From the NCBI GenBank assembly GCA_035249605.1, contig DATFGI010000065.1, positions 7,208-71,207 on the forward strand: 64,000 nucleotides of DNA. Direction: 5' to 3'. This stretch comes from Acidimicrobiia bacterium. Its GTDB lineage: Bacteria; Actinomycetota; Acidimicrobiia; Spongiisociales; ZC4RG35. The stretch's first letter is position 1. Each line of letters starts with the position of its first letter. The notes under the pieces were generated by a model. That model searched no databases, was not told the origin of the DNA, and saw only the letters and a list, made by a program, of their open reading frames with translations. Shown one piece after another: positions 1-64,000 of the stretch. The position numbers and the translations under genes were made by a program.

Positions 1-358
1 CGCCTTCTACGGTCAGGCACAGAAGGTGCGGGCTGCCATCCGGGACGATTTCGCCCGGGCCTACTCCCAGGTCGACGCCCTGGTCTCGCCGACCAGCCCC
101 ACCGTCGCCTTCCGGGCCGGCGACCGTGTCGACGACCCGCTGTCGATGTACCTCTCCGACATCTGCACCATTCCCTCCAACCTGTCGGGCGATCCGGCGA
201 TCTCGGTGCCCATCGGCCTCGACGACCAGGGGCTGCCCATCGGATTCCAGGTGATGGCGCCGGCGTTGGGTGAGCCGACCATGTTCCGGGTCGCCGCCGA
301 GGTCGAGCGTCTCGCCGGGTTCACCGCCCGCCCCGAGCCTGCCGAGGTGGCGCGTTGA
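1..358 (+). CDS. gatA: Glu-tRNA(Gln)/Asp-tRNA(Asn) amidotransferase subunit A, C-terminal fragment (5' end outside window)
   Basis: Frame open from the window edge. The tail ...[34 protein letters not shown]... is typical of GatA. Its stop overlaps the TTG start of gatB (TTGA, 355-358). Confidence 0.85.
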
Positions 359-1803
359 GCTGGGAGCCGGTGATCGGCATCGAGGTCCATGTCGAGCTGG
401 CGACCGAGTCCAAGATGTTCTGTGGCTGCGCCGTCGAGTTCGGCGCCGAGCCCAACACCAACATCTGCCCGGTGTGTCTCGGGCTCCCCGGCGCCCTGCC
501 GGTGACCAACCGGCGGGCCATCGAGTGGATCATGGCCATCGGTCTCGCCCTCGACTGCGAGGTGACGGAGCGCTCGGTCTTCCACCGCAAGAACTACTTC
601 TACGCCGACCTGCCCAAGAACTACCAGATCTCCCAATTCGACGTCCCGGTGTGCCACGACGGGTTCCTCGACGTGGTCGTGGACGGGACGATCAGGCGGG
701 TGGGGATCGAGCGCGCCCACATGGAGGAGGACACCGGGAAGTCCACCCATGTCGGCGTGGGGGGCCGGATCCACGCCGCCGAGTCGACTCTGCTCGACTT
801 CAACCGATCGGGGACGCCCCTGGTGGAGATCGTCTCCAGACCCGATATTCGCAGCGCCGTCGAGGCACGGGCCTACGCCCAGGAGTTGCGGGCCCTGGTC
901 TCCGAGCTGGGGGTGTCCGACGCTCGGCTCGAGGAGGGGTCGATCCGCTTCGACGCCAACGTCTCGGTACGACCCGTCGGGCAGACCGTGCTCGGGGTAA
1001 AGGTGGAGATCAAGAACATGAACTCGTTCCGATCTCTGGAGCGGGCGGTCGACTTCGAGATCGCCCGGCAGATCGAGGTGCTCGAAGGTGGGGGGACCGT
1101 GGTCCAGGAGACCCGGCATTGGGACGAGGAGGCGGGGGTGACCCATTCGATGCGGACCAAGGAAGGGTCCTCCGACTACCGCTACTTCACCGAGCCAGAT
1201 CTGGTGCCCATGGTCCTCGACCGCTCATGGGTGGAGGAGGTGCGGGCGGGTCTCCCCGAGCTGCCGGCACGACGTCGGGAGCGGTATGTCGCCGCCGGGC
1301 TCGACGAGGGTCTGGCCACGGTGCTCTCCCAATCACCGGCCGCCCTGCGAGCCGTCTTCGACGAGGCGGTGGCCGCCGGAGCACCGGCCCGGCCCGCCGC
1401 CAACTGGCTCACCGGTGAGGTCACCGCCTGGGTCCGGCGCGAGGAGGCCGATCCGGCATCGGTCGGGCTGACCGGAGAGCAACTCGCCGAGTTGGTCGCC
1501 ATGGTCGAGGAGGGGTCGGTGTCGTCGTCTGCCGCCAAGGAGGTCCTCGAGGGTGTCCTCGCCGGAGAGGGCAACCCCGGGGAGGTGGCGGTGAGCCGGG
1601 ACCTGGTCCAGATCTCGGATACCTCGGCGCTGGCCTCGGTCGTCGAAGAGGTGATCGGGGACAACCCAGATGCGGTCGAGAGCTACCGGTCCGGCGAGTC
1701 CAAGGTGGTGGGCTTCCTGGTCGGCCAGGTGATGCGGGCCACCCAGGGCAAGGCCGACCCCAAGCTGGTCAACCAGCTGCTCACCGAGAAGCTCTCCGGA
1801 TAG
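355..1803 (+). CDS. gatB: Asp/Glu-tRNA amidotransferase subunit B
   Basis: 482 aa. N-terminus [13 protein letters not shown]...KMFCGC...[12 protein letters not shown], central [10 protein letters not shown], and a C-terminal YqeY-like tail. Directly coupled to gatA. Confidence 0.95.
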
Positions 1804-1807
1804 CCGC

Positions 1808-1854
1808 AACCCAGGGTTCCTAGCGTCGCTCAGCGACGCTAGGAACCCTGGGTT
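1808..1854. repeat. 47-nt perfect palindromic element, copy A (AACCCAGGGTTCCTAGCGTCGCT-C-AGCGACGCTAGGAACCCTGGGTT); likely also the gatB terminator
   Basis: 23-bp perfect stem read directly, 5 nt after the gatB stop. A near-identical second copy lies at 8246..8292. Confidence 0.85.
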
Positions 1855-1882
1855 CGCTGTTTGGGACGCCACGGTGACTTGA

Positions 1883-3319
1883 ATGGCGATCATGCAGCGG
1901 CAGACCAAGATCATCGCCACCCTGGGCCCGGCGGTGGCCTCCCAGGAGGGAATCCGCTCTCTGGTCGACGCCGGGATGGATGTGGCCCGACTCAACTTCT
2001 CCCACGGGGGTCATGAGCTGCATCGAAAGTCCTACGAGTGGGTGAGGTCGGCCGCCGAGGACTGCGGACGCACCATCGCCATCATGCAGGACATCCAGGG
2101 CCCCAAGCTCCGGGTCGGCGAATTCCCCGGGGGCGCCATCGAGCTGCACGCCGACGACGAGGTCGACCTCCTTCCCGACGCCGGAGTCGGCGACTCCGAG
2201 CACATCCCAATCGGCTACGAGGCGTTGCTCTCCGACGTCAGCCCCGGGGATCGGGTCATCCTCGACGACGGTCTGGTCTCCTGTGAGGTGGTGGGCCGGA
2301 CCGACACCGCCCTGCGGGCCCGGGTGGTCGTGGGTGGGATCCTCACCGACCACAAAGGGGTCGCCTTCCCCGACTCCAGCCTCACCGTGGGCAACATCAC
2401 CCCCAAGGACGAGGTCGACCTCGCCTTCGGCAGGGAGTTGGGCGTCGACTTCGTCGCCGCCTCCTTCGTCCGCAGCGCCGCCGACGTGGAGGCGGTGGCC
2501 TCGCTGGCCGGGGAGGCCCCGATCATCGCCAAGATCGAGCTGGCCCAGGCGCTGGACAACCTCGACGAGATCATCAAGGTGTCCTTCGGGGTGATGGTGG
2601 CCCGCGGTGACCTTGGGGTCCAGCTTCCCCTCGACCGCATCCCTCTCATCCAGGCCGACATCCTGAAGCGGGCCAATGCCGCCGCCTGTGTCTCGGTCAC
2701 CGCCACCGAGATGCTGGAGTCGATGACCCACCACATGCGTCCCACCCGGGCCGAGGTCACCGATGTCGCCACCGCGGTCATGGAGGGAACCGACGCTGTG
2801 ATGCTCTCCGGGGAGACCGCTATCGGGGACTACCCGTCGCAGACCGTGCGGGCGATGGCCCGGATCTGTCAGACGATCGAGGAGGGGACGCTCGCCGGGG
2901 AGACACCGGTGCCCTTCTTCGTCGGAGAGAACGACGTCGCCTCCGCGGTCGCCCAAGCCGCGACCCAGATCGCCAAGAACGTGGGGGCGCGCACCATCGT
3001 CGCCTTCACCGAGTCGGGGAGCACCGCCCGGCTCATCTCCAAGTACCGGCCCGGCCAGCGGGTGGTCGCCTTCACCCCCAACGTGACCACCAGACGGCGG
3101 ATGGCGATGCTGTGGGGGATCCAACCCCACGCCTTCGAACGCCGCGACTACACCGACGCCGAGCTGGCGGCGGCGGCGCGGATCCTCGAGGAGGAGGGGA
3201 TCGCGGCCACCGGTGAGACGGTGGTGATGGTGGCCGGTGTGCCCCCCAACTTCCAGGCCTCGACCAACCTGGTCAAGGTGCACCAAATCGGCGAGGAGTC
3301 GGGGACGCTGGGTGGTTGA
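1883..3319 (+). CDS. pyk: Pyruvate kinase
   Basis: 478 aa. TKIIATLGPA, ARLNFSHG, MVARGDLGV and the C-terminal allosteric domain. Confidence 0.95.
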   Translation: MAIMQRQTKIIATLGPAVASQEGIRSLVDAGMDVARLNFSHGGHELHRKSYEWVRSAAEDCGRTIAIMQDIQGPKLRVGEFPGGAIELHADDEVDLLPDAGVGDSEHIPIGYEALLSDVSPGDRVILDDGLVSCEVVGRTDTALRARVVVGGILTDHKGVAFPDSSLTVGNITPKDEVDLAFGRELGVDFVAASFVRSAADVEAVASLAGEAPIIAKIELAQALDNLDEIIKVSFGVMVARGDLGVQLPLDRIPLIQADILKRANAAACVSVTATEMLESMTHHMRPTRAEVTDVATAVMEGTDAVMLSGETAIGDYPSQTVRAMARICQTIEEGTLAGETPVPFFVGENDVASAVAQAATQIAKNVGARTIVAFTESGSTARLISKYRPGQRVVAFTPNVTTRRRMAMLWGIQPHAFERRDYTDAELAAAARILEEEGIAATGETVVMVAGVPPNFQASTNLVKVHQIGEESGTLGG

Positions 3320-3358
3320 GGGCGAAGACCGCCCGGGCACTACCCTCCCTTCCCGACC

Positions 3359-3676
3359 ATGGGCCAGAACGTAGAGATCCTCGACACCGTGATCATGGGC
3401 GATGTGCTCCTGATCGACACCGACCGCAGTCTCACCGGCCAGGATGGTCATGTCATCACCCCGGGCACCGGTCAGGGCCATGCCGTCCCCGGCTTGCTGG
3501 CCCGGCGTCTCTTCGACCTCGACCTCGGCATCGACCACATCTATGTCCTGCAGAACACGGTGACGGTGCGTCGTCCCGGAGGATGGGACGAGGTCTCGGC
3601 CCGCAGCGTCGGCGAGGTGACCACCACCTTCCTCCGTCACTACCCCGATGCCGAGGGAGCCGACGAGGAGGAGTAG
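3359..3676 (+). CDS. Small conserved hypothetical protein, possibly Nfu/NifU N-terminal-domain-like
   Basis: 105 aa with high GC3 coding signal. The pattern LARRLFDLDLGIDHIYVLQNTVTVRR resembles Nfu_N-type proteins. The call is from memory only. Confidence 0.45.
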   Translation: MGQNVEILDTVIMGDVLLIDTDRSLTGQDGHVITPGTGQGHAVPGLLARRLFDLDLGIDHIYVLQNTVTVRRPGGWDEVSARSVGEVTTTFLRHYPDAEGADEEE

Positions 3677-3679
3677 CAG

Positions 3680-5605
3680 CTAGGTGGTGTCGGTGGTGGG
3701 CAACGGGACCGTCGTGGTTGTCGTCGGTGGCGTGGTCGTGGTGGTGGTGGGACAGGCCGGCGCCCCCGGTCCGGGGACCTTGCAGGGGTGGACCTCGATG
3801 ATCTCGAAGGTGGGCCGGTAACGCACCGCCCACTCCTGCTCTGAGACCAGTTCGGTCCCGCCGCGGAGGATGGTCCGGGTCACGGTGACCGACCAACCCT
3901 CACGTGGGCTCTGCACCTGGCTCGACTGGTTGACACCGAGCTCGGGATTGGGTCGGATCTCGGGGTCGCCGGGCTCGGTGATGTTGTAGCGATCCGAGGT
4001 CTCCCCCTTGACGTGGAGCGCCTCGGGGCCGCCCTCGTTGGCCACCCGGATGTGGGTCTCGCCGCCGCTCTGCTCCCCGACCAGGGTGCGGCCGTGGTTG
4101 AACCCGAAGAAGCGGACCGTCACCGAGGTGTCGGTGTACCGGGTGTCGATGAGCACGGCGTGCTCTCGGTTGTTGCGGAACTTGAGGTCGATGGAGCGCC
4201 AGAACAGGGTGGCCTCGATGCCCTCGGGATAGCGGGAGAAGTAATAGGAGTGCGGCTGATGCTCCACGTCCTCGTACCCGCCCCAGAACACCGCGTTGTA
4301 CATGGTGGTGGTGAACTGGCTGGTCCCACCGCCCAGGGTGTCGACGATCTCCCCCGCCACGATCGAGCCGGCGGGAAGGTAGCCCTTGTCGGCGGTGCGC
4401 TCCCCGACGTGGTCGTTGAGGCTGAAGGTCTGCCCGGGGAGCACCAGGGTCCCGTCGACAGCGTCGGCGATGAGATGGATGTTGGTCACCCGGTTCTCAC
4501 AGCAGTCGTGGTAGGTGGTGAATTGGGAGACCAGGTGCTCGACCTTGAGGCTCTCCAGGTACTCGGTGGTCATCTCGGGCTCGGCGCCCTCGACCACGGG
4601 AAGCTCGGCGGTGCGGTCGGCGCTCTGGCTGGCCTCGTAGAGCCGGGCTGCCGTCTCCACCTCGTCGATGCGGGTTCCGTTGCTCCCCGGCTGGACGGTG
4701 ACGGTGTTGTCGTCCTGGATCACGAACTCGGCGTTGACCGGCTCGGCCTCGAACTCGGACCGTATCGGGGCGATGAGCTCGTCGACCACTGCGGGGTCGA
4801 AGGAGTTGACGATGGCGGGCGGGCTGTTGGTCACCGTCTCGGACACGAATGCCGTCTCCAGCTGATCCGCTGACAGCACCGTCTCCCGGTCTTCGTGGAT
4901 GAGGGTGATCGGGCCGGCGAGCATCTGCTGGGCCTCGCGGAAGGCGGCATCGACGTCGGCGTCGGTCAACACCGGGACCACGGTGACCGTGGGGATCTCC
5001 GTGATCTCCTCCTCGGCGGCGAGCAGGGTCTCGACGACGATCTCGAGTGCCTCGTCGCGGTCGACACCGACCCCGGTCTCCGGGTAGAGGGGGACCAACT
5101 CGCCCTCGTTGAGCGCGACGCCACCGCTGACGATGGGCTTGGCGATCACCTCGCTGTCCCACTCATCGAAGATCTCCTGCATGGCGATCTCGCTCACTCC
5201 ACCCCGGAGCTCGACGTCGGCGCTGGAGAAGATGTGTGTCAGCCAGTAGAGGAACTGGGTGGCGAAGTTGCCTTCACGACCGACTCTCATCGCCACGGTG
5301 ACCACGCCGTCCTCGTCTATGTCCAGACCGGTGTAACCCGGCTGGAGATCGACGGCGCTGCCGTCGAGGGTGAAGTGCGCGGTGCGGGTGAGCCGCCCGA
5401 TCTCGAGGGCGGTGACGATGTTGAGGGCTTGGTCCCGGGTGCGACCTCCGACGTCGGCCTCGGCGACGGAGACCCGACCCATGACCTCGCCGGCGGACAC
5501 CCAGCGGGTCAGCCCGTACGCCAAGAAGAGGACGACGAACAGCGCACCGACGACCACGACCGCGGCGACCAAGGGATGGATGCGGGAGAAGAGTTGCTTG
5601 TTCAT
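3680..5605 (-). CDS. VanW-domain protein, N-terminally membrane-anchored, with a Thr/Pro-rich C-terminal tail
   Basis: 641 aa. N-terminal TM helix (HPLVAAVVVVGALFVVLFLAY). VanW core ...LPGQTFSLNDHVGERTADKGYLPAG...GGGTSQFTTTMYNAVFWGGY...SRYPEGIEATL... C-terminus PTTTTTTPPTTTTTVP. Confidence 0.85.
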   Translation of the reverse strand: MNKQLFSRIHPLVAAVVVVGALFVVLFLAYGLTRWVSAGEVMGRVSVAEADVGGRTRDQALNIVTALEIGRLTRTAHFTLDGSAVDLQPGYTGLDIDEDGVVTVAMRVGREGNFATQFLYWLTHIFSSADVELRGGVSEIAMQEIFDEWDSEVIAKPIVSGGVALNEGELVPLYPETGVGVDRDEALEIVVETLLAAEEEITEIPTVTVVPVLTDADVDAAFREAQQMLAGPITLIHEDRETVLSADQLETAFVSETVTNSPPAIVNSFDPAVVDELIAPIRSEFEAEPVNAEFVIQDDNTVTVQPGSNGTRIDEVETAARLYEASQSADRTAELPVVEGAEPEMTTEYLESLKVEHLVSQFTTYHDCCENRVTNIHLIADAVDGTLVLPGQTFSLNDHVGERTADKGYLPAGSIVAGEIVDTLGGGTSQFTTTMYNAVFWGGYEDVEHQPHSYYFSRYPEGIEATLFWRSIDLKFRNNREHAVLIDTRYTDTSVTVRFFGFNHGRTLVGEQSGGETHIRVANEGGPEALHVKGETSDRYNITEPGDPEIRPNPELGVNQSSQVQSPREGWSVTVTRTILRGGTELVSEQEWAVRYRPTFEIIEVHPCKVPGPGAPACPTTTTTTPPTTTTTVPLPTTDTT

Positions 5606-5711
5606 GTGGAGGGCCGCCCCAACAGGCCCAAGCCGTGCCCGAGGATGCTACCGGCCAACCGGGTTGTAGGTGGAATCGTCATGTCGGGGGTCGCTTGTAC
5701 GCTGCGCGTCG

Positions 5712-6488
5712 ATGCCTGTCTCGATTCCTCATGTGGTTCCCGGTGATGAGGTACGGGTCAGTGCCACAACGTATGTCGCTTGGAAGAAGTGCCCGGACAG
5801 TGCCAACGTCAGGCTCCAGGGGGTGTTCGGGCCCGACTCCCGCGCCTCTTTCCTGGGCAATCTGGCCCATCGCATCTTCGCACGACATCTCAGCGGTGGC
5901 CCCATCGCCTCCGAGGAATTCATCCAGGCCTGCAAGGAGGAGATCGGCGGGTCCAACCTGAACAACAAGTTGGGCGGTCTCGAGCTCAAACCCTCGACCC
6001 TGGCCGGTGTCATCGAGGAGGTGCGCGCTCTGTACGAGCGTTTCGTCAGGCTGCCCGGGGAGGGGTTCGAAGGCTCCGAGGTCTCCCTCGACCATCACAC
6101 CGGCGACGGTGTCTCATTGGTGGGCACCATCGACGCCGTCTATCGCGAGGACCTGGGCGGGCATCGTCTCGTCGATTGGAAGACCGGGGAGATCAGCGAC
6201 GCCGAGGACCAGTTGCTCTTCTACTCGCTGCTATGGGCCCTGGAGCGCGACGAGTTGCCCGCCTATGTCGAGGCCGTCTCCGTGAAGACCGGGGAGCGCT
6301 ACCGGGCGGTCCCGTCCACCGCCGACGTGCAGCGGATCGCCGCCGAGATCGGAGAGCTGGTCGACCAGATCCGCGGGGCATGGGGGAGGGGGGAGCCGCT
6401 GGCCCGTCATGGTGGCCCCTGGTGCCGCTACTGCCCGATCCTGGAGGACTGCCCGGAGGGCCGCTCCGCCCACGCGCTGTTGACGTAG
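5712..6488 (+). CDS. PD-(D/E)XK nuclease, Cas4/AddB-like, with a putative 4Cys Fe-S site
   Basis: Motifs GTIDAVY...LVDWKTG (D...D/ExK) and QLLFYSLL (QxxxY). One N-terminal Cys (WKKCP) plus a C-terminal CRYCPILEDC. Start chosen at the internal ATG (MPVSIPH); the track ORF begins at 5670. Confidence 0.7.
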   Translation: MPVSIPHVVPGDEVRVSATTYVAWKKCPDSANVRLQGVFGPDSRASFLGNLAHRIFARHLSGGPIASEEFIQACKEEIGGSNLNNKLGGLELKPSTLAGVIEEVRALYERFVRLPGEGFEGSEVSLDHHTGDGVSLVGTIDAVYREDLGGHRLVDWKTGEISDAEDQLLFYSLLWALERDELPAYVEAVSVKTGERYRAVPSTADVQRIAAEIGELVDQIRGAWGRGEPLARHGGPWCRYCPILEDCPEGRSAHALLT

Positions 6489-6537
6489 GGGGCCACCCGG
6501 GGTTGCGGGATGGGCCCACCCGGGTAAGGCCCGGCCG

Positions 6538-8202
6538 GTGGGCACCGGTTCCAGCGAGCACGAGCGATACGACCTGTGGTGGAAGACCGCCGTCTTCTAC
6601 TGCCTCGATGTCGAGTCCTACCTCGACAGCGTGGGCGACGGCATCGGCGATCTCCACGGGCTCCTGGAGAGAGTCGATTATCTGGCAGCCCTGGGTGTCA
6701 CCTGCATCTGGCTGATGCCCTTCTATCCGACCCCGAACCGCGACGACGGGTACGACGTCACCGACTATTACGGGGTCGACCCCCGGCTCGGTGACCTGGG
6801 CGACTTCACCCAGTTCGTGGACGCGGCCCGGGAGCGGGGGATGAGGGTCATCGTAGATCTGGTGATCAACCACACCTCGATAGAGCATCCCTGGTTTCAG
6901 GCGGCCCGCACCGGCCCTGACTCTCCGTATCACGACTACTACGTCTGGCAGGACGAGCGTCCTGAGGATTGGGAGACGGCGCTCGTGTTTCCCGGCGAGC
7001 AGACCGAGAACTGGACCTACGACCGCAAGGCCCGCCGGTACTACCTACACCACTTCTACTCGCATCAACCCGACCTGAACCCTTCCGACCAGCGGGTGCA
7101 CGAGGAGATGAAGCAGATCATGTCGTTCTGGGTCCAGCTCGGTGTCTCCGGCTTCCGGGTGGACGCCGTCCCGTTCCTGATCAAGATGAAAGGAATCGAG
7201 ACGCAGCGGGAGATCCTGCCCCACGAGTTCCTGCGCGATCTCGCCGCCCATCTCGGCAGGAGGCGCGGGGACGCCATCATGCTCGGTGAGGTGAACCTCC
7301 CTCCCCACGAGGCTCTCGAGTACTTCGGGGACGGCAACGAGCTGGAGATGCTCTTCAACTTCAACATCAACCAGTACCTCTACCTGGCGCTGGCCCGGCG
7401 TCACGCCGATCCGTTGCGCAAGGCCCTGGAGGCGCTGCCGGCGATCCCGGCGGGGGGTCAGTGGGCGCAGTTCATCAAGAACCACGACGAGCTGACTCTC
7501 GACCAGTTGACCGAGGCCGAGCGTCAGGAGGTCTTCGACGCATTCGGCCCCGATCCCGACATGCAGCTCTTCGACAGGGGCATCAGACGGCGCCTTCCCC
7601 CGATGCTCGGTGGCGACACGGCCAGGATTCGGCTCGCCTACAGCGTGCTCTTCTCCCTGCCCGGCGCCCCGGTCCTCTTCTACGGTGAGGAGCTGGGGAT
7701 GGGTGAGAACCTGGACATCCCGGGGAGATTGGCGGTGAGGTCCCCGATGCAATGGACCGACGAGGACGGCGCCGGGTTCTCCGCGGCCCCGGCCGACCAG
7801 CTGCACCGACCGGTCACCACCGGGGCCTTCGGGCCGGGCAACGTCAATGCCGCCGCTCAGATCAGGGACCCGCACTCCATGCTGTCCTGGATGAAGGATC
7901 TCATCGACCGTCATCGCGACGTGCCCGAATTCGGCATGGGAGCCCACTCGGTCGTCGACGTGGGCGTCCCCGAGGTGCTCGCCTCGCGCTCGGAGTGGCG
8001 GGACGGTGTGGTCCTGACCCTGCACAACTTCTCCGAGCAGGCAGTGGAGGTGGCGATAGAGGCCGAGCTCGCCGGTCGCCGACCGGTGGAGATCTGGAGC
8101 GACCGGGACTACGGAGAGTCCTCGCCGGACGGGATCAAGGTCGAGGGGAGCGGATATCGCTGGTTCCGGCTCGTCGCCCCGGGAGAGAGGTTCCTGGCAT
8201 GA
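6538..8202 (+). CDS. GH13 alpha-amylase-family enzyme, trehalose synthase / maltose glucosyltransferase-like
   Basis: 554 aa. WWKTAVFYCLDVESYLDSVGDGIGDLHGL...LGVTCIWLMPFYPTPNRDDGYDVTDYY...VIVDLVINHTS...GFRVDAV. GTG start. Confidence 0.85.
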   Translation: MGTGSSEHERYDLWWKTAVFYCLDVESYLDSVGDGIGDLHGLLERVDYLAALGVTCIWLMPFYPTPNRDDGYDVTDYYGVDPRLGDLGDFTQFVDAARERGMRVIVDLVINHTSIEHPWFQAARTGPDSPYHDYYVWQDERPEDWETALVFPGEQTENWTYDRKARRYYLHHFYSHQPDLNPSDQRVHEEMKQIMSFWVQLGVSGFRVDAVPFLIKMKGIETQREILPHEFLRDLAAHLGRRRGDAIMLGEVNLPPHEALEYFGDGNELEMLFNFNINQYLYLALARRHADPLRKALEALPAIPAGGQWAQFIKNHDELTLDQLTEAERQEVFDAFGPDPDMQLFDRGIRRRLPPMLGGDTARIRLAYSVLFSLPGAPVLFYGEELGMGENLDIPGRLAVRSPMQWTDEDGAGFSAAPADQLHRPVTTGAFGPGNVNAAAQIRDPHSMLSWMKDLIDRHRDVPEFGMGAHSVVDVGVPEVLASRSEWRDGVVLTLHNFSEQAVEVAIEAELAGRRPVEIWSDRDYGESSPDGIKVEGSGYRWFRLVAPGERFLA

Positions 8203-8203
8203 C

Positions 8204-8243
8204 CTCAAGGGTCCCCGCCCGCAAGCGGGCGGGGACCCTTGAG
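8204..8243. terminator. GC-rich stem-loop (19-bp stem, CTCAAGGGTCCCCGCCCGC-AA-GCGGGCGGGGACCCTTGAG) right after the GH13 stop
   Basis: Perfect inverted repeat read directly, starting 2 nt after the TGA at 8200-8202. No U-tract. Confidence 0.55.
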
Positions 8244-8245
8244 CG

Positions 8246-8292
8246 AACCCAGGGTTCGTAGCGTCGCTCAGCGACGCTCTGAACCCTGGGTT
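8246..8292. repeat. 47-nt palindromic element, copy B (3 substitutions relative to copy A)
   Basis: AACCCAGGGTTCGTAGCGTCGCT-C-AGCGACGCTCTGAACCCTGGGTT. Same length and ends as 1808..1854. Confidence 0.85.
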
Positions 8293-8338
8293 GCGCGAAG
8301 GGCGGAGACCCCGGAGAGCGGTCCCTGGTATGAGACGA

Positions 8339-8366
8339 AGGCGCCGCCCGCAAGCGGGCGGCGCCT
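8339..8366. terminator. 13-bp GC stem-loop (AGGCGCCGCCCGC-AA-GCGGGCGGCGCCT) downstream of the minus-strand micro-ORF
   Basis: Read directly. Shares the 18-nt core CCGCCCGCAAGCGGGCGG with the hairpin at 8204..8243. Lies 14 nt beyond the micro-ORF stop. Confidence 0.5.
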
Positions 8367-8379
8367 CCCGAGTCGACTC

Positions 8380-8439
8380 TCAGCAGCAGTCGCAGCCGTC
8401 GCCGCAACAGCCACCGGTGTCGGTTTCGCGAAGTGTCAT
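8380..8439 (-). CDS. Candidate 19-aa cysteine-rich peptide MTLRETDTGGCCGDGCDCC (metallothionein-like?)
   Basis: ATG at 8439 is preceded by AAAGGAGGGACG (strong SD); TGA at 8382-8380. Six Cys in the last 9 residues. Divergent from the ArsR-family gene. Not in the ORF track because it is too short. Confidence 0.45.
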   Translation of the reverse strand: MTLRETDTGGCCGDGCDCC

Positions 8440-8472
8440 CGTCCCTCCTTTGGAACAAATAGACAGTCTTCG

Positions 8473-8512
8473 ATACATCGATACTGGTATATGTATTGAT
8501 GAATGTCAATAC
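8473..8512. promoter_or_regulatory. Two overlapping inverted repeats in an AT-rich divergent spacer (candidate ArsR/SmtB operators)
   Basis: ATACAT-N12-ATGTAT (8473..8496) and the perfect GTATTGA-N6-TCAATAC (8493..8512). The spacer 8440..8531 is about 40% G+C by hand count, in an otherwise very GC-rich window. Confidence 0.4.
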
Positions 8513-8531
8513 AAGGGGTAGGGTGGTCTTC

Positions 8532-8858
8532 ATGGAGCTCTGTTGCACCCCTTTGAGAGAAGGCGCGGTAAGTGCCGAGCGGGCCGAGTCGATGGCCCCG
8601 GTTCTATCCGCCCTGGCCGACCCGGTGCGGCTACGAATCGTTTCGATGATCCTCGACTCACCGGCCGGGTCATCCTGCGGCTGCGACCTGGAGGAGCCCC
8701 TCGGCCTGTCCCAGCCCACTGTCTCGCATCATCTCAAGGTGCTGCGCGAGGCCGGCCTGGTGGAGGGGGAGCGGCGGGGCCGCTGGGTCCATTACAGCGT
8801 GGTCGAGGAGCGTCTCGAGGAAGTGGCGTCGGCGCTCCGCCCCGGCGCGCTGGTCTAG
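8532..8858 (+). CDS. ArsR/SmtB-family metal(loid)-responsive transcriptional repressor
   Basis: MELCCTPL... (N-terminal Cys pair), LADPVRLRIV, SSCGCDL in the position of the ELCVCDL metal site, and the HTH LSQPTVSHHLKVLREAGLV. Start placed at ATG 8532; the track ORF starts at TTG 8496. Confidence 0.85.
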   Translation: MELCCTPLREGAVSAERAESMAPVLSALADPVRLRIVSMILDSPAGSSCGCDLEEPLGLSQPTVSHHLKVLREAGLVEGERRGRWVHYSVVEERLEEVASALRPGALV

Positions 8859-8860
8859 TC

Positions 8861-9577
8861 CTAGCCCCGCTCGATCGCCTCTCTGAATGCCGAGAACAGC
8901 AGGTGATGCTCGCCGTCGAGCCGCTCCGGGTGCCATTGCACGGCGACAGCCCACCAATCGCCGGGCCAGCGAGCCGCCTCGATGAGGCCGTCGTCGGTGC
9001 GGCCCTCCACGACCAGCTCCGGGGAAAGCTCGCCGACCCCCTGATGGTGCAGGGTGTTGACCTTGGCCTCGCTGGCTCCGTAGATCTCGGCGAGAAGCGA
9101 TCCTTCTTCGAAGCGGACGACGTGACGCCGCGAGCTCATCTCCTCGTTGTCGTCACTGATCAGTTCGTGGACTCCCCCCTCTGATGTGACCTCCTGGCGA
9201 AGAGTCCCACCGAGCGCCACGTTGAGGAGCTGGATGCCCCGACAGATGGCGAGCAGCGGCTTGGCCCGCTCGCGGGCGGAAGCGACCAGGGCGATCTCGA
9301 ACCGGTCGACATCGGGATCGGTGCGCACCGAGTCGTTGTTCTCCGCGCCGTAGATCGCGGGGTCGACGTCGTCGCCTCCGGAGAGGATGACACCGTCCAC
9401 CTTCGCAACGAGTTGATCGGCCTCGGAGGGGTCGAGCCCGGCGGGAAAGATCACCGGGGTGATGCCTGCGGCGGCGAGGGAGCTCATGTAACGGGCGGAA
9501 AGAGTGTGCAGGTTGTCCGGCCCGTAGTAGGTCTCCAGGGTCCGTCGCCACGCGGTGACTCCCACCAGCGGTCTCAT
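8861..9577 (-). CDS. Class I glutamine amidotransferase-like, peptidase C26 / gamma-glutamyl-GABA hydrolase (PuuD-like)
   Basis: 238 aa. ...ILSGGDDVDP..., catalytic-type AICRGIQLLNVALGGTL, and HHQGV...VQWHPE. Its ATG overlaps the upstream FAH stop (ATGA). Confidence 0.8.
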   Translation of the reverse strand: MRPLVGVTAWRRTLETYYGPDNLHTLSARYMSSLAAAGITPVIFPAGLDPSEADQLVAKVDGVILSGGDDVDPAIYGAENNDSVRTDPDVDRFEIALVASARERAKPLLAICRGIQLLNVALGGTLRQEVTSEGGVHELISDDNEEMSSRRHVVRFEEGSLLAEIYGASEAKVNTLHHQGVGELSPELVVEGRTDDGLIEAARWPGDWWAVAVQWHPERLDGEHHLLFSAFREAIERG

Positions 9578-10455
9578 TCACTCACCTCCGACTCGTAATG
9601 CTTGGCGCCGGGTCCACGTGGCGCCCGGATCCCCCGGAACTCCCAGTCACCGCCGAAGGCTGTGGAGACCACCTCCTCAGACTGGCTGGGCTGGGCCCCG
9701 AATTCGGAGCGGACCGCCACGGTCCCTTCCACGATTGTATTGGTGAGCGCTCCCAGACCCTCCACTTCGACGGTGACCACGTCCCCCGGGTCGACCGGGC
9801 GGGAGCCTGCCGGCGTCCCGCTCAGGATCACGTCCCCGGGGAGCAGGGTGATGGTGCGAGCCAGGTCGGCCACCAGGTAGTGCATGTCCCACTCCATCTC
9901 CTTGGTGTTGCCGGTCTGTCTCACCTCCCCATTGACCAGCGTGCGGATCTCCTTGTCGTGGAAGTCCCAGTCGGTGACCAGCCCGGGCCCCAGCGGGCAG
10001 AGCGTGTCCGAGCCCTTCACCCGGAGCATCGAGCCGGCGTCGGTGTCGCGGAAGTCGTGGAGCCCGAAGTCATTGGCGATGGTGTACCCGGCGATGTGTC
10101 CGCCGGCCTCATCCGGGGTGATGTCGAAGGTTGACTCGCCGATGACGATGGCGATCTCACCTTCGTAGTTGAGGTACTTGCAGCCCTTGGGGCGGACCAC
10201 CTCCCCCATATGGGCGTTCAGCGCTGTGGTGGGTTTCTGGAAATAGGTGGGGGCGACGGGGAGCCTGGTCATGAACTCCTCGACCCGGCTCCGGTAGGTG
10301 AGATGGGTGGCGATGATCTTGGTCGGCTCAACCGGGGGGAGGTGATGGGCGGTGGCGATCGGCAGGCGCTCCCCGCCCTCGGCGACCAGCTCGTCCCCGT
10401 CGACGGTGACGGTGACGGGGTGGCCTTGGCGCAGGATCCTGCGGTACTCGGGCAT
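9574..10455 (-). CDS. Fumarylacetoacetate hydrolase (FAH) family hydratase/decarboxylase
   Basis: 293 aa. YEGEIAIVIGE and GDVILSGTPAGSRPVDPGDVVTVEVEGLG. Confidence 0.85.
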   Translation of the reverse strand: MPEYRRILRQGHPVTVTVDGDELVAEGGERLPIATAHHLPPVEPTKIIATHLTYRSRVEEFMTRLPVAPTYFQKPTTALNAHMGEVVRPKGCKYLNYEGEIAIVIGESTFDITPDEAGGHIAGYTIANDFGLHDFRDTDAGSMLRVKGSDTLCPLGPGLVTDWDFHDKEIRTLVNGEVRQTGNTKEMEWDMHYLVADLARTITLLPGDVILSGTPAGSRPVDPGDVVTVEVEGLGALTNTIVEGTVAVRSEFGAQPSQSEEVVSTAFGGDWEFRGIRAPRGPGAKHYESEVSE

Positions 10456-10473
10456 TCGGGTCGACGGTAACGC

Positions 10474-12198
10474 CTAGGGAACCGGGGCGGTCCAGATCTC
10501 GAGACCGGGCTCGTTGCCGTAGAGGTTGTTCCATGAGCCGACCAGGGCGACCACGGCATCGATGGTGACCGCCAGGGACATCACCCGAATCCCGTCACCG
10601 AACTCCTCCTCCACGTCCTGGATGGTCCACCTCTGACCGTCGGGGCTGAACACGAATGCCTGGAAGGACTCCTGCATGTCGAGGGAGGCACCGTAAGATC
10701 TCTCAGCCTCCATCAACTCCTCGATGGTGAAGCTGGCGAGCAACTCGCCGGTGGCTCGGTCATGGAAATCGACCTCATGCGTCTCGAGATCCACTTCGAT
10801 CCCATCCTGGCTCTGATCCGAGTAGAGGCGCCATTTGTGAACCTCGCCGGCGACCGCGAGCTCGATCTGGCCCAAGGCATGGTCCAGACTCAGGGTGACG
10901 TCGTCCCGGGTGAGCAGGGTGGGCACCGGATCGGGCGTGGTGGGACCTTCGGCGTAGCTCCAACCCCCGGCGGTAAGGGCAATTCCGCCGAAACCGGCGG
11001 ACAGGGCCGATGGCGCCCATCCGATCTGGTTGGGGAAATGCTCGTCGAGGTTCGCCCTCTCCCAATTCAGACCGTCCTCGGAGATCGCGATGTCGACCAG
11101 CCCACCCTGGTGCATCCCGACAAACCCATCGCCCCAACGAACCACGCCGATTGGCCGCGCCGGGTCCCCTTCCAGTTGCTCCCAATTCAAGCCTCCGTCG
11201 TCGGAGACCAAAGTCTCCCGGCCCGAGGCGCCATAGCCGTCGGCAAACAACCGGGACCCGTAGAAAGTCAACGTCTCCACCCAACCCGTCTCACCGATAA
11301 TGCCCTTCTGCCAACCCGAGTCCTCGAGTCGGACCCATACGCTCAGGTCGGTCTCAGCGGAGCCCACAGTGACGCTCTCGACCTCCTCCTCGGTGAGACC
11401 CAGCTCATCTGCGGTCACCTCGAGCAGATGCAGACCGAGAGGCCCGTACACCACGAACTGGGTCTCACCGTCGATCTGGTCGTAGCCCCAGCCGAACTTG
11501 GTCAGGTCGACATCGACGCCCATATCCAGGATGCGTTGGTTGAGCAAATGGTCGATGTTGGTTTGGGTCTGGCTGGTGACCACCAGCTCATCGGACGTGG
11601 CGGCGACCGCGGTAGGAAATACCACCGTGTAGTCAGAGTCATCCCGGACAGGCACGACCTCCATCTCCCAGTTGATGGCATCGTCGGAGCGCCAGAGCGT
11701 CATGCCCGACGGACCCGCTTCGGCCGCGATCAGACCCTGTGGTGTCGACGCCACCTGCCCCAACCAGTGCTCGGTCTCCAGCACCGTGCCCAGAGACTCC
11801 CAATCCCTCCCGTTGACCGACCGCCATACGACCGTCGAGCTGGGGCCCGCGGCCCAGAGCTCTCTGGTCGAGCCGAACAGGTAGACGATGCCCTCATGGA
11901 TCACCAGCTGCCGGGCGTAGAGGTCATCGATCCCTGCCGCCCGCTCCCACTCCAACGGCTCCCCGATGGCGATCTGGTCGACACTGAAGTTCTCCAGGTC
12001 GAGGGGCCTCTCCAACTCCTCGATGGTGGTGCTGGTGGTCGAGGTCGGGGCGACAACAGCGTCTGGCTCCGGATCTGGAGTGGTCAGGGCTCCGATGGCC
12101 AGTGCCCCACCGACGAGCGCTACCAGAGCGATGATGCCGACAGAGCGTCTGCTTGCAGGTCGTCGCGGCTCCGATCGGGTGCCATCGGGTAGGACCAC
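10474..12198 (-). CDS. Membrane-anchored BNR/Asp-box beta-propeller protein, paralog 1
   Basis: 574 aa. N-terminal TM anchor (VGIIALVALVGGALAIGAL). Five SxDxGxxW-like boxes (SVNGRDW, SDDAINW, SDDGGLNW, SEDGLNW, SPDGQRW). GTG start. Confidence 0.6.
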   Translation of the reverse strand: MVLPDGTRSEPRRPASRRSVGIIALVALVGGALAIGALTTPDPEPDAVVAPTSTTSTTIEELERPLDLENFSVDQIAIGEPLEWERAAGIDDLYARQLVIHEGIVYLFGSTRELWAAGPSSTVVWRSVNGRDWESLGTVLETEHWLGQVASTPQGLIAAEAGPSGMTLWRSDDAINWEMEVVPVRDDSDYTVVFPTAVAATSDELVVTSQTQTNIDHLLNQRILDMGVDVDLTKFGWGYDQIDGETQFVVYGPLGLHLLEVTADELGLTEEEVESVTVGSAETDLSVWVRLEDSGWQKGIIGETGWVETLTFYGSRLFADGYGASGRETLVSDDGGLNWEQLEGDPARPIGVVRWGDGFVGMHQGGLVDIAISEDGLNWERANLDEHFPNQIGWAPSALSAGFGGIALTAGGWSYAEGPTTPDPVPTLLTRDDVTLSLDHALGQIELAVAGEVHKWRLYSDQSQDGIEVDLETHEVDFHDRATGELLASFTIEELMEAERSYGASLDMQESFQAFVFSPDGQRWTIQDVEEEFGDGIRVMSLAVTIDAVVALVGSWNNLYGNEPGLEIWTAPVP

Positions 12199-12288
12199 GA
12201 TGAGTAGACGTTACGGGCAACCGATGCGTTCCAGGACTCGAGCATGCGTGATCGTGGCAGCTATAAGCCACCATTTACTCACGCTTGG

Positions 12289-14013
12289 CTACGGAATCGG
12301 GGCGGTCCAGATCTCGAAGCCCGGCTCGGACTCGTAAACGTTCCTCCAGGAGAGGACCAGTGCAACCACGGTCTCGTTGGTGACTGTCAGGGACAAGACG
12401 CGCATGCTCTCGCCAAAGTCAGTCTCGGTGTCCTGGATGGTCCAGCTCTCCCCATCGGAGCTGAAGGCGAGAGCCTGTAAATGCTCGTCCGAGGTTTCGG
12501 GCAGCTGTCCGAAACCTCGCTCGGCCTCGCCGAGCTCGTCGATCCCGAAGCTGGCCAAGCGCTCGCCGGTCTCGGGATGGCGGAAATGGATCTGACCCGC
12601 TTCCAGGTCGACTTCGATCCCGTCCTGCGGCTGATCCGACCACATCCCCCAGATGAAGGTCTCGCCGTCCGAAAAGAGCTCGATGTTCCCGCTGGATGAG
12701 TTGATGCGGAGCGTGGCGTCGTCGTCGGTGAGGACGGATGGCGCGGTGGGCTCGGCTCCACCCAGGTCCCGATTCCCATCAGCGAGGAACGCTATCCCGC
12801 CCTCGGCGGCGGTCAAGCCCCACCCACTCCAATCGAATCGGTGCGGGAAGTGCTCGTCGATTCCCATCGCCTCCCACGTGGAGCCGTCGTCCGAGACCCT
12901 GACGTCGACACCGGGACCCAACTCCAACCCGACATAGCGCTTGCCCCAGCGAGTCACGTTGTAGGGATCGCCGTTGGTCATGCGGATCTCTGTCCAACTG
13001 AGGCCGCCGTCCTCCGAGGCCCATGTCGAACGGCCCGTGCGGGTGTCGCCAATCGCCAGCAGGCGTTGCCCGTCGAAAGTGAGCGATTCGATCCAACTCA
13101 CCCCCGGCATCGCCCGGGTCTCCCATTTGTGACCGTCCCGTCCGATCCAGAGGCTCACCTCCGTCTCACCGCCACCCGTGATGAGCTCGTCGATTTGCTG
13201 GTCGGTGAGGCCGATGTCTTCTGCGGTTAGTTGCATGAGTTGGATACCCAGCGGCCCGGTGACGATCAGGCGCACCTCCTTGTCGACGTAACTCTGTCCC
13301 CAGCCGAGTTGGGACAAGTCGAAGTTGGCCCCGGCCGCACGAAGTCGCTCCCTGATTAGTTCCCCCACGTCGACCTGACGGTTCACCGACAACACCGTGC
13401 CTTCTTCGTTGGCGGCCAGCGCTCCGGTATTGATGATCGAGTGGGGGAGACTCTCGTCTACCTCGACGAGTTCCGACTGCCAGGCAACGCCGTCGTCGGA
13501 CCGCCAGAGAGTGAAGTCGGATTCGCCTTCTACGATGCCGATCATCCCCTGCGGAGTGGATACGACGGGGCCCAGCGGGTGCTCGGTCTCGAGCACGGTG
13601 CCCAGGGACTCCCAATTTCTTCCATGCACCGAACGAAAGACAATCGTCGCCGCCGGCCCGGGGTCCCACCAGTCCTGGAATGAGCCGAACAGATAGAGCG
13701 CACCCTCGTGTGAGACCATCTGGCGGGCGAAGACACCATCGATTCCCGCGGCGCGCTCCCATTCCAACGGCTCCCCGATGGCGATCTGGTCAACACTGAA
13801 GTTCTCCAGGTCGAGGGGCCTCTCCAACTCCTCGATGGGGGTGCTGGTTGTGCTTGCGCGTGCGGCGACTGTCTCGGGCTCGGGGTCGGCGGAGGTCAGG
13901 GCTCCGAGGGCCCAGGTGCCGCCTACGAGCGCCAGGACCGCGATGATGGCCACCGCCCCTCGACTCGGTGTCGGACGTCGCCGCTCGGATCGGGTGCCGT
14001 CGGGTAGGACCAC
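12289..14013 (-). CDS. Membrane-anchored BNR/Asp-box beta-propeller protein, paralog 2
   Basis: 574 aa, roughly half of residues identical to paralog 1 by eye. Asp-boxes SDDGVAW, SEDGGLSW, SDDGSTW, SSDGESW. Same N-terminus (MVLPDGTRSE) and C-terminus (EIWTAP). Confidence 0.6.
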   Translation of the reverse strand: MVLPDGTRSERRRPTPSRGAVAIIAVLALVGGTWALGALTSADPEPETVAARASTTSTPIEELERPLDLENFSVDQIAIGEPLEWERAAGIDGVFARQMVSHEGALYLFGSFQDWWDPGPAATIVFRSVHGRNWESLGTVLETEHPLGPVVSTPQGMIGIVEGESDFTLWRSDDGVAWQSELVEVDESLPHSIINTGALAANEEGTVLSVNRQVDVGELIRERLRAAGANFDLSQLGWGQSYVDKEVRLIVTGPLGIQLMQLTAEDIGLTDQQIDELITGGGETEVSLWIGRDGHKWETRAMPGVSWIESLTFDGQRLLAIGDTRTGRSTWASEDGGLSWTEIRMTNGDPYNVTRWGKRYVGLELGPGVDVRVSDDGSTWEAMGIDEHFPHRFDWSGWGLTAAEGGIAFLADGNRDLGGAEPTAPSVLTDDDATLRINSSSGNIELFSDGETFIWGMWSDQPQDGIEVDLEAGQIHFRHPETGERLASFGIDELGEAERGFGQLPETSDEHLQALAFSSDGESWTIQDTETDFGESMRVLSLTVTNETVVALVLSWRNVYESEPGFEIWTAPIP

Positions 14014-14075
14014 GATGAGTAGACGTTACGGAGAATCGCAACGTTCCAGGGCCGATTAGGTTCGGCAGCTCAGGA

Positions 14076-15332
14076 ATGGCCACCGCGACCCTCGATCGAG
14101 GCACCGCCGACCCACGGGCGGACATCACCGCCCACGACACCTACCTCTCCGACTTCCCACACGCCGTCTTCCGGCGGCTTCGCGAGGAGGAGCCGGTGGC
14201 ATGGACCACCGAGAGCGACGGATCCGGGTTCTGGTCGGTGACCAAGCACGCCGACGTGATCGAGGTGAGCCGGGATCACAAACGTTTCACCGCCTCACGG
14301 GGTATCCGCATGGAGTCGATGAACCCCGACGAGTTGGAGGCCCGGCGTTCGATGATGGAACACGACCCGCCGGAGCACACCCGGCTCAGACGTCTCGTCC
14401 AGCCAGGCTTCAGCCCGAGGGTGATCGCCACCTACGAGTCGGCATTTCGCAAACTGGTCGGGATCGTCCTCGACCGGGTCCTCCCCCTCGGGGAGTTCGA
14501 CTTCGTCACCGAGATCGCCCGCGAGCTTCCCATCCGCATGCTGTGCCGTCTCCTCGGCGTCCCCGAGTCCGACGCCGGGCGGATGGTGACGTGGGGGGAC
14601 CAGATGATCTCCAACGCCGACCCCGAGTACACCCCGGTGATCATCGACAGGGTGGACACCGATGAGTACCGGCTGCTCCCGTTCCGCTCCCCGGCCGCGC
14701 TCGAGGTGTTCCGCTACGCCGAGGACATCGCCCTGCAGCGGCGGGTGGACCCCAAGGACGACATCATCACCACCCTGCTCACCGCCGAGCCCGACGGCGA
14801 GCCCCTAACCGACCTCGAGTTCAAGAACTTCTTCACCCTGATGATGGTGGCCGGCAACGAGACCACACGGCACACCATCAGTCACGCCCTGATCTATCTC
14901 GACGAGAACCGCGATCAGCTCGATTGGTGGCGGGACGACATCCCCGGCCGGTCTGCGTCGGCCACCGACGAGATTCTCCGGGCCTCCGCGGTGACCATGC
15001 ACTTCCGACGCACCGCCACCGGCGACACCGAGATCGGCGGGGTCCCCGTCGCCGAGGGTGATCGGGTGGTGATGTGGTACACGTCGGCCAACTACGACGA
15101 GGACGTCTTCCGCAACGCCTTCTCCTTCGACCTCTCCCGCAAGCCCAATCCTCATCTCAGCTTTGGCACCGGGCGCCACAAGTGCCTGGGGGCCTCACTC
15201 GCCGAGCTCGAGGTCAGGGTCTTCTTCGAGGAGTTCCTGGACCGGGTGGCCGACTTCGACGTCGGAGATGCGGACCGGCTGCGCTCCAACTTCATCCGGG
15301 GGATCAAACACCTCCCGGTCGAGGTGACCTGA
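14076..15332 (+). CDS. Cytochrome P450
   Basis: 418 aa. I-helix MMVAGNETT, EILRA (ExxR), and the heme loop FGTGRHKCLGASLA. Confidence 0.92.
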   Translation: MATATLDRGTADPRADITAHDTYLSDFPHAVFRRLREEEPVAWTTESDGSGFWSVTKHADVIEVSRDHKRFTASRGIRMESMNPDELEARRSMMEHDPPEHTRLRRLVQPGFSPRVIATYESAFRKLVGIVLDRVLPLGEFDFVTEIARELPIRMLCRLLGVPESDAGRMVTWGDQMISNADPEYTPVIIDRVDTDEYRLLPFRSPAALEVFRYAEDIALQRRVDPKDDIITTLLTAEPDGEPLTDLEFKNFFTLMMVAGNETTRHTISHALIYLDENRDQLDWWRDDIPGRSASATDEILRASAVTMHFRRTATGDTEIGGVPVAEGDRVVMWYTSANYDEDVFRNAFSFDLSRKPNPHLSFGTGRHKCLGASLAELEVRVFFEEFLDRVADFDVGDADRLRSNFIRGIKHLPVEVT

Positions 15333-15341
15333 GGAGGTTCG

Positions 15342-15686
15342 ATGACGATCGACGAATATCTCGAGGGGGCACCCGACCCGCAGAAGGACACCTTGACCGA
15401 GCTCCGTGCCACCCTTCGCCAGATCCTTCCCGAGGCCGAGGAGACGATCTCGTACAACATGCCAGCCTTCAAGGTGAAGGGAAAGGCGGTGGCGGGATTC
15501 GCCTACTTCAAGGAGCACTGCAGCTTCTTCCCCCACTCCGGGACCGTGCTTCCCGAGCTCGCCGACGACCTGGAGGGCTACGAATGGACGAAGGGCACCC
15601 TCAAGTTCGCGGTGGACCAGCCGTTGCCGGAGGATCTGGTTCGCCGGGTCGTCGAGGTGCGGATGGAACAGCTCGGGATGGCCTGA
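15342..15686 (+). CDS. DUF1801 (YdhG-like) domain protein
   Basis: 114 aa. IDEYLEGAPDPQKDTLTELRATLRQILPEAEETISYNMPAFKVKGK. Confidence 0.7.
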   Translation: MTIDEYLEGAPDPQKDTLTELRATLRQILPEAEETISYNMPAFKVKGKAVAGFAYFKEHCSFFPHSGTVLPELADDLEGYEWTKGTLKFAVDQPLPEDLVRRVVEVRMEQLGMA

Positions 15687-16131
15687 GCAGGAAGACCGGG
15701 TGGCGTTTCGCCTCTCGTTCCCAGTCGTCCATCGGGGATTCCCGGTCGACGTCGAAATAGGGGGCGGTCATCTTTCGAACCAGGCGCGGGGCGCCAGTGA
15801 TCTCCTCTCTGAGGATCGGGGCAGCCTCGTCCGGGGAAAGCCGTATCGCCTCGACGGGGATCGTCTCGCCCCGTTGGGTGACCGTGGCTCCACCGGCCGA
15901 CTCCAGGTTCCGGGACCAGTCGCCCTCCCCGTAGACGGCCACGACCAGCCAGTCGTCACGGTGGCGGGCGATGGCGATGGGCACGGTGCGGGGGAGCCCG
16001 CTCTTGCGGCCTTTCACGGTCAGGAGGGCCATCGGTGCGCGTCTCGCACCGATCGGCAGACCCAACCGAATCAGCGGTGTGACCATCCGGTTTCCCAAGC
16101 GCAAGAAGGCTGTCGGTTTGAACCTGTCCAT
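15601..16131 (-). CDS. Deazaflavin (F420)-dependent nitroreductase-like protein (DDN/DUF385, PNPOx-like split barrel)
   Basis: 176 aa. NRMVTPLIRLGLP...LLTVKGRKSGLPRTVPIA...DDWLVVAVYGEGDWSRNL. The 3' tail overlaps the convergent DUF1801 gene by 86 nt. Confidence 0.75.
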   Translation of the reverse strand: MDRFKPTAFLRLGNRMVTPLIRLGLPIGARRAPMALLTVKGRKSGLPRTVPIAIARHRDDWLVVAVYGEGDWSRNLESAGGATVTQRGETIPVEAIRLSPDEAAPILREEITGAPRLVRKMTAPYFDVDRESPMDDWEREAKRHPVFLLRPSRAVPSAPRRPGEPDPPATAGPPRT

Positions 16132-16166
16132 GGACTCACCTCGTCTAGGCTATCTCTCCGGAATCC

Positions 16167-16189
16167 ATAATATACGAGTAGCATATTAT
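16167..16189. promoter_or_regulatory. AT-rich imperfect palindrome ATAATATAC-N5-GCATATTAT abutting the MarR start (candidate MarR operator)
   Basis: Read directly in the 58-nt divergent spacer between the DDN-like gene and marR. Confidence 0.3.
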
Positions 16190-16681
16190 ATGACAAACGA
16201 ACAACCCGGTGCGCCACCCAAGACAAGAGGCGAGGCGATGCGTCGGCTGCAAACGGGGTTGAGACGTCTCACTCACCAACTGCATCGTCTCAATGACGCC
16301 GTCGGCTCCAAGATCGACCTACTCCCGGGGGACTTGGAAGTACTGGACTCGATCGGTCGTGACGGCCCGATGTATCCCCGGGACATCATCGCCACGTCGG
16401 GAATCCATCCCGCCACCCTCACCGGGATCCTCGACCGGCTGGAGGATGGGGGATGGTTGACACGGCAAGCCGACCCGGAGGATCGGAGACGGGTGATCGT
16501 GGCGGCGGCGACGTCACGCGGCGGTGAGATCGGTCGGCTCTACGCCCCGATGAGCAAGGCCCTGACGTCGATCTGCGCCGACTTCAGCGACCAGGATCTG
16601 GCGAAGATCGTCGAGTTCCTGGAGCGGGCGGGCGAAGCCGGCATCGCAGCCGCTCGCAAGGTGCGGGCGGCCGAGGAGTAG
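16190..16681 (+). CDS. MarR-family transcriptional regulator
   Basis: Winged-HTH region LPGDLEVLDSIGRDGPMYPRDIIATSGIHPATLTGILDRLEDGGWLTRQADPEDRRRV. Start at ATG 16190; the 5' part of the track ORF is antisense to the DDN-like gene. Confidence 0.85.
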   Translation: MTNEQPGAPPKTRGEAMRRLQTGLRRLTHQLHRLNDAVGSKIDLLPGDLEVLDSIGRDGPMYPRDIIATSGIHPATLTGILDRLEDGGWLTRQADPEDRRRVIVAAATSRGGEIGRLYAPMSKALTSICADFSDQDLAKIVEFLERAGEAGIAAARKVRAAEE

Positions 16682-16684
16682 CCC

Positions 16685-17071
16685 CTAGATCCCGGCAATG
16701 ATCGCCGCCGTCACGACCAGCTTGATCAGCCAGTCGACGGCGTGGATGGCCGCCAGGCGAAGGGGGGTGCGCTCGTGGAGGATCGCACCGACCCAGAGCA
16801 TCAGGGGGAATCCGATCCACAACACCGCACCGAGGAGGGCACCGCCGGCGAAGCCCTCGATATTCGCGAGGTCGACCAGGGCGGCCACTACTACCACGAT
16901 GACAAGGGTGCGGATGAGCTCCACGGCATAGATCCATCGCCGGGTCTCCTCTTCGGCGGCGACACCGCTGACCTCGGCCAGTCGGGCCGCGACGACCAGG
17001 TAGTAGGCGCCACTGAGAAGGAAGCCGGCGAACGTCGCCAGGCCGATGCCGACGAGATCGAGCTCAGGCAC
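16685..17071 (-). CDS. Small 4-TM membrane protein (DUF1761-like)
   Basis: 128 aa with four hydrophobic segments. Last gene of the ArsR-SRPBCC/DUF1905 operon (8-nt overlap). Confidence 0.45.
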
Positions 17072-17345
17072 TCTCGACCCGTTTCGTCAGACGCACGGTG
17101 ACCTCGTCCCCCGCCTCCTTGCCGATGGCTGCCCTCGAGTCGGCCTTGATCGGAAGCTTGTGGGTCCCGTCACCGAGCGCCATGAAGGAGCCGGCGAATG
17201 GGTGTCCGTCCACCATCCCTTCCACCTTGACCAGGCCCCGGGTGCCGAAGAACTCGGCGCTCCAGTCGGTCACCACGTAGGTCCAGCCGCCGGGTGCCTC
17301 GCTCTTCACCAATGTGGCGGTGAATGTCTTATCGATCTTGGTCAT
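17064..17345 (-). CDS. DUF1905 domain protein
   Basis: 93 aa. [47 protein letters not shown] overlap with the upstream gene. Confidence 0.65.
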
Positions 17346-18172
17346 TGCTCACCTCCGTACATGAGTGAGCCGGGTGTGGTGAGAAGCTCTCCGGTCTCCA
17401 GCCAGGTCTTGAGGCCGGAGAGGATCATCGGCCAGCCCCCGTAGAGCTCCTCGGGTGCCTCCTGGCCGAGTTGGTCGTGCGTGACGACGAGTCGGCAGGA
17501 GTCGCCGACCTCTTCGATCTCCCAGGTGACCCGGCTGGTCCCTTGGGCGGCGGCCTCTGGCCCCCACAGGGAATGCATCGACTGCACCAGCCGCTTGGGC
17601 GGATCGACCACGAGGTTCTCCCCCCCGACGAGCGGGCCCTCGGCGTCCTGGTGGACCAGCCGGTATTCCGAGCCCTTCTCCCAATCGGATTCGATCCTCG
17701 AGCCGAAATGGTATTTGGCCCTGATCTCAGGGTCGGTCATCGCCTCCCAGAGACGCTCCGGGGTGGTTCGGATGTAGATCTCGAACACCTTCTCCATGGT
17801 TTGCTCCAATTCCGCTTTGAGACCGACCAGACCGGCGGCCCATTTCTCGGTGTACTTGCTCACCCAGCGGTCGTGGACGAGCCGGATCGGGATCGGGTTC
17901 AAGAAATGCAGCTTCTCCCGGCCCTGTCGCTTGGTGACGACCAGCCCGGAGTCCTCGAGCAGACGGAGGTGCTTGGAGACACCGATCCGGGTCATCTCGA
18001 ATCGGGACTCCAGCGCCGACAACGTCTGACCGTCCTCAGCGAACAGCGCGTCGAGCAACGCCCTCCGGGTCGGATCGGCCAAAGCCTTGAATACCAGTTC
18101 CACAGAGGGATAATAGGAAACCAGATGGTTTCCTGTCAACGCGTCCCGAACCGTTTCCTCAGGAAGGGGCAC
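17342..18172 (-). CDS. ArsR-type HTH regulator fused to an SRPBCC/AHSA1-like ligand-binding domain
   Basis: 276 aa. [15 protein letters not shown]...[19 protein letters not shown], then an AHSA1-like C-terminal half. Confidence 0.75.
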
Positions 18173-18279
18173 CCACTATTGAGTACCCGACCGGCGTTTC
18201 ACTCGACGGATTGAGCGGCTTCGATGCGACGAACCTCGGCGCGGAACTTCGGTGGCGGTAACACCTAGTAGCCCGTCCA

Positions 18280-19662
18280 CTAGCCGATCAGGGTCTTCTC
18301 GATGATGTCGATCGCGTGATCGACGTGGTCGACGGTGGTGCGTCGGTTGAGGATGGCAAGACGGAGGACGAAGCGCCCGTCGATGATGGTGGGGCTGAGA
18401 TGGACCCGTCTCTCGGCGTTGACCGCGGCCAGGGCCTCCCTTCCCCGGTCGTCGTCCTCGAAGCGGAAGGCGACGATGGAGAGGTCTGGCTCCCATGTTG
18501 TGTCGATCCCGGCGATGCCAGAGAGCCGGCGGTGGGCGTGCTCGGCCAGGTCGAGGCTGTGGTCGAGGGCGTCGCGGAAGGGGGCGACGCCATGGAGCTG
18601 GAGCGGCAGCCACACCGAGAGGCCACGGAAGGGCCGACTCAGCTCCGGACCCAGCGAGGCGATGTCGCGGATCCCGTTGTAGGAGTCGTCGTCCCGGAGG
18701 TAGGCGCCCCGGCCCAGGTGGGCGTCGACCAGATCCGACTCCTGTCGCACGATCAGGGCACCGACACCGAAGGGGATTGACAAGCCCTTGTGCGGGTCGA
18801 GGGCGATTGAGTCGGCCCGCTCGATCCCGGCGAGAGCCCGACGTCCCCTCTCGGTGAGTTGGAAAAAGCCGCCGTAGGCGGCGTCGACATGCACCCAGAC
18901 GTCGTTGGCGTCTGCGACATCGATGATCTCGGGGAGCCGGTCGACCGTGCCGGTGTCGGTGGTCCCCGCCGAGGCGATCACCAGGAAGGGCTCCCTCCCC
19001 GCTGCCAGGTCGGCGATGATCCGGCTCTCCAGCGCCTCCGGGGACATTCGCAACTCCTCGTCGACGTCGACACCCACCACTTGCTCGTTGCGGAACCCGG
19101 CGAGGCGGGCTGCTTTGGCCGCGGAGTGGTGGGTGTGGGCGGTGACGTAGATGACGCCGTTGGTGAAGTGGTCACCCAGCTTGGCGTTGCGGGCGGTGAC
19201 CACCCCGGTGAAATTGGCCATCGAGCCGCCCGAGAGGAGCAGACCGGAGCTCTCGGCTCCGTACTCGAAGATCGAACAGAGCCAGTCCACGACTCCGTAC
19301 TCGATGGCGGAGAACCCGGGTGCGGCGGTGGCGACACCGGTGTACCGGTTGAGCCCGGCAGCGAGGAAGTTGGCGACCGCACCGGTGTACAGGCCTGCGT
19401 TGGGGATGTAGGAGAGGTGGCCGCCGGAGGGATGCATGTGGCCGTCACGACCGGCCCGTTCCACGTCGGCCATGATCGAGTCGAGAGATCTTCCCTCCTC
19501 CGCCGGCGGCTCTCGAAAGGCAGCGAGCTCGTTGGCGTCGAGCTCGAGACCATGGGCCGGCATGGTCGCGGCGGCGTCATACCAATCGTTGAGATAGGCG
19601 AGGACCGCCTCGGTCATCTCCGACCGGGCTGAGCGGTCCGGCTCCAGTGGATGGGCCATCAT
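18280..19662 (-). CDS. PLP-dependent group II (aromatic-L-amino-acid/glutamate-type) decarboxylase
   Basis: ...SGGSMANFTG..., HVDAAYGGF, and the PLP-lysine motif DPHKGLSIP. Start set at MMAHPLE (19662), which leaves a divergent spacer. Confidence 0.8.
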   Translation of the reverse strand: MMAHPLEPDRSARSEMTEAVLAYLNDWYDAAATMPAHGLELDANELAAFREPPAEEGRSLDSIMADVERAGRDGHMHPSGGHLSYIPNAGLYTGAVANFLAAGLNRYTGVATAAPGFSAIEYGVVDWLCSIFEYGAESSGLLLSGGSMANFTGVVTARNAKLGDHFTNGVIYVTAHTHHSAAKAARLAGFRNEQVVGVDVDEELRMSPEALESRIIADLAAGREPFLVIASAGTTDTGTVDRLPEIIDVADANDVWVHVDAAYGGFFQLTERGRRALAGIERADSIALDPHKGLSIPFGVGALIVRQESDLVDAHLGRGAYLRDDDSYNGIRDIASLGPELSRPFRGLSVWLPLQLHGVAPFRDALDHSLDLAEHAHRRLSGIAGIDTTWEPDLSIVAFRFEDDDRGREALAAVNAERRVHLSPTIIDGRFVLRLAILNRRTTVDHVDHAIDIIEKTLIG

Positions 19663-19728
19663 CGGCCAAGCTAATAGCGGCGACGGGCCACTGCGTAGTC
19701 GGCGACCGCCCATCTACGATCCCTGGCG

Positions 19729-21015
19729 ATGGCAACCGAGTTCGATCGTCTCCGTCTTCTCTGGCCCGACCATCTCGGCCTGGCCCGGGGCAAGTATCTG
19801 ACCCCCCGCAAGGCTGCCGAGGGGACGGCCCATTGCATCGCCCTGTTCACCCTGGGCTTCGACCGGGAGATGATCCCGCACGATGCCGGCTTCTTCTGGG
19901 AGGGTCTACCCGACTGCGACGCGGTGTTCGATGAGAGCGCGATCAGACCCGGCTGGCAGGAGGGGACCGCCGTGGTCATACCCGATATCGTCCGACAGGG
20001 CCAGCCGGTTCCGGTTGCGCCACGCAACGTCCTCAAGCAGGCCATAGCCAAATGGGAGGCCAAGGGGCTCCATCCCAAGGTGGGTATCGAGCTCGAGGGC
20101 TGGTTGTACGAGCCCGATCAGAACGGGGGGTGGAGGCCGATCAGCACCCCTGGCGCCTATGTCTACGGGACGGGGTCAGCCGTCGACCCCAGCGGGACCA
20201 TCGACGAGATCATGGATGTGGCCGCGAGAGCCGAGCTGCCGCTGGAGTCGGTGAACAGCGAGTACGACAATGGCCTCTTCGAGCTCACCCTGGAATACGA
20301 CGACGCTCTCGAGGCCGCCGACGAGGCATTCCTCTTCAAGGTCATGGCCAAAGAGGTGGCCACACGACGGGGCATGCACCTCACCTTCATGGGCAAGCCG
20401 ATCAACGGCCGGGGGGGAGCCGGTCTCCATGTCAATCTCTCCTTCGAGGACGACAACGGGACCAACACTCTCTCCGACCCCGAGTCCGAGGATGGGCTCA
20501 GCGAGATGGCCCGTTCGGTCATGGCGGGCATGCTCCATCACCACGTCGGGATGACCGCCCTCCTGGCGCCAACGGTGAACTCCTACAAGCGTCTGCAGCC
20601 CGGGTCGCTCTGCGGCTATTGGGCCAACTGGGGATACGACCACCGCGGCGTGACGGTGCGGGTCCCCCCGGCTAGGGGCCCGGGGACCCGGCTGGAGCAC
20701 CGGGTCGGCGACGCTTCGGTCAATCCGCATCAGGCGATCGCCGCCATACTCACCGCCACCCTGCTCGGGTACGAGAAGGGCTACGAGCTGGCGCCGGTGG
20801 AGACTCTGGACTGCATCGAGCGTGCCTCGACCGATGTGGTGACCCCACCCTCCCTCTCGGCAGCACTCGACGCTCTCGAGGCCGACACCGATCTGGTCGA
20901 GGCCTTCGGCCCGGTCTACGTGGACGGGTTCGTCACGGTGAAGCGCGGCGAGTGGGATCGGTATCAGAGGTGGACGACGGATTGGGAGATGGCCGAGTAC
21001 CTCCCATTCCTGTGA
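19729..21015 (+). CDS. Glutamine synthetase-family gamma-glutamyl ligase (GlnA2-4/PuuA-like)
   Basis: 428 aa. GS catalytic-domain motifs FMGKP...GAGLHVNLS, NSYKRL, RLEHRVGDASVNPH. Confidence 0.85.
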   Translation: MATEFDRLRLLWPDHLGLARGKYLTPRKAAEGTAHCIALFTLGFDREMIPHDAGFFWEGLPDCDAVFDESAIRPGWQEGTAVVIPDIVRQGQPVPVAPRNVLKQAIAKWEAKGLHPKVGIELEGWLYEPDQNGGWRPISTPGAYVYGTGSAVDPSGTIDEIMDVAARAELPLESVNSEYDNGLFELTLEYDDALEAADEAFLFKVMAKEVATRRGMHLTFMGKPINGRGGAGLHVNLSFEDDNGTNTLSDPESEDGLSEMARSVMAGMLHHHVGMTALLAPTVNSYKRLQPGSLCGYWANWGYDHRGVTVRVPPARGPGTRLEHRVGDASVNPHQAIAAILTATLLGYEKGYELAPVETLDCIERASTDVVTPPSLSAALDALEADTDLVEAFGPVYVDGFVTVKRGEWDRYQRWTTDWEMAEYLPFL

Positions 21016-21818
21016 TGGGCGCCTTTCTCTTCCCCCAGACCCCGAGCGGGCGCTCCTCGCTGATCCCTCCGCCTCCCTGGCACTACTCGGGGGAGATGAT
21101 CACCGTGGAGTATCGGACCGACCCCGACCGTGTCGCCGAACTGCTTCCGGAGGGGGCCACCCTCGTCGACGACGACCCGGGCGCGGTCGCCCTGATCTGG
21201 GCCGACTGGCAGAGCTGTGGCGACGACTTCAGCGAAATCCTCGACCCCATCAGAAGTCAGTACAAGGAGTGCTTCGTCGTGATCCGTTGCCGTTGGAACG
21301 ACGAGACCTGGAGCCGCTGTCCCTTCATCTGGGTGGACAAGGACTTCGCCATGGTGCGCGGCTACCACCAGGGTTACCCCAAGAAGATGGGGGACATCTG
21401 GATGACCCGCCCGGTGACGGTCGGTCGCGCCGGGCCCCGTCTCGAGGAGGGGGGCGTGCTCGGGGCAACGGTGAGTGCCGCCGGCTATCGGGTGGCCAAT
21501 GCCCGGATCACCCTCACCGAATCAGTGAGCTCACCGGGCTTCGTCAACTCCCATCCCATGTTGCACAACAGGCGGTGGCCCGCGATCGAGTCGGACGGAT
21601 CGGCATCCATGGACGAGTTGGTGACCATGCGGGGTTACGACGGAGAGATCGCGGACGTGTGGGCCGCCGATGCCGAGCTCGACCTTTTCGAGACGCCGAC
21701 CGAGGAGCTGGCCCTCCTCCAGCCCGGCGAGATCATCGGCGGCTTCTACCACCGCGTCGGAGTGTCCTGGAGGGGAGGCACCACCCTCGCTCGGGCCGAT
21801 CAGTCGACGGAGCCCTGA
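21015..21818 (+). CDS. Acetoacetate decarboxylase (ADC)-family protein
   Basis: PPPWHYSGEMITVEYRTDPDRVAELLPEG is an N-terminus typical of the family. Its ATG overlaps the GS-like stop (TGATG). Confidence 0.75.
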   Translation: MGAFLFPQTPSGRSSLIPPPPWHYSGEMITVEYRTDPDRVAELLPEGATLVDDDPGAVALIWADWQSCGDDFSEILDPIRSQYKECFVVIRCRWNDETWSRCPFIWVDKDFAMVRGYHQGYPKKMGDIWMTRPVTVGRAGPRLEEGGVLGATVSAAGYRVANARITLTESVSSPGFVNSHPMLHNRRWPAIESDGSASMDELVTMRGYDGEIADVWAADAELDLFETPTEELALLQPGEIIGGFYHRVGVSWRGGTTLARADQSTEP

Positions 21819-23263
21819 CTTATCTGCAGTGTCTTCAGGTCGGAGTGGAAGTCGAGGGCGTAGTCGCCGCCCTCGCGTCCGATCCCCGAGATTCGGCAGC
21901 CCCCGAAAGGGGCGGTGAGATCCCGCACCAGGAACGTGTTGACCCAGACGGTCCCGGCGCGGATGGCCGACCCCACCCGATGCGCTCGCTCCTCCGAGCC
22001 GGTGTACACGATTCCGGAGAGCCCGTAGACAGTCGAATTTGCCAGCTCGACGGCCTCCGACTCGTCGGCAAACGTCTGGAAAGTCAGCACCGGGCCGAAG
22101 ACCTCTCGCTGCACCACCTCCGAGTAGTTGTCCTTGGGTGAGATCAACGTCGGCTCGTACCAGAGCCCATCGTCTTTCCAGCGCTCCCCGCCCCGCAGCA
22201 CCCGATCACCCGCCTCCCGCGCCCGACTCACGAATCCCTCGACCCGGGCCATGTGCGAGGGGTGGATCATCGGGGAGATGGTGGTGGTCGGGTTGCGGCT
22301 GTCGCCGAGAACGTGCTTGTCGGTGTGGGCGTTGAACATGTCCAGGAACTCGTCGGCCACCGACTCCTCGACCAGGAGCCGGGTCCCGGCCAGACAGACC
22401 TGTCCCGAGTCGTCGTACTGCCCTGCCGCCTTCTTGGCGGCAGCGTCCAGGTCGGAGTCGGCGAAGACCACCAGGGGCCCCTTGCCCCCCAGCTCGGCGG
22501 TGAAGGGGACGATGTTGCGTGCCGCCGCGACTCCGATGTGACGGGCGGTCTCGGGTGAGCCAGTGAAGGAGATCCGCCGCACCCGGCGATCGGAGACCAG
22601 GGCCGCACCCACTTCCTCGCCGATGCCCTGGACGACGTTGAGGACCCCGGGAGGAAGCCCGGCCTCGGTGGCGAGATCTGCCAGCAACGATGCGGAGAGC
22701 GGCGCCCACTCGGCAGGCTTGAGGATGACAGGGTTGCCTGCGGCGAGAGCAGGGGCGAGCTTCCATGTGGAGAGGAGAAAAGGGGCGTTCCACGGAGTGA
22801 TGATCACGGCGGGGCCTGCGGGCATCCGCTCCACGAAGTTGTCGGTCCCCTTCGAGGACCACCGCCGGCCCTGGTAGCCGGCGGCAAGATCGGCGTAGTT
22901 GCGGAAGTTCTCCGCACCCCGGTGGATGACCCGGGCCTGGAGGCTGTCCAGCAGCATGGCCATGTCGACGCACTCCACCGTGGCCAGGGCGTCGATGTTC
23001 TCGTCGATGACATCGGCAAGCCTGTGGAGATGGGCGGCGCGTTCGGTGGGGGAGAGGGCGGACCAGTGCGGGAAGGCCTCCACCGCTGCGGTCACCGCTC
23101 GGTCGGCGGTGAGGGCATCACCCCGAGCGACGTCGGCCAGCTTCCAATCCCAATCCAGCGGGGAGCGCACCTCGAACGTGGTGGCGGAGGAGACGCGCTT
23201 GCCCCCGATGAAATGGTCGGGAGAGACGGCGATGTCGGAGACTTCTGCTCTTGATGAGGGCAT
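21800..23263 (-). CDS. NAD(P)-dependent aldehyde dehydrogenase
   Basis: FTGSPETA, ELGGKGP, and the catalytic GQVCLAGTR. Start at the internal ATG (MPSSRAEV). The 3' end overlaps the ADC-like gene by 19 nt (convergent). Confidence 0.9.
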   Translation of the reverse strand: MPSSRAEVSDIAVSPDHFIGGKRVSSATTFEVRSPLDWDWKLADVARGDALTADRAVTAAVEAFPHWSALSPTERAAHLHRLADVIDENIDALATVECVDMAMLLDSLQARVIHRGAENFRNYADLAAGYQGRRWSSKGTDNFVERMPAGPAVIITPWNAPFLLSTWKLAPALAAGNPVILKPAEWAPLSASLLADLATEAGLPPGVLNVVQGIGEEVGAALVSDRRVRRISFTGSPETARHIGVAAARNIVPFTAELGGKGPLVVFADSDLDAAAKKAAGQYDDSGQVCLAGTRLLVEESVADEFLDMFNAHTDKHVLGDSRNPTTTISPMIHPSHMARVEGFVSRAREAGDRVLRGGERWKDDGLWYEPTLISPKDNYSEVVQREVFGPVLTFQTFADESEAVELANSTVYGLSGIVYTGSEERAHRVGSAIRAGTVWVNTFLVRDLTAPFGGCRISGIGREGGDYALDFHSDLKTLQISQGSVD

Positions 23264-23397
23264 ATACCGGGTCCGCTGGCTTCCGGGTCCAAGGATAAAC
23301 TGGCTGCTCAGATGCCACGTCCGCTGCACGCACACGACCCCGAGGAGGTGCTGGAGTCGGAGCGTGTCGTCAGCTACCGAACGACTCAGGAGGAGCC

Positions 23398-24273
23398 ATG
23401 GGTGAGATCGTCGGCGTCGGGCTGATCAGCCACGCCCCCACCATCATGTTCGACGAGCAGACTCGTCGGGAGCTGAACGACGGCAAGGAGATCAGCCTGG
23501 TGCCCGGTCTGGTCCGCCTTCGCAAAGAGGTGTTGGACCGTCTCCGACCCGACACCATCGTGATCATCGACTCGCACTGGGTCAGCACCGTGGAGCACAT
23601 CCTGTCTGCCCACGACCGACGTCAGGGGAAGATGACCTCTTCGGAGCTCCCCAGAGGGATGGCCGGCATCCCCTATGACTATGCCGGCGACCCTGAGCTG
23701 GCCAAGCTGGCCGCCAAGATGGGAGAGGAGTTGGGCACTCCGACGCTCGCCACCGAGGACGACCACCTGCCCGTCTACTACGCCACGGTCAACCTGGTCC
23801 ATTACCTCCACGGCGGGGAGCAGGTGGTCTCCATCTCGGTTGTCCAGACCGGTGAGCGGGATGACTTCCTGACGATGGGGGAGGCGATCGGAGAGGCGGT
23901 GGGACGGCTCGATCGTCGGGTGGTGGTCCTGGCCTCTGGTGGGATGAGCCACACGTTCTGGCCACTCTCCCAACTCTCCAAGCACGAGGCTTCCGACCCG
24001 GTGCACATCATCACCCCCGAAGCCCGTGCCGCCGACGAGAAGCGCCTCGAGTGGATGGAGGCGGGTGACCATCGCCGCATCGTGGAGACCATGGACGAGT
24101 ACATGGAGCACAGCCCCGAAGGTGGCTTCGGCCACTACCTCATGATGCTGGGCGCGGTGGGAGGCGCCGACTGCACGGCCCCTGGCGAGCTCTTCTCCGA
24201 GTACGAGAACGCCACCGGCACCGGCCAGGTCCACGTCTGGTTCGAACGGCCCTCCGGCGGTTGGACCGCCTGA
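23398..24273 (+). CDS. Class III extradiol ring-cleavage dioxygenase (LigB family)
   Basis: 291 aa. GLISHAPTIMF, IVIIDSHW, LASGGMSHTF. SD AGGAGG upstream. Confidence 0.75.
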   Translation: MGEIVGVGLISHAPTIMFDEQTRRELNDGKEISLVPGLVRLRKEVLDRLRPDTIVIIDSHWVSTVEHILSAHDRRQGKMTSSELPRGMAGIPYDYAGDPELAKLAAKMGEELGTPTLATEDDHLPVYYATVNLVHYLHGGEQVVSISVVQTGERDDFLTMGEAIGEAVGRLDRRVVVLASGGMSHTFWPLSQLSKHEASDPVHIITPEARAADEKRLEWMEAGDHRRIVETMDEYMEHSPEGGFGHYLMMLGAVGGADCTAPGELFSEYENATGTGQVHVWFERPSGGWTA

Positions 24274-24323
24274 GCGGACCCGACCTCCCGGCCGAGGAGG
24301 GGGTCCCATGCCACAATCAGGAC

Positions 24324-25805
24324 ATGGTCGTGTGGACAGAGACCGGTGACATCGGCGCCCGCTTGCGCCGTCTCGCCGCGGCCCTCGACTCCATCCCCGA
24401 AGCGCGGGAGGAATGGCCCTTCTCCACTGATGTCGGCCGACTGGCCCGGTCTGTGCGGGATTACCTGCTCCCCAGGGTCGAAAACACCTCGCGGCCGCTG
24501 ACAGTGGTAATCGCCGGGCCCACCGGGGCGGGTAAGTCGACACTGCTCAACTCGATCGCGGGCGCCGACGTCTCGTCCACGGGAGCCCTTCGCCCCACCA
24601 CCCGGGCACCGGTCGCCCTCGTGGCCGAAGAGCACGCCGATGACCATCGGGAGATCGGGGGCGTCGAGTGTCAGTTGGTGACCGGCGGGGCACCGATCCT
24701 GAAGTCGATGACTCTGGTCGACACACCCGATGTCGACTCCACCGAGACCAACCATCGGATCGTCGCCGAGACGCTGGTGGATCACGCAGACATCGTGGTC
24801 TTCGTCACCTCGGCACTTCGCTACGCCGACGCCGTGCCCTGGCAGGTCCTGCGCAGGGCCCGGGCCCGGGGCACCGACGTCATCACGGTCCTCAACAGGA
24901 TTTCCCCGGCCACCGCGGGCGCCATGGTCGATTTCAGGACGCGTCTCACCGCAGCCGGGCTCGGTGACCATCTGTTGACCATCCCCGAGCATCATCTGGC
25001 CCCGGAAGCCGACCGCCTTCCGGGGTTGGCGGTCCGCTCCCTGCGAAAGCGACTGGTCGGCATCGCATCCAGCAGAGAGGCCCATGCCGCGGCGACCCTG
25101 CAACGGGTGACGGCGGCGACCGCGGCGCAGGTCGGAGCTCTGGTCGACGAGATCGAGCAACTGATCGAGCGCCGTGACGAGTTCCACGACGAGCTGTCAT
25201 TCGATCTGAGCAGCGAGCTCGAGGCGATCGCACTCCACGGCGTCACCGCCGGTTTTCACGAGGAGCTTCCGGAGGCGGGTTCGGGCCTTCGGATTTCCCG
25301 CTGGCTTCGACGTAACCGGAGACGGCCCGAGGAGATACCCCCCCTCGAGACGAGACTTGCGGACCGACTGACCAGTTTGGTCCGCGGGGAGATGAGACGT
25401 CTGGTGGAGGGCTATCAGCCGACGCCCCGCCGAGAGGCGATAACCGATGTGGTCGACAGCCAGTTGGCGACTGCGGTGCCATCGCCCGTCTCTGAGTGGC
25501 TGTCCTTCGTGCGCCGTATCGGCGAGCCCCAGCCCGGTCGGCAATGGTCGGCAGAAGCGGCCCTTGTCGACTCGGCGTGCTCGGGGAGGGTCACGGCCGA
25601 GGCCGATGTGCTCTTCGGGGCAGATGCCGGTGCCCTCGTGGAACGGGCACGACGGGAGTTGGTCGGCCGACTGCAGGTGATCGGTGCCGGCGTGGCCGCT
25701 GGGATCACCGACCTGGCGTACCCCGGGCTGGGCGAGGTCGATCTCGAGGGTTTGCGCTCGGCCCACGCTGCACTGGTGTCGCGCCTTGCCCTCGTTCATG
25801 CGTGA
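24324..25805 (+). CDS. P-loop GTPase, dynamin-like/HSR1-type, paralog A
   Basis: G1 IAGPTGAGKST, G2-like LRPTTRAP, G3 LVDTPDVDS, G4-like VLNRIS. Long helical C-terminal half. Start uncertain: ATG 24324 chosen, the track ORF starts at 24261. Confidence 0.65.
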   Translation: MVVWTETGDIGARLRRLAAALDSIPEAREEWPFSTDVGRLARSVRDYLLPRVENTSRPLTVVIAGPTGAGKSTLLNSIAGADVSSTGALRPTTRAPVALVAEEHADDHREIGGVECQLVTGGAPILKSMTLVDTPDVDSTETNHRIVAETLVDHADIVVFVTSALRYADAVPWQVLRRARARGTDVITVLNRISPATAGAMVDFRTRLTAAGLGDHLLTIPEHHLAPEADRLPGLAVRSLRKRLVGIASSREAHAAATLQRVTAATAAQVGALVDEIEQLIERRDEFHDELSFDLSSELEAIALHGVTAGFHEELPEAGSGLRISRWLRRNRRRPEEIPPLETRLADRLTSLVRGEMRRLVEGYQPTPRREAITDVVDSQLATAVPSPVSEWLSFVRRIGEPQPGRQWSAEAALVDSACSGRVTAEADVLFGADAGALVERARRELVGRLQVIGAGVAAGITDLAYPGLGEVDLEGLRSAHAALVSRLALVHA

Positions 25806-27000
25806 CCTGCTGCACGGACTGCTCGAACACGCTGACCTGGCATTGGCCTCCTGCGATGGGGTTCTGCAAGCCTCGGCGCTGGCCCCGCTGACCGACTCGA
25901 TTGCCGCGGTGCGGGCCCGTTTGTCGTATCCCGACGATGTCGCGGTGATCGCCCTGGCAGGCGGCACCGGCTCGGGCAAGTCATCACTGTTCAACGCCTA
26001 CATCGGAGAGGAAGGCGCCGATGTCGGGGGGATGCGTCCCACCACGAGTGCGCCCCTGGCCGCTGTTCCCACCGGGCGTTCCGATGCGATGGCCGGATAC
26101 CTGGACAGGATCGGGATCGAAGATCGGATGACCCATTCCGGGAAGGAGATCTGTCTCATCGACCTCCCCGACACCGACAGTGTCGAGCTCGACCACCGCC
26201 ACCAAGTCGATGCGCTCCTCGGTGTCGTCGACCTGGTGATCTGGGTAGTCGACCCGGAGAAGTACCGGGACGCCCGGCTCCACCAGGACTACCTGCGGCC
26301 GATGGCGCCCTATGCGAGCCAGTTCCTGTTCGTCCTCAACCAGATCGATCGGCTCCAACGCGATGATCTGCATGCGGTCGAGACCGACTTGAGAGCTGCG
26401 CTCGTAGACGATGGCATCAACGAACCCGTGCTGGTGGCGATGGCAGCCAGCCCCCCGGCCGGGCCGCCGATCGGCCTCGACGCTCTCCATTCGGCAATCG
26501 ACTCCCGTCTTCACGCGGGCGGTGTCGTCTACGACAAGCTGCTCACCGACCTGGAGGCCACCGCGCAGGCTCTGGCCGACGCCACCGGGGTTGGTCTCGA
26601 CTTCGACCGACGTGCCGGAGAAGCGGTGGACGAGGCGGTGGTCCACCTCCTCGCCGGTGAGGAGAGGGCCGCCGGCGAGCGTCTCATAGACCTTCTCGAC
26701 TCGATCGCCTCCGAAGTTGCAGGTCCGAGCGGGGGGCGAATCCGTGCCCTGGCCGCCGATGTGCCCGGGCACATCGCACGGATCGCCTCACAGGTGCAGT
26801 CGTTGCAGCCGACAACCTGGTGGCGGCGGCTCCGTGGTGACGCCGACCGCGCCGAGCCGACTGCTCGGGCACGATCCCTGGTCCAACAGGCGGTGATCAG
26901 ACCGGCCCGCGCCCTGCTCGCCCGTCGTGCCGTGGCGGTGGCGTCCGTGGCCGAGTTGTCTCTGGAGGTGTCGCGGATCAGGGGGATGACAGACCCCTAA
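25798..27000 (+). CDS. P-loop GTPase, dynamin-like/HSR1-type, paralog B
   Basis: G1 LAGGTGSGKSS, MRPTTSAP, G3 LIDLPDTDS, G4 VLNQIDRL. Its ATG overlaps paralog A's stop (ATGCGTGA). Confidence 0.65.
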   Translation: MRDLLHGLLEHADLALASCDGVLQASALAPLTDSIAAVRARLSYPDDVAVIALAGGTGSGKSSLFNAYIGEEGADVGGMRPTTSAPLAAVPTGRSDAMAGYLDRIGIEDRMTHSGKEICLIDLPDTDSVELDHRHQVDALLGVVDLVIWVVDPEKYRDARLHQDYLRPMAPYASQFLFVLNQIDRLQRDDLHAVETDLRAALVDDGINEPVLVAMAASPPAGPPIGLDALHSAIDSRLHAGGVVYDKLLTDLEATAQALADATGVGLDFDRRAGEAVDEAVVHLLAGEERAAGERLIDLLDSIASEVAGPSGGRIRALAADVPGHIARIASQVQSLQPTTWWRRLRGDADRAEPTARARSLVQQAVIRPARALLARRAVAVASVAELSLEVSRIRGMTDP

Positions 27001-28253
27001 GTCGAACGCTGCCCGACGAGATACCACGTCTCCAGCTCACCCTTGCCTTTGACCTGGATAGACCCACGCGGTTCACAATCGAACTCGTCGCCGAGGAGCT
27101 CAAACGTGGCCCGGGTGATCTGGACCCGCCCAGGGGTTCCCTGCGATTCCATCCTGCTGGCCGTGTTGACCGCATCGCCCCAGAGGTCGTAACTGAACCG
27201 TTTGCGGCCGATGACGCCGGCGACGACAGGACCTGAGTTGATACCCACCCGGAGCTCCAGGCCGAGACGGCCGATTTCCGTCTCGGAACGCATCGTGTCG
27301 AGCATGTCGAGAGCCATGAGCGCCATGGCCCGGGCATGATCGGCCCGCGGCGTCGGCACGCCGGCAGCGGCCATGTAGCAATCGCCGATGGTCTTGATCT
27401 TCTCCAGCCCGTACCGGTCGACGATTACGTCGAAATGGCTGAACAGGTGGTCGAGGACACCGACCACCTCGGCGGGTGGGAGACGCTCCGACAGTGGAGT
27501 GAAGTCCACGACATCGGCGAAGAGAATCGATGCAGAGCTGAGTTGATCGGCGATCGGCTGTGTGGACACCTTCAGCCGGTCGGCGATCGAGCGGGGGAGG
27601 ATGTTCAGCAACAAGCCCTCCGACTTGGCCTGTTCGAGACGAAGGGCCGCCAGGGCGTCGCGGCGCTCCTGGGCGAACACCGCGAGGAGGATGAACACGA
27701 TCGCACCCCCGACGACGATGTTGAGGGCGAGCATCGTGGTCGTGAACATCCTGGGGATAGCCGGTGGAATGGCGCCCAGCATCTCGCCGAGGAAACCGGA
27801 GACGAGAAAGACTGCGACAAATGCCACGTACCAGCGGGCCGCGGATCGGACCTCGCTGAACACCAGGGCGCCCAACGGGGCGAGGATGCCCCACAGGCCG
27901 ACTCCGCCCGCCCCGAGGAATCCGCCGAGGGGGATCATCGACAGCGTCGGTGCCAGGAGAATGTCAACCTGGGCCACCCGGAGCAGCATCTGGAAGTCAC
28001 CTGTCTTGGCAAACATTGCCATCGCTCCGAGAAGCACGGCGAAATAGACCAGCGGGACGATGCCGACCGGAGATCCGAACCAGAGGTAGAGGCCGGCCCA
28101 AAGGGCTGCGATCGGCAGGATGATGACCGAGATCAGGACGAGGAGGGCCTTACGGGCGCGGAGATCCTCGTCGTCGTCGGCATCGACACCGATCCGGGCG
28201 AGACGCTCGCGGACGGCCTTGACATAGCCTCGAAGACGGCGAAGCGGATCCAT
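26997..28253 (-). CDS. Membrane-bound class III adenylate/guanylate cyclase
   Basis: Six N-terminal TM segments. Cyclase core ILFADVVDFT, TIGDCYMAAAG, GINSGPVVAGVIG, DLWGDAVNTASRMES. Confidence 0.85.
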   Translation of the reverse strand: MDPLRRLRGYVKAVRERLARIGVDADDDEDLRARKALLVLISVIILPIAALWAGLYLWFGSPVGIVPLVYFAVLLGAMAMFAKTGDFQMLLRVAQVDILLAPTLSMIPLGGFLGAGGVGLWGILAPLGALVFSEVRSAARWYVAFVAVFLVSGFLGEMLGAIPPAIPRMFTTTMLALNIVVGGAIVFILLAVFAQERRDALAALRLEQAKSEGLLLNILPRSIADRLKVSTQPIADQLSSASILFADVVDFTPLSERLPPAEVVGVLDHLFSHFDVIVDRYGLEKIKTIGDCYMAAAGVPTPRADHARAMALMALDMLDTMRSETEIGRLGLELRVGINSGPVVAGVIGRKRFSYDLWGDAVNTASRMESQGTPGRVQITRATFELLGDEFDCEPRGSIQVKGKGELETWYLVGQRST

Positions 28254-28322
28254 CGTCGGGACGGTAACCAGTGCGCCTCTGGTCCCGGGTCAGGTCGGTG
28301 TCGGGTCGTTAACCTCCCGACG

Positions 28323-29177
28323 ATGGCTCCGCCCGTAACCGAATCAGCCCTGATCTTCCCGCTCGCCCAGCAGAGCTCCGGTGTGCGGGAGGCGCTGGTC
28401 GCCACCGCTGTCATCTTGGCGGTGGCGGTCCTCGTCTACTGGGTCGCCGGGTTCCTGGGCCGCCGTTTCGTCACCAGGGCAACCGACAAGGGCCAGGAGC
28501 GCGGGGCCCGGGCCACCACTCTGTGGACGGTGCTCCGACGGGTCATCCTGATCGCAGTCCTCTTCCTGGCTGTTCTCTTCATCTTCTCGGCCTGGGGGTG
28601 GAGCCTCGCCCCTTTCATCGGGTTGGGCACCGTCTTCGCCGCGGCGATCGGGTTCGGGGCCCAGGATCTCGTCAAGGACTTCCTCTCCGGGTTCTTCATC
28701 CTCATGGAGAACCAGTTCCAAATCGGCGACGTGGTGAAGATCGCAGACACCAGCGGGACAGTCGAAGACATCCAGCTCCGGGTGACCGTGCTCCGCGACT
28801 TCGAGGGAAACGCACATTTCGTGCCCAATGGGCAGATAACGGTGACCTCGAACTTCACCTCCAAGTACGCCCAGCCTGTGATCGACGTGAGCGTCGCCTA
28901 CGAAGCCGACGTGGACCGTGCCCTCGAGGTGTTCAGAGAAGAGTTGGGGCGCCTCGCCGAGGATCCCTACTTCGGGACGCTGATCACCGAGGAGCCCGAG
29001 GTTCTCGGTGTCAACGAGCTGCGTGAGTCCGCGGTTGTCCTCCGGGGAAGGTTCACCACGCTTGCCGACGCCCGGTGGGAGGTGCGCCGAGAGGCATTGC
29101 GCCGTGTGAAAAAGCGGTTCGAGGCGGAGGGCATATCAATCCCCTTTCCCCAGCTCACCATCAACCGCAAGGTCTGA
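28323..29177 (+). CDS. Small-conductance mechanosensitive channel (MscS family)
   Basis: GFGAQDLVKDFLSGFFILMENQFQIGDVV. Real start at ATG 28323; the upstream 329 codons of the 613-aa track ORF are antisense to the cyclase. Confidence 0.85.
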   Translation: MAPPVTESALIFPLAQQSSGVREALVATAVILAVAVLVYWVAGFLGRRFVTRATDKGQERGARATTLWTVLRRVILIAVLFLAVLFIFSAWGWSLAPFIGLGTVFAAAIGFGAQDLVKDFLSGFFILMENQFQIGDVVKIADTSGTVEDIQLRVTVLRDFEGNAHFVPNGQITVTSNFTSKYAQPVIDVSVAYEADVDRALEVFREELGRLAEDPYFGTLITEEPEVLGVNELRESAVVLRGRFTTLADARWEVRREALRRVKKRFEAEGISIPFPQLTINRKV

Positions 29178-30092
29178 TCAGGCAGCGCCCAGGACATTGA
29201 GGCTGTCGGGGGCCCACTCCACCACGCCACCGTCGACCAGGCCCAGACCCTCACCGTCGGCCTGGACGGCCACCGGTGGGTCGGCGGAAAACTCGAGACG
29301 GTCGATGCCAGGCCACAACTCGAATCCTCCGATACGGCCCAGATCACGGTGGAAGAGCGCGGCAAAGGAGATGGCGGGCACACGGCGACGCTTGAGACGC
29401 TCCATGACCAAGACCGACATCGGCTCGGGAGCTTCGTCGAAGCGCAGGGAGATCCTGCCGAAATAGGTATAGAGATCGCGGAACTGGATCAGGGCGGAGG
29501 TGCCTTTCATCCGGCGGCCGTCGGCGGCAAGATCGACGTGGGGCTTCACCGAGGGAAAGCGACCCAGGCCGACACCAAGGGCGGACCGGGCGTAGTGCAG
29601 CGAGCCAAACCTGTACTTGCGATAAGGGTCGGAGTCGGCCACCCGCACCACCTCGGCGTCGAGCCCGAGACCACAGGCGAACAAGGCGTAGTGAACGGTA
29701 TTGGTGTCGCCCCGGGTCATCTCGAGCCGTGCCGTTCCCACCAAGGCTGGGCGGGCACGGCCGATCAGGCGGGCGGCTTTCAACTGGCGAGAAGGGATGC
29801 CGAAGAGCCGGGCCGCGACATTGGTGGTGCCGGCGGGGATGATCCCCAGGGCCACGTCGGTGCCGACGAGGGCCTGCGCCACGTGATGCACGATGCCATC
29901 GCCCCCCATGGCCACCACCACCGTGGCGCCGTCGTCCATGGCGGACCTGGCGACCCTGGTGGACTCGCTGGCAGAGGCGGGCCACAGCGCTTCGACCTCA
30001 TGATCCTTGGCCAGCTCCGCCATGACCTCGCGATGGGAGCCTCCGGTGAATTGTGAGGCAATCGGGTTGGCTATGACTGCGATGCGGTCCAT
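29178..30092 (-). CDS. Diacylglycerol/lipid kinase (YegS/BmrU family)
   Basis: VVVAMGGDGIVHHV and LGIIPAGTTN. Its stop is back-to-back with the MscS stop (TGATCA). Confidence 0.85.
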   Translation of the reverse strand: MDRIAVIANPIASQFTGGSHREVMAELAKDHEVEALWPASASESTRVARSAMDDGATVVVAMGGDGIVHHVAQALVGTDVALGIIPAGTTNVAARLFGIPSRQLKAARLIGRARPALVGTARLEMTRGDTNTVHYALFACGLGLDAEVVRVADSDPYRKYRFGSLHYARSALGVGLGRFPSVKPHVDLAADGRRMKGTSALIQFRDLYTYFGRISLRFDEAPEPMSVLVMERLKRRRVPAISFAALFHRDLGRIGGFELWPGIDRLEFSADPPVAVQADGEGLGLVDGGVVEWAPDSLNVLGAA

Positions 30093-30127
30093 TGCCGGTT
30101 GACGGTACAGATGTACGCTCAGGGCCC

Positions 30128-31123
30128 ATGCCGGTCGACCCGCCCCTCGACTCCCAGGCCGACGAGCAAGGCGATGCCTTGTACAGCGTCGTCGCCGGAG
30201 AGGGCGACGGGTTCATGCTCGGCCTCGCCGCCGGGGACACCGCCGGTGGCGCCTGGGACCTGGGTTACTCGGCCACTACCGAGCAGGCCACGGTCCTCGC
30301 CTACGAGCTGATCGCCCGTCGGCGGCTCGACGCCGACCGGGTGGTCGCCTCCCTGCTCGAGTTGGACGGAGCGGCAGGCGGTGAGGAACCGGTGTTACGG
30401 GGCGAGAGCCAAGAGCTTCGCTCCTGGCTGGACCGGGCGCGCTCGGGGCCCGCCGAGCCGGGTGCCGAGCCGTCGCTCGACGCTGCCGCCCGCGGCCCGG
30501 TCGTCGGCGTCGCCTACCGGAGAGATCCGGAGGGTTTGGTCGACCAGACCATCGAGCTCGGTCGTCTCTTCCATACCGACGCCGCCACGGTCGCCGCAGG
30601 CGTGGCAGCCGCCGCAGCGGTGGCAGCGTCGTGCTTCGCTCAGTCAGGTCTCGATTTGATTGCCGGAGTGGGTGAGGTCCTCTCCGTCTCCTTGGAGAGC
30701 ATCGGGGAGGGACTGCAGGGAGCCGAGCACCTGGACGGGGTCCCGGCTCGGATCCGACGCCTCCTTCCAGAGGTGGGTCTGACCTCGGGCGACCAGGCTC
30801 TGGCCGCAGTCGGTGGCGATCGGGGCAACCCGCTGCAAATGGTGCTCGCCGGGCTGTTGCTGGCGGCGCCTGTGGCGAGCAGGCACCACGTCCCCATCTC
30901 CGAGGCGGCACGTCTGGGCGGGAGCCGCCTCGGTGCCATCGTCGGTGCCATCGTCGGTGCCCGCGTCGGGATCCGAGCCTGGCCATGGGCATTCGCCAAC
31001 GACACCTGGTTCGCCGAGATCGGGAGACGGCTGGTGAGGGGCCCGGACGAGGTCGCCGATCTCCCCATCCCCTACGCGGTGGAACAACACCTCATCTCTG
31101 GCGGACGCCCCGGTTTTCACTGA
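30128..31123 (+). CDS. ADP-ribosylglycohydrolase-like protein with degenerate metal-site motifs
   Basis: N-terminal MLGLAAGDTAGG (compare GDALG). C-terminal ARLGGSRLGAIVGAIVGARVG occupies the place of the GGDTDT..GAL.GA motif. Family assignment from memory. Confidence 0.4.
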   Translation: MPVDPPLDSQADEQGDALYSVVAGEGDGFMLGLAAGDTAGGAWDLGYSATTEQATVLAYELIARRRLDADRVVASLLELDGAAGGEEPVLRGESQELRSWLDRARSGPAEPGAEPSLDAAARGPVVGVAYRRDPEGLVDQTIELGRLFHTDAATVAAGVAAAAAVAASCFAQSGLDLIAGVGEVLSVSLESIGEGLQGAEHLDGVPARIRRLLPEVGLTSGDQALAAVGGDRGNPLQMVLAGLLLAAPVASRHHVPISEAARLGGSRLGAIVGAIVGARVGIRAWPWAFANDTWFAEIGRRLVRGPDEVADLPIPYAVEQHLISGGRPGFH

Positions 31124-31126
31124 TGT

Positions 31127-31343
31127 TTGTGAGGGGGAAGGACCCCCTCAGACCCCCCGCCGGGGCCTTCGGCCCCGGTTCCCCCCCGGCGTGGCCGTTC
31201 GTGACTTGTGAGGGGGACGATCCCCCTCAGACCCCCCGCCGGGGCCTTCGGCCCCGGTCCCTCGAGTGGCTCCCCGCGGGCCTAGTCCGGCCTTCCCCGC
31301 GGGCCTTTGGCCGAGGTTCCCTCGCGTGGCCTCCCGCCCGGGA
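31127..31343. repeat. Intergenic mosaic of tandem hairpin-bearing repeats (two 53-nt units, 79-nt period, plus degenerate copies)
   Basis: Units at 31127..31179 and 31206..31258. Each holds GAGGGGG-N5-CCCCCTC and CCGGGGCC-TTC-GGCCCCGG hairpins. The further repeats GGT(T)CCCTCG.GTGGC and CCCCGCGGGCCT extend to about 31343. The region lies between convergent genes. Confidence 0.8.
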
Positions 31344-31349
31344 GCACGC

Positions 31350-32630
31350 TCACATTGGAGAGGGTGACTCCCCGGAAACGAGCAGGTCCTCAGAGTGCCA
31401 TTCGCGCTCGTGGTCGTCGACGTCTCCCAGCACGAACCAACCGACCGCGATGAAGACGATGAGCGCCCCCATGGCGACACTCCTGGAAAGACCGGCCGCA
31501 TCGACGATCAGCGCCCATACCAGCGGCCCGGCGATGGTGGCGAAACGGCCCACCGTGGCATACAGCCCGTAGAACTCGCCGAGATGGCGCGGTGGCGAGA
31601 TGCGCACCATGACCACCCGGTCGCTGGCCCAGGTGGCGCCGAGGGCGAGCCCGCCCACCGGGCCTATCACCCAGGCGATCCCGGTCTGGCCGGTGACCGC
31701 GGCCGCTACCCCGGCAGCCATGGCAAGCATCCAGGCGACGAGGACGATTCGCAACACCCGCATCGGTCCGAAACGCTCGATGAAGGGGCCGGCGGCGATG
31801 CCCCCGAAGATCGCCGAGGTGATGGCCACGGCCATGAGGGCGGTGAAAAAGCCACGATCCAAGCCGAGCTCGTCGATGACGAAAATGGCGAGAAAGCCCC
31901 CGATCAGGGTGTTGATGGCGTCGGTGTAGAGAAAGCGGCCGACCAGGAACCTGACCACACCCCGATACCGGGAGGCGGTGCGCCAGGAGCCGGCCAGACG
32001 GGTGGCGATCCCCCGCACGGTGGGCAATGGCTCACCGGCGACGCCGGGACGCTCGGTGATGAACAGGAACGAGGGGATGGCGAAGACCAGAAAGGCGGCA
32101 GCGATGAGTCGGAAGGCGCCGGCGAAGCCCCAGCCGGCTACGTCGAGGGCGAGGAGACCCAGCCCGAGCCCGACGAATGAGCCCACGTAACCCACGCCGA
32201 CCCCGATGCCGGAGATGCGCCCGCGGGTCCGGGGCGTGCTGACATCGACGAGAAGTGCGTCGTAGACCACCGATCCCGTGTTCACCGCTACCACCGCCAG
32301 CCACAACATCAGCAGAGTGAGCCAGACCGGTCCCGCGACCAACGAGGCAGTGGCGGCCACGGCGAGGACCGTGGTCGCCATCAGCGTTGGCACCCGCCGA
32401 CCTTGAACATCGGAACGTGCCCCAGCCCACGGAGCCAGGAAGATCACCACCGCCGCCGCCGCCACCTGGACCCCGGCGAGGAAGCTGTCGGGATGTCCCT
32501 CGGACACGAGCCAATCCGAGAAATAGAGACCGACGACACCGAGGGCAAAGATGGTGTTGGCCAGGTCGTAGAGAACCCACGAGACGGTGGCCAGACGGTT
32601 GGGGCCGGTTCCGGCACCGGCGGAGATCAC
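31350..32630 (-). CDS. MFS transporter (UMF1/Atg22-like family)
   Basis: 426 aa, about 12 TM segments, N-terminal VSWVLYDLANTIFALGVVGLYF. Confidence 0.8.
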   Translation of the reverse strand: MISAGAGTGPNRLATVSWVLYDLANTIFALGVVGLYFSDWLVSEGHPDSFLAGVQVAAAAVVIFLAPWAGARSDVQGRRVPTLMATTVLAVAATASLVAGPVWLTLLMLWLAVVAVNTGSVVYDALLVDVSTPRTRGRISGIGVGVGYVGSFVGLGLGLLALDVAGWGFAGAFRLIAAAFLVFAIPSFLFITERPGVAGEPLPTVRGIATRLAGSWRTASRYRGVVRFLVGRFLYTDAINTLIGGFLAIFVIDELGLDRGFFTALMAVAITSAIFGGIAAGPFIERFGPMRVLRIVLVAWMLAMAAGVAAAVTGQTGIAWVIGPVGGLALGATWASDRVVMVRISPPRHLGEFYGLYATVGRFATIAGPLVWALIVDAAGLSRSVAMGALIVFIAVGWFVLGDVDDHEREWHSEDLLVSGESPSPM

Positions 32631-32633
32631 GGT

Positions 32634-33710
32634 CTAGAAGGTCACCGCGACCGAGATCAGCTCTTCCCGTCCCAGCAGCCCGGCGGCGGCCTGCAGCGCC
32701 CGGGAGGCTTCGGAGAGGGGAAATTGGTGCGACACCAGGTCGTCGATCCTGGGGTCGGTCTCCAGCTGGTTGGTGGCCCACTGGTATCCGACCGTGGTGG
32801 CGCCGACCGCGCCACGAACGGTGAGCTGCTTGGCCACGATCACGTCCGAGAGGAAATGGAACGCACGATTCCCCTTGGTCGAGGCCAGGATGACACGTCC
32901 CCCGCTGCGAACCAGGTCGAGGGCGGTGAAGACCGCCTCGGGGTCGTCCGAGGTGACGTCGATGACCACATCGGGGCGCCGGCCGATGGTGTCTGCCAGC
33001 TCGGCGGCCACATCGGTCCTCTCGACGTCGATGACGGTGTCGGCCCCGAGGCGCTTGGCCAGTTCGAGACGGTCGTGGTCGTGGCTGAGGCCGGCGATGC
33101 CCACCCAGCCGGCGCCGGCGGCCTTGGCGGCGATCAGACAGGCCAGCCCGCGCGGACCCGGGCCCAGGATGAGGACGTCTTCCCCGGCCTTCAGCGTGGG
33201 CAGCTCCACAGCCCAGGTGTGCCCCGATGCCAGCGGGTGCACGAAGGTTGCGACCTCGGAGGGGACGTCATCGGTGACAGGGTGGAGATAGGCGTTGGGA
33301 TCGAGGTAGAGGAGCTCGGCGAGGCCGCCCCACAGTCCGGGCGGCTCGATGGAGGCGATCATCCCGTACGAGTTGAATGGCTTCCGGCTGACGCAGGTCG
33401 CCAGGTTCTGTCGGCAACGGTGGCAGCGGCCACAACGTATCCGGGGCTCCACCACCACCCTGGTTCCCACCGAGTAGGGGACATTGGGCCCTTGTGTCGC
33501 GATTCTCCCCACCACCTCGTTACCGGGGACCAGTGGGTAGATCACGTCACGGGCCTCGCCCTTCCAGATCTGGACGTCTGAGCCCGACACCCCGGTGGCC
33601 TCGACGGCCAGCCAACCCCCCTGCTCTCCGCCGTCGGTCGATACCGAGGTCATGGTGAAGTGTCGAGGTTCAACGAGCATCATCGCACGAGCCGTGGAAC
33701 CTGCCTGCAT
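32634..33710 (-). CDS. Zinc-dependent medium-chain alcohol/polyol dehydrogenase
   Basis: PGNEVVG, the structural-Zn motif CGRCHRCRQNLATC, and the Rossmann segment ILGPGPRGL. Start at internal ATG 33710 (33683 also possible). The track's N-terminal extension overlaps the next gene. Confidence 0.85.
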   Translation of the reverse strand: MQAGSTARAMMLVEPRHFTMTSVSTDGGEQGGWLAVEATGVSGSDVQIWKGEARDVIYPLVPGNEVVGRIATQGPNVPYSVGTRVVVEPRIRCGRCHRCRQNLATCVSRKPFNSYGMIASIEPPGLWGGLAELLYLDPNAYLHPVTDDVPSEVATFVHPLASGHTWAVELPTLKAGEDVLILGPGPRGLACLIAAKAAGAGWVGIAGLSHDHDRLELAKRLGADTVIDVERTDVAAELADTIGRRPDVVIDVTSDDPEAVFTALDLVRSGGRVILASTKGNRAFHFLSDVIVAKQLTVRGAVGATTVGYQWATNQLETDPRIDDLVSHQFPLSEASRALQAAAGLLGREELISVAVTF

Positions 33711-33733
33711 CGCCGGGCGAGTGTAAACCCGAG

Positions 33734-34888
33734 TCAGATCCTTCCGAACATGGACAACATCCGGGAGACGCCTCTCTCCAAGTCGGCGTCGGATAGTGCG
33801 TAGGAGAGACGGAGGAAGCCGGGGGCGCCGAAGGACTCTCCGGGGACGACGGCGATCCCTTCCTCCTCGATCAGACCGTCGGCGAGGGCGGCCGACGTCG
33901 GATAGCGGTCGCCGAGGAGATCGCTGACCCCGGGAAAGACGTAGAACGCCCCCTGGGGCTCGACGCAACTGACGCCTGGAGCCTCCGAGAGCATGGCCAC
34001 CATGGTTTGGCGGCGCTTGTCGAAGGCCTCACGCATCGCCACCACCGTGTCCTGGGACCCGGTCAGTGCCTCGAGCGCGGCCAGCTGCGCCACGTTGTTC
34101 ACGTTCCCGGTGGCGTGCGACTGGTGGCGGGCGGCGGCGCCGACGACGTCCTCGGGGCCGATCATCCAGCCCACCCGCCAGCCGGTCATGGCGAAAGACT
34201 TGGCGACACCGTTGACGAGCACCACGTTCTCGAGCCCGGGAGTGACAGCGGCGATCGACGGCGCAACGTCGGCGTCGGCGTCGTAGACGAGACGCTGGTA
34301 GATCTCGTCGGCGACCACCCAAATGCCGTTGTCCCGGGCCCATTCGCCGATACGAGCGGCCTCCCCGGCGGTGTACACGGCACCGGTCGGGTTCGATGGG
34401 GAGACGAATACCAGCAGCTTGGTGCGGTCGGTCCGGTGCCGTTCCAGCTCTTCGATGCCGACCTTGAAACCCGAGGCGGGGTCGGTTGGCACGGAGACGG
34501 CCACGCCCCCGGCCAGCTCGATGCCTGAGGGGTAGGTCACCCAGTGCGGGGCGGGGAGCAGCGCCTCGTCACCGGGGTCGATGAGGGCGGCGAAGGTCTG
34601 GAAGATGGCCTGTTTCGCCCCGTTGCAGACCAATACCCGCCCCGGGGAGCTCTCCACCCCGGAGAAATTGGCGGCGTAGCCGACGATTGCCTCCCGCAAC
34701 GGCTGGAGCCCGGCGTTGGCCGTGTAATGGTGTGTGGTGGGGTCGGCCGCCGCCCGCTGAGCGGCGGAGACGATGTGCGCCGGTGTGGGGAAGTCGGGCT
34801 CGCCCGCCCCGAACGAGATCACATCCCGCCCGGCGGCGGCCATCTCCCGGGCCCGCGTGGCGATGGCAAGCGTCGCCGAGCCGGGCAC
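33734..34888 (-). CDS. Class I PLP-dependent aminotransferase (aspartate aminotransferase-like)
   Basis: FGAGEPDFPTP, SPSNPTG, VAKSFAMTGWRVGW. Confidence 0.9.
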   Translation of the reverse strand: MPGSATLAIATRAREMAAAGRDVISFGAGEPDFPTPAHIVSAAQRAAADPTTHHYTANAGLQPLREAIVGYAANFSGVESSPGRVLVCNGAKQAIFQTFAALIDPGDEALLPAPHWVTYPSGIELAGGVAVSVPTDPASGFKVGIEELERHRTDRTKLLVFVSPSNPTGAVYTAGEAARIGEWARDNGIWVVADEIYQRLVYDADADVAPSIAAVTPGLENVVLVNGVAKSFAMTGWRVGWMIGPEDVVGAAARHQSHATGNVNNVAQLAALEALTGSQDTVVAMREAFDKRRQTMVAMLSEAPGVSCVEPQGAFYVFPGVSDLLGDRYPTSAALADGLIEEEGIAVVPGESFGAPGFLRLSYALSDADLERGVSRMLSMFGRI

Positions 34889-34914
34889 TCGATCCAGACG
34901 ACGGGCAATGCGGC

Positions 34915-35295
34915 TCAGTCGCGTACCTCGTCGGCAGCGTCCTCGACCTTCTCCGCAGCGGTGTCGGCAGCCTCCTGCACCTTGTCTGCGGCGGTGTCCG
35001 CGGCACCCTTCATCTTGTCTGCGGCGGTGCCGGCGGCGTCCTTCACCTTCTCCGCTCCAGTGTCGGCCACGGACGCTCCCGACTCGGCGAGATTGTCCCG
35101 GGCGCCGGATGCCATGTCGGTGACCCTGTCACGAGCCCTCTCCACGTGGGGCTTGGCCTTCTCGGTCAGGTCGGCGGCGGTTTCCTTGGTCTTCTCCATG
35201 GCCTTCTCGACGTGGGGCTTGGCCTTCTCGGCCAGGTCGTCGGCGGTCTCCTTGGCGGTCCCGAACCACTTCTGCAGGGTTTCTTTGAATCCCAT
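34915..35295 (-). CDS. LEA-/apolipoprotein-like repeat protein (11-mer and 22-mer amphipathic repeats)
   Basis: MGFKETLQKWFG..., KAKPHVE x2, and AADKMKGAADT/AADKVQEAADT/AAEKVEDAADE. SD GGAGCGAAAGGA upstream of ATG 35295. Confidence 0.6.
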   Translation of the reverse strand: MGFKETLQKWFGTAKETADDLAEKAKPHVEKAMEKTKETAADLTEKAKPHVERARDRVTDMASGARDNLAESGASVADTGAEKVKDAAGTAADKMKGAADTAADKVQEAADTAAEKVEDAADEVRD

Positions 35296-35347
35296 GTGAG
35301 TCCTTTCGCTCCAGGTGAAGCGTAGATGACGACGGAGCACACGCTGG

Positions 35348-36145
35348 TCAGTATCTCCACCGGCTCACCACCGTGCCCGCGGGATCCTGGAGGAGGACGA
35401 CGTCACCGTCGTTGCTCCACACCGGGGACAGCCCGGGGGACCAGCCAGTGTCGGCGCTGGTGACCACAATGGAGGCTCCGGCATCCACGATCGTGCCCGG
35501 TGCGAAGCGAAAGCGGTGCCTGCTCGACTCGTCCCGGAGCGACCATCCGGAAAGGTCGACGGGAACATCCCCCCGGTTGACGACCACGATGAGCTCGGAG
35601 TCGAGAATCTCGCCATCGGGGCCCGCGGGGTCGACCACCGCCTGACCCTGGTCGATCTCCATCGGCGCCGGCTCGCCGACCGATCCGCACGCCCCACTCG
35701 CCCAAAGCCCGCGACGGTCTTGGTATGCCTCCTCCTCGGCGGCGATGAGCGAGGCCGCCTGGGGGTCGTCGTCATCGGCCGTTGTGGCCAATGCCAGCCC
35801 GCGGGCGACCAACTCGTGGTTGACGTGCAGATCGACGACGTGGAGGTGGGCCAGCACCCGGTCGAACTGGTCGCGCCCTGTGACCTGGAGACGCACCGAC
35901 TCTCCCTGGAGCGATCTCAGCCACTGCTCGGCATCGGCCGCCCCGCACTCGTCGTGCTCGGGGGCGTTGACACCCACGAGTCGGACCGTCCGGGCCGAGT
36001 CTTCGCCCTCGACCACCACGGTGTCGCCGTCGATCACGTCCACGATCTTCCCGGCCTCGGTGACGGTGGGCTCCGGGCTCTGAGTCGACACGGTCACACA
36101 GCCGGCCAGGAGCACGACCGAGCCGATGGCCCCGATCAGTCGGAT
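35348..36145 (-). CDS. Secreted/lipoprotein thermonuclease (SNase) fused to a lamin-tail domain (LTD)
   Basis: Lipobox VVLLAGC. SNase core VIDGDTVVV...VRLVGVNAPE...DRVLAHL. LTD-like ELIVVVNRGDVPVDLSGWSLRD. No canonical in-frame start lies near the signal peptide, so the 5' end is uncertain. Confidence 0.65.
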   Translation of the reverse strand: MRLIGAIGSVVLLAGCVTVSTQSPEPTVTEAGKIVDVIDGDTVVVEGEDSARTVRLVGVNAPEHDECGAADAEQWLRSLQGESVRLQVTGRDQFDRVLAHLHVVDLHVNHELVARGLALATTADDDDPQAASLIAAEEEAYQDRRGLWASGACGSVGEPAPMEIDQGQAVVDPAGPDGEILDSELIVVVNRGDVPVDLSGWSLRDESSRHRFRFAPGTIVDAGASIVVTSADTGWSPGLSPVWSNDGDVVLLQDPAGTVVSRWRY

Positions 36146-36513
36146 CGGCGCTCCCTGGTCATCTTCCGTCGTCTCTTGCGTCTCCGCCGGTAGACCGCCG
36201 AGCCGATCGCGGTGAGCACCAAAGTGACCAGAGCGGTGATCATCACCAGGAGGGCAACCGGCATCTGCCACGACCAGCCAAGGAAGTCGATCGTGGTGTC
36301 CTCGGCGTTCTGCACGGCGAAGACCACCAGGGCCACCGCCCAGATCATGAGGAGGATGGCTACCCAAGGGATGCCTTCTCTCGTGATTTCCGGGGCGAGC
36401 ACCGGATCCGCTTCCAGCTGGCTCTCTATGTCCCGGGCCTCGTCGTCGTCCACGGGCACAAGCCTATGCGTTGGGAGGCCTCCGGAAGCCGTTCTGTGAG
36501 GGTCTATGCACAC
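36136..36513 (-). CDS. LapA/DUF1049-like small membrane protein
   Basis: IPWVAILLMIWAVALVVFAVQNAEDTTIDFLGWSWQMPVALLVMITALVTLVL, then RRRRKRRRK. The start may be a downstream GTG (36459 or 36453). Confidence 0.55.
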   Translation of the reverse strand: MCIDPHRTASGGLPTHRLVPVDDDEARDIESQLEADPVLAPEITREGIPWVAILLMIWAVALVVFAVQNAEDTTIDFLGWSWQMPVALLVMITALVTLVLTAIGSAVYRRRRKRRRKMTRERRSD

Positions 36514-36541
36514 TCAGTGTCTGCAAACCTTCACAGAACGG
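36489..36541. promoter_or_regulatory. Nested inverted repeat in a divergent promoter region (CCGTTCTGTGAGGGT...ACCTTCACAGAACGG, with inner ACACT-C-AGTGT)
   Basis: 15-nt arms with one mismatch, 23-nt spacer, read directly. Lies between the LapA-like gene and the PQQ dehydrogenase gene. Confidence 0.3.
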
Positions 36542-36585
36542 TGATTTGTGCCACTACGGCCGAGCCGGCCATAGCCTGGGCCGTC

Positions 36586-37776
36586 ATGCTCCGTCGGTTG
36601 GTGCCCATCGTGGCCATCGTCCTGACCGCCGCTTGCGCCGATGAGGAGCCGGCGCCGACAACTCTCCCCGACATCGCCGTGACAACCACGGCCCCGGCGC
36701 CGACCACCACGAGTCCTGTGGCGGAGACGACCACCACGGTGCCGGTGAGCACCACCACCAGCCTGGCGCCTCTCCAGGGTCTCGCCTACCAGGAGGTGGC
36801 CGCGCTCGACTTCCCGGTCCAGATAGTCCCGAGGGACGAAGCCAGCTCGTTCGTCGCGACCAAGGTCGGCCGGGTGTGGTCGTTCGACGGATCGGCCGTC
36901 TCCTCCGAGCCCGTGCTCGACATCAGCGACCTGGTGCGCAACCGGGGCGAGCAGGGTCTGCTCTCGATCGTCTTCCACCCCGAGGACACGTCGCGGTTGT
37001 TCGTCCATTACACGGCCCACGACGGTGACACCGTCGTCGTGGAACACACCGTCGCCGGCGACGCGACGGTTGACCCCGAGCCCACCAGACAGCTGCTCCG
37101 CCTGGATCAGCCGGCGCGCAATCACAACGGGGGGATGCTCCAGTTCGGCCCGGACGGGCACCTCTACCTCGGTCTGGGCGATGGGGGAGGGGCCAACGAC
37201 CAGTTCGGGAACGGGCAGAACACAGAGACCCTGCTGGCGGGGCTGGTGCGCTTCAACGTCGAGGACCCGGAGTCGCAGCCCGTCCTGTTCCAGTACGGAC
37301 TGCGCAACCCATGGCGATTCTGGATCGACGGTGAGCTCGTCTACATCGGCGATGTGGGGCAAAACGCATATGAAGAGGTCAACGTGGCCCCTCTCGAGGA
37401 GGGTGTCAACCACGGGTGGCCGATCATGGAGGGCCTGCACTGCTTCCGCACCACAGACTGCGACACCTCGGGGCTCACCCTTCCGGTGATCGAGGTGGAG
37501 CACGGTGACGCCGGCACCTGCTCGATCACCGGCGGCGTCGTCTATCACGGCGCCGCCATCCCCGAGCTCGACGGCCACTTCTTCTACTCCGACTACTGCG
37601 GCGGATACCTACGCAGCTTCCTGTACCGCGACGGGGCGGTGGTGGAGCAGGCCGACTGGACCGACCAGGTCGGCACCGCGGGCCGGGTCACCAGCTTCGG
37701 AGTCGACTTCTTCGGCGAGATGTACGTCATGACGACCGACCAGCTCCTCAAGGTGGTGCCGGTGCGGGCCGGATAG
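36586..37776 (+). CDS. PQQ-dependent sugar (glucose/sorbosone) dehydrogenase, lipoprotein
   Basis: Signal peptide/lipobox MLRRLVPIVAIVLTAAC. NHNGGMLQFGPDGHLYLGLGDGGG, YGLRNPWRF, GDVGQNAYEEVN. Confidence 0.8.
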   Translation: MLRRLVPIVAIVLTAACADEEPAPTTLPDIAVTTTAPAPTTTSPVAETTTTVPVSTTTSLAPLQGLAYQEVAALDFPVQIVPRDEASSFVATKVGRVWSFDGSAVSSEPVLDISDLVRNRGEQGLLSIVFHPEDTSRLFVHYTAHDGDTVVVEHTVAGDATVDPEPTRQLLRLDQPARNHNGGMLQFGPDGHLYLGLGDGGGANDQFGNGQNTETLLAGLVRFNVEDPESQPVLFQYGLRNPWRFWIDGELVYIGDVGQNAYEEVNVAPLEEGVNHGWPIMEGLHCFRTTDCDTSGLTLPVIEVEHGDAGTCSITGGVVYHGAAIPELDGHFFYSDYCGGYLRSFLYRDGAVVEQADWTDQVGTAGRVTSFGVDFFGEMYVMTTDQLLKVVPVRAG

Positions 37777-37787
37777 CCTGGCTGCCC

Positions 37788-38207
37788 ATGGCCACCATCT
37801 TCACCAGGATCATCGAAGGCGAGATCCCGGGGACCTTCGTGTGGAGGGATGACCGGTGCGTTGCCTTCCTGTCGATCAACCCGCTTCGCGACGGCCACGT
37901 CCTCGTCGTCCCCACGGAGGAGGTGGACCACTGGCTGGACTGCCCGTCGGAGTTACGTGACCATCTCATGGAGGTGTCGCGGACCATCGGCCTCGCCCTG
38001 GCCGAGGTCTACCGACCGGCGCGGGTCGGCCTCATGATCGCCGGTCTGGAGGTGCCCCACCTCCACATCCATCTGGTTCCCATCGACAGCGTCAACGACA
38101 TGGACTTCTCGAATGCCGCCAGTGTGGAGCGGGAGCGTCTCGAGGCCGAGGCGGATTCGATCAGATCGGCCCTGACCGCGGCAGGCGCCTCAGGAACTTC
38201 CGCCTGA
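37788..38207 (+). CDS. HIT-family nucleotide hydrolase/transferase
   Basis: MATIFTRIIEGEIP, DGHVLVVP, and the histidine triad VPHLHIHLVP. Confidence 0.9.
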   Translation: MATIFTRIIEGEIPGTFVWRDDRCVAFLSINPLRDGHVLVVPTEEVDHWLDCPSELRDHLMEVSRTIGLALAEVYRPARVGLMIAGLEVPHLHIHLVPIDSVNDMDFSNAASVERERLEAEADSIRSALTAAGASGTSA

Positions 38208-39038
38208 GTGGGAGTCCTCTTCGGAGGCCTCGCCTCCCTCATCTACGGCATCGCCGACTTCCTCGGCGGAGAAGGCGCCAAACGGGTCACGGCCGCCACC
38301 GTCGTGCTGTGGGCGGGGTCCATCTCGCTGCCGCTGCTCACCATCGTCGCCTCGATAGTCGGTGGCCAGGCAAGCACCGGCGACTACCTGCTCGGTGCGG
38401 CGGCGGGCTCGCTGGGCTCGGTCGGCCTGGTGTTCCTCTTCGCCGGGCTGGGCCGCGGCCATGCCGCCGCAGTGGCTCCGGCGGCTGCGGTGACCAGCGG
38501 CGTGTTCCCTCTCCTGTTCGCGGTGATGAGGGGCGAGACCCTGGGTCCGGTCGAGTGGTTCGGGGTGGTGCTCGCCGCACCGGCCATCGTGCTCTGCTCC
38601 TGGGTCGCCGATCGGGGCGACGTCCCCCTCGGTGGCGTCTGGTACGGGCTGATCGCCGGTCTCGGATTCGGGGGCTACAACATCGTCATCGAGCGCACCA
38701 GCGAGGCATCGGCGCTCCTGCCGCTGATTCCGGCTCGAGCCGCCACCGTGGGATTGGTGGCCGTGGCGAGTCTGCTCGGTCTGTGGAAGGTCACCGGATG
38801 GCGCACCGTTCCCCAGCCGATCGTGGTTGGCAACGCCGTGCTCGATGCGGCCGGCAACGTCGCCATCCTCGTCGGGCTCCGGGCCGGGACACTGGCCAGG
38901 GTCAGCATCGCCGCGGCGTTCTACCCGGTCATCACGGTGCTCCTCGCCCGGCTGGTCAACTCCGAGCACCTACGCGCCCGTCAGATCGTCGGCCTGGCGC
39001 TGAGCATCGTGGCTCTCGCCGCCATCGCCCTCGGTTAG
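38208..39038 (+). CDS. EamA/DMT-family transporter
   Basis: 276 aa, about 10 TM segments. GTG start immediately after the HIT stop. Confidence 0.7.
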   Translation: MGVLFGGLASLIYGIADFLGGEGAKRVTAATVVLWAGSISLPLLTIVASIVGGQASTGDYLLGAAAGSLGSVGLVFLFAGLGRGHAAAVAPAAAVTSGVFPLLFAVMRGETLGPVEWFGVVLAAPAIVLCSWVADRGDVPLGGVWYGLIAGLGFGGYNIVIERTSEASALLPLIPARAATVGLVAVASLLGLWKVTGWRTVPQPIVVGNAVLDAAGNVAILVGLRAGTLARVSIAAAFYPVITVLLARLVNSEHLRARQIVGLALSIVALAAIALG

Positions 39039-40138
39039 TGGCCTTCGAAGTCGTGGATCGTCGCCTCGAGATGGGACATGGCGATGTCGTAGCCGAGCGG
39101 GACCCAATGAGTCGTGTAGTGGGTCACCCGCTCCACCCAGAGCCGGAATGCCGCCGCCCGCCACGCTTCGTCGTCGAGTCGGAAGCCGTCGAGCAGTCGC
39201 GGGTACAACCAGGACCAGACCTCGGCGTCGATGGTCAGCGGAGCCTCGGGGTCGACACCGAGCCAGGCCAACACCGCCTTCTCCCGTGAGTCGGGTGACT
39301 CGGCGACGGAGGCACGGGTGGCGGTGAGGTCATAGGCGACGGTCTCCTTGAGGTCGACGGGGACCTCGGCGGGCGGATCGGAGTCGAACACCGCAGCCTT
39401 GGAGGGGCCGGGTCGCCCTTGCAGCGAGGAGACCGCGTCGAGACACTCGAGGAGCATCTCCTCGATCTCGGCGAGGGACCCGTAGAGGGCGTGACGCTTC
39501 CCGTCTGCGGCATTGTGCTCGTAGATGCCCAGGCCCATCGTGGAGGTGGCGTGGGTGATCACCGTGTCCACCCCCCAATCGGAGCGGGCGCGAACGAATG
39601 GGTCGGCCGCCAGGTTCTCCACCGCGGCGGCGGAGAGAAGCAACTCCCCTCCCAACGGCTGGCCGAGCCGGGGGAGGAAGGTATCCGCGTAGAGGATGGC
39701 AAGCCCGGGCCGGGTCACCATCCATGTGATCATGGCGTCGGTGGCGGCGCGGGGAAAGCGGTGCCTGACCACTCCATAGCCGCGGTCTGCTGCCCTCTCC
39801 GCCCCTTCGATCCAGGACCCGTCGAAGTTGGTGATGTCTGCGTCATAGAAGTGAGTCCGGTCGAATCCGCGCTCTGCCGCCAGCCTGATCGCGGTGTTCA
39901 TCCCGTCGCCCTTGCCGGAGCGGTAGGTGCCGAGTCGGTCCTGGGCGAAGACGGACACCTGGGTCCCGGTGATGACCGCCACCTGCTCCGCCGCCGATGC
40001 GACCTCCGCCATCGACGAGCCCTCGGCGGCGGCCACGGCCCACACCTCCTCCACCCGCTCGTGACGGGCCGCGATGGTCAGGTTGGCTGAGACGACCCTC
40101 AGGTCCTCGGACTTGAACGGGAACACCACCAAGCTCAT
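39035..40138 (-). CDS. Glycosyltransferase resembling mannosyl-/glucosyl-3-phosphoglycerate synthases (GT55/GT81-like)
   Basis: YRSGKGDGMNTAIRLAAERGFDRTHFYDADITNF parallels my recollection of RSGKGEGM...FVDADNY in archaeal MPGS. Confidence 0.45.
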   Translation of the reverse strand: MSLVVFPFKSEDLRVVSANLTIAARHERVEEVWAVAAAEGSSMAEVASAAEQVAVITGTQVSVFAQDRLGTYRSGKGDGMNTAIRLAAERGFDRTHFYDADITNFDGSWIEGAERAADRGYGVVRHRFPRAATDAMITWMVTRPGLAILYADTFLPRLGQPLGGELLLSAAAVENLAADPFVRARSDWGVDTVITHATSTMGLGIYEHNAADGKRHALYGSLAEIEEMLLECLDAVSSLQGRPGPSKAAVFDSDPPAEVPVDLKETVAYDLTATRASVAESPDSREKAVLAWLGVDPEAPLTIDAEVWSWLYPRLLDGFRLDDEAWRAAAFRLWVERVTHYTTHWVPLGYDIAMSHLEATIHDFEGH

Positions 40139-40185
40139 CGGCGGTGCCCGGGATCTGTCACCACGGGGGTCTACTCTCGGTTGCC

Positions 40186-41868
40186 ATGACCGCGAAGTCC
40201 CCCCCCGGCGGGGTGGGAAGAGTCCTCGGCACCAGGGATGCGACCCCTCTCGAGTTCTGGGTGGGTGTGGCCGAGGGCGAGTACCTCCAACTCGACGACG
40301 TGGTTGCCCTGGAGCGGGTCCTGCCGACCGGCGAGGTGGTCAGGATGTTCGGGACCGTCGCCCAGGTGGTGGCACGCCACGAGGGCGCCCGCTTCGACTC
40401 AGACGTCTTTCTCATCGAGGACGGCATCCTCCCCGCCGAGGTCACCGAGGCGGCGCAGATCAGCGCTACCCGGTTCGAGCCCGAGGTATTCGTCCCACCC
40501 CGCCCGGGACAGCAGGTGCGCATCGCCGAGGGCGACGAGCGGGACCAGGCTCTGTTCTTCGACCGCATGGAGCGCAAGGTACCCGTGGGTCTCGCCCGCA
40601 ACGGCGAGCCGCTCTGGGTCAACTTCGAGTTCATCAACGGCGAGCGGGGAGCGCATGTCAACATCTCCGGCATCTCCGGTGTGGCAACCAAGACCAGCTA
40701 CGCGACCTTCCTGCTCCACTCTCTGTTCACCTCGGGCGTGCTGGGCAAGGCCGCCGTCAACACACGGGCTCTCGTCTTCAACGTCAAGGGCGAGGACCTG
40801 TTGCACCTCGACCGGGTCAACAACCGTCTCGACGACGAGCAACGGGCCCGCTACACCGATCTCGGTTTGCCCAGCACGCCTTTCGACTCGGTCGGTCTGT
40901 ACGCCCCGCCCCGGCTCGACGATCCCCGCGCCACCGCAGACGTCGCCTCCCGCTCCGACGTCACTTCCTTCTTCTGGAGCATCCACGAGTTCTGCGCAGG
41001 TGATCTCCTCCCCTTCCTCTTCGCCGACGCCGAGGATGACCGTGCTCAGTACACGACCGTGGTCTACAACGTGATGGCCCAACTCCGTCAAGCGGAGGTG
41101 ACCGAGACCGGGGCCGCGGTGATCGACGGGGTCAAGGTGCGCACCTTCAGGGAGCTGGCCGACCTGATCACCGAGCGGGTCCAGTCCGAGGACCATCGTC
41201 ATCGCTGGGCCGGTCCCGCCATCGGCCTGGGCACGATCAATGCCTTCGTGCGACGTCTCCAGGGCTCGGTGCGCCATCTCGGGCGTCTGGTCCGCTCCGA
41301 CGTCCCCGACCCGGAGCGTCACCGTATCGACTTCCAGCACCAGGTGACCGTGGTCGACCTCCACAACCTCAACGACCGTGCCAAGCGATTCGTGGTCGGG
41401 GTCACGCTGAAGCGGGCATTCGAGGACAAAGAGAAGGCCGGCCAGGCGGACGAGCTCCTCATGGTCGTGCTCGACGAGTTGAACAAATACGCCCCGCGCG
41501 AGGGGTCGAGCCCGATCAAGGAGATCCTGCTCGACATCGCCGAGCGAGGCCGTTCCCTAGGTGTCATCCTCATCGGCGCCCAGCAGACCGCGTCGGAGGT
41601 GGAGCGGCGAATCATCGCCAACAGCTCGATCAGGGTCGTGGGGCGTCTCGACTCGGCGGAATCGTCCCGGGAGGAATACGGCTTCCTCCCCGGCCCGCAC
41701 CGGCAGCGGGCCACCATCGTCAAGCCGGGGACGATGATCATCAGCCAGCCGGAGCTTCCGGTCCCCCTGGTGCTCGAGTTCCCGTTCCCGGCATGGGCGA
41801 CCCGGGCGTCGGAAGCGTTGAACCCGGTCACCGGGAGCGGCCCGGAAGACCCCTTCCAGGGTCTTTGA
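40186..41868 (+). CDS. herA: HerA-type (FtsK/HerA superfamily) ATPase/helicase
   Basis: HAS-barrel-like N-terminus (VGRVLGTRDATPLEFWVGV...). Walker A GISGVATKTSY, Walker B ELLMVVLDELNKYAP, then GVILIGAQQTASEV. Confidence 0.75.
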   Translation: MTAKSPPGGVGRVLGTRDATPLEFWVGVAEGEYLQLDDVVALERVLPTGEVVRMFGTVAQVVARHEGARFDSDVFLIEDGILPAEVTEAAQISATRFEPEVFVPPRPGQQVRIAEGDERDQALFFDRMERKVPVGLARNGEPLWVNFEFINGERGAHVNISGISGVATKTSYATFLLHSLFTSGVLGKAAVNTRALVFNVKGEDLLHLDRVNNRLDDEQRARYTDLGLPSTPFDSVGLYAPPRLDDPRATADVASRSDVTSFFWSIHEFCAGDLLPFLFADAEDDRAQYTTVVYNVMAQLRQAEVTETGAAVIDGVKVRTFRELADLITERVQSEDHRHRWAGPAIGLGTINAFVRRLQGSVRHLGRLVRSDVPDPERHRIDFQHQVTVVDLHNLNDRAKRFVVGVTLKRAFEDKEKAGQADELLMVVLDELNKYAPREGSSPIKEILLDIAERGRSLGVILIGAQQTASEVERRIIANSSIRVVGRLDSAESSREEYGFLPGPHRQRATIVKPGTMIISQPELPVPLVLEFPFPAWATRASEALNPVTGSGPEDPFQGL

Positions 41869-41940
41869 GCAGCATGGACACATAAAGAAATCCTCCGGAT
41901 CGACCGACTAAACAGGGTGAGGCCTGCACGTCGGAACCCC

Positions 41941-44193
41941 ATGTCGCTCCGTCACGCCGCGGGCGTGACGGCAACGCGGGAGGTGGTGGCTCGCGCCCTG
42001 GTCGGTGTCGCCATGTGGGTCGGCGGTGTCGCCGGCCTCGGCATCGTGGCCTTGGCGGCGGTGACGGGCCGACGCGACCTGCTCGCGGTGGGCGTGTGCA
42101 CCTCTCTCATCGGTCTCATCGGCATGGTGCAACGCTGGCTGGGGCGACCACGCCCGTTGCCCATCCTCCTGGTCGCCTCACTCAACTGCGCATTGCTCGC
42201 ACCATTGACCGATGCCACGTCTCACATCGCCCTCCTCCCCGCGTTGACCCTGTTCGCGTTCGTCGGCATCCTCGCCCTGCCCAAACCGACCGCCAGGCTG
42301 TTTGCCCTTTGGTGTGGATTGGTCTCCGCGGTCACGGTGCCCTTCGTGGTCCCCGGGATGACAACCGGGGAGTACATCGCCGTGGCGATGATGCTGGGTG
42401 CGGTCGGGTTCGCCGGATGGCGGTTCCTCACGATCGCCGGTGACCTGCTGGGTCGGGAGGAGGAGAGTCATCGTGTCCTCTTCCAGGACTCGCCGGTGGC
42501 ATTGTTGGAGGAGGACTTCACCGCCGTGGCGGCTCGTCTCGAGAAGATGCGCGACGAGGGTGTGAAGGATCTGGAAAGTCACCTGTCGCAGCGGCCCGAC
42601 CTGCTTCGGGAGCTGATCTCGGCGATCAGAGTCCGCCGAGCGAACCATGCGGCCCTGGAGATGATCGGCGCCGAGTCCGTCTCCGATCTGGATCAGGGAC
42701 TCAGGTCGGCAGCGCGGGCACAGCCGGAGTTGGGGACGTTCCTCCAGCAGTTCCTGGCTATCTGGGACGGGCGTACCGAAGTCGCGATCGATCTGGAGGG
42801 GAACACCCTCGCCGGTGAGCCGCTGCAGGCCGTGCTCCACTGGTCGGCACCACGCGATGGCGGAAGACTCGATCTGAGCAAAGTGATCGTCGCCATCTCC
42901 GACGTCACGCCGAGGGTGGAGATGGAGCAACGGCTGGCCCGCGCGCTCGAGGTCAACCGGAGTCTCCTCGAGTTCGAGCACGCCCTGGCGCAATGTTCCC
43001 GGTCACTCCTCCTCGGCAGCGGTGAGATGGCGCTCGAAGAGGCATTGACCACTCTGAGGGAGGCGATCGGGGCCGACCGCTCCTACCTGACGGTCAACGT
43101 CGACGATCCCGAGCATGGGGAGAGCTTTCACGTCGTCCGCTCGGTGAGCCTCCCCCAGTTCTCCGAGGACGAGTGGATGGGCACCGTCATCCCCTGGGCG
43201 AAGTACCACATGGTGCGTGCCGAGCATGTGGCGGGGCGCCCGTTCCAACACATCGGGGCACCTGATTCGACGGGCTGGAGCCGGTCGGTGCTCACGGTCC
43301 CCGTCTTCACCGAGGGCCGCTGGGCGGGCACGGTGGGTTTCATGGACATGAAACGGGACCAGCCATGGCCGGACGAGGCGGTGCGGATGCTCGAGGTGGC
43401 CGCCCCGATGCTGGGCACGTTCTGGGAACGGGAGGTCACCCGGAAGAGGCTCGAGGACCTGGTCATGTCGAAGGACCGCTTCGTCGCCAGTGTGTCCCAC
43501 GAGCTGCGCACCCCGCTCGCAGCCGTTCTCGGTTTCGCCGAGGAGCTTCGGGCCAACGCATCCAGCTTCCGCGGCGAGGAGCTCACCGACATGCTGGAGC
43601 TGATCGCCGATCAGAGCCAGGAGATGGCGGACATGGTGGAGGACCTGCTGGTGTCGGCCCGCGCCGACATCGGGACCATCTCGATCCGCCCCCAGGACGT
43701 CTACCTCCGCTCCCAGGCGGAGGCCGTCCTCGCCGGCCTCGGCTCGACAGAGGGCAAGAACGTTCTCGTGGTCGGGAGCAGGGGACGGGTTTGGGCCGAC
43801 CCGTCGAGAACGAGACAGATCATCCGGAACCTGATCACCAATGCCATGAGATACGGCGGCGACCACGTCGTCATCGAGTCGGTGGAGCATGCCGAAGAGA
43901 CCGTGCTCACGGTCACCGACGACGGGCCCGGGCTGGAGCGTTCTCAGTGGGAAGAGATCTTCGAGCCCTATCAGCGTGCCCATGACGCGCCGACCCAGCC
44001 GGCCTCGATCGGGCTCGGGTTGACGGTGGCCCGGCAACTCGCCCGTCTCATGGGCGGCGACGTCGTCTACCGGTGTGAGGACGTCGGGAGCGTCTTCTCC
44101 CTCACCCTCCCCACGGATGCGCCCGCAGCGGAAGCCACCGACTCGTCTGTGGTCGATGAGCCACGGCTAGCCGGTGTCGTCGCAGGAGACTGA
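41941..44193 (+). CDS. Membrane sensor histidine kinase (multi-TM, PAS, GAF, HisKA, HATPase_c); no adjacent response regulator
   Basis: H-box SHELRTPLAAVLGFAEEL, N-box IIRNLITNAMRYG, G-boxes DDGPGL and GLGLTVARQLARLMGG. The start could also be 41917. Confidence 0.85.
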   Translation: MSLRHAAGVTATREVVARALVGVAMWVGGVAGLGIVALAAVTGRRDLLAVGVCTSLIGLIGMVQRWLGRPRPLPILLVASLNCALLAPLTDATSHIALLPALTLFAFVGILALPKPTARLFALWCGLVSAVTVPFVVPGMTTGEYIAVAMMLGAVGFAGWRFLTIAGDLLGREEESHRVLFQDSPVALLEEDFTAVAARLEKMRDEGVKDLESHLSQRPDLLRELISAIRVRRANHAALEMIGAESVSDLDQGLRSAARAQPELGTFLQQFLAIWDGRTEVAIDLEGNTLAGEPLQAVLHWSAPRDGGRLDLSKVIVAISDVTPRVEMEQRLARALEVNRSLLEFEHALAQCSRSLLLGSGEMALEEALTTLREAIGADRSYLTVNVDDPEHGESFHVVRSVSLPQFSEDEWMGTVIPWAKYHMVRAEHVAGRPFQHIGAPDSTGWSRSVLTVPVFTEGRWAGTVGFMDMKRDQPWPDEAVRMLEVAAPMLGTFWEREVTRKRLEDLVMSKDRFVASVSHELRTPLAAVLGFAEELRANASSFRGEELTDMLELIADQSQEMADMVEDLLVSARADIGTISIRPQDVYLRSQAEAVLAGLGSTEGKNVLVVGSRGRVWADPSRTRQIIRNLITNAMRYGGDHVVIESVEHAEETVLTVTDDGPGLERSQWEEIFEPYQRAHDAPTQPASIGLGLTVARQLARLMGGDVVYRCEDVGSVFSLTLPTDAPAAEATDSSVVDEPRLAGVVAGD

Positions 44194-44283
44194 TCCACTC
44201 AACCCACGCAATCGCCTTCTCGGACGGCACGGAACCACGACGCTCCCGGAATCTGTCGGGGTCGGTTCCTACGATCGCGAAAA

Positions 44284-45408
44284 GTGAAGATCCTCCATAC
44301 TTCCGACTGGCACGTCGGACGGCGCATCCGGGGACGTGACCGCTCCGACGAGCATCGCGCCGTGCTCGATGAGCTGGTCGGTTTGGCCGACACCCATCGA
44401 GTCGATCTCACCGTGGTGGCGGGCGACCTCTTCGACAGCGCCTCACCCACCCCGGTTGCCGAGCAGATCGTGTGGCGGGCACTGCTCGATCTGGCGGAGG
44501 TCGCACCGGTGGCCGTTGTGTCGGGGAATCATGACCACCCGGCCCGTCTCGACGCCATCGCACCGGTGCTGGAGCGCGCCGCGATCACGGTGGTCGGTGC
44601 GCCCCGATCCGCCGAGGACGGCGGCACCCTGACCATCGAGGATCCCGGTGCCCGTATCGCGCTCTTGCCATTCGTGTCCTCGCGCGGGATCGTCAAGGTC
44701 GAGGAGATCATGGGCTCGGACCCCGACCAGCACGCCGGGCTCTACGAGGACAGGATGCGCCGGGTGGTCGAGGCCATCACCTCCGACATGGGCACCGACA
44801 CCGTGAATCTCCTCGTCAGCCATCTCACCGTCTTCGGGGCGATGGCCGGGGGTGGGGAGCGAAGCGCCCACATCTTCGGATACGCGGTGCCCTCCGGTCT
44901 GTTCCCGGGTCATCTCTCCTACGTCGCATTGGGTCATCTCCACCGTCAGCAGAAGATGCCGCACGCCTCCGCGGTCTGGTACTCGGGCTCCCCACTGCAG
45001 CTCGATTTCGGGGAAGTGGCAGACCAGAAGGGAGCGTTGCTGGTCAAGGCGGAGCCGGGTCGGCCGGCGTCGGTCGAGGAGCTGCCCCTCCGCTCCGGGC
45101 GGAGACTGGTCTCCCTGACCGGAACCCTCGAGCAGGTGCTGGCCCGAGCCGACGAGGCACGTGATGCCTATGTCCGGGTCATCCTCCAAGAGACTGCCCG
45201 GGTGGGGCTCGCCGATGAGGTGCGGGCGGCCATCCCCGACGCGGTCGAGGTGGTCTTGGACAACCCTTCGAAGCCCATCCCCGCCAGGGAGCCGCGCCAG
45301 GGTCTGGAACCGACCGAGGCGTTCGCCCGATATCTGGCCGACCGTGACAGCGCAGACCCCAGGGTGCAGAAGCTGTTCGCCGAGCTGCTCGACGAGGCGG
45401 CGAGATGA
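44284..45408 (+). CDS. sbcD: Exonuclease SbcD (Mre11 family)
   Basis: MKILHTSDWHVG, VVAGDLFD, SGNHD, LGHLH. GTG start. Confidence 0.9.
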   Translation: MKILHTSDWHVGRRIRGRDRSDEHRAVLDELVGLADTHRVDLTVVAGDLFDSASPTPVAEQIVWRALLDLAEVAPVAVVSGNHDHPARLDAIAPVLERAAITVVGAPRSAEDGGTLTIEDPGARIALLPFVSSRGIVKVEEIMGSDPDQHAGLYEDRMRRVVEAITSDMGTDTVNLLVSHLTVFGAMAGGGERSAHIFGYAVPSGLFPGHLSYVALGHLHRQQKMPHASAVWYSGSPLQLDFGEVADQKGALLVKAEPGRPASVEELPLRSGRRLVSLTGTLEQVLARADEARDAYVRVILQETARVGLADEVRAAIPDAVEVVLDNPSKPIPAREPRQGLEPTEAFARYLADRDSADPRVQKLFAELLDEAAR

Positions 45409-47765
45409 GACCGGTGCGTCTCAGCCTCGAGGGCTTCTCCGCCTATCGGGAGCCTGTCGAGGCCGACTTCGCCGGTGTCGACTTCTTCTCGCTCACGGGC
45501 CCCACCGGGGCGGGCAAGTCCAGTCTCATCGACGCGATGGTCTTCGCCCTCTACGGTCGTGTCCCCCGTCTCGGCGGCAACCTGGTGGCGCCGGCCATCA
45601 GCGCCGGTGCCGATCGAGCCCGGGTCAGATTCGACTTCGAGGTGGGCGACACCGTCTACACCGCGGTGAGGTTGGCACAGAGGACCAGCACTGGCGGCGC
45701 CTCGGTGCGTGAGGCCCGTCTCCAGCAGGGAGACGAGGTCCTGGCCGACGGGGCCGACGACGTGACCGGCGCGGTGGAAGATCTCCTGCGTCTTCGTTTC
45801 GACGACTTCACCCGCACCGTCGTGCTGCCCCAAGGAGACTTCGCTCGCTTCCTCACCGCCACCAAGTCGGAGCGTCAGGGTTTGCTCCGCAGCCTCCTCG
45901 GTCTCGACGTGTACACCCGCGTCCGGGAGATGGCCCGCACCCGTGCTGCCGTGGCCGGGGAGCGGGCAGACGGGGCTGCTCGCGCCCTCGAGGGCCTCGA
46001 CCTCGTCGACGCTGACACCTTGCAGCTGGCACTCGAGCGCGCCGCTCTCCTCGATGGTCTGACCGTCGAGGTCGGCGAGAAAGAGAAGGGCCTATCCGTC
46101 CTCGATCGCCAGGTCGAGGTCGCCGAGGCCGAGGAGGCAAATCTCTCGAAGGCCGTTGCCGACCTGAGCTCCATCGATGCTCCGGACCAGCTGGGGGAAC
46201 TGGACAATCTCATGTTCGAGGCCCGTTCCCGGCTGGTCGACGCCGAAGAGTCGGAGAGGGAGGGCAAGCAAGCCCTGGCCATGGTGGAGGCCGAGGTGTC
46301 CGGGCTCCCCGGTACCGAGCGGATCGGTTCCTGGAAGCGGGACCGTGAGCGGCTCGCCGGGCTGGAGAAGAGACTCGGCGACACCTCGCTGGAGAAGGCG
46401 AAGGCTGGATTGTCGGAGGCGGAACAGGCCCTCGGCAAGGCGGTGGCCGACCTGGCGGAGGCGGAGCTCGCGCTGGCAACGGAGCGCTCGAAGCATGCCG
46501 CCCACGCCCTGGCGGCGGGCCTGGAAGTGGGGGAGCCGTGCCCGGTGTGTCTTCACCAGGTGGGCGAGTTGCCGGCGCGGGACGAGCCCGCCGAGCTCGA
46601 CGGGCTGGACGAGGTTCGCAATCAGGCGATGAGTCGCGTCGAGATCTCGCGCTCGGCCGCAGACGAGGCGCGGGATGCTGTCGCCAGGCTCGAGGCGACC
46701 CGCGCCGAGCTCGACGCCCATGCCGGAGAGCTCAGGTCCGCACTGGCCGGGGCCCCCGACCCCGATGAGCTGGAGAAGCTGGCCATCCAGAGGGCGGAGC
46801 TGGATGCGGAGGTCTCGGACCGACGGAAGACGCTGATCGGCCTGGAGGAGGAGACGGCCCGGGCCCGCATCGCCCTGGAGGACCTCGCCGATGCCTCCCG
46901 CAGGATTTCGAGGCTGCTCACCGCGGCGCAGCTCAAGGTGGCGGGGCTGGAGCCCCCCGTCTCGGAAAGCGACGACGTCGTCGTGCAGTGGAAGGAGCTG
47001 CTGGAGTGGAAGCAGTCCACGCTGGGCCGCCTGGGCGAGGACGTAGCAGCGGCCGCAACCCGGGTCGAAGAGGCGAGGAAGATCGCCGACATGGCAAAGA
47101 AAGCCCTCGCCGAGCTGTTGACCAATCATGCGATCCCGGCCGTGGAGCCATACTCGGCCCAGGTTGCCGCAGCGCATGAGGCGGCGAGGTCGGTGGCTGA
47201 GTCCTATCAGCGGGCATTGGCGCAAGCAGAAGAGCTCACCGAGCTGGAACGTTCGGCCAGGGAGGAGGCGGCGGTCGCCGGCGCCTTGTCCGGGCACCTG
47301 CGCGCCGACGGCTTCGAGCAGTGGATGATGGCCGGCGCATTGACCGAGCTGGTCACCGGTGCCAACCACCTCCTGGGCCAGCTCTCGAGCGGCGGATACT
47401 CTCTGGCGTCCGACGATTCGGGGAGCTTCTCCATCGTCGACCATCGCAACGCCGACGAGAGTCGGTCGGTGAGCACCCTCTCCGGCGGAGAGACCTTCCT
47501 GGTGTCCCTGGCCCTGGCCTTGTCACTGGCGGAGACCCTCTCGGCAAAGGGCGGCTCGGGTCTCGACGCCATCATGCTCGACGAGGGCTTTGGAACTCTC
47601 GACGAGGAGTCCCTCGACACCGTGGCGTCGGTGCTCGAGGAGTTGACCGGGCGGGGGCTGATGGTCGGCATCATCACGCACGTCAAGGAGCTGGCGGCGC
47701 GGGCACCGGTCCGATACGAGGTGCGGCGTGAGCCGACCGGTGCTCAGGTGAGGCTGGTCTCGTGA
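45405..47765 (+). CDS. sbcC: Exonuclease SbcC (Rad50/SMC-like ATPase)
   Basis: Walker A LTGPTGAGKSS, long coiled coil with the zinc hook EPCPVCLH, signature LSGGETFLVSLALAL, Walker B AIMLDEGFGTLD. ATGA overlap with sbcD. Confidence 0.9.
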   Translation: MRPVRLSLEGFSAYREPVEADFAGVDFFSLTGPTGAGKSSLIDAMVFALYGRVPRLGGNLVAPAISAGADRARVRFDFEVGDTVYTAVRLAQRTSTGGASVREARLQQGDEVLADGADDVTGAVEDLLRLRFDDFTRTVVLPQGDFARFLTATKSERQGLLRSLLGLDVYTRVREMARTRAAVAGERADGAARALEGLDLVDADTLQLALERAALLDGLTVEVGEKEKGLSVLDRQVEVAEAEEANLSKAVADLSSIDAPDQLGELDNLMFEARSRLVDAEESEREGKQALAMVEAEVSGLPGTERIGSWKRDRERLAGLEKRLGDTSLEKAKAGLSEAEQALGKAVADLAEAELALATERSKHAAHALAAGLEVGEPCPVCLHQVGELPARDEPAELDGLDEVRNQAMSRVEISRSAADEARDAVARLEATRAELDAHAGELRSALAGAPDPDELEKLAIQRAELDAEVSDRRKTLIGLEEETARARIALEDLADASRRISRLLTAAQLKVAGLEPPVSESDDVVVQWKELLEWKQSTLGRLGEDVAAAATRVEEARKIADMAKKALAELLTNHAIPAVEPYSAQVAAAHEAARSVAESYQRALAQAEELTELERSAREEAAVAGALSGHLRADGFEQWMMAGALTELVTGANHLLGQLSSGGYSLASDDSGSFSIVDHRNADESRSVSTLSGGETFLVSLALALSLAETLSAKGGSGLDAIMLDEGFGTLDEESLDTVASVLEELTGRGLMVGIITHVKELAARAPVRYEVRREPTGAQVRLVS

Positions 47766-48673
47766 GGTTCACGGTCGAGACCTGGGACTCCGACTACGGG
47801 GCGCCCACCGACGCCGAGATGGACGATGCCAGTCATAACGTCGACGTCGGCGTCGAGCTTCGCCCCGAGGACTGGCGCCCTCTCCTCCCCGAGGTGGGGG
47901 CGGTCCCCGACATCCTGTTCATCGACGGGGTGCGCCGGGTCGACGCGACACTGTGGATCGAGCAACCCCCGGACTTCCCCGGATTCGCCCTCGCCGCCAC
48001 CTATGCCGCCGGAGCGGTTCGCTGCAACGGGGCTGCCCGGATCGAGGAGACCGCCGTGGAGAGGGGGCTGTTCACCTCGGCGCCGGCCGGTGACGTCGAC
48101 ACCCCCGTCGGCACCTACGAGGTCAAGGCGACCAAGGGCACCACCCCCGAGGAGCTCTGGCTGGGGATCCAGCAGCGGATGGGGGCGTTGGAGGCGGCGG
48201 TCACCCGCAGTGCCGGCGGTGCGGAGATGCTGGTGGTCGACGGGCCGCTCTCTCATGCCCGCGATCTGGAGAACGCGGTGGGCTACATCAAGACCCAGAA
48301 GGTGCAGTATCTCCCGATCGAGCTGCGGCAGGTGCTCACGTCCCTCCCCGCCGGCTACCGCACACCGCTCTTCCTCACCACCACATCATGGAGCCGTTTC
48401 TCCTGGTACCTGCGGCTCGCCAACCACGCCGGCCCGGCGGGAGGCTTGGTTCGCTGTGAGATCGACGCCGACATGAGCGCCGCCGATGCGGCCCGGGTGG
48501 CCCACAGGGTGAGCGCCACGTTGCCCCGGTACGCCTCGGCCCGGCACAAAGACCCGCGGGCACCGCAGAACCTGTACCCGATCGGTGGTCTGGAGCGTGA
48601 GCTTCGCCACCGTCTCGGCGACAAGGAGATGGCGATGCGGGCGCTGCGTCGAGCGGCGGCGCGGGCCGCCTGA
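47762..48673 (+). CDS. Putative NurA-like nuclease (RNase H-fold)
   Basis: 303 aa. DILFIDGVRRVDA, MLVVDGPLSH and VGYIKTQKVQYLP resemble the NurA DG motifs. GTGA overlap with sbcC. Assignment from memory, not HMM-verified. Confidence 0.5.
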   Translation: MRFTVETWDSDYGAPTDAEMDDASHNVDVGVELRPEDWRPLLPEVGAVPDILFIDGVRRVDATLWIEQPPDFPGFALAATYAAGAVRCNGAARIEETAVERGLFTSAPAGDVDTPVGTYEVKATKGTTPEELWLGIQQRMGALEAAVTRSAGGAEMLVVDGPLSHARDLENAVGYIKTQKVQYLPIELRQVLTSLPAGYRTPLFLTTTSWSRFSWYLRLANHAGPAGGLVRCEIDADMSAADAARVAHRVSATLPRYASARHKDPRAPQNLYPIGGLERELRHRLGDKEMAMRALRRAAARAA

Positions 48674-48674
48674 G

Positions 48675-49592
48675 TCAGCGTCTCTTCCTCAGCTCGCGGC
48701 GTGAGGCGAGCACCGCCCCCGCGATCACCAGGAGGACACCGGCAACCGCCACCGGAGATACCACCTCACCGCGGAAGACGACACCCAGAACCAAGGCGAC
48801 CACAGGGATCAGGTATGTGATGAATGAGGCCCGGGTGGCGCCCACGCTCCCGGTCAGGTTGCCCATGAGGACGAAGGCGAGACCGGTGCCGAGGACACCC
48901 ACTGCGACCACCGCCAGCAGCGACGACCACGCGAAGCTGGAGTCGAACGCCCCGATGACCCCAAACGGCGCGACCATCGGCACCGCAAGCCAGAGCACCC
49001 AAGCCATCAGTGACAGCGAGCCGTACTTCTGCTGGAGGGGCGGCACGAGGTTGAGCGAGACCGCATAACCGGTCGTAGCCGCCAAGACCAGGCCCACCCC
49101 CAATGCCTCGGTGGAGCCCGAGCCGGCCGAGGGCAGGGCGATGGCCAGGATGCCGACGAAACCGACAGCCAGCCCCATCAGCTGGAGCGGCCCGGGCAGG
49201 GCCCGCAGCAAGAAGGTGGCGAGCAAGGCGGTGAAGATCGGAGTCGCCCCGTTGAGCATCCCGGCGACCGCGGAGTCGATCCATTGCTGGGCGATGGGGA
49301 ACAGGGTGAAGGGAATGGCCACCCAGATCGCGGCGAGGAGGGCGACCGAGCCGTAGTCGGCCCGATCGATGCGCACCATTCGGGTCCCCGGTATCGCGGT
49401 CAGAGCGGCCGCCCCCAGCGCCACGCGGAGAAAAGTGACCACACCGGGATGGAAGGCGTCGAGGCCGATCGCGATGAAGAGAAAAGAGGCGCCCCAGATC
49501 AGCGAGAGGGCGATGAAACGCCCCCAGTCGAGAGGGGTGAACGCCTCCCGGTTGGTTCCGTGGGAGGTCTGGAGCAGTCTTGTGGTGGCCAT
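48675..49592 (-). CDS. EamA/DMT-family transporter
   Basis: About 10 TM segments. LSLIWGASFLFIAIGL. Start at the internal ATG (MATTRLLQ). Confidence 0.75.
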   Translation of the reverse strand: MATTRLLQTSHGTNREAFTPLDWGRFIALSLIWGASFLFIAIGLDAFHPGVVTFLRVALGAAALTAIPGTRMVRIDRADYGSVALLAAIWVAIPFTLFPIAQQWIDSAVAGMLNGATPIFTALLATFLLRALPGPLQLMGLAVGFVGILAIALPSAGSGSTEALGVGLVLAATTGYAVSLNLVPPLQQKYGSLSLMAWVLWLAVPMVAPFGVIGAFDSSFAWSSLLAVVAVGVLGTGLAFVLMGNLTGSVGATRASFITYLIPVVALVLGVVFRGEVVSPVAVAGVLLVIAGAVLASRRELRKRR

Positions 49593-49632
49593 CAGTGCGT
49601 AGAACCCCGAAATCGTCGTCCCGGTTGCAGGG

Positions 49633-50265
49633 TCAACGCGCGTATGGGCGCAAATAGTCCGGGATCTCCGTCCCGGATCGGAGATCACTGGAGGCCACGG
49701 GCTCGCCGGCGGTCAACTTCATGGGGATGATCCCCGCCCATACCGGTGAGATCATGTCCTCGGGGTCGTCCTCGGGGTCGCCGGTGCGAACCTTGGCCGA
49801 TATGTCGTCCAGACTGAGGGCGATCACCGCCGTCTGTCGTATCTCGACGTCGGTGGAGGCCCGCACGTCCGCCAGCCGCCCGGGGACCAATGTCTCGACG
49901 ATGTGGTCGAGGGCCCTCCGCTTCTCCTCGCCGGCGAGCAGCACACCACGACCGTGGACCACGACGCTCCTGTAGTTGGCCGACGAGTTGAACGCGCTGC
50001 GGGCCAGCACGAGACCGTCGACGTGGGTGACGGCGACGCTGAGCGGCGACCGGGCGCGCACCGCCCGCGCCAGGCCCATCGCGGTCGACCCGTGCAACAG
50101 GACCCGATCGCCGTCCCGGGCATAGAGGGTCGGCACGACGACGGGACGGCCATCGGTCACATAGGCGGCATGGCAGACGAATCCCGCGTCCAGAATCGCC
50201 TCGACAGACCCCGTGTCGGTGACTGCCCGTTCCGGGAGGCGTCTGATCCGGGTGTGGTCACTCAA
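49633..50265 (-). CDS. Pyridoxamine 5'-phosphate oxidase-family flavin-binding protein
   Basis: RRLPERAVTD...ILDAGFVCHAAYVTDGRPVVVPTLYARDGDRVLLHGS. TTG start overlapping the gpsA stop (TTGA). Confidence 0.7.
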   Translation of the reverse strand: MSDHTRIRRLPERAVTDTGSVEAILDAGFVCHAAYVTDGRPVVVPTLYARDGDRVLLHGSTAMGLARAVRARSPLSVAVTHVDGLVLARSAFNSSANYRSVVVHGRGVLLAGEEKRRALDHIVETLVPGRLADVRASTDVEIRQTAVIALSLDDISAKVRTGDPEDDPEDMISPVWAGIIPMKLTAGEPVASSDLRSGTEIPDYLRPYAR

Positions 50266-51263
50266 TGCGACTCGGCCTTGGCCTGTCGGGTCATCAGGCT
50301 CAGCACGGCATCCCGGGGTGTGATCTCCCCGCGGAGCACGAGGTCGACGTGACCGGCGATCGGCATCTCGACGCCGGTCTTGCCGGCGAGCGCAACGACG
50401 CTTTCCGTCGTCTTCACGCCTTCGGCCACCATCCTCATCTCGGAGACGATCTCGTCGAGGCTCTTGCCTGAGGCGAGGGCGTACCCGACCCGATGGTTGC
50501 GGCTCTTGTCGGAACCGCAAGTGGCGATGAGGTCCCCCATCCCGGCCAGTCCGGCGAACGTCTCGGGACGCCCTCCCAGGGCCACCCCGAGCCGGGTGAG
50601 CTCGGCCAGGGCCCTGGTGAGGAGTGTGGCCCTGGTGTTGTCCCCGAAACCGAGCCCGTCCGACATCCCCGAGGCGATCGCCATGACGTTCTTCAGGGCC
50701 CCGCCCAACTCACAGCCGATGACGTCGTCGTTGGTGTAGACCCGGAAGCTTGGCCCCATGAACAATGTCTGCAGCCTCTTCGCGGCCGTACCGTCCCGCA
50801 TCGCCACCACCGAGGCGGCGGGCTGGCCGGCGATCACCTCGGCGGCCAGATTGGGCCCGGTCATGACTCCGACGACGGATTGGTCGTGACCCGGCGCCAC
50901 CTCGGCGACCACCTCGGTCATCGTGCGCAGGGTCTGCTGCTCGATGCCCTTGGTGAGGGAGAGCACCGGGACCTGGTCGGCGATCAGTCCGGCGATCGGG
51001 TCGAAGACCTCGCGGAACCCATGGGAGGGGACCGCCATGACCACCACATCGGCCCCGGACACCGCTTCGGCGAGATCGTGCGTCGCCCGCAAGGTCGGGG
51101 GAAGGGCGAACGCGGGCAGGTAGTCGGGGTTGGCACCGTCCCGGTTGATCGCCCGGGCCAGCGAGTCCCGTCTCGCCCAGAGCAGGGTCTCCACCCTGGC
51201 TGCGGCGATGGCAGCGACGGTGGTGCCCCAGGAGCCGGCTCCGATCACCGCGACCGTGTTCAT
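50262..51263 (-). CDS. gpsA: NAD(P)H-dependent glycerol-3-phosphate dehydrogenase
   Basis: VIGAGSWGTTVA, GALKNVMAIASG, SDKSRNHRVG. Confidence 0.92.
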   Translation of the reverse strand: MNTVAVIGAGSWGTTVAAIAAARVETLLWARRDSLARAINRDGANPDYLPAFALPPTLRATHDLAEAVSGADVVVMAVPSHGFREVFDPIAGLIADQVPVLSLTKGIEQQTLRTMTEVVAEVAPGHDQSVVGVMTGPNLAAEVIAGQPAASVVAMRDGTAAKRLQTLFMGPSFRVYTNDDVIGCELGGALKNVMAIASGMSDGLGFGDNTRATLLTRALAELTRLGVALGGRPETFAGLAGMGDLIATCGSDKSRNHRVGYALASGKSLDEIVSEMRMVAEGVKTTESVVALAGKTGVEMPIAGHVDLVLRGEITPRDAVLSLMTRQAKAESH

Positions 51264-51317
51264 CGCAAGGCAACCTAATCAGCCGTCGCCCCGGTCTCCC
51301 TAACCTGCCTCCACCTC

Positions 51318-52394
51318 ATGGCGCTATCCATCGGCATCGTCGGCCTGCCCAACGTGGGCAAGTCAACTCTCTTCAACGCTCTCACCAAGGCCGGCGCCCT
51401 CGCTGCCAACTATCCGTTCGCGACCATCGAGCCGAACACCGGCATCGTCCCCATACCCGATCCCAGGGTGGAGCGTCTCGCCGAGCTGTTCGCATCCGAC
51501 AGAGCCATCCATGCCACCGTCACGTTCGTGGACATCGCCGGCCTGGTGGCCGGGGCCAGCCAGGGGGAGGGTCTGGGCAACCGGTTCCTCGCCAATATCC
51601 GGGAGGCCAGCGCGATCTGCCACGTGGTACGTGCCTTCGAGTCGGCGAGCGTGGTGCACGTCGACGAGCAGCTGGACCCGCAACGGGACATCGGGGTCAT
51701 CGAGGCCGAGCTCGCCCTCGCCGACCTGGAGACCATCGATCGCAGGCTTCCCCGACTGGAGCGGGAGGCCACGGTCGATCGTTCTCTCCACTCCCGGGTG
51801 GCCACCCTGCGCCGGGTGCGTGAGGTCGTGGCCGGGGGGGACATGCTGAGTCGTCACCCCGATCTCGTGGGGACCGATCTGGCGGATCTGCAGCTGCTGA
51901 CCGCGAAACCGGTGATCTATGTGTTCAACATGGACGAAGCCGGTCTGGCCGACCACGACCGGCGACGTCATCTTGGAGAGCTGGTGTCGCCATCGACGGC
52001 CCTGTTCCTCGATGCCCAGATCGAGTCGGAACTGGTCGAGCTGGCCACCGACGAGCAGATCGAGATGCTGCAGGCCGTCGGTCAGGACGAGCCCGGTCTG
52101 GACGCGGTGATCCGGGCTGCATACGAGACGCTGGGATTGCAGAGCTTCCTGACCGCGGGTGAGAAGGAGGCGAGGGCGTGGACCATCCCCCGAGGGGCGA
52201 CGGCTCCGGAGGCGGCGGGAGTGATCCACACCGACTTCCAACGTGGCTTCATCGCCGCCGAAGTGGTCGACTACGAGCGGCTGATTACCGCGGGGTCGTG
52301 GCAGGCGGCCCGCTCGGCGGGGCTGGTGCGGACCGAGGGCAAGACGTACGTAATGCGCCCGGGGGATGTTGTGGAGTTTCGTTTCAACGTGTGA
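51318..52394 (+). CDS. ychF: Redox-regulated ATPase YchF
   Basis: GIVGLPNVGKSTLFNALT, FVDIAGLV, and the C-terminal TGS-like RTEGKTYVMRPGDVVEFRFNV. Confidence 0.95.
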   Translation: MALSIGIVGLPNVGKSTLFNALTKAGALAANYPFATIEPNTGIVPIPDPRVERLAELFASDRAIHATVTFVDIAGLVAGASQGEGLGNRFLANIREASAICHVVRAFESASVVHVDEQLDPQRDIGVIEAELALADLETIDRRLPRLEREATVDRSLHSRVATLRRVREVVAGGDMLSRHPDLVGTDLADLQLLTAKPVIYVFNMDEAGLADHDRRRHLGELVSPSTALFLDAQIESELVELATDEQIEMLQAVGQDEPGLDAVIRAAYETLGLQSFLTAGEKEARAWTIPRGATAPEAAGVIHTDFQRGFIAAEVVDYERLITAGSWQAARSAGLVRTEGKTYVMRPGDVVEFRFNV

Positions 52395-52397
52395 GCG

Positions 52398-54623
52398 GTG
52401 GCTAATTTGAACGTGGTGATCTCGGTCGTCGCTGCCCAGGGAGGCTCCGCGGCAGCTCCGCTGAACGAGCACGAAGTCCTCCTGTTCCTCATCCAGCTGG
52501 CGCTGCTCATCGGCGTGGCTCGCATCTTCGGCTGGCTGGCCAAGAGCATCAGTCAGCCGCCGGTTGTCGGTGAGCTGCTGGCCGGTGTGGTGCTCGGCCC
52601 CTCGGTGTTCGGCCGAGTCGCACCCGACGGGTTCGCCTGGATCTTCGGAGAGGCGACGGTCACCTCCGTGATGTTCGGGATCGCCTGGCTCGGGGTGATC
52701 ATGCTCCTGGTCGTCCTCGGCTTCGAGACCGACCTCGGGATCATCGCCCGATACCGCAAAGCAGCCCTGTCGGTCTCCGCCGGCGGGCTGCTCCTGCCAC
52801 TGGCAGCTGCAGTCCTCCTCGCGTTCGCCGTCCCCGACTCCTTCATCGGGGCGGGGCCGGATGGGCAAGGAGTCGATCGCGCCATCTTCGCCGGCTTCTT
52901 CGCCCTCGCCTTCTCGGTGGCCGCCCTTCCCGTGGTGGGGAAGATCCTCCAGGACATGGGATTCCTGCGGCGCAACTTCGGCCAGGTGACCCTGGCCGCC
53001 AGCATGACCATGGACGCGGTGGGATGGCTGATCCTGGCCGCCCTGTCCGGGATCGCACTGGAGGGCTTTCGACCCGAAGGCCTGGCCCTGTCCTTCGGGG
53101 GGCTGCTGCTGTTCCTGGTATTCGCCGTCACCGTCCTGCGCTGGGTGGTCGATCGGCTCTTCCGATACGTGATGTCCCGCGGATCGTCGATCACCGCCGC
53201 ACTCTCCATCACCGTGGTTGCCTCGCTCTTCGGCGGGGTGGTGACCCAGGCGCTCAACATCGAGGCGATTCTCGGGGCCTACATCGTCGGGATCGTCCTC
53301 GCCGGGCTTCGCCACCAGCTGCCCCAGGTCCGATCGATCCTGGAGACGGTCACCGCCGCCCTCTTCGCCCCGATCTTCTTCGCCTTCTCCGGTCTCCGGG
53401 TCGATATCGGCCTGCTCGACACCGGCGAGGTGGTGTTCTGGACCGTGATCCTGATCGGAGTGGCGATCGTCGCCAAGATGGTCGGCACCATCGTCGGCGG
53501 GTTCTTCGTCGGGATCAGGGGTCGGGAGGCGCTGGCGTTGGGCTCGGGGCTCTCGGCGCTGGGTGCGATGGGGGTCGTCGTGGCGATCGTCGGGCTCAAC
53601 CTGGGTGTCGTCAGCGAGACCGGGTACACGGTGATGGTGCTGGCGGCGGTGGTTACGTCTCTGGTGGCCCCGCAACTACTCAAGCTGGTGGTTCGGGGAT
53701 GGGACATCCCCCACGAGGAGGCGCGACGCCTCAGCGAGGAGCAGGTCAAGGAGGAGAGCGAGATCCTTCGCGCCCGCCGGGTGCTGATCCCGACACGGGG
53801 CGGGAAGAACAGCCGCTACGCGGCGCAGCTGGTGGCGGCGGCCTTCCCCGACGCGGAGGCAACCGTCCTCGTCGTCGACCTCGCCAAGCCAGGGCTCCTC
53901 ACCAAGTTCCTGCGGCGGGTGGAGGGCCAGCCGGGCGACCCCTCCGATGTGCTCGCCGTGCTTCCCGAGGGGAGAACGATTCAGCGGCTTGCCCGCGATC
54001 CCGCCGCGGCCATCGCACGGGAGTCGGCTCTCGGCTACGACCTCGTGGTCCTCGGGGCGACCGAGCGCGGGGAGGGCACGTTCAACAGTGTGATCGACCG
54101 GGTCCTCGCCCTGGTCGAAGTGCCCTCGATCGTGGTCCGCATGCCCGAAGGGCACGCCGCCCTCGACCGGCTGCCGAGCCGAATCCTGGTCCCGGTGACA
54201 GCGACCCGTTCCACCCGGGCAGCCGAGGAGTTCGCCTACTCATTGGCCAAGGCGGCGGATGGCAGGACTTTCGCCCTCCACGTGGTCAACCGGCCGGAAG
54301 GTCAGGGAGTGATGCGGGAGGAGCGCTCGATCGAGGCCAGCCTCACCGACGGAAGGGAGCTGGTGGCCGCCGCCGCCGCGTTCGGGGCCCGGCTCGGCGT
54401 GGCCGTGGAGACCGGGGTGCGGGTCGCCCCCAACGCCGAGGAGGAGATCGTCGCCTTTGGCAATTCCGGGGCGTTCGACCTGCTGGTGCTGGGGGCGAGC
54501 ACCAGGTCATTGACCAACCGGCCTTTCTACGGGCATCGGGTCTCCTACATGCTGGCCCAGTCCGAGCTTCCCGTCGCCGTGGTGAGCCTCCCGCCCAGCA
54601 CGTCGGCGGCCACGCTGCATTAG
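52398..54623 (+). CDS. CPA2-type cation:proton antiporter fused to tandem universal stress protein (USP) domains
   Basis: 741 aa. Na+/H+ exchanger N-terminus [20 protein letters not shown] with about 12 TM segments. Two C-terminal USP-like modules (RVLIPTRGG...LVVLGA; ILVPVTAT...LLVLGAS). Confidence 0.8.
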
Positions 54624-54675
54624 CGGCCGGGATCGGAGTCGGCCGGCACCGGGCTTATCATCGCCCATTGAACCG

Positions 54676-57498
<2,823 letters not shown>

Positions 57499-57578
57499 TC
57501 GCGTCTTGACTTTTCTCGAAGCGGTGGGATCTTTATCTGCTGCAATCGCCGTTTTGCTAGGTACACCAAGGGTCGCAT

Positions 57579-58943
57579 GTGAAGTTCAGCGGTGAGATCA
57601 AGTTCCCCGAGATCGACCACCCCGGGGTCCCGGTTCAGTTCGTGATCGAAGGCCTTCAGGTCGAATTGATCGTCGGAGGTGAATCGTTGGGCCGGTGGTC
57701 GCTGTACGACGTCCATGCCCGTCGTCTCGTGGCGAGCGCATTCCAGATCGACCTGGGCGGCACCGAGGTCACGTTCGTCGCCGACGACCCCATCGATTTC
57801 GCCTATCGCGGTGTCGAGCACATGGCCGAGACCTGGGCGTCGATCAAGTCGAAGCAACTGGGCAGACGAGCGATGGCGGTGCGCAAGTCGAGAAAGGGTG
57901 CCATCCCCTCCCGGATCGGGGAGCTGAGAGAGGCGATGGAGGTGAACCTCGAAGCCCAGTCCCGCCCCTTGGCCGGGGAACCGGTGATGCCAATGGGGGA
58001 AAGCGAGCCAGACGCCGCCGCCGAGCCGGTTGCGGTTGACTGGGACGCCCGAGATCCCGACGCCGCGATTCCCGTGGTAGGTGGGCCCACCGAGGATTCG
58101 GCCCAGTCACCGGACGAGGCGATCGCGGTGGCCGCCGAGGTCGAGGCACGTCTAGCCGAAGAGATGAGGAAGCTCGACGAGGAGCGGCAGCGAATCGCCG
58201 AGGAGAGGGCCCGTCTCGAGGCCGAGAGGCTGGAGGCGGAACAGCGCGAGGACCTCCGCATCGAGGCCTATCGACTGGAGATGCAGCGGCTCGAGGTCGA
58301 GCGGGAGGAGCTTCGCCTGCAGGCGACGCTGAGCGCACAGGCGGCCGACGAGGTCGTCGCGACCCATGGCGGGCGGGCGGAGGAGATACCGGCGGACGCT
58401 TCCGACATAGCCGAGGAGCCCGCCGAGACGGCGCTCGGTCACGTGGAGGAGCTTCCCTTGCCCGAGGCAGAGCCAGCCGCGGAGCCCGAGCCGGTAGCGG
58501 CCGCGTTGGAGCCGGTCGAGATCGAGGACCTGCCGGGGCCGGTAGAGGCTGAGGCGGGGGTCGCAATGGAGCCGGAGGAGCCCGGGCCTGAGCTGGCCGA
58601 GCCCGAGCCGGAGCCGGTGGAGCCCGAGCCTGAGCTGGCCGAGCCCGAGCCTGAGCTGGAGCCCGTGGAGGGAGGAGGCTCTGTGCTGGACCTCAGCGAC
58701 CTGGAGGAGGAACTGGGCGCCGAACCAGAAGATTCGACGTCACCGGCCCCCCAGCCCCAAGCGGCCATGGCCGGCACCGCCCCGGTCAGGGAACGTGGCG
58801 GTCTCAGGGGAGCGGTCCGGGCGGCGTTCACCCGTGGTGGTCGGGAGCACGAGCATCAGTTCATCGAGGCCCCCGGCGGAATCGGCATCATCCGCTACGT
58901 CTGCGAGATCTGCGGCTACGTCTCGATCTCGGTCGACGACTGA
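57579..58943 (+). CDS. Hypothetical protein: N-terminal globular domain, charged coiled coil, acidic E/P-rich repeats, C-terminal HxH...CxxC tail
   Basis: 454 aa, GTG start. EEMRKLDEERQRIAEERARLEAERLEAEQRE; EPEPEPVEPEPELAEPEPELEP; EHEHQFIEAPGGIGIIRYVCEICGYVSI. No family recognised. Confidence 0.5.
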   Translation: MKFSGEIKFPEIDHPGVPVQFVIEGLQVELIVGGESLGRWSLYDVHARRLVASAFQIDLGGTEVTFVADDPIDFAYRGVEHMAETWASIKSKQLGRRAMAVRKSRKGAIPSRIGELREAMEVNLEAQSRPLAGEPVMPMGESEPDAAAEPVAVDWDARDPDAAIPVVGGPTEDSAQSPDEAIAVAAEVEARLAEEMRKLDEERQRIAEERARLEAERLEAEQREDLRIEAYRLEMQRLEVEREELRLQATLSAQAADEVVATHGGRAEEIPADASDIAEEPAETALGHVEELPLPEAEPAAEPEPVAAALEPVEIEDLPGPVEAEAGVAMEPEEPGPELAEPEPEPVEPEPELAEPEPELEPVEGGGSVLDLSDLEEELGAEPEDSTSPAPQPQAAMAGTAPVRERGGLRGAVRAAFTRGGREHEHQFIEAPGGIGIIRYVCEICGYVSISVDD

Positions 58944-59716
58944 ACGCGCCGTGCAGTGCGTTCGCCGGCGGTGGCGGGCTCGAAGCTGAAGAATCGGACC
59001 GCCACCACCAGGCCGACGATCCCCCAGATCAGAACTGAGGAGACCGCCCGCCCTGGAAAGCCCGCTGCAACGGTTGGGTTGAATGTGTCGATTGCGGCCG
59101 TGGCCAACGGCTCCAGCGGGAGTAGCGAGGCAACGGTGCGGAGCCAGTCAGCAGCCCCCTCCAGCGGGAAGAACACACCGGAGATGAACGCCAGGGGGAG
59201 GACGACGAAGTTGGCCACCGCCGGGGCGGCGCGTGACGTCGGGGTGATGGCGGCGACCGCCAGGCCCAGGGCGGAGAAGGTGGCCGCCCCGAGGATGAGG
59301 AGCAGTGCGAAGGTGCCCATCCGGGGCCACGGGATCACCACATCGAACAACCCCCAGCCCACCACCAGCATCAGCGCGACCGAGATCAACCCGACGAATA
59401 CCGCGGAGACGATCCGGCCGCCGAGATGGACGGTCATCGGCAACGGCGTGCCCGCCACCCGCTTGAGGATCCCCTCGTCGCGAGCCATGGAGGTGTTGAT
59501 GGCGAGATTGGTGAATGTCGCGCTGACCATCCCGAACACCGCCAACGCCGGCGTCACGTACTGAGTCGCTCCTGGCTCCTCGTCCCCGAGGAAGAAGCTG
59601 ATCATCACCAGGAACATGACGGGGAGCACGAGTGTGAAGAAGGCGGCGACCGCTGTTCGGAAGAAGATCTTGGTCTGGAGTCGTGCTTCGGGGAGAAGCA
59701 GGCCCCACCTACTCAT
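58916..59716 (-). CDS. ABC-2-type transporter permease
   Basis: 266 aa, six TM segments. 8-nt overlap with the upstream ATPase gene. Confidence 0.75.
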   Translation of the reverse strand: MSRWGLLLPEARLQTKIFFRTAVAAFFTLVLPVMFLVMISFFLGDEEPGATQYVTPALAVFGMVSATFTNLAINTSMARDEGILKRVAGTPLPMTVHLGGRIVSAVFVGLISVALMLVVGWGLFDVVIPWPRMGTFALLLILGAATFSALGLAVAAITPTSRAAPAVANFVVLPLAFISGVFFPLEGAADWLRTVASLLPLEPLATAAIDTFNPTVAAGFPGRAVSSVLIWGIVGLVVAVRFFSFEPATAGERTARRVQSSTEIET

Positions 59717-60596
59717 CCCGGCCGCCTACCAGCCGGAGATACGCCTCCTCGAGGGTCGGTCGCGTCAACTCCAGGCCTTCGATGGCGATGCCGAGTCGGA
59801 GCGCATCGCCGGTGATCCGGTTGATCATTGGTACCGGGTCGTCCGTCTCGATCACGACCGCGCCGCCGTTGGCACCGACTCCCAGATCGTTCGCGCGCGC
59901 CGGATCGACCTTGAACCTGATGGTCGTCGATCCGGTGCTTCGATCCCCGAGGTCGTCCGGTGGCCCGCTGGCCACGATCGAGCCGCGAGACATGACGATC
60001 ACACGATCGGCGAGCGCCTGAGCCTCCTCCAGGTAGTGAGTGGTGAGGACCACCGTCGTCCCCGCCCCAGCGAGGGCCCGGATCGCCTCCCATGAGCGGC
60101 GGCGTGCGGCCGGGTCGAAGCCGGTGGTCGGCTCGTCCAAGAAGAGCAGCTCAGGGTTGCCCACCATGGCCAGCGCCAGGTCGAGACGGCGGCGCTGTCC
60201 CCCGGACAGGGTCTTGATCCGGTCGTCCCTCTTCTCGCCCAGGTCGACCATTTCGATGGCCTCTTCGACTCCCATCGGCGACGAATAAGCCCTGGCCTGG
60301 GTGACGATCGCCTCGGAAACGGTGAGCTCGTCCTCGATGCCGCTGTGTTGGAGGACGATGCCGATCCGATCGAGCCAGTCCCCCTCACGGCGCGACGGGT
60401 CTCTACCCAGGACTTCGATGTGGCCGCGGTCGGGACGGCGGTATCCCTCGATCATCTCCACGGTCGTTGTCTTGCCCGCGCCATTTGGGCCGAGCACGGC
60501 GACCACCTCACCGGTCTCGATCTCGAAGTCGATTCCATCGACCGCGGTGACGTGGCCATAGACCTTGGTCAGGCCCTCCACCCGAACCGCAGACAT
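59709..60596 (-). CDS. ABC transporter ATP-binding protein (DrrA-like exporter ATPase)
   Basis: GPNGAGKTTT, LSGGQRRRLDLA, LLFLDEPTTGFD. Confidence 0.9.
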   Translation of the reverse strand: MSAVRVEGLTKVYGHVTAVDGIDFEIETGEVVAVLGPNGAGKTTTVEMIEGYRRPDRGHIEVLGRDPSRREGDWLDRIGIVLQHSGIEDELTVSEAIVTQARAYSSPMGVEEAIEMVDLGEKRDDRIKTLSGGQRRRLDLALAMVGNPELLFLDEPTTGFDPAARRRSWEAIRALAGAGTTVVLTTHYLEEAQALADRVIVMSRGSIVASGPPDDLGDRSTGSTTIRFKVDPARANDLGVGANGGAVVIETDDPVPMINRITGDALRLGIAIEGLELTRPTLEEAYLRLVGGRDE

Positions 60597-60678
60597 CCCG
60601 GTTCAGCCTCCTCGGGGGTTATGGGGCGGGATAACGTAGCACGGCCGATCCCCGCTCTTCCGCCGGTAGCCTCGACGT

Positions 60679-61713
60679 GTGACGCTGATCAGACCTGTCA
60701 TCCTCTCCGGGGGCTCGGGAACCCGTCTCTGGCCGATGTCCACCGCCGAGACGCCGAAGCAGTTTGCTGCACTCATCGGAGAGCGGTCGCTGTTCGCACT
60801 CACACTCGAGCGGCTGGTGGGGATGGAGGGGTTGGGTGCGGCCGTCATCGTGACCGGGAAGTCTCATCTCGACCTGGTGGCGGGAGAAATCGCCGCCTCG
60901 GCGGCCGAGACGGGGTGTGTGATCGTCGAGCCCGTGGGTCGCAACACCGCTCCCGCGGCGATCGCGGCTGCTCTCGCCTCCGGACACGACGATGTCCTCG
61001 TCATCCTCCCATCGGATCACCTCGTCGCAGACGAGGCCGGCTTCAGGGAGGCGGTGCACCGGGCTGCGGACCATGCCCTCACCGGCTCCATCGTCACGTT
61101 CGGGGTCCTCCCTTCCCGGCCCGAGCCCGGGTATGGCTACCTGGAACTCGGGGAGCCCAGGGGTGACGCTCGTGTTCTCGCCGGTTTCGTCGAGAAGCCG
61201 TCCCCGTCGATCGCGGTCCAGCTGGCGAGCGACGGGAGGCACCTGTGGAACTCGGGTGTCTTCGTGGTCCGGGCCGAGATTCTCCTCGCCGAGGCGGCCG
61301 AGCACTGCCCCGAGGTGATCACAGCGGTGCGTGCCGCCATGCCGGAGGAGATCGGGGAGACCACCAGGCTCGGCACCGAGTTCGCCTCCTCGCCGTCGAT
61401 CTCATTCGACCACGCCATCATGGAGAAGACAGCCCGGGGCATCGTGCTCCCGGTCGATCTGGGATGGAGCGATGTCGGGTCATACCGCTCTCTCCTCGAG
61501 TCGCTGCCTCGCGACGAGGACGGCAACCACGTCTCGGGTGATGTGGCCCTTTCCGGGGTCACCGGGTCATACGTTATGGCCGCGTCACGCCGGGTCGTGG
61601 TGGCTGGTGTCGACAACCTGGTGGTGGTGGAGACCCCCGACGTCGTCTTGGTGATCCCGGTGGATCGTGCCCAGGAGGTGCGGGACCTACCCCATCGAGC
61701 CGAATCCCCTTGA
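60679..61713 (+). CDS. manC: Mannose-1-phosphate guanylyltransferase
   Basis: RPVILSGGSGTRLWPMS...PKQF and EKP. GTG start. Confidence 0.85.
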   Translation: MTLIRPVILSGGSGTRLWPMSTAETPKQFAALIGERSLFALTLERLVGMEGLGAAVIVTGKSHLDLVAGEIAASAAETGCVIVEPVGRNTAPAAIAAALASGHDDVLVILPSDHLVADEAGFREAVHRAADHALTGSIVTFGVLPSRPEPGYGYLELGEPRGDARVLAGFVEKPSPSIAVQLASDGRHLWNSGVFVVRAEILLAEAAEHCPEVITAVRAAMPEEIGETTRLGTEFASSPSISFDHAIMEKTARGIVLPVDLGWSDVGSYRSLLESLPRDEDGNHVSGDVALSGVTGSYVMAASRRVVVAGVDNLVVVETPDVVLVIPVDRAQEVRDLPHRAESP

Positions 61714-62027
61714 GATCCGCGGCAGCGGCAACAGGATTGGTGATTCTCATGCTCACCGCGGCATGCTCTGTGGGCAGGCCGCCAGGAGATGCCACCGGCG
61801 AGGAGATCTACGCCCGGCTCTGTGCCAACTGTCATGGCTCGGATCTGAGCGGCGGCATCGGGCCCGCCCTGGGACCGGGCTCCTCGTCGGTCTCGGAGCC
61901 CGACGAGTTCATCGTGTTCACCGTGGTCAACGGCAGAGGGCGGATGCCCTCGTTCGAATCCACTCTCGACGAATCACAGGTCGACCGGTTGGTCGATTAC
62001 ATCCGCGAGGTGCAGGATGGCGGTTGA
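61710..62027 (+). CDS. Class I c-type cytochrome, lipoprotein
   Basis: Lipobox MLTAAC, heme site CANCH, distal Met in GRGRMPSF. TTG start overlapping the manC stop (TTGA). Confidence 0.8.
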   Translation: MRSAAAATGLVILMLTAACSVGRPPGDATGEEIYARLCANCHGSDLSGGIGPALGPGSSSVSEPDEFIVFTVVNGRGRMPSFESTLDESQVDRLVDYIREVQDGG

Positions 62028-62979
62028 GGCTCTCGAGGCACTGGAGTTGCATCCGGTGCGGATCCCGATGCGACAGCGGTTCCGACGGGTCGATCACCGC
62101 GAGGCCGTCTTGTTACGCGGGCCCAGTGGGTGGGGCGAGTTCTCGCCGTTCCCCGACTATCCCCCCGAGGTGACGACCCGATGGCTGGCCGCCGCGCTGG
62201 AATTGGCTTGTGGCGACATCCCCGCACCGGTTAGAGACCTGATCCCGGTAAACGTGACCGTCCCCGCCGTCGACCCGGAAACGGCGGCGGCACTCGTCCT
62301 CGAGTCAGGGGCGAGCACCGCGAAGGTCAAGATCGGCGATCCCGGTCATGGTGAGGAAGAGGATCTGGACCGGGTGCGGGCGGTGCGGGAGGCTTTGGGC
62401 CCGGAGGGGAGCGTCAGGGTCGATGTCAACGCAGCCTGGGATGTCGACACGGCCGTCTCCAGATTGGAACGTCTCGCCGAATTGGACCTCCAGTACGCAG
62501 AACAGCCGGTGGCGACCCTCGCCGAGATGAAGGCGCTCAGGAAGCTGGTCTCGGTGCCCCTGGCGGCAGATGAGCTGGTTCGGCAGAGCCCCCACCCCCT
62601 GCGGGTCATCGATGAAGGGGCGGCCGACGTCCTCATTCTCAAGGTACAGCCGATGGGTGGCGTGGCCCGTGTCCTCGACCTGGCCACCCGGTCGACGATC
62701 CCTGTCGTCATCTCCTCGGCATTGGAGACGTCGGTGGGGATGTACGGCGGGCTGCTTGCCGCATCGCTGCTCCCTGACCTCCGGTACGCATGCGGGCTGG
62801 GCACGGTCGCCCTCATCGAGGGGGACCCGACCCGTGAGCCGTTGGTGCCGCGGGACGGGTACCTGGAGGTGCGCCGTCCCGAGCCCGACCCCGAGCTGCT
62901 CAGACGCTGGCGCCCGGATCGCCAGCGCGGCGCCGAGATGCTGCGCCGTCTTCGTGCCGCCGCCGAGGTGTTGACATGA
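62017..62979 (+). CDS. menC: o-Succinylbenzoate synthase
   Basis: 320 aa, actinobacterial-type MenC. IPMRQRFRRVDHREAVLLRGPSGWGEFSPF, KVKIG, VRVDVNAAW, YAEQP. Confidence 0.85.
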   Translation: MAVEALEALELHPVRIPMRQRFRRVDHREAVLLRGPSGWGEFSPFPDYPPEVTTRWLAAALELACGDIPAPVRDLIPVNVTVPAVDPETAAALVLESGASTAKVKIGDPGHGEEEDLDRVRAVREALGPEGSVRVDVNAAWDVDTAVSRLERLAELDLQYAEQPVATLAEMKALRKLVSVPLAADELVRQSPHPLRVIDEGAADVLILKVQPMGGVARVLDLATRSTIPVVISSALETSVGMYGGLLAASLLPDLRYACGLGTVALIEGDPTREPLVPRDGYLEVRRPEPDPELLRRWRPDRQRGAEMLRRLRAAAEVLT

Positions 62980-64000
62980 CCCATCCCAACTCGAGTACCG
63001 CCCTCGCCCGGGTGGTGATGGACGAGTTGGCCCGGCAAGGTGTCAGCCTGGTCGTGCTCTCGCCAGGCTCGCGCTCGGCGGCCCTGGCTCTGGCCGCTGA
63101 CGAGCACCCCGACCTGACGACCCGAGTGGTAATCGACGAGAGGTCGGCTGCATTTCACGCCCTGGGCGCGGCCCGGGTCTCGGGGGCGCCGGCTGCGGTC
63201 CTCTCCACGTCGGGGAGCGCCCCGGCCAATTTCTACCCGGCGGTGGTCGAGGCCGACATGGCGTGTGTTCCTCTCCTGGCGATCTCGGCCGATCGCCCGG
63301 CCGAGATGCGCGGGGTGGGGGCGAACCAGACCATCGATCAGGTCGACCTCTTCGGCAGCCGGGTGCGCCGCTTCGCCGAGATCGCTGCTCCCGAGCCGGA
63401 AGAGGATGGGAATCGGCTCTGGCGTTCGATGGTGGCCGATCTGGTGGCTGCCGCCACCAGATACCGACCCGGCCCGGTGCATCTCAACATCGCATTCCGC
63501 GAGCCCACGGTGCCGGTGACGCACGACGGGCGGACCAGAGGCGAGGTCTACTCGTTTCCCACCCCACCGTTGGACCTCGAGCCGATGCCGAACGAAGAGG
63601 CCTCCCCCAACCCGGTGCCGGTCAATCTCGCTGCCGGGAAGGGCATCGTCATCGCCGGAGACGGGGAGTACGACCGGGTCGGTCTCATGGCGAGGGCGGT
63701 GGAATTGGGTTGGCCGGTGCTCGCAACGGCCCTTTCCGGAATGCGGGGGACCGGTGCCCTCGACGCCTATGACCACGTGATCGCCGCGGGCCTGCCTGCG
63801 GATTTGGTTCCGACGACGGTGGTAGCCGTCGGGGCGACCGGGCCGAGCACGATGCTCGAGGATCTGGTCGCTTCGGCGGTCAACCGGATCCGGGTGGATC
63901 GGTGGGGGAGGTCGATCGACCCACGACGCAATGCGACCGTGCGTTATCACGGGGACCCGGTGGCATTGCTCGATGGTGTGGGCGGGGCTGCGGACGAGAG
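62976..64000 (+). CDS. menD: SEPHCHC synthase MenD, N-terminal part (3' end outside window; absent from the ORF track)
   Basis: My own translation from ATG 62976 (ATGA overlap with menC) gives MTHPNSSTALARVVMDEL...SPGSRSAALALA...DERSAAFHALGAA...STSGSAPANFYPAVVEA...ISADRPAEMRGVGANQTIDQ. The frame stays open to the window end. Confidence 0.85.
   Translation, partial: MTHPNSSTALARVVMDELARQGVSLVVLSPGSRSAALALAADEHPDLTTRVVIDERSAAFHALGAARVSGAPAAVLSTSGSAPANFYPAVVEADMACVPLLAISADRPAEMRGVGANQTIDQVDLFGSRVRRFAEIAAPEPEEDGNRLWRSMVADLVAAATRYRPGPVHLNIAFREPTVPVTHDGRTRGEVYSFPTPPLDLEPMPNEEASPNPVPVNLAAGKGIVIAGDGEYDRVGLMARAVELGWPVLATALSGMRGTGALDAYDHVIAAGLPADLVPTTVVAVGATGPSTMLEDLVASAVNRIRVDRWGRSIDPRRNATVRYHGDPVALLDGVGGAADE

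Follow-up and report, generated by a model that had tools for sequence, protein, structure and literature searches.

At positions 8339-8858 of the 64-kb stretch of DNA analysed here (the window), an open reading frame of only 19 codons, six of them for cysteine, lies back to back with the gene of an ArsR/SmtB-family repressor, which raises the question of whether so short a frame is a gene at all and, if so, what its peptide could do under such a regulator. A first-pass annotation had placed this ORF on the minus strand at 8439..8380, with a near-consensus Shine-Dalgarno (SD) just 5' of its ATG and a 13-bp GC stem-loop after its stop (8339..8366). These three claims held, the translation being MTLRETDTGGCCGDGCDCC and the SD core AAGGAGG, and every other element of that annotation was likewise found where it had been placed. 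The features of the locus are listed below with the evidence for each.

8339..8366, minus strand: perfect 13-bp GC hairpin, at which the micro-gene transcript probably ends (intrinsic terminator, I-shaped and U-poor; fold and covariation)
8380..8439, minus strand: micro-gene, 19 codons plus TGA, product MTLRETDTGGCCGDGCDCC (translation and comparative conservation)
8444..8450, minus strand: Shine-Dalgarno core AAGGAGG, 4 nt 5' of the ATG (sequence and conservation)
8470..8481, no strand: 12-bp palindrome TCGATACATCGA across the -10/start-site region, a candidate operator for ArsR (conservation, no binding data)
8473-8496, in the spacer: inverted repeat ATACAT-N12-ATGTAT (sequence)
8481..8486, minus strand: candidate -10 CAGTAT of the micro-gene promoter (17 nt past the -35)
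8493..8512, no strand: inverted repeat GTATTGA-N6-TCAATAC, candidate ArsR operator over the micro-gene -35 (no binding data)
8496-8501, plus strand: TTGATG, -35-like element of ArsR (17 nt upstream of TAGGGT)
8504..8509, minus strand: candidate -35 TTGACA of the micro-gene promoter (comparative conservation)
8519..8524, plus strand: TAGGGT, TANNNT-type -10 of ArsR (7 nt 5' of the ArsR ATG)
8532..8858, plus strand: ArsR/SmtB-family repressor, 108 aa, with Cys4, Cys5, Cys49 and Cys51 (Pfam and NCBIfam matches)

The micro-gene product carries all six cysteines within its last nine residues (6/19, a Cys share of 32%), arranged in CC, C-x-C and terminal CC motifs beside Gly, Asp and Thr, with no aromatic residue. 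The full SD stretch, AAAGGAGGG at 8451..8443, leaves a gap of 3 nt to the ATG. Searching the entire window, we found no other SD-led Cys-rich small ORF, and the TCGATnnATCGA motif occurred once only, at the micro-ORF. Across 80 loci with ArsR relatives we found eight SD-led Cys-rich micro-ORFs, six of which lay upstream of and divergent from ArsR. This 6/8 divergent placement, together with its being the sole such ORF in the window, indicated that the micro-ORF is not a product of chance. A 32-aa form starting from an in-frame upstream ATG at 8478 was also considered and was ruled out, as this ATG lacks an SD and orthologues keep the SD-proximal ATG.

Comparison between genomes gave the strongest coding evidence. 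The micro-ORF was present in the same SD-led form in 11/11 orthologous Acidimicrobiia ArsR loci and in 10/10 metagenome loci seeded with a pattern limited to the SD and codons 1-5; in these ten loci, the untargeted C-terminal half always contained 4-7 Cys and the frame stopped at 18-20 codons. Over all 21 loci, the micro-ORF had 18, 19, 20 or 22 codons and its length changed in frame only, while AAGGAGG was kept at the same position in 15 of 16 aligned loci (the exception, L002, reads AAGGAGT) and stood 4-5 nt before the ATG in orthologues. Entropy at the three codon positions was 7.5, 7.4 and 14.1, the third being about twice positions 1 and 2. The pN/pS ratio was 0.40 in frame versus 1.41 and 0.84 in the shifted frames, and remained 0.41 when restricted to codons 6 to the end, with the caveat that the sequences are very short and the pairs pooled for these values are not independent. 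Aromatic residues were absent from 16 of the 17 aligned peptides, that of L002 having one Phe. These results showed that the micro-gene is genuine, that purifying selection acts on it at the protein level, although its translation is inferred, and that a conserved promoter/palindrome region links it without exception to this ArsR clade. All computational checks proposed in the first-pass annotation were favourable, among them retention of a Cys-rich frame in orthologous spacers and synonymous-biased substitution. The N-terminal segment MTLRNTD was also conserved across the peptides, and simple metal chelation leaves this segment unexplained.

The spacer between the two genes (8440-8531) is 92 nt long with 42% G+C, and the start-to-start spacer measures 88-92 nt across loci. 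It had been described as the most AT-rich stretch, at about 40% G+C, and this held, as the 92-nt segment of lowest G+C in the whole 64 kb (8423-8514, 39% versus 67% overall) overlaps it. For the micro-gene promoter, ATTGACA was kept in at least 80% of 15 aligned upstream regions, L108 (TTGACT) being one of the exceptions, and it was also found in four other GTDB loci and in Microbacteriaceae loci; at the -10 candidate, those aligned loci that were read by eye have a hexamer with A2 and T6, 17 nt past TTGACA. A strict sigma-70 consensus scan gave no match for the micro-gene promoter, and the call thus rests on comparative conservation. We infer from the sequence alone, without transcription start-site data, a micro-gene leader of about 35-40 nt. 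On the opposite strand, TAGGGT stands 7 nt before the ArsR ATG and implies a leaderless ArsR mRNA. A TANNNT hexamer starting 12-14 nt 5' of the ATG was found in 10/10 loci whose ArsR starts M-x-x-C-C, and a leaderless ArsR start is likely, again as an inference from the sequence alone.

The palindrome TCGATACATCGA occurs once only in the 64-kb window, and its block, ATC.AT..ATCGAAG, was kept in no fewer than 80% of the 15 loci aligned. The inverted repeat at 8493..8512 also overlaps the -35-like TTGATG of ArsR, and ATTGA-N6-TCAAT or ATTGAC-N4-GTCAAT stood in the same place in most orthologous loci. Both inverted repeats claimed earlier (8473-8496 and 8493-8512) were upheld. So was the claimed smtB-smtA-like divergon, since all loci share this architecture and have conserved inverted repeats lying across the promoter; ArsR binding to these repeats is inferred.

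The regulator matched Pfam HTH_5 (PF01022) at 1.9e-16 and met the membership cut-off of NCBIfam HTH_metalloreg (NF033788; 96.2 bits, cut-off 55). Its best-scoring model, the Rv2640c-family equivalog NF041413, was scored at 97.8 bits, below the cut-off of 155, so membership was not met. Its MELCC start and CGC motif, on which a thiolate-type assignment had first been based, were confirmed, and Cys4, Cys5, Cys49 and Cys51 were invariant in 121 homologues. Among PDB entries, the best match was 6J0E (3e-16), the As(III)-responsive ArsR of C. glutamicum (CgArsR), and the SmtB structures 1R1T and 1SMT were also among the matches. The N-terminal CC aligned with Cys15-Cys16 of CgArsR, while the third-ligand position is taken by the invariant C49-G-C51 at the classical alpha3 'CVC' site instead of CgArsR Cys55; metalloid binding is inferred. 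The divergent partners of 49 ArsR relatives were ArsI/CadI (19), ArsO-like proteins (8), arsenite methyltransferase (ArsM, 6), arsenate reductase (ArsC, 4) and the aquaglyceroporin MIP (3-4), and plasmid relatives sit within ACR3/ArsC/ArsA-ArsD clusters. In six plasmid ars loci, whose ArsR is about 50% identical, we found neither the micro-ORF nor an annotated small CDS. The clade thus belongs with arsenic-resistance regulators, which refines the thiolate-type assignment to an arsenic-type clade.

Considering that CgArsR is the closest match and that the relatives control ars genes, the ligand would likely be As(III)/Sb(III) or a soft metal rather than Zn as for SmtA. The identity of the inducer is nevertheless inferred only from relatives, and another thiophile (Cd, Cu(I) or Zn) or thiol/redox stress is possible. 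A non-arsenic inducer may be entertained because the neighbourhood of the Acidimicrobiia module is a conserved housekeeping one, without a further ars gene within 2.5 kb; the module is flanked in all syntenic loci by VanW, PDDEXK_1, (TreS-like), Peptidase_C26 and FAA hydrolase.

The hairpin at 8339-8366 begins 13 nt past the micro-gene stop and folds with a dG of -34.8 kcal/mol (z -3.4). It was not called by a consensus terminator scan because it lacks a U tract, and its assignment as a terminator, like that of the promoter, is based on comparative conservation. An equivalent hairpin in 15 loci showed compensatory changes at 9 of the 13 pairs, and the stop codon of the convergent PDDEXK_1 gene falls within the hairpin in syntenic loci; the distance of the hairpin from the micro-gene stop varies between loci. 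The whole micro-gene transcript has a strong predicted fold (z -6.4), and pairing of 5'UTR CGAAG with CUUCG in codons 3-4 could enclose the SD and AUG. With such a fold and pairing predicted, an RNA-level role of the transcript remains possible and cannot be excluded. No alternative (antiterminator) pairing was predicted for the transcript, no covariation was found within the micro-ORF, the terminal hairpin alone covarying, and an Rfam scan of 7900-9000 returned only sub-threshold chance matches to hairpins.

We further asked whether the peptide belongs to any catalogued family. An exact look-up among 15 billion proteins, restricted to the ten peptides of at least 20 aa, found 0/10. Profile searches were run on the 32-aa extended ORF, the 19-aa form being below the 20-aa minimum; for this extended form, Pfam gave no match at E up to 0.1, the bacterial metallothionein SmtA/BmtA profile (Metallothio_Pro) gave no significant match, and NCBIfam gave a single unrelated 'CC/Se motif' model (E 0.06, 13 bits, below the cut-off of 40). 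No description of ArsR-linked Cys-rich micro-ORFs was found in the full-text literature searched, and their absence from gene calls is attributed to their being shorter than the length limits of gene callers. The peptides have the composition of metallothioneins in the broad sense (low mass, high Cys in CC/CxC, few or no aromatics) but do not fit SmtA/BmtA (about 55 residues, whose Cys and His ligands form a Zn4 cluster on a zinc-finger-like fold), being 18-22 aa long, or 10-23 aa in a second family described below, and devoid of His. The peptide accordingly lies outside the SmtA/BmtA family, and we use 'metallothionein-like' as a functional analogy only. With this wording and the arsenic-type refinement, the earlier reading of a metallothionein-like module was supported; the suggestion of an undescribed micropeptide class held in that the peptide is unannotated and matches no family, whereas metal binding and metal-dependent expression are inferred, the latter from architecture alone, namely a conserved promoter that conserved palindromes overlap and that is shared with a thiolate ArsR.

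Several known systems resemble the module in part. The smtB-smtA locus is the repressor/metallothionein divergon of Synechococcus, and the window shares with it an ArsR/SmtB-family repressor divergent from a small Cys-rich target, a common operator-promoter region with inverted repeats (here the 92-nt spacer with the repeat at 8493-8512 and the palindrome at 8470-8481, a layout found in all orthologous loci) and a proposed logic in which derepression by the cognate metal would be followed by sequestration. Unlike SmtA (about 55 aa), the peptides have 18-23 aa, lack His and do not match the profile of bacterial metallothioneins, and unlike SmtB, with its Zn-sensing alpha5 site, the window sensor has thiolate CC and CxC motifs and falls among As(III) sensors. 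As(III) and Sb(III) are classically bound by vicinal Cys pairs, and ArsD and ArsI/CadI, which stand under the same ArsR clade in related genomes, share a C-terminal CC-x(4-10)-CC, often GCCGG...; in the window, however, this 'tail' is a gene in its own right, equipped with a promoter, an SD and a terminator and joined to no enzyme or chaperone domain. Phytochelatins, (gamma-Glu-Cys)n-Gly, are induced by and chelate As(III)/Cd and are likewise very small, acidic, Cys/Gly-rich thiolate peptides, but they are made enzymatically from glutathione and have no dedicated repressor. The smallest described gene-encoded metallothioneins are the Neurospora crassa Cu-MT (25 aa) and mycobacterial MymT (53 aa); low mass, about 30% Cys, CxC/CC motifs and lack of aromatics are common to them and the present peptides, which differ in their 10-23 aa, in the absence of detectable homology and in their link to an arsenic-type sensor rather than copper regulation. 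The regulator alone resembles CgArsR (6J0E) in its N-terminal Cys-Cys, aligned with the As(III)-binding pair, and differs from it at the third ligand position, as described above.

The phenomenon is wider than the window locus. A second micro-ORF family (MDDCC...CC, 10-23 aa), without a conserved N-terminal segment, occupied the same position in 6/6 Microbacteriaceae loci examined, with arsC following in 3/6. Partner proteins in related loci ended in very similar tails (...SGCCGGEAACC and ...CCGGTSCC). In the window, the micro-ORF stands alone with a convergent downstream gene, as it does in all Acidimicrobiia and in three Microbacterium loci; elsewhere it is the last gene, after cadI (L019) or after an ORF of about 100 aa (L036), or the first gene, before arsC (L117-L119). 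This changing gene order fits a trans-acting product.

We propose that 8339-8858 is a self-contained two-gene sensor/effector module. The four-Cys ArsR repressor, probably translated from a leaderless mRNA, would bind the conserved palindromes of the spacer and shut the two back-to-back promoters, its own and that of the micro-gene. Binding of As(III)/Sb(III) or another thiophilic metal to the sensor thiolates would release the repressor from DNA, allowing a short mRNA to be made with a leader of about 40 nt, a strong SD, 19 codons and the GC hairpin terminator. The translated acidic Gly-/Cys-rich peptide, ending in Cys-Cys, would then work in trans as a thiolate sink or buffer, in which six thiolates could accommodate a small M2S6-type cluster or a pair of As(III) ions, each three-coordinate. 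In function it would thus be a ribosomally produced counterpart of phytochelatin or metallothionein, and likewise of the CC...CC tails found on ArsD and ArsI/CadI. On balance we favour, by a modest margin, this reading of an ArsR-repressed, arsenite/soft-metal-induced thiolate micropeptide that is metallothionein-/phytochelatin-like in function and of no known family. ArsR repression, inducer identity, micro-ORF translation and metal(loid) binding are all inferred, as there are no expression, ribosome-profiling, proteomic or metal-binding data.

Four rival explanations were weighed against this reading. In the first, which we consider unlikely, the peptide acts in trans not as a bulk sink but as a metalloid chaperone or a feedback regulator, either handing As(III) to ArsC, an efflux pump or ArsM or competing with ArsR for As(III) and resetting the switch, like a free-standing ArsD/CadI Cys-pair tail. 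In its favour, the C-terminal CC...CC is the same as in the tails of the ArsD-like and ArsI/CadI partners of related loci, the conserved non-Cys MTLRNTD suggests a specific interaction, and a module of sensor and peptide alone suits a feedback loop. Against it, no partner gene is conserved alongside, the MDDCC... family has no conserved N-terminal segment, and the strong SD and promoter suggest the high output expected of a buffer.

Also unlikely is a cis-acting leader peptide or attenuator, in which the run of Cys codons would report Cys-tRNA/thiol availability (depleted by arsenic) and control the hairpin, the peptide itself being irrelevant. Mycobacterial polycysteine sORF attenuators are leaderless, lie upstream of operons and act in cis on the downstream SD, without a metal or ArsR link (Canestrari et al., 10.1101/834739); like the micro-ORF, they are actinobacterial, contain Cys-codon runs and are missed by automated annotation, and they provide an actinobacterial precedent for regulatory sORFs rich in Cys. 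Moreover, the micro-ORF and a strong hairpin lie directly 5' of a co-directional arsC in Leifsonia, Diaminobutyricibacter and Cryobacterium, an order that resembles a leader/attenuator. The present micro-ORF, however, is ArsR-paired and SD-led rather than leaderless, with AAGGAGG 4-5 nt before the ATG and a conserved promoter about 40 nt upstream that implies a leader (no start-site data), and in most cases a terminator and then a convergent gene come after it. Nothing co-directional lies downstream in the window, in any of the Acidimicrobiia or in the three Microbacterium loci, a downstream arsC being confined to L117-L119; the next gene is convergent, with its own stop codon inside the hairpin, and the micro-ORF is the last gene in two loci (L019 and L036). 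The lack of predicted antiterminator pairing and of covariation inside the ORF, and the variable stop-to-hairpin distance, also argue against attenuation. The attenuator reading, which the hairpin after the ORF had prompted, was thus rejected for the window locus, where the downstream gene is convergent.

A RiPP precursor (of which SCIFF-type Cys-rich peptides are an example) is very unlikely, and so is a peptide for thiol-redox or Fe-S/Cu handling with no part in toxic-metal buffering: the short conserved N-terminal segment and Cys-rich core superficially resemble leader plus core, but a 'leader' of 9-10 residues is too short, none of the loci has a maturase, transporter or radical-SAM gene next to it (the flanks being VanW, PDDEXK_1, Peptidase_C26 and FAA hydrolase), and pairing with an ars-controlling ArsR clade argues for metalloid biology. 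Also very unlikely is a chance ORF, lying either in a structured small RNA under ArsR control or in the convergent gene's 3' region, as the highly structured predicted transcript (z -6.4) and the lack of any gene call might suggest, since AAGGAGG-N4-5-ATG, in-frame-only indels, third-position variation and frame-specific pN/pS are unexpected for non-coding RNA, covariation is limited to the terminal hairpin, and caller length limits explain the missing calls.

Returning to the thiolate-buffer reading, a bolder form of it, which we regard as no more secure than a toss-up, is that Actinomycetota hold an unseen class of ribosomally encoded CC...CC thiolate micropeptides of 10-23 residues. These would be the dedicated output of arsenic-type ArsR and the smallest gene-encoded metallothionein-/phytochelatin-like molecules known, invisible to annotation pipelines, and would bind As(III)/Sb(III) or soft metals at defined stoichiometry as a cytoplasmic buffer.

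The locus exposes an annotation blind spot, in which a conserved, well-signalled gene under purifying selection is missed because it falls below gene-caller length limits. It also offers a clean case for separating a peptide product from a cis-acting leader among actinobacterial Cys-rich micro-ORFs, and the presence of the same class in cultivable Microbacterium (such as strains H1-D42 and YY-04), Leifsonia and Cryobacterium (such as C. mesophilum) makes it easy to test. At about 520 bp, the cassette of sensor, promoter and peptide is compact and could find use in biosensing or bioremediation. Should the peptide bind metalloid, it would represent a new type of arsenic/heavy-metal effector, a chelator of about 2 kDa that is encoded by a gene and controlled one to one by a sensor, beside pumps, reductases and methylases.

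Translation of the minus-strand ORF at 8439..8380 gave MTLRETDTGGCCGDGCDCC followed by a stop codon, and a Shine-Dalgarno (SD) stretch, AAAGGAGGG, ended 3 nt 5' of its ATG, its AAGGAGG core ending 4 nt 5' of the ATG. After the stop, 8339-8366 formed a perfect 13-bp GC hairpin (dG -34.8 kcal/mol; z -3.4 against shuffles), and no other SD-led Cys-rich small ORF was found in the window. The ORF, SD, hairpin and divergent ArsR gene claimed in the first-pass annotation all held, as did both of its inverted repeats; the 92-nt spacer between micro-gene and ArsR, described there as the most AT-rich at about 40% G+C, measured 42%, and the lowest-G+C 92-nt window in all 64 kb (8423-8514, 39% vs 67% overall) overlapped it. 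The palindrome TCGATnnATCGA had no other copy within the window. A 32-aa form from the in-frame ATG at 8478 was rejected because it lacked an SD and the SD-proximal ATG was conserved among orthologues.

Relatives were gathered in two independent ways, via the regulator and via a micro-ORF pattern. By the regulator route, a genome scan yielded 80 loci and a protein search returned hundreds of ArsR sequences at 70-97% identity, most of them from Acidimicrobiia metagenomes, with contigs examined for only several of them. These contigs were syntenic (VanW, PDDEXK_1 (+), gap, ArsR (+), Peptidase_C26 (-), FAA hydrolase (-)), and every PDDEXK_1/ArsR gap, 165-240 nt long and without a called gene, contained a minus-strand micro-ORF, encoding for example MTLRNTDAGGCCGGSGCDCC, MTLRNTGTGGCCGDGCCCC, MTLRNTETGGDCGCGCGCGSCC and MTLRNSDPGDCCGDGCCC. 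By the micro-ORF route, a metagenome scan with a pattern limited to the SD and codons 1-5 returned 10 loci, all 10 of which had an 18-20-codon frame with 4-7 Cys in the remainder outside the pattern. Wherever the metagenome contig reached far enough, the divergent neighbour started M-x-x-CCT(P/S)L, the ArsR N-terminus (CCTSL in locus L102, read by eye).

Coding signatures were evaluated on 16 distinct DNA sequences. ORF lengths were only 18, 19, 20 or 22 codons, and all indels were therefore in frame. Entropy summed over codon positions 1, 2 and 3 was 7.5, 7.4 and 14.1, and pooled pN/pS was 0.40 in the real frame (0.41 from codon 6 to the end, outside the search pattern) vs 1.41 and 0.84 in the shifted frames. 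Frame conservation and synonymous bias, two of the checks that the first-pass annotation had proposed, both held, with a Cys-rich frame in all orthologous spacers. We treat entropy and pN/pS as indicators and not formal tests, since the pairs are phylogenetically non-independent and the sequences tiny. Combined with the conserved AAGGAGG-N4-5-ATG, these statistics leave very little likelihood that the ORF arose by chance or is purely non-coding, and comparative sequence analysis indicated that the micro-gene is real and under purifying selection.

Within the MxLR family, Leu3 never departed from the rare codon CTT (8/8 loci recovered without the search pattern). The CUUCG spanning codons 3-4 (window 8428-8433) can pair with an invariant 5'UTR CGAAG (8465-8469), enclosing SD and AUG, and the pairing (alignment A2, columns 12-16 and 51-55) showed no covariation; it may be a translational control stem or merely coincide with the operator.

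The ArsR protein (8532..8858) matched HTH_5 (1.9e-16) and scored 96 bits with NCBIfam HTH_metalloreg, whose cut-off is 55. Its closest solved relative was Corynebacterium glutamicum ArsR, which responds to As(III) (6J0E, 3e-16) and whose metalloid-binding Cys15-Cys16 aligned with Cys4-Cys5 of the window protein, and Cys4, Cys5, Cys49 and Cys51 were invariant among 121 family members. Divergent partners in GTDB relatives (n=49) included ArsI/CadI (19), ArsO-like proteins (8), arsenite methyltransferases (6), arsenate reductases (4) and aquaglyceroporins (3-4), plasmid relatives sat within ACR3/ArsC/ArsA-ArsD clusters, and many partner proteins carried C-terminal tails such as ...SGCCGGEAACC or ...CCGGTSCC, closely resembling the micro-peptide. 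Together these features mark the clade as arsenic-type; the inducer of the Acidimicrobiia subgroup is only inferred. Across loci L008-L080, many ArsI/CadI-type, ArsD-like and flavoprotein partners ended in ...CC-x(5-12)-CC stop, often with GCCGG, and the micro-ORFs may derive from, or be interchangeable with, such Cys-pair tails.

Alignment of 15 upstream regions, read on the micro-gene strand, revealed ATTGACA in at least 80% of loci and, downstream of a conserved block, GTC.AT.TG followed by the SD.

Features of the control region shared by micro-gene and ArsR
8509..8504, micro-gene strand: TTGACA core, from the upstream alignment
8486..8481, micro-gene strand: -A---T hexamer (CAGTAT in the window), 17 nt after TTGACA, loci read by eye
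8470-8481: 12-bp palindrome TCGATACATCGA, inside the conserved block ATC.AT..ATCGAAG
8493-8512: inverted repeat GTATTGA-N6-TCAATAC over the -35, the second repeat of the first-pass annotation
8519-8524, ArsR strand: TAGGGT (TANNNT-type), upstream of the ArsR ATG

The 8493-8512 repeat recurred in most loci, as ATTGA-N6-TCAAT or ATTGAC-N4-GTCAAT. A TANNNT hexamer started 12-14 nt 5' of the ArsR ATG in 10/10 loci whose ArsR starts M-x-x-C-C; in actinobacteria such a placement is the mark of a leaderless mRNA, inferred here for ArsR from sequence alone. Because the two start codons were always 88-92 nt apart, the promoters lie back to back and overlap, sharing the palindromes. In every case the conserved control region ties the micro-gene to this ArsR clade; such a layout would follow from ArsR repressing its own gene as well as the micro-gene, an inference without binding data.

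Among loci, the post-stop hairpin showed compensatory changes at 9/13 pairs. In syntenic loci its 5' arm (+ strand) coded the final PDDEXK_1 residues, with the PDDEXK_1 TGA in the loop, and in L081, L082, L095 and L096 the convergent stop codons of PDDEXK_1 and micro-ORF were ~30-50 nt apart (read from flanks). The hairpin is likely a bidirectional terminator, as inferred from its sequence. The residues coded by the arm in these four loci were E/T-A-L-L. In the window, the hairpin sequence differed and a TreS-like gene (6538-8202 (+); alpha-amylase family, TIGR02456 571 bits, under the cut-off of 678) lay between PDDEXK_1 (5670-6488) and the micro-gene; it was absent in all syntenic loci, where PDDEXK_1 converges straight on the micro-gene, and is probably a lineage-specific insertion. 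The stretch separating the TreS-like gene from the micro-gene was filled by three strong palindromes (8204-8243, 8246-8292 and 8339-8366), of which the first and third had in common a 14-nt core, GCCCGCAAGCGGGC, with 3 matches in the window at <=1 mismatch vs 0.05 expected (the third at 9264-9277). Possibly they are a small repeated hairpin element brought by the insertion.

Elsewhere in the window, 10474-12198 (-) and 12289-14013 (-) encoded tandem 574-aa paralogues, 51% identical, with an N-terminal membrane-anchor-like segment; neither they nor their same-position homologues in syntenic loci had a Pfam match. A second ArsR-type HTH protein (17342-18172 (-)) was fused to an AHSA1/SRPBCC domain (HTH_20 5.9e-11, AHSA1 2.2e-21), and the small-ORF scan found no Cys-rich micro-ORF beside it. 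The second-lowest G+C stretch (16102-16210, 42%) fell partly inside the listed ORF 15971-16681, whose MarR domain begins only at residue 116; the true start may lie further downstream, making the stretch a promoter region.

Applying an SD-plus-Cys filter to the 80 GTDB loci retained 8 ORFs, 6 of them upstream of and divergent from ArsR (6/80 ArsR loci in species representatives, a rough sample of class prevalence). Two of the six belonged to the window's family and four to a different one (MDDCCDTGCCC, MDPDCCPPGCC, MDDCCDETTDCCEPGCC and MDGCCDETCTTETDCC), which was also present in 5/5 further orthologous Microbacteriaceae loci (MDDCCEAGCEPMPDGTCPTGCC; MGDCCENGCC; MTGCCDTAECQPLPDGSCPPDCC; NECCDPTVCQPLPDGSCQPGCC, with a GTG start; MDEDCCDPLTCPPELCGTGCC), each with AAGGAGG or GGAGGAGG, a TTGACA promoter and a hairpin after the micro-ORF. 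Members of both families begin with a short acidic stretch, carry a CC pair and then a spacer, and almost without exception end in CC. The micro-ORF stood alone in the window, the Acidimicrobiia loci and three Microbacterium loci, was the last gene after cadI (L019) or a ~100-aa ORF (L036), and in Leifsonia, Diaminobutyricibacter and Cryobacterium came first, ahead of arsC. In the Microbacteriaceae loci L117, L118 and L119-L121, micro-ORF and an 11-13-bp hairpin lay directly 5' of a co-directional arsC (LMWPc) under the same ArsR-divergent promoter, an arrangement that might serve differential expression or attenuation.

We consider a sensor/effector pair the best-supported reading, with moderate confidence; the evidence is all comparative sequence analysis, and repression, inducer, translation and ligand binding are inferred. 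ArsR would repress its own and the micro-gene promoter until released by a thiophilic metalloid or metal, whereupon expression of the micro-gene, by transcription and then translation, would yield a thiolate peptide binding the same ligand class, its six thiolates being potentially enough for a pair of AsS3 centres or one small binuclear cluster. A chaperone or feedback role, which is unlikely, differs only in the next step of the loaded peptide; the conserved MTLRNTD segment is suggestive of a partner. Less likely still is a cis-acting Cys-sensing leader, which is appealing in the case of the three arsC-linked loci but fails for the window, whose downstream gene runs convergently, and for the loci in which the micro-ORF ends its unit (L019, L036); predicted folds offer no antiterminator alternative. 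A RiPP precursor is very improbable, as a maturase was absent from every locus. Last comes a non-coding RNA or a chance ORF: the coding signature contradicts it, even though folding predictions give the transcript strong structure (z -6.4).

In architecture and inferred function the module mirrors smtB-smtA, so the likeness drawn in the first-pass annotation held for the divergon layout; the micro-peptide itself, without profile match or His and one third the length, is no member of SmtA/BmtA. It also differs from the mycobacterial polycysteine sORFs, which are leaderless, upstream of operons and without metal link, resembles phytochelatins in composition, and is most like the vicinal-Cys tails that ArsD and ArsI/CadI carry, were these free-standing. 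The micro-ORF was never called as a gene in any fetched contig, Acidimicrobiia or Microbacteriaceae, a look-up of ten micro-peptides found none among ~15 billion catalogued proteins, and no description of ArsR-linked Cys-rich micro-ORFs was found in the full-text literature searched (coverage incomplete). These negatives support the earlier suggestion of an undescribed class. We rate the kind, a Cys-rich chelator controlled by a metal sensor, as known, with metal binding here inferred, and the much smaller effector family as new.
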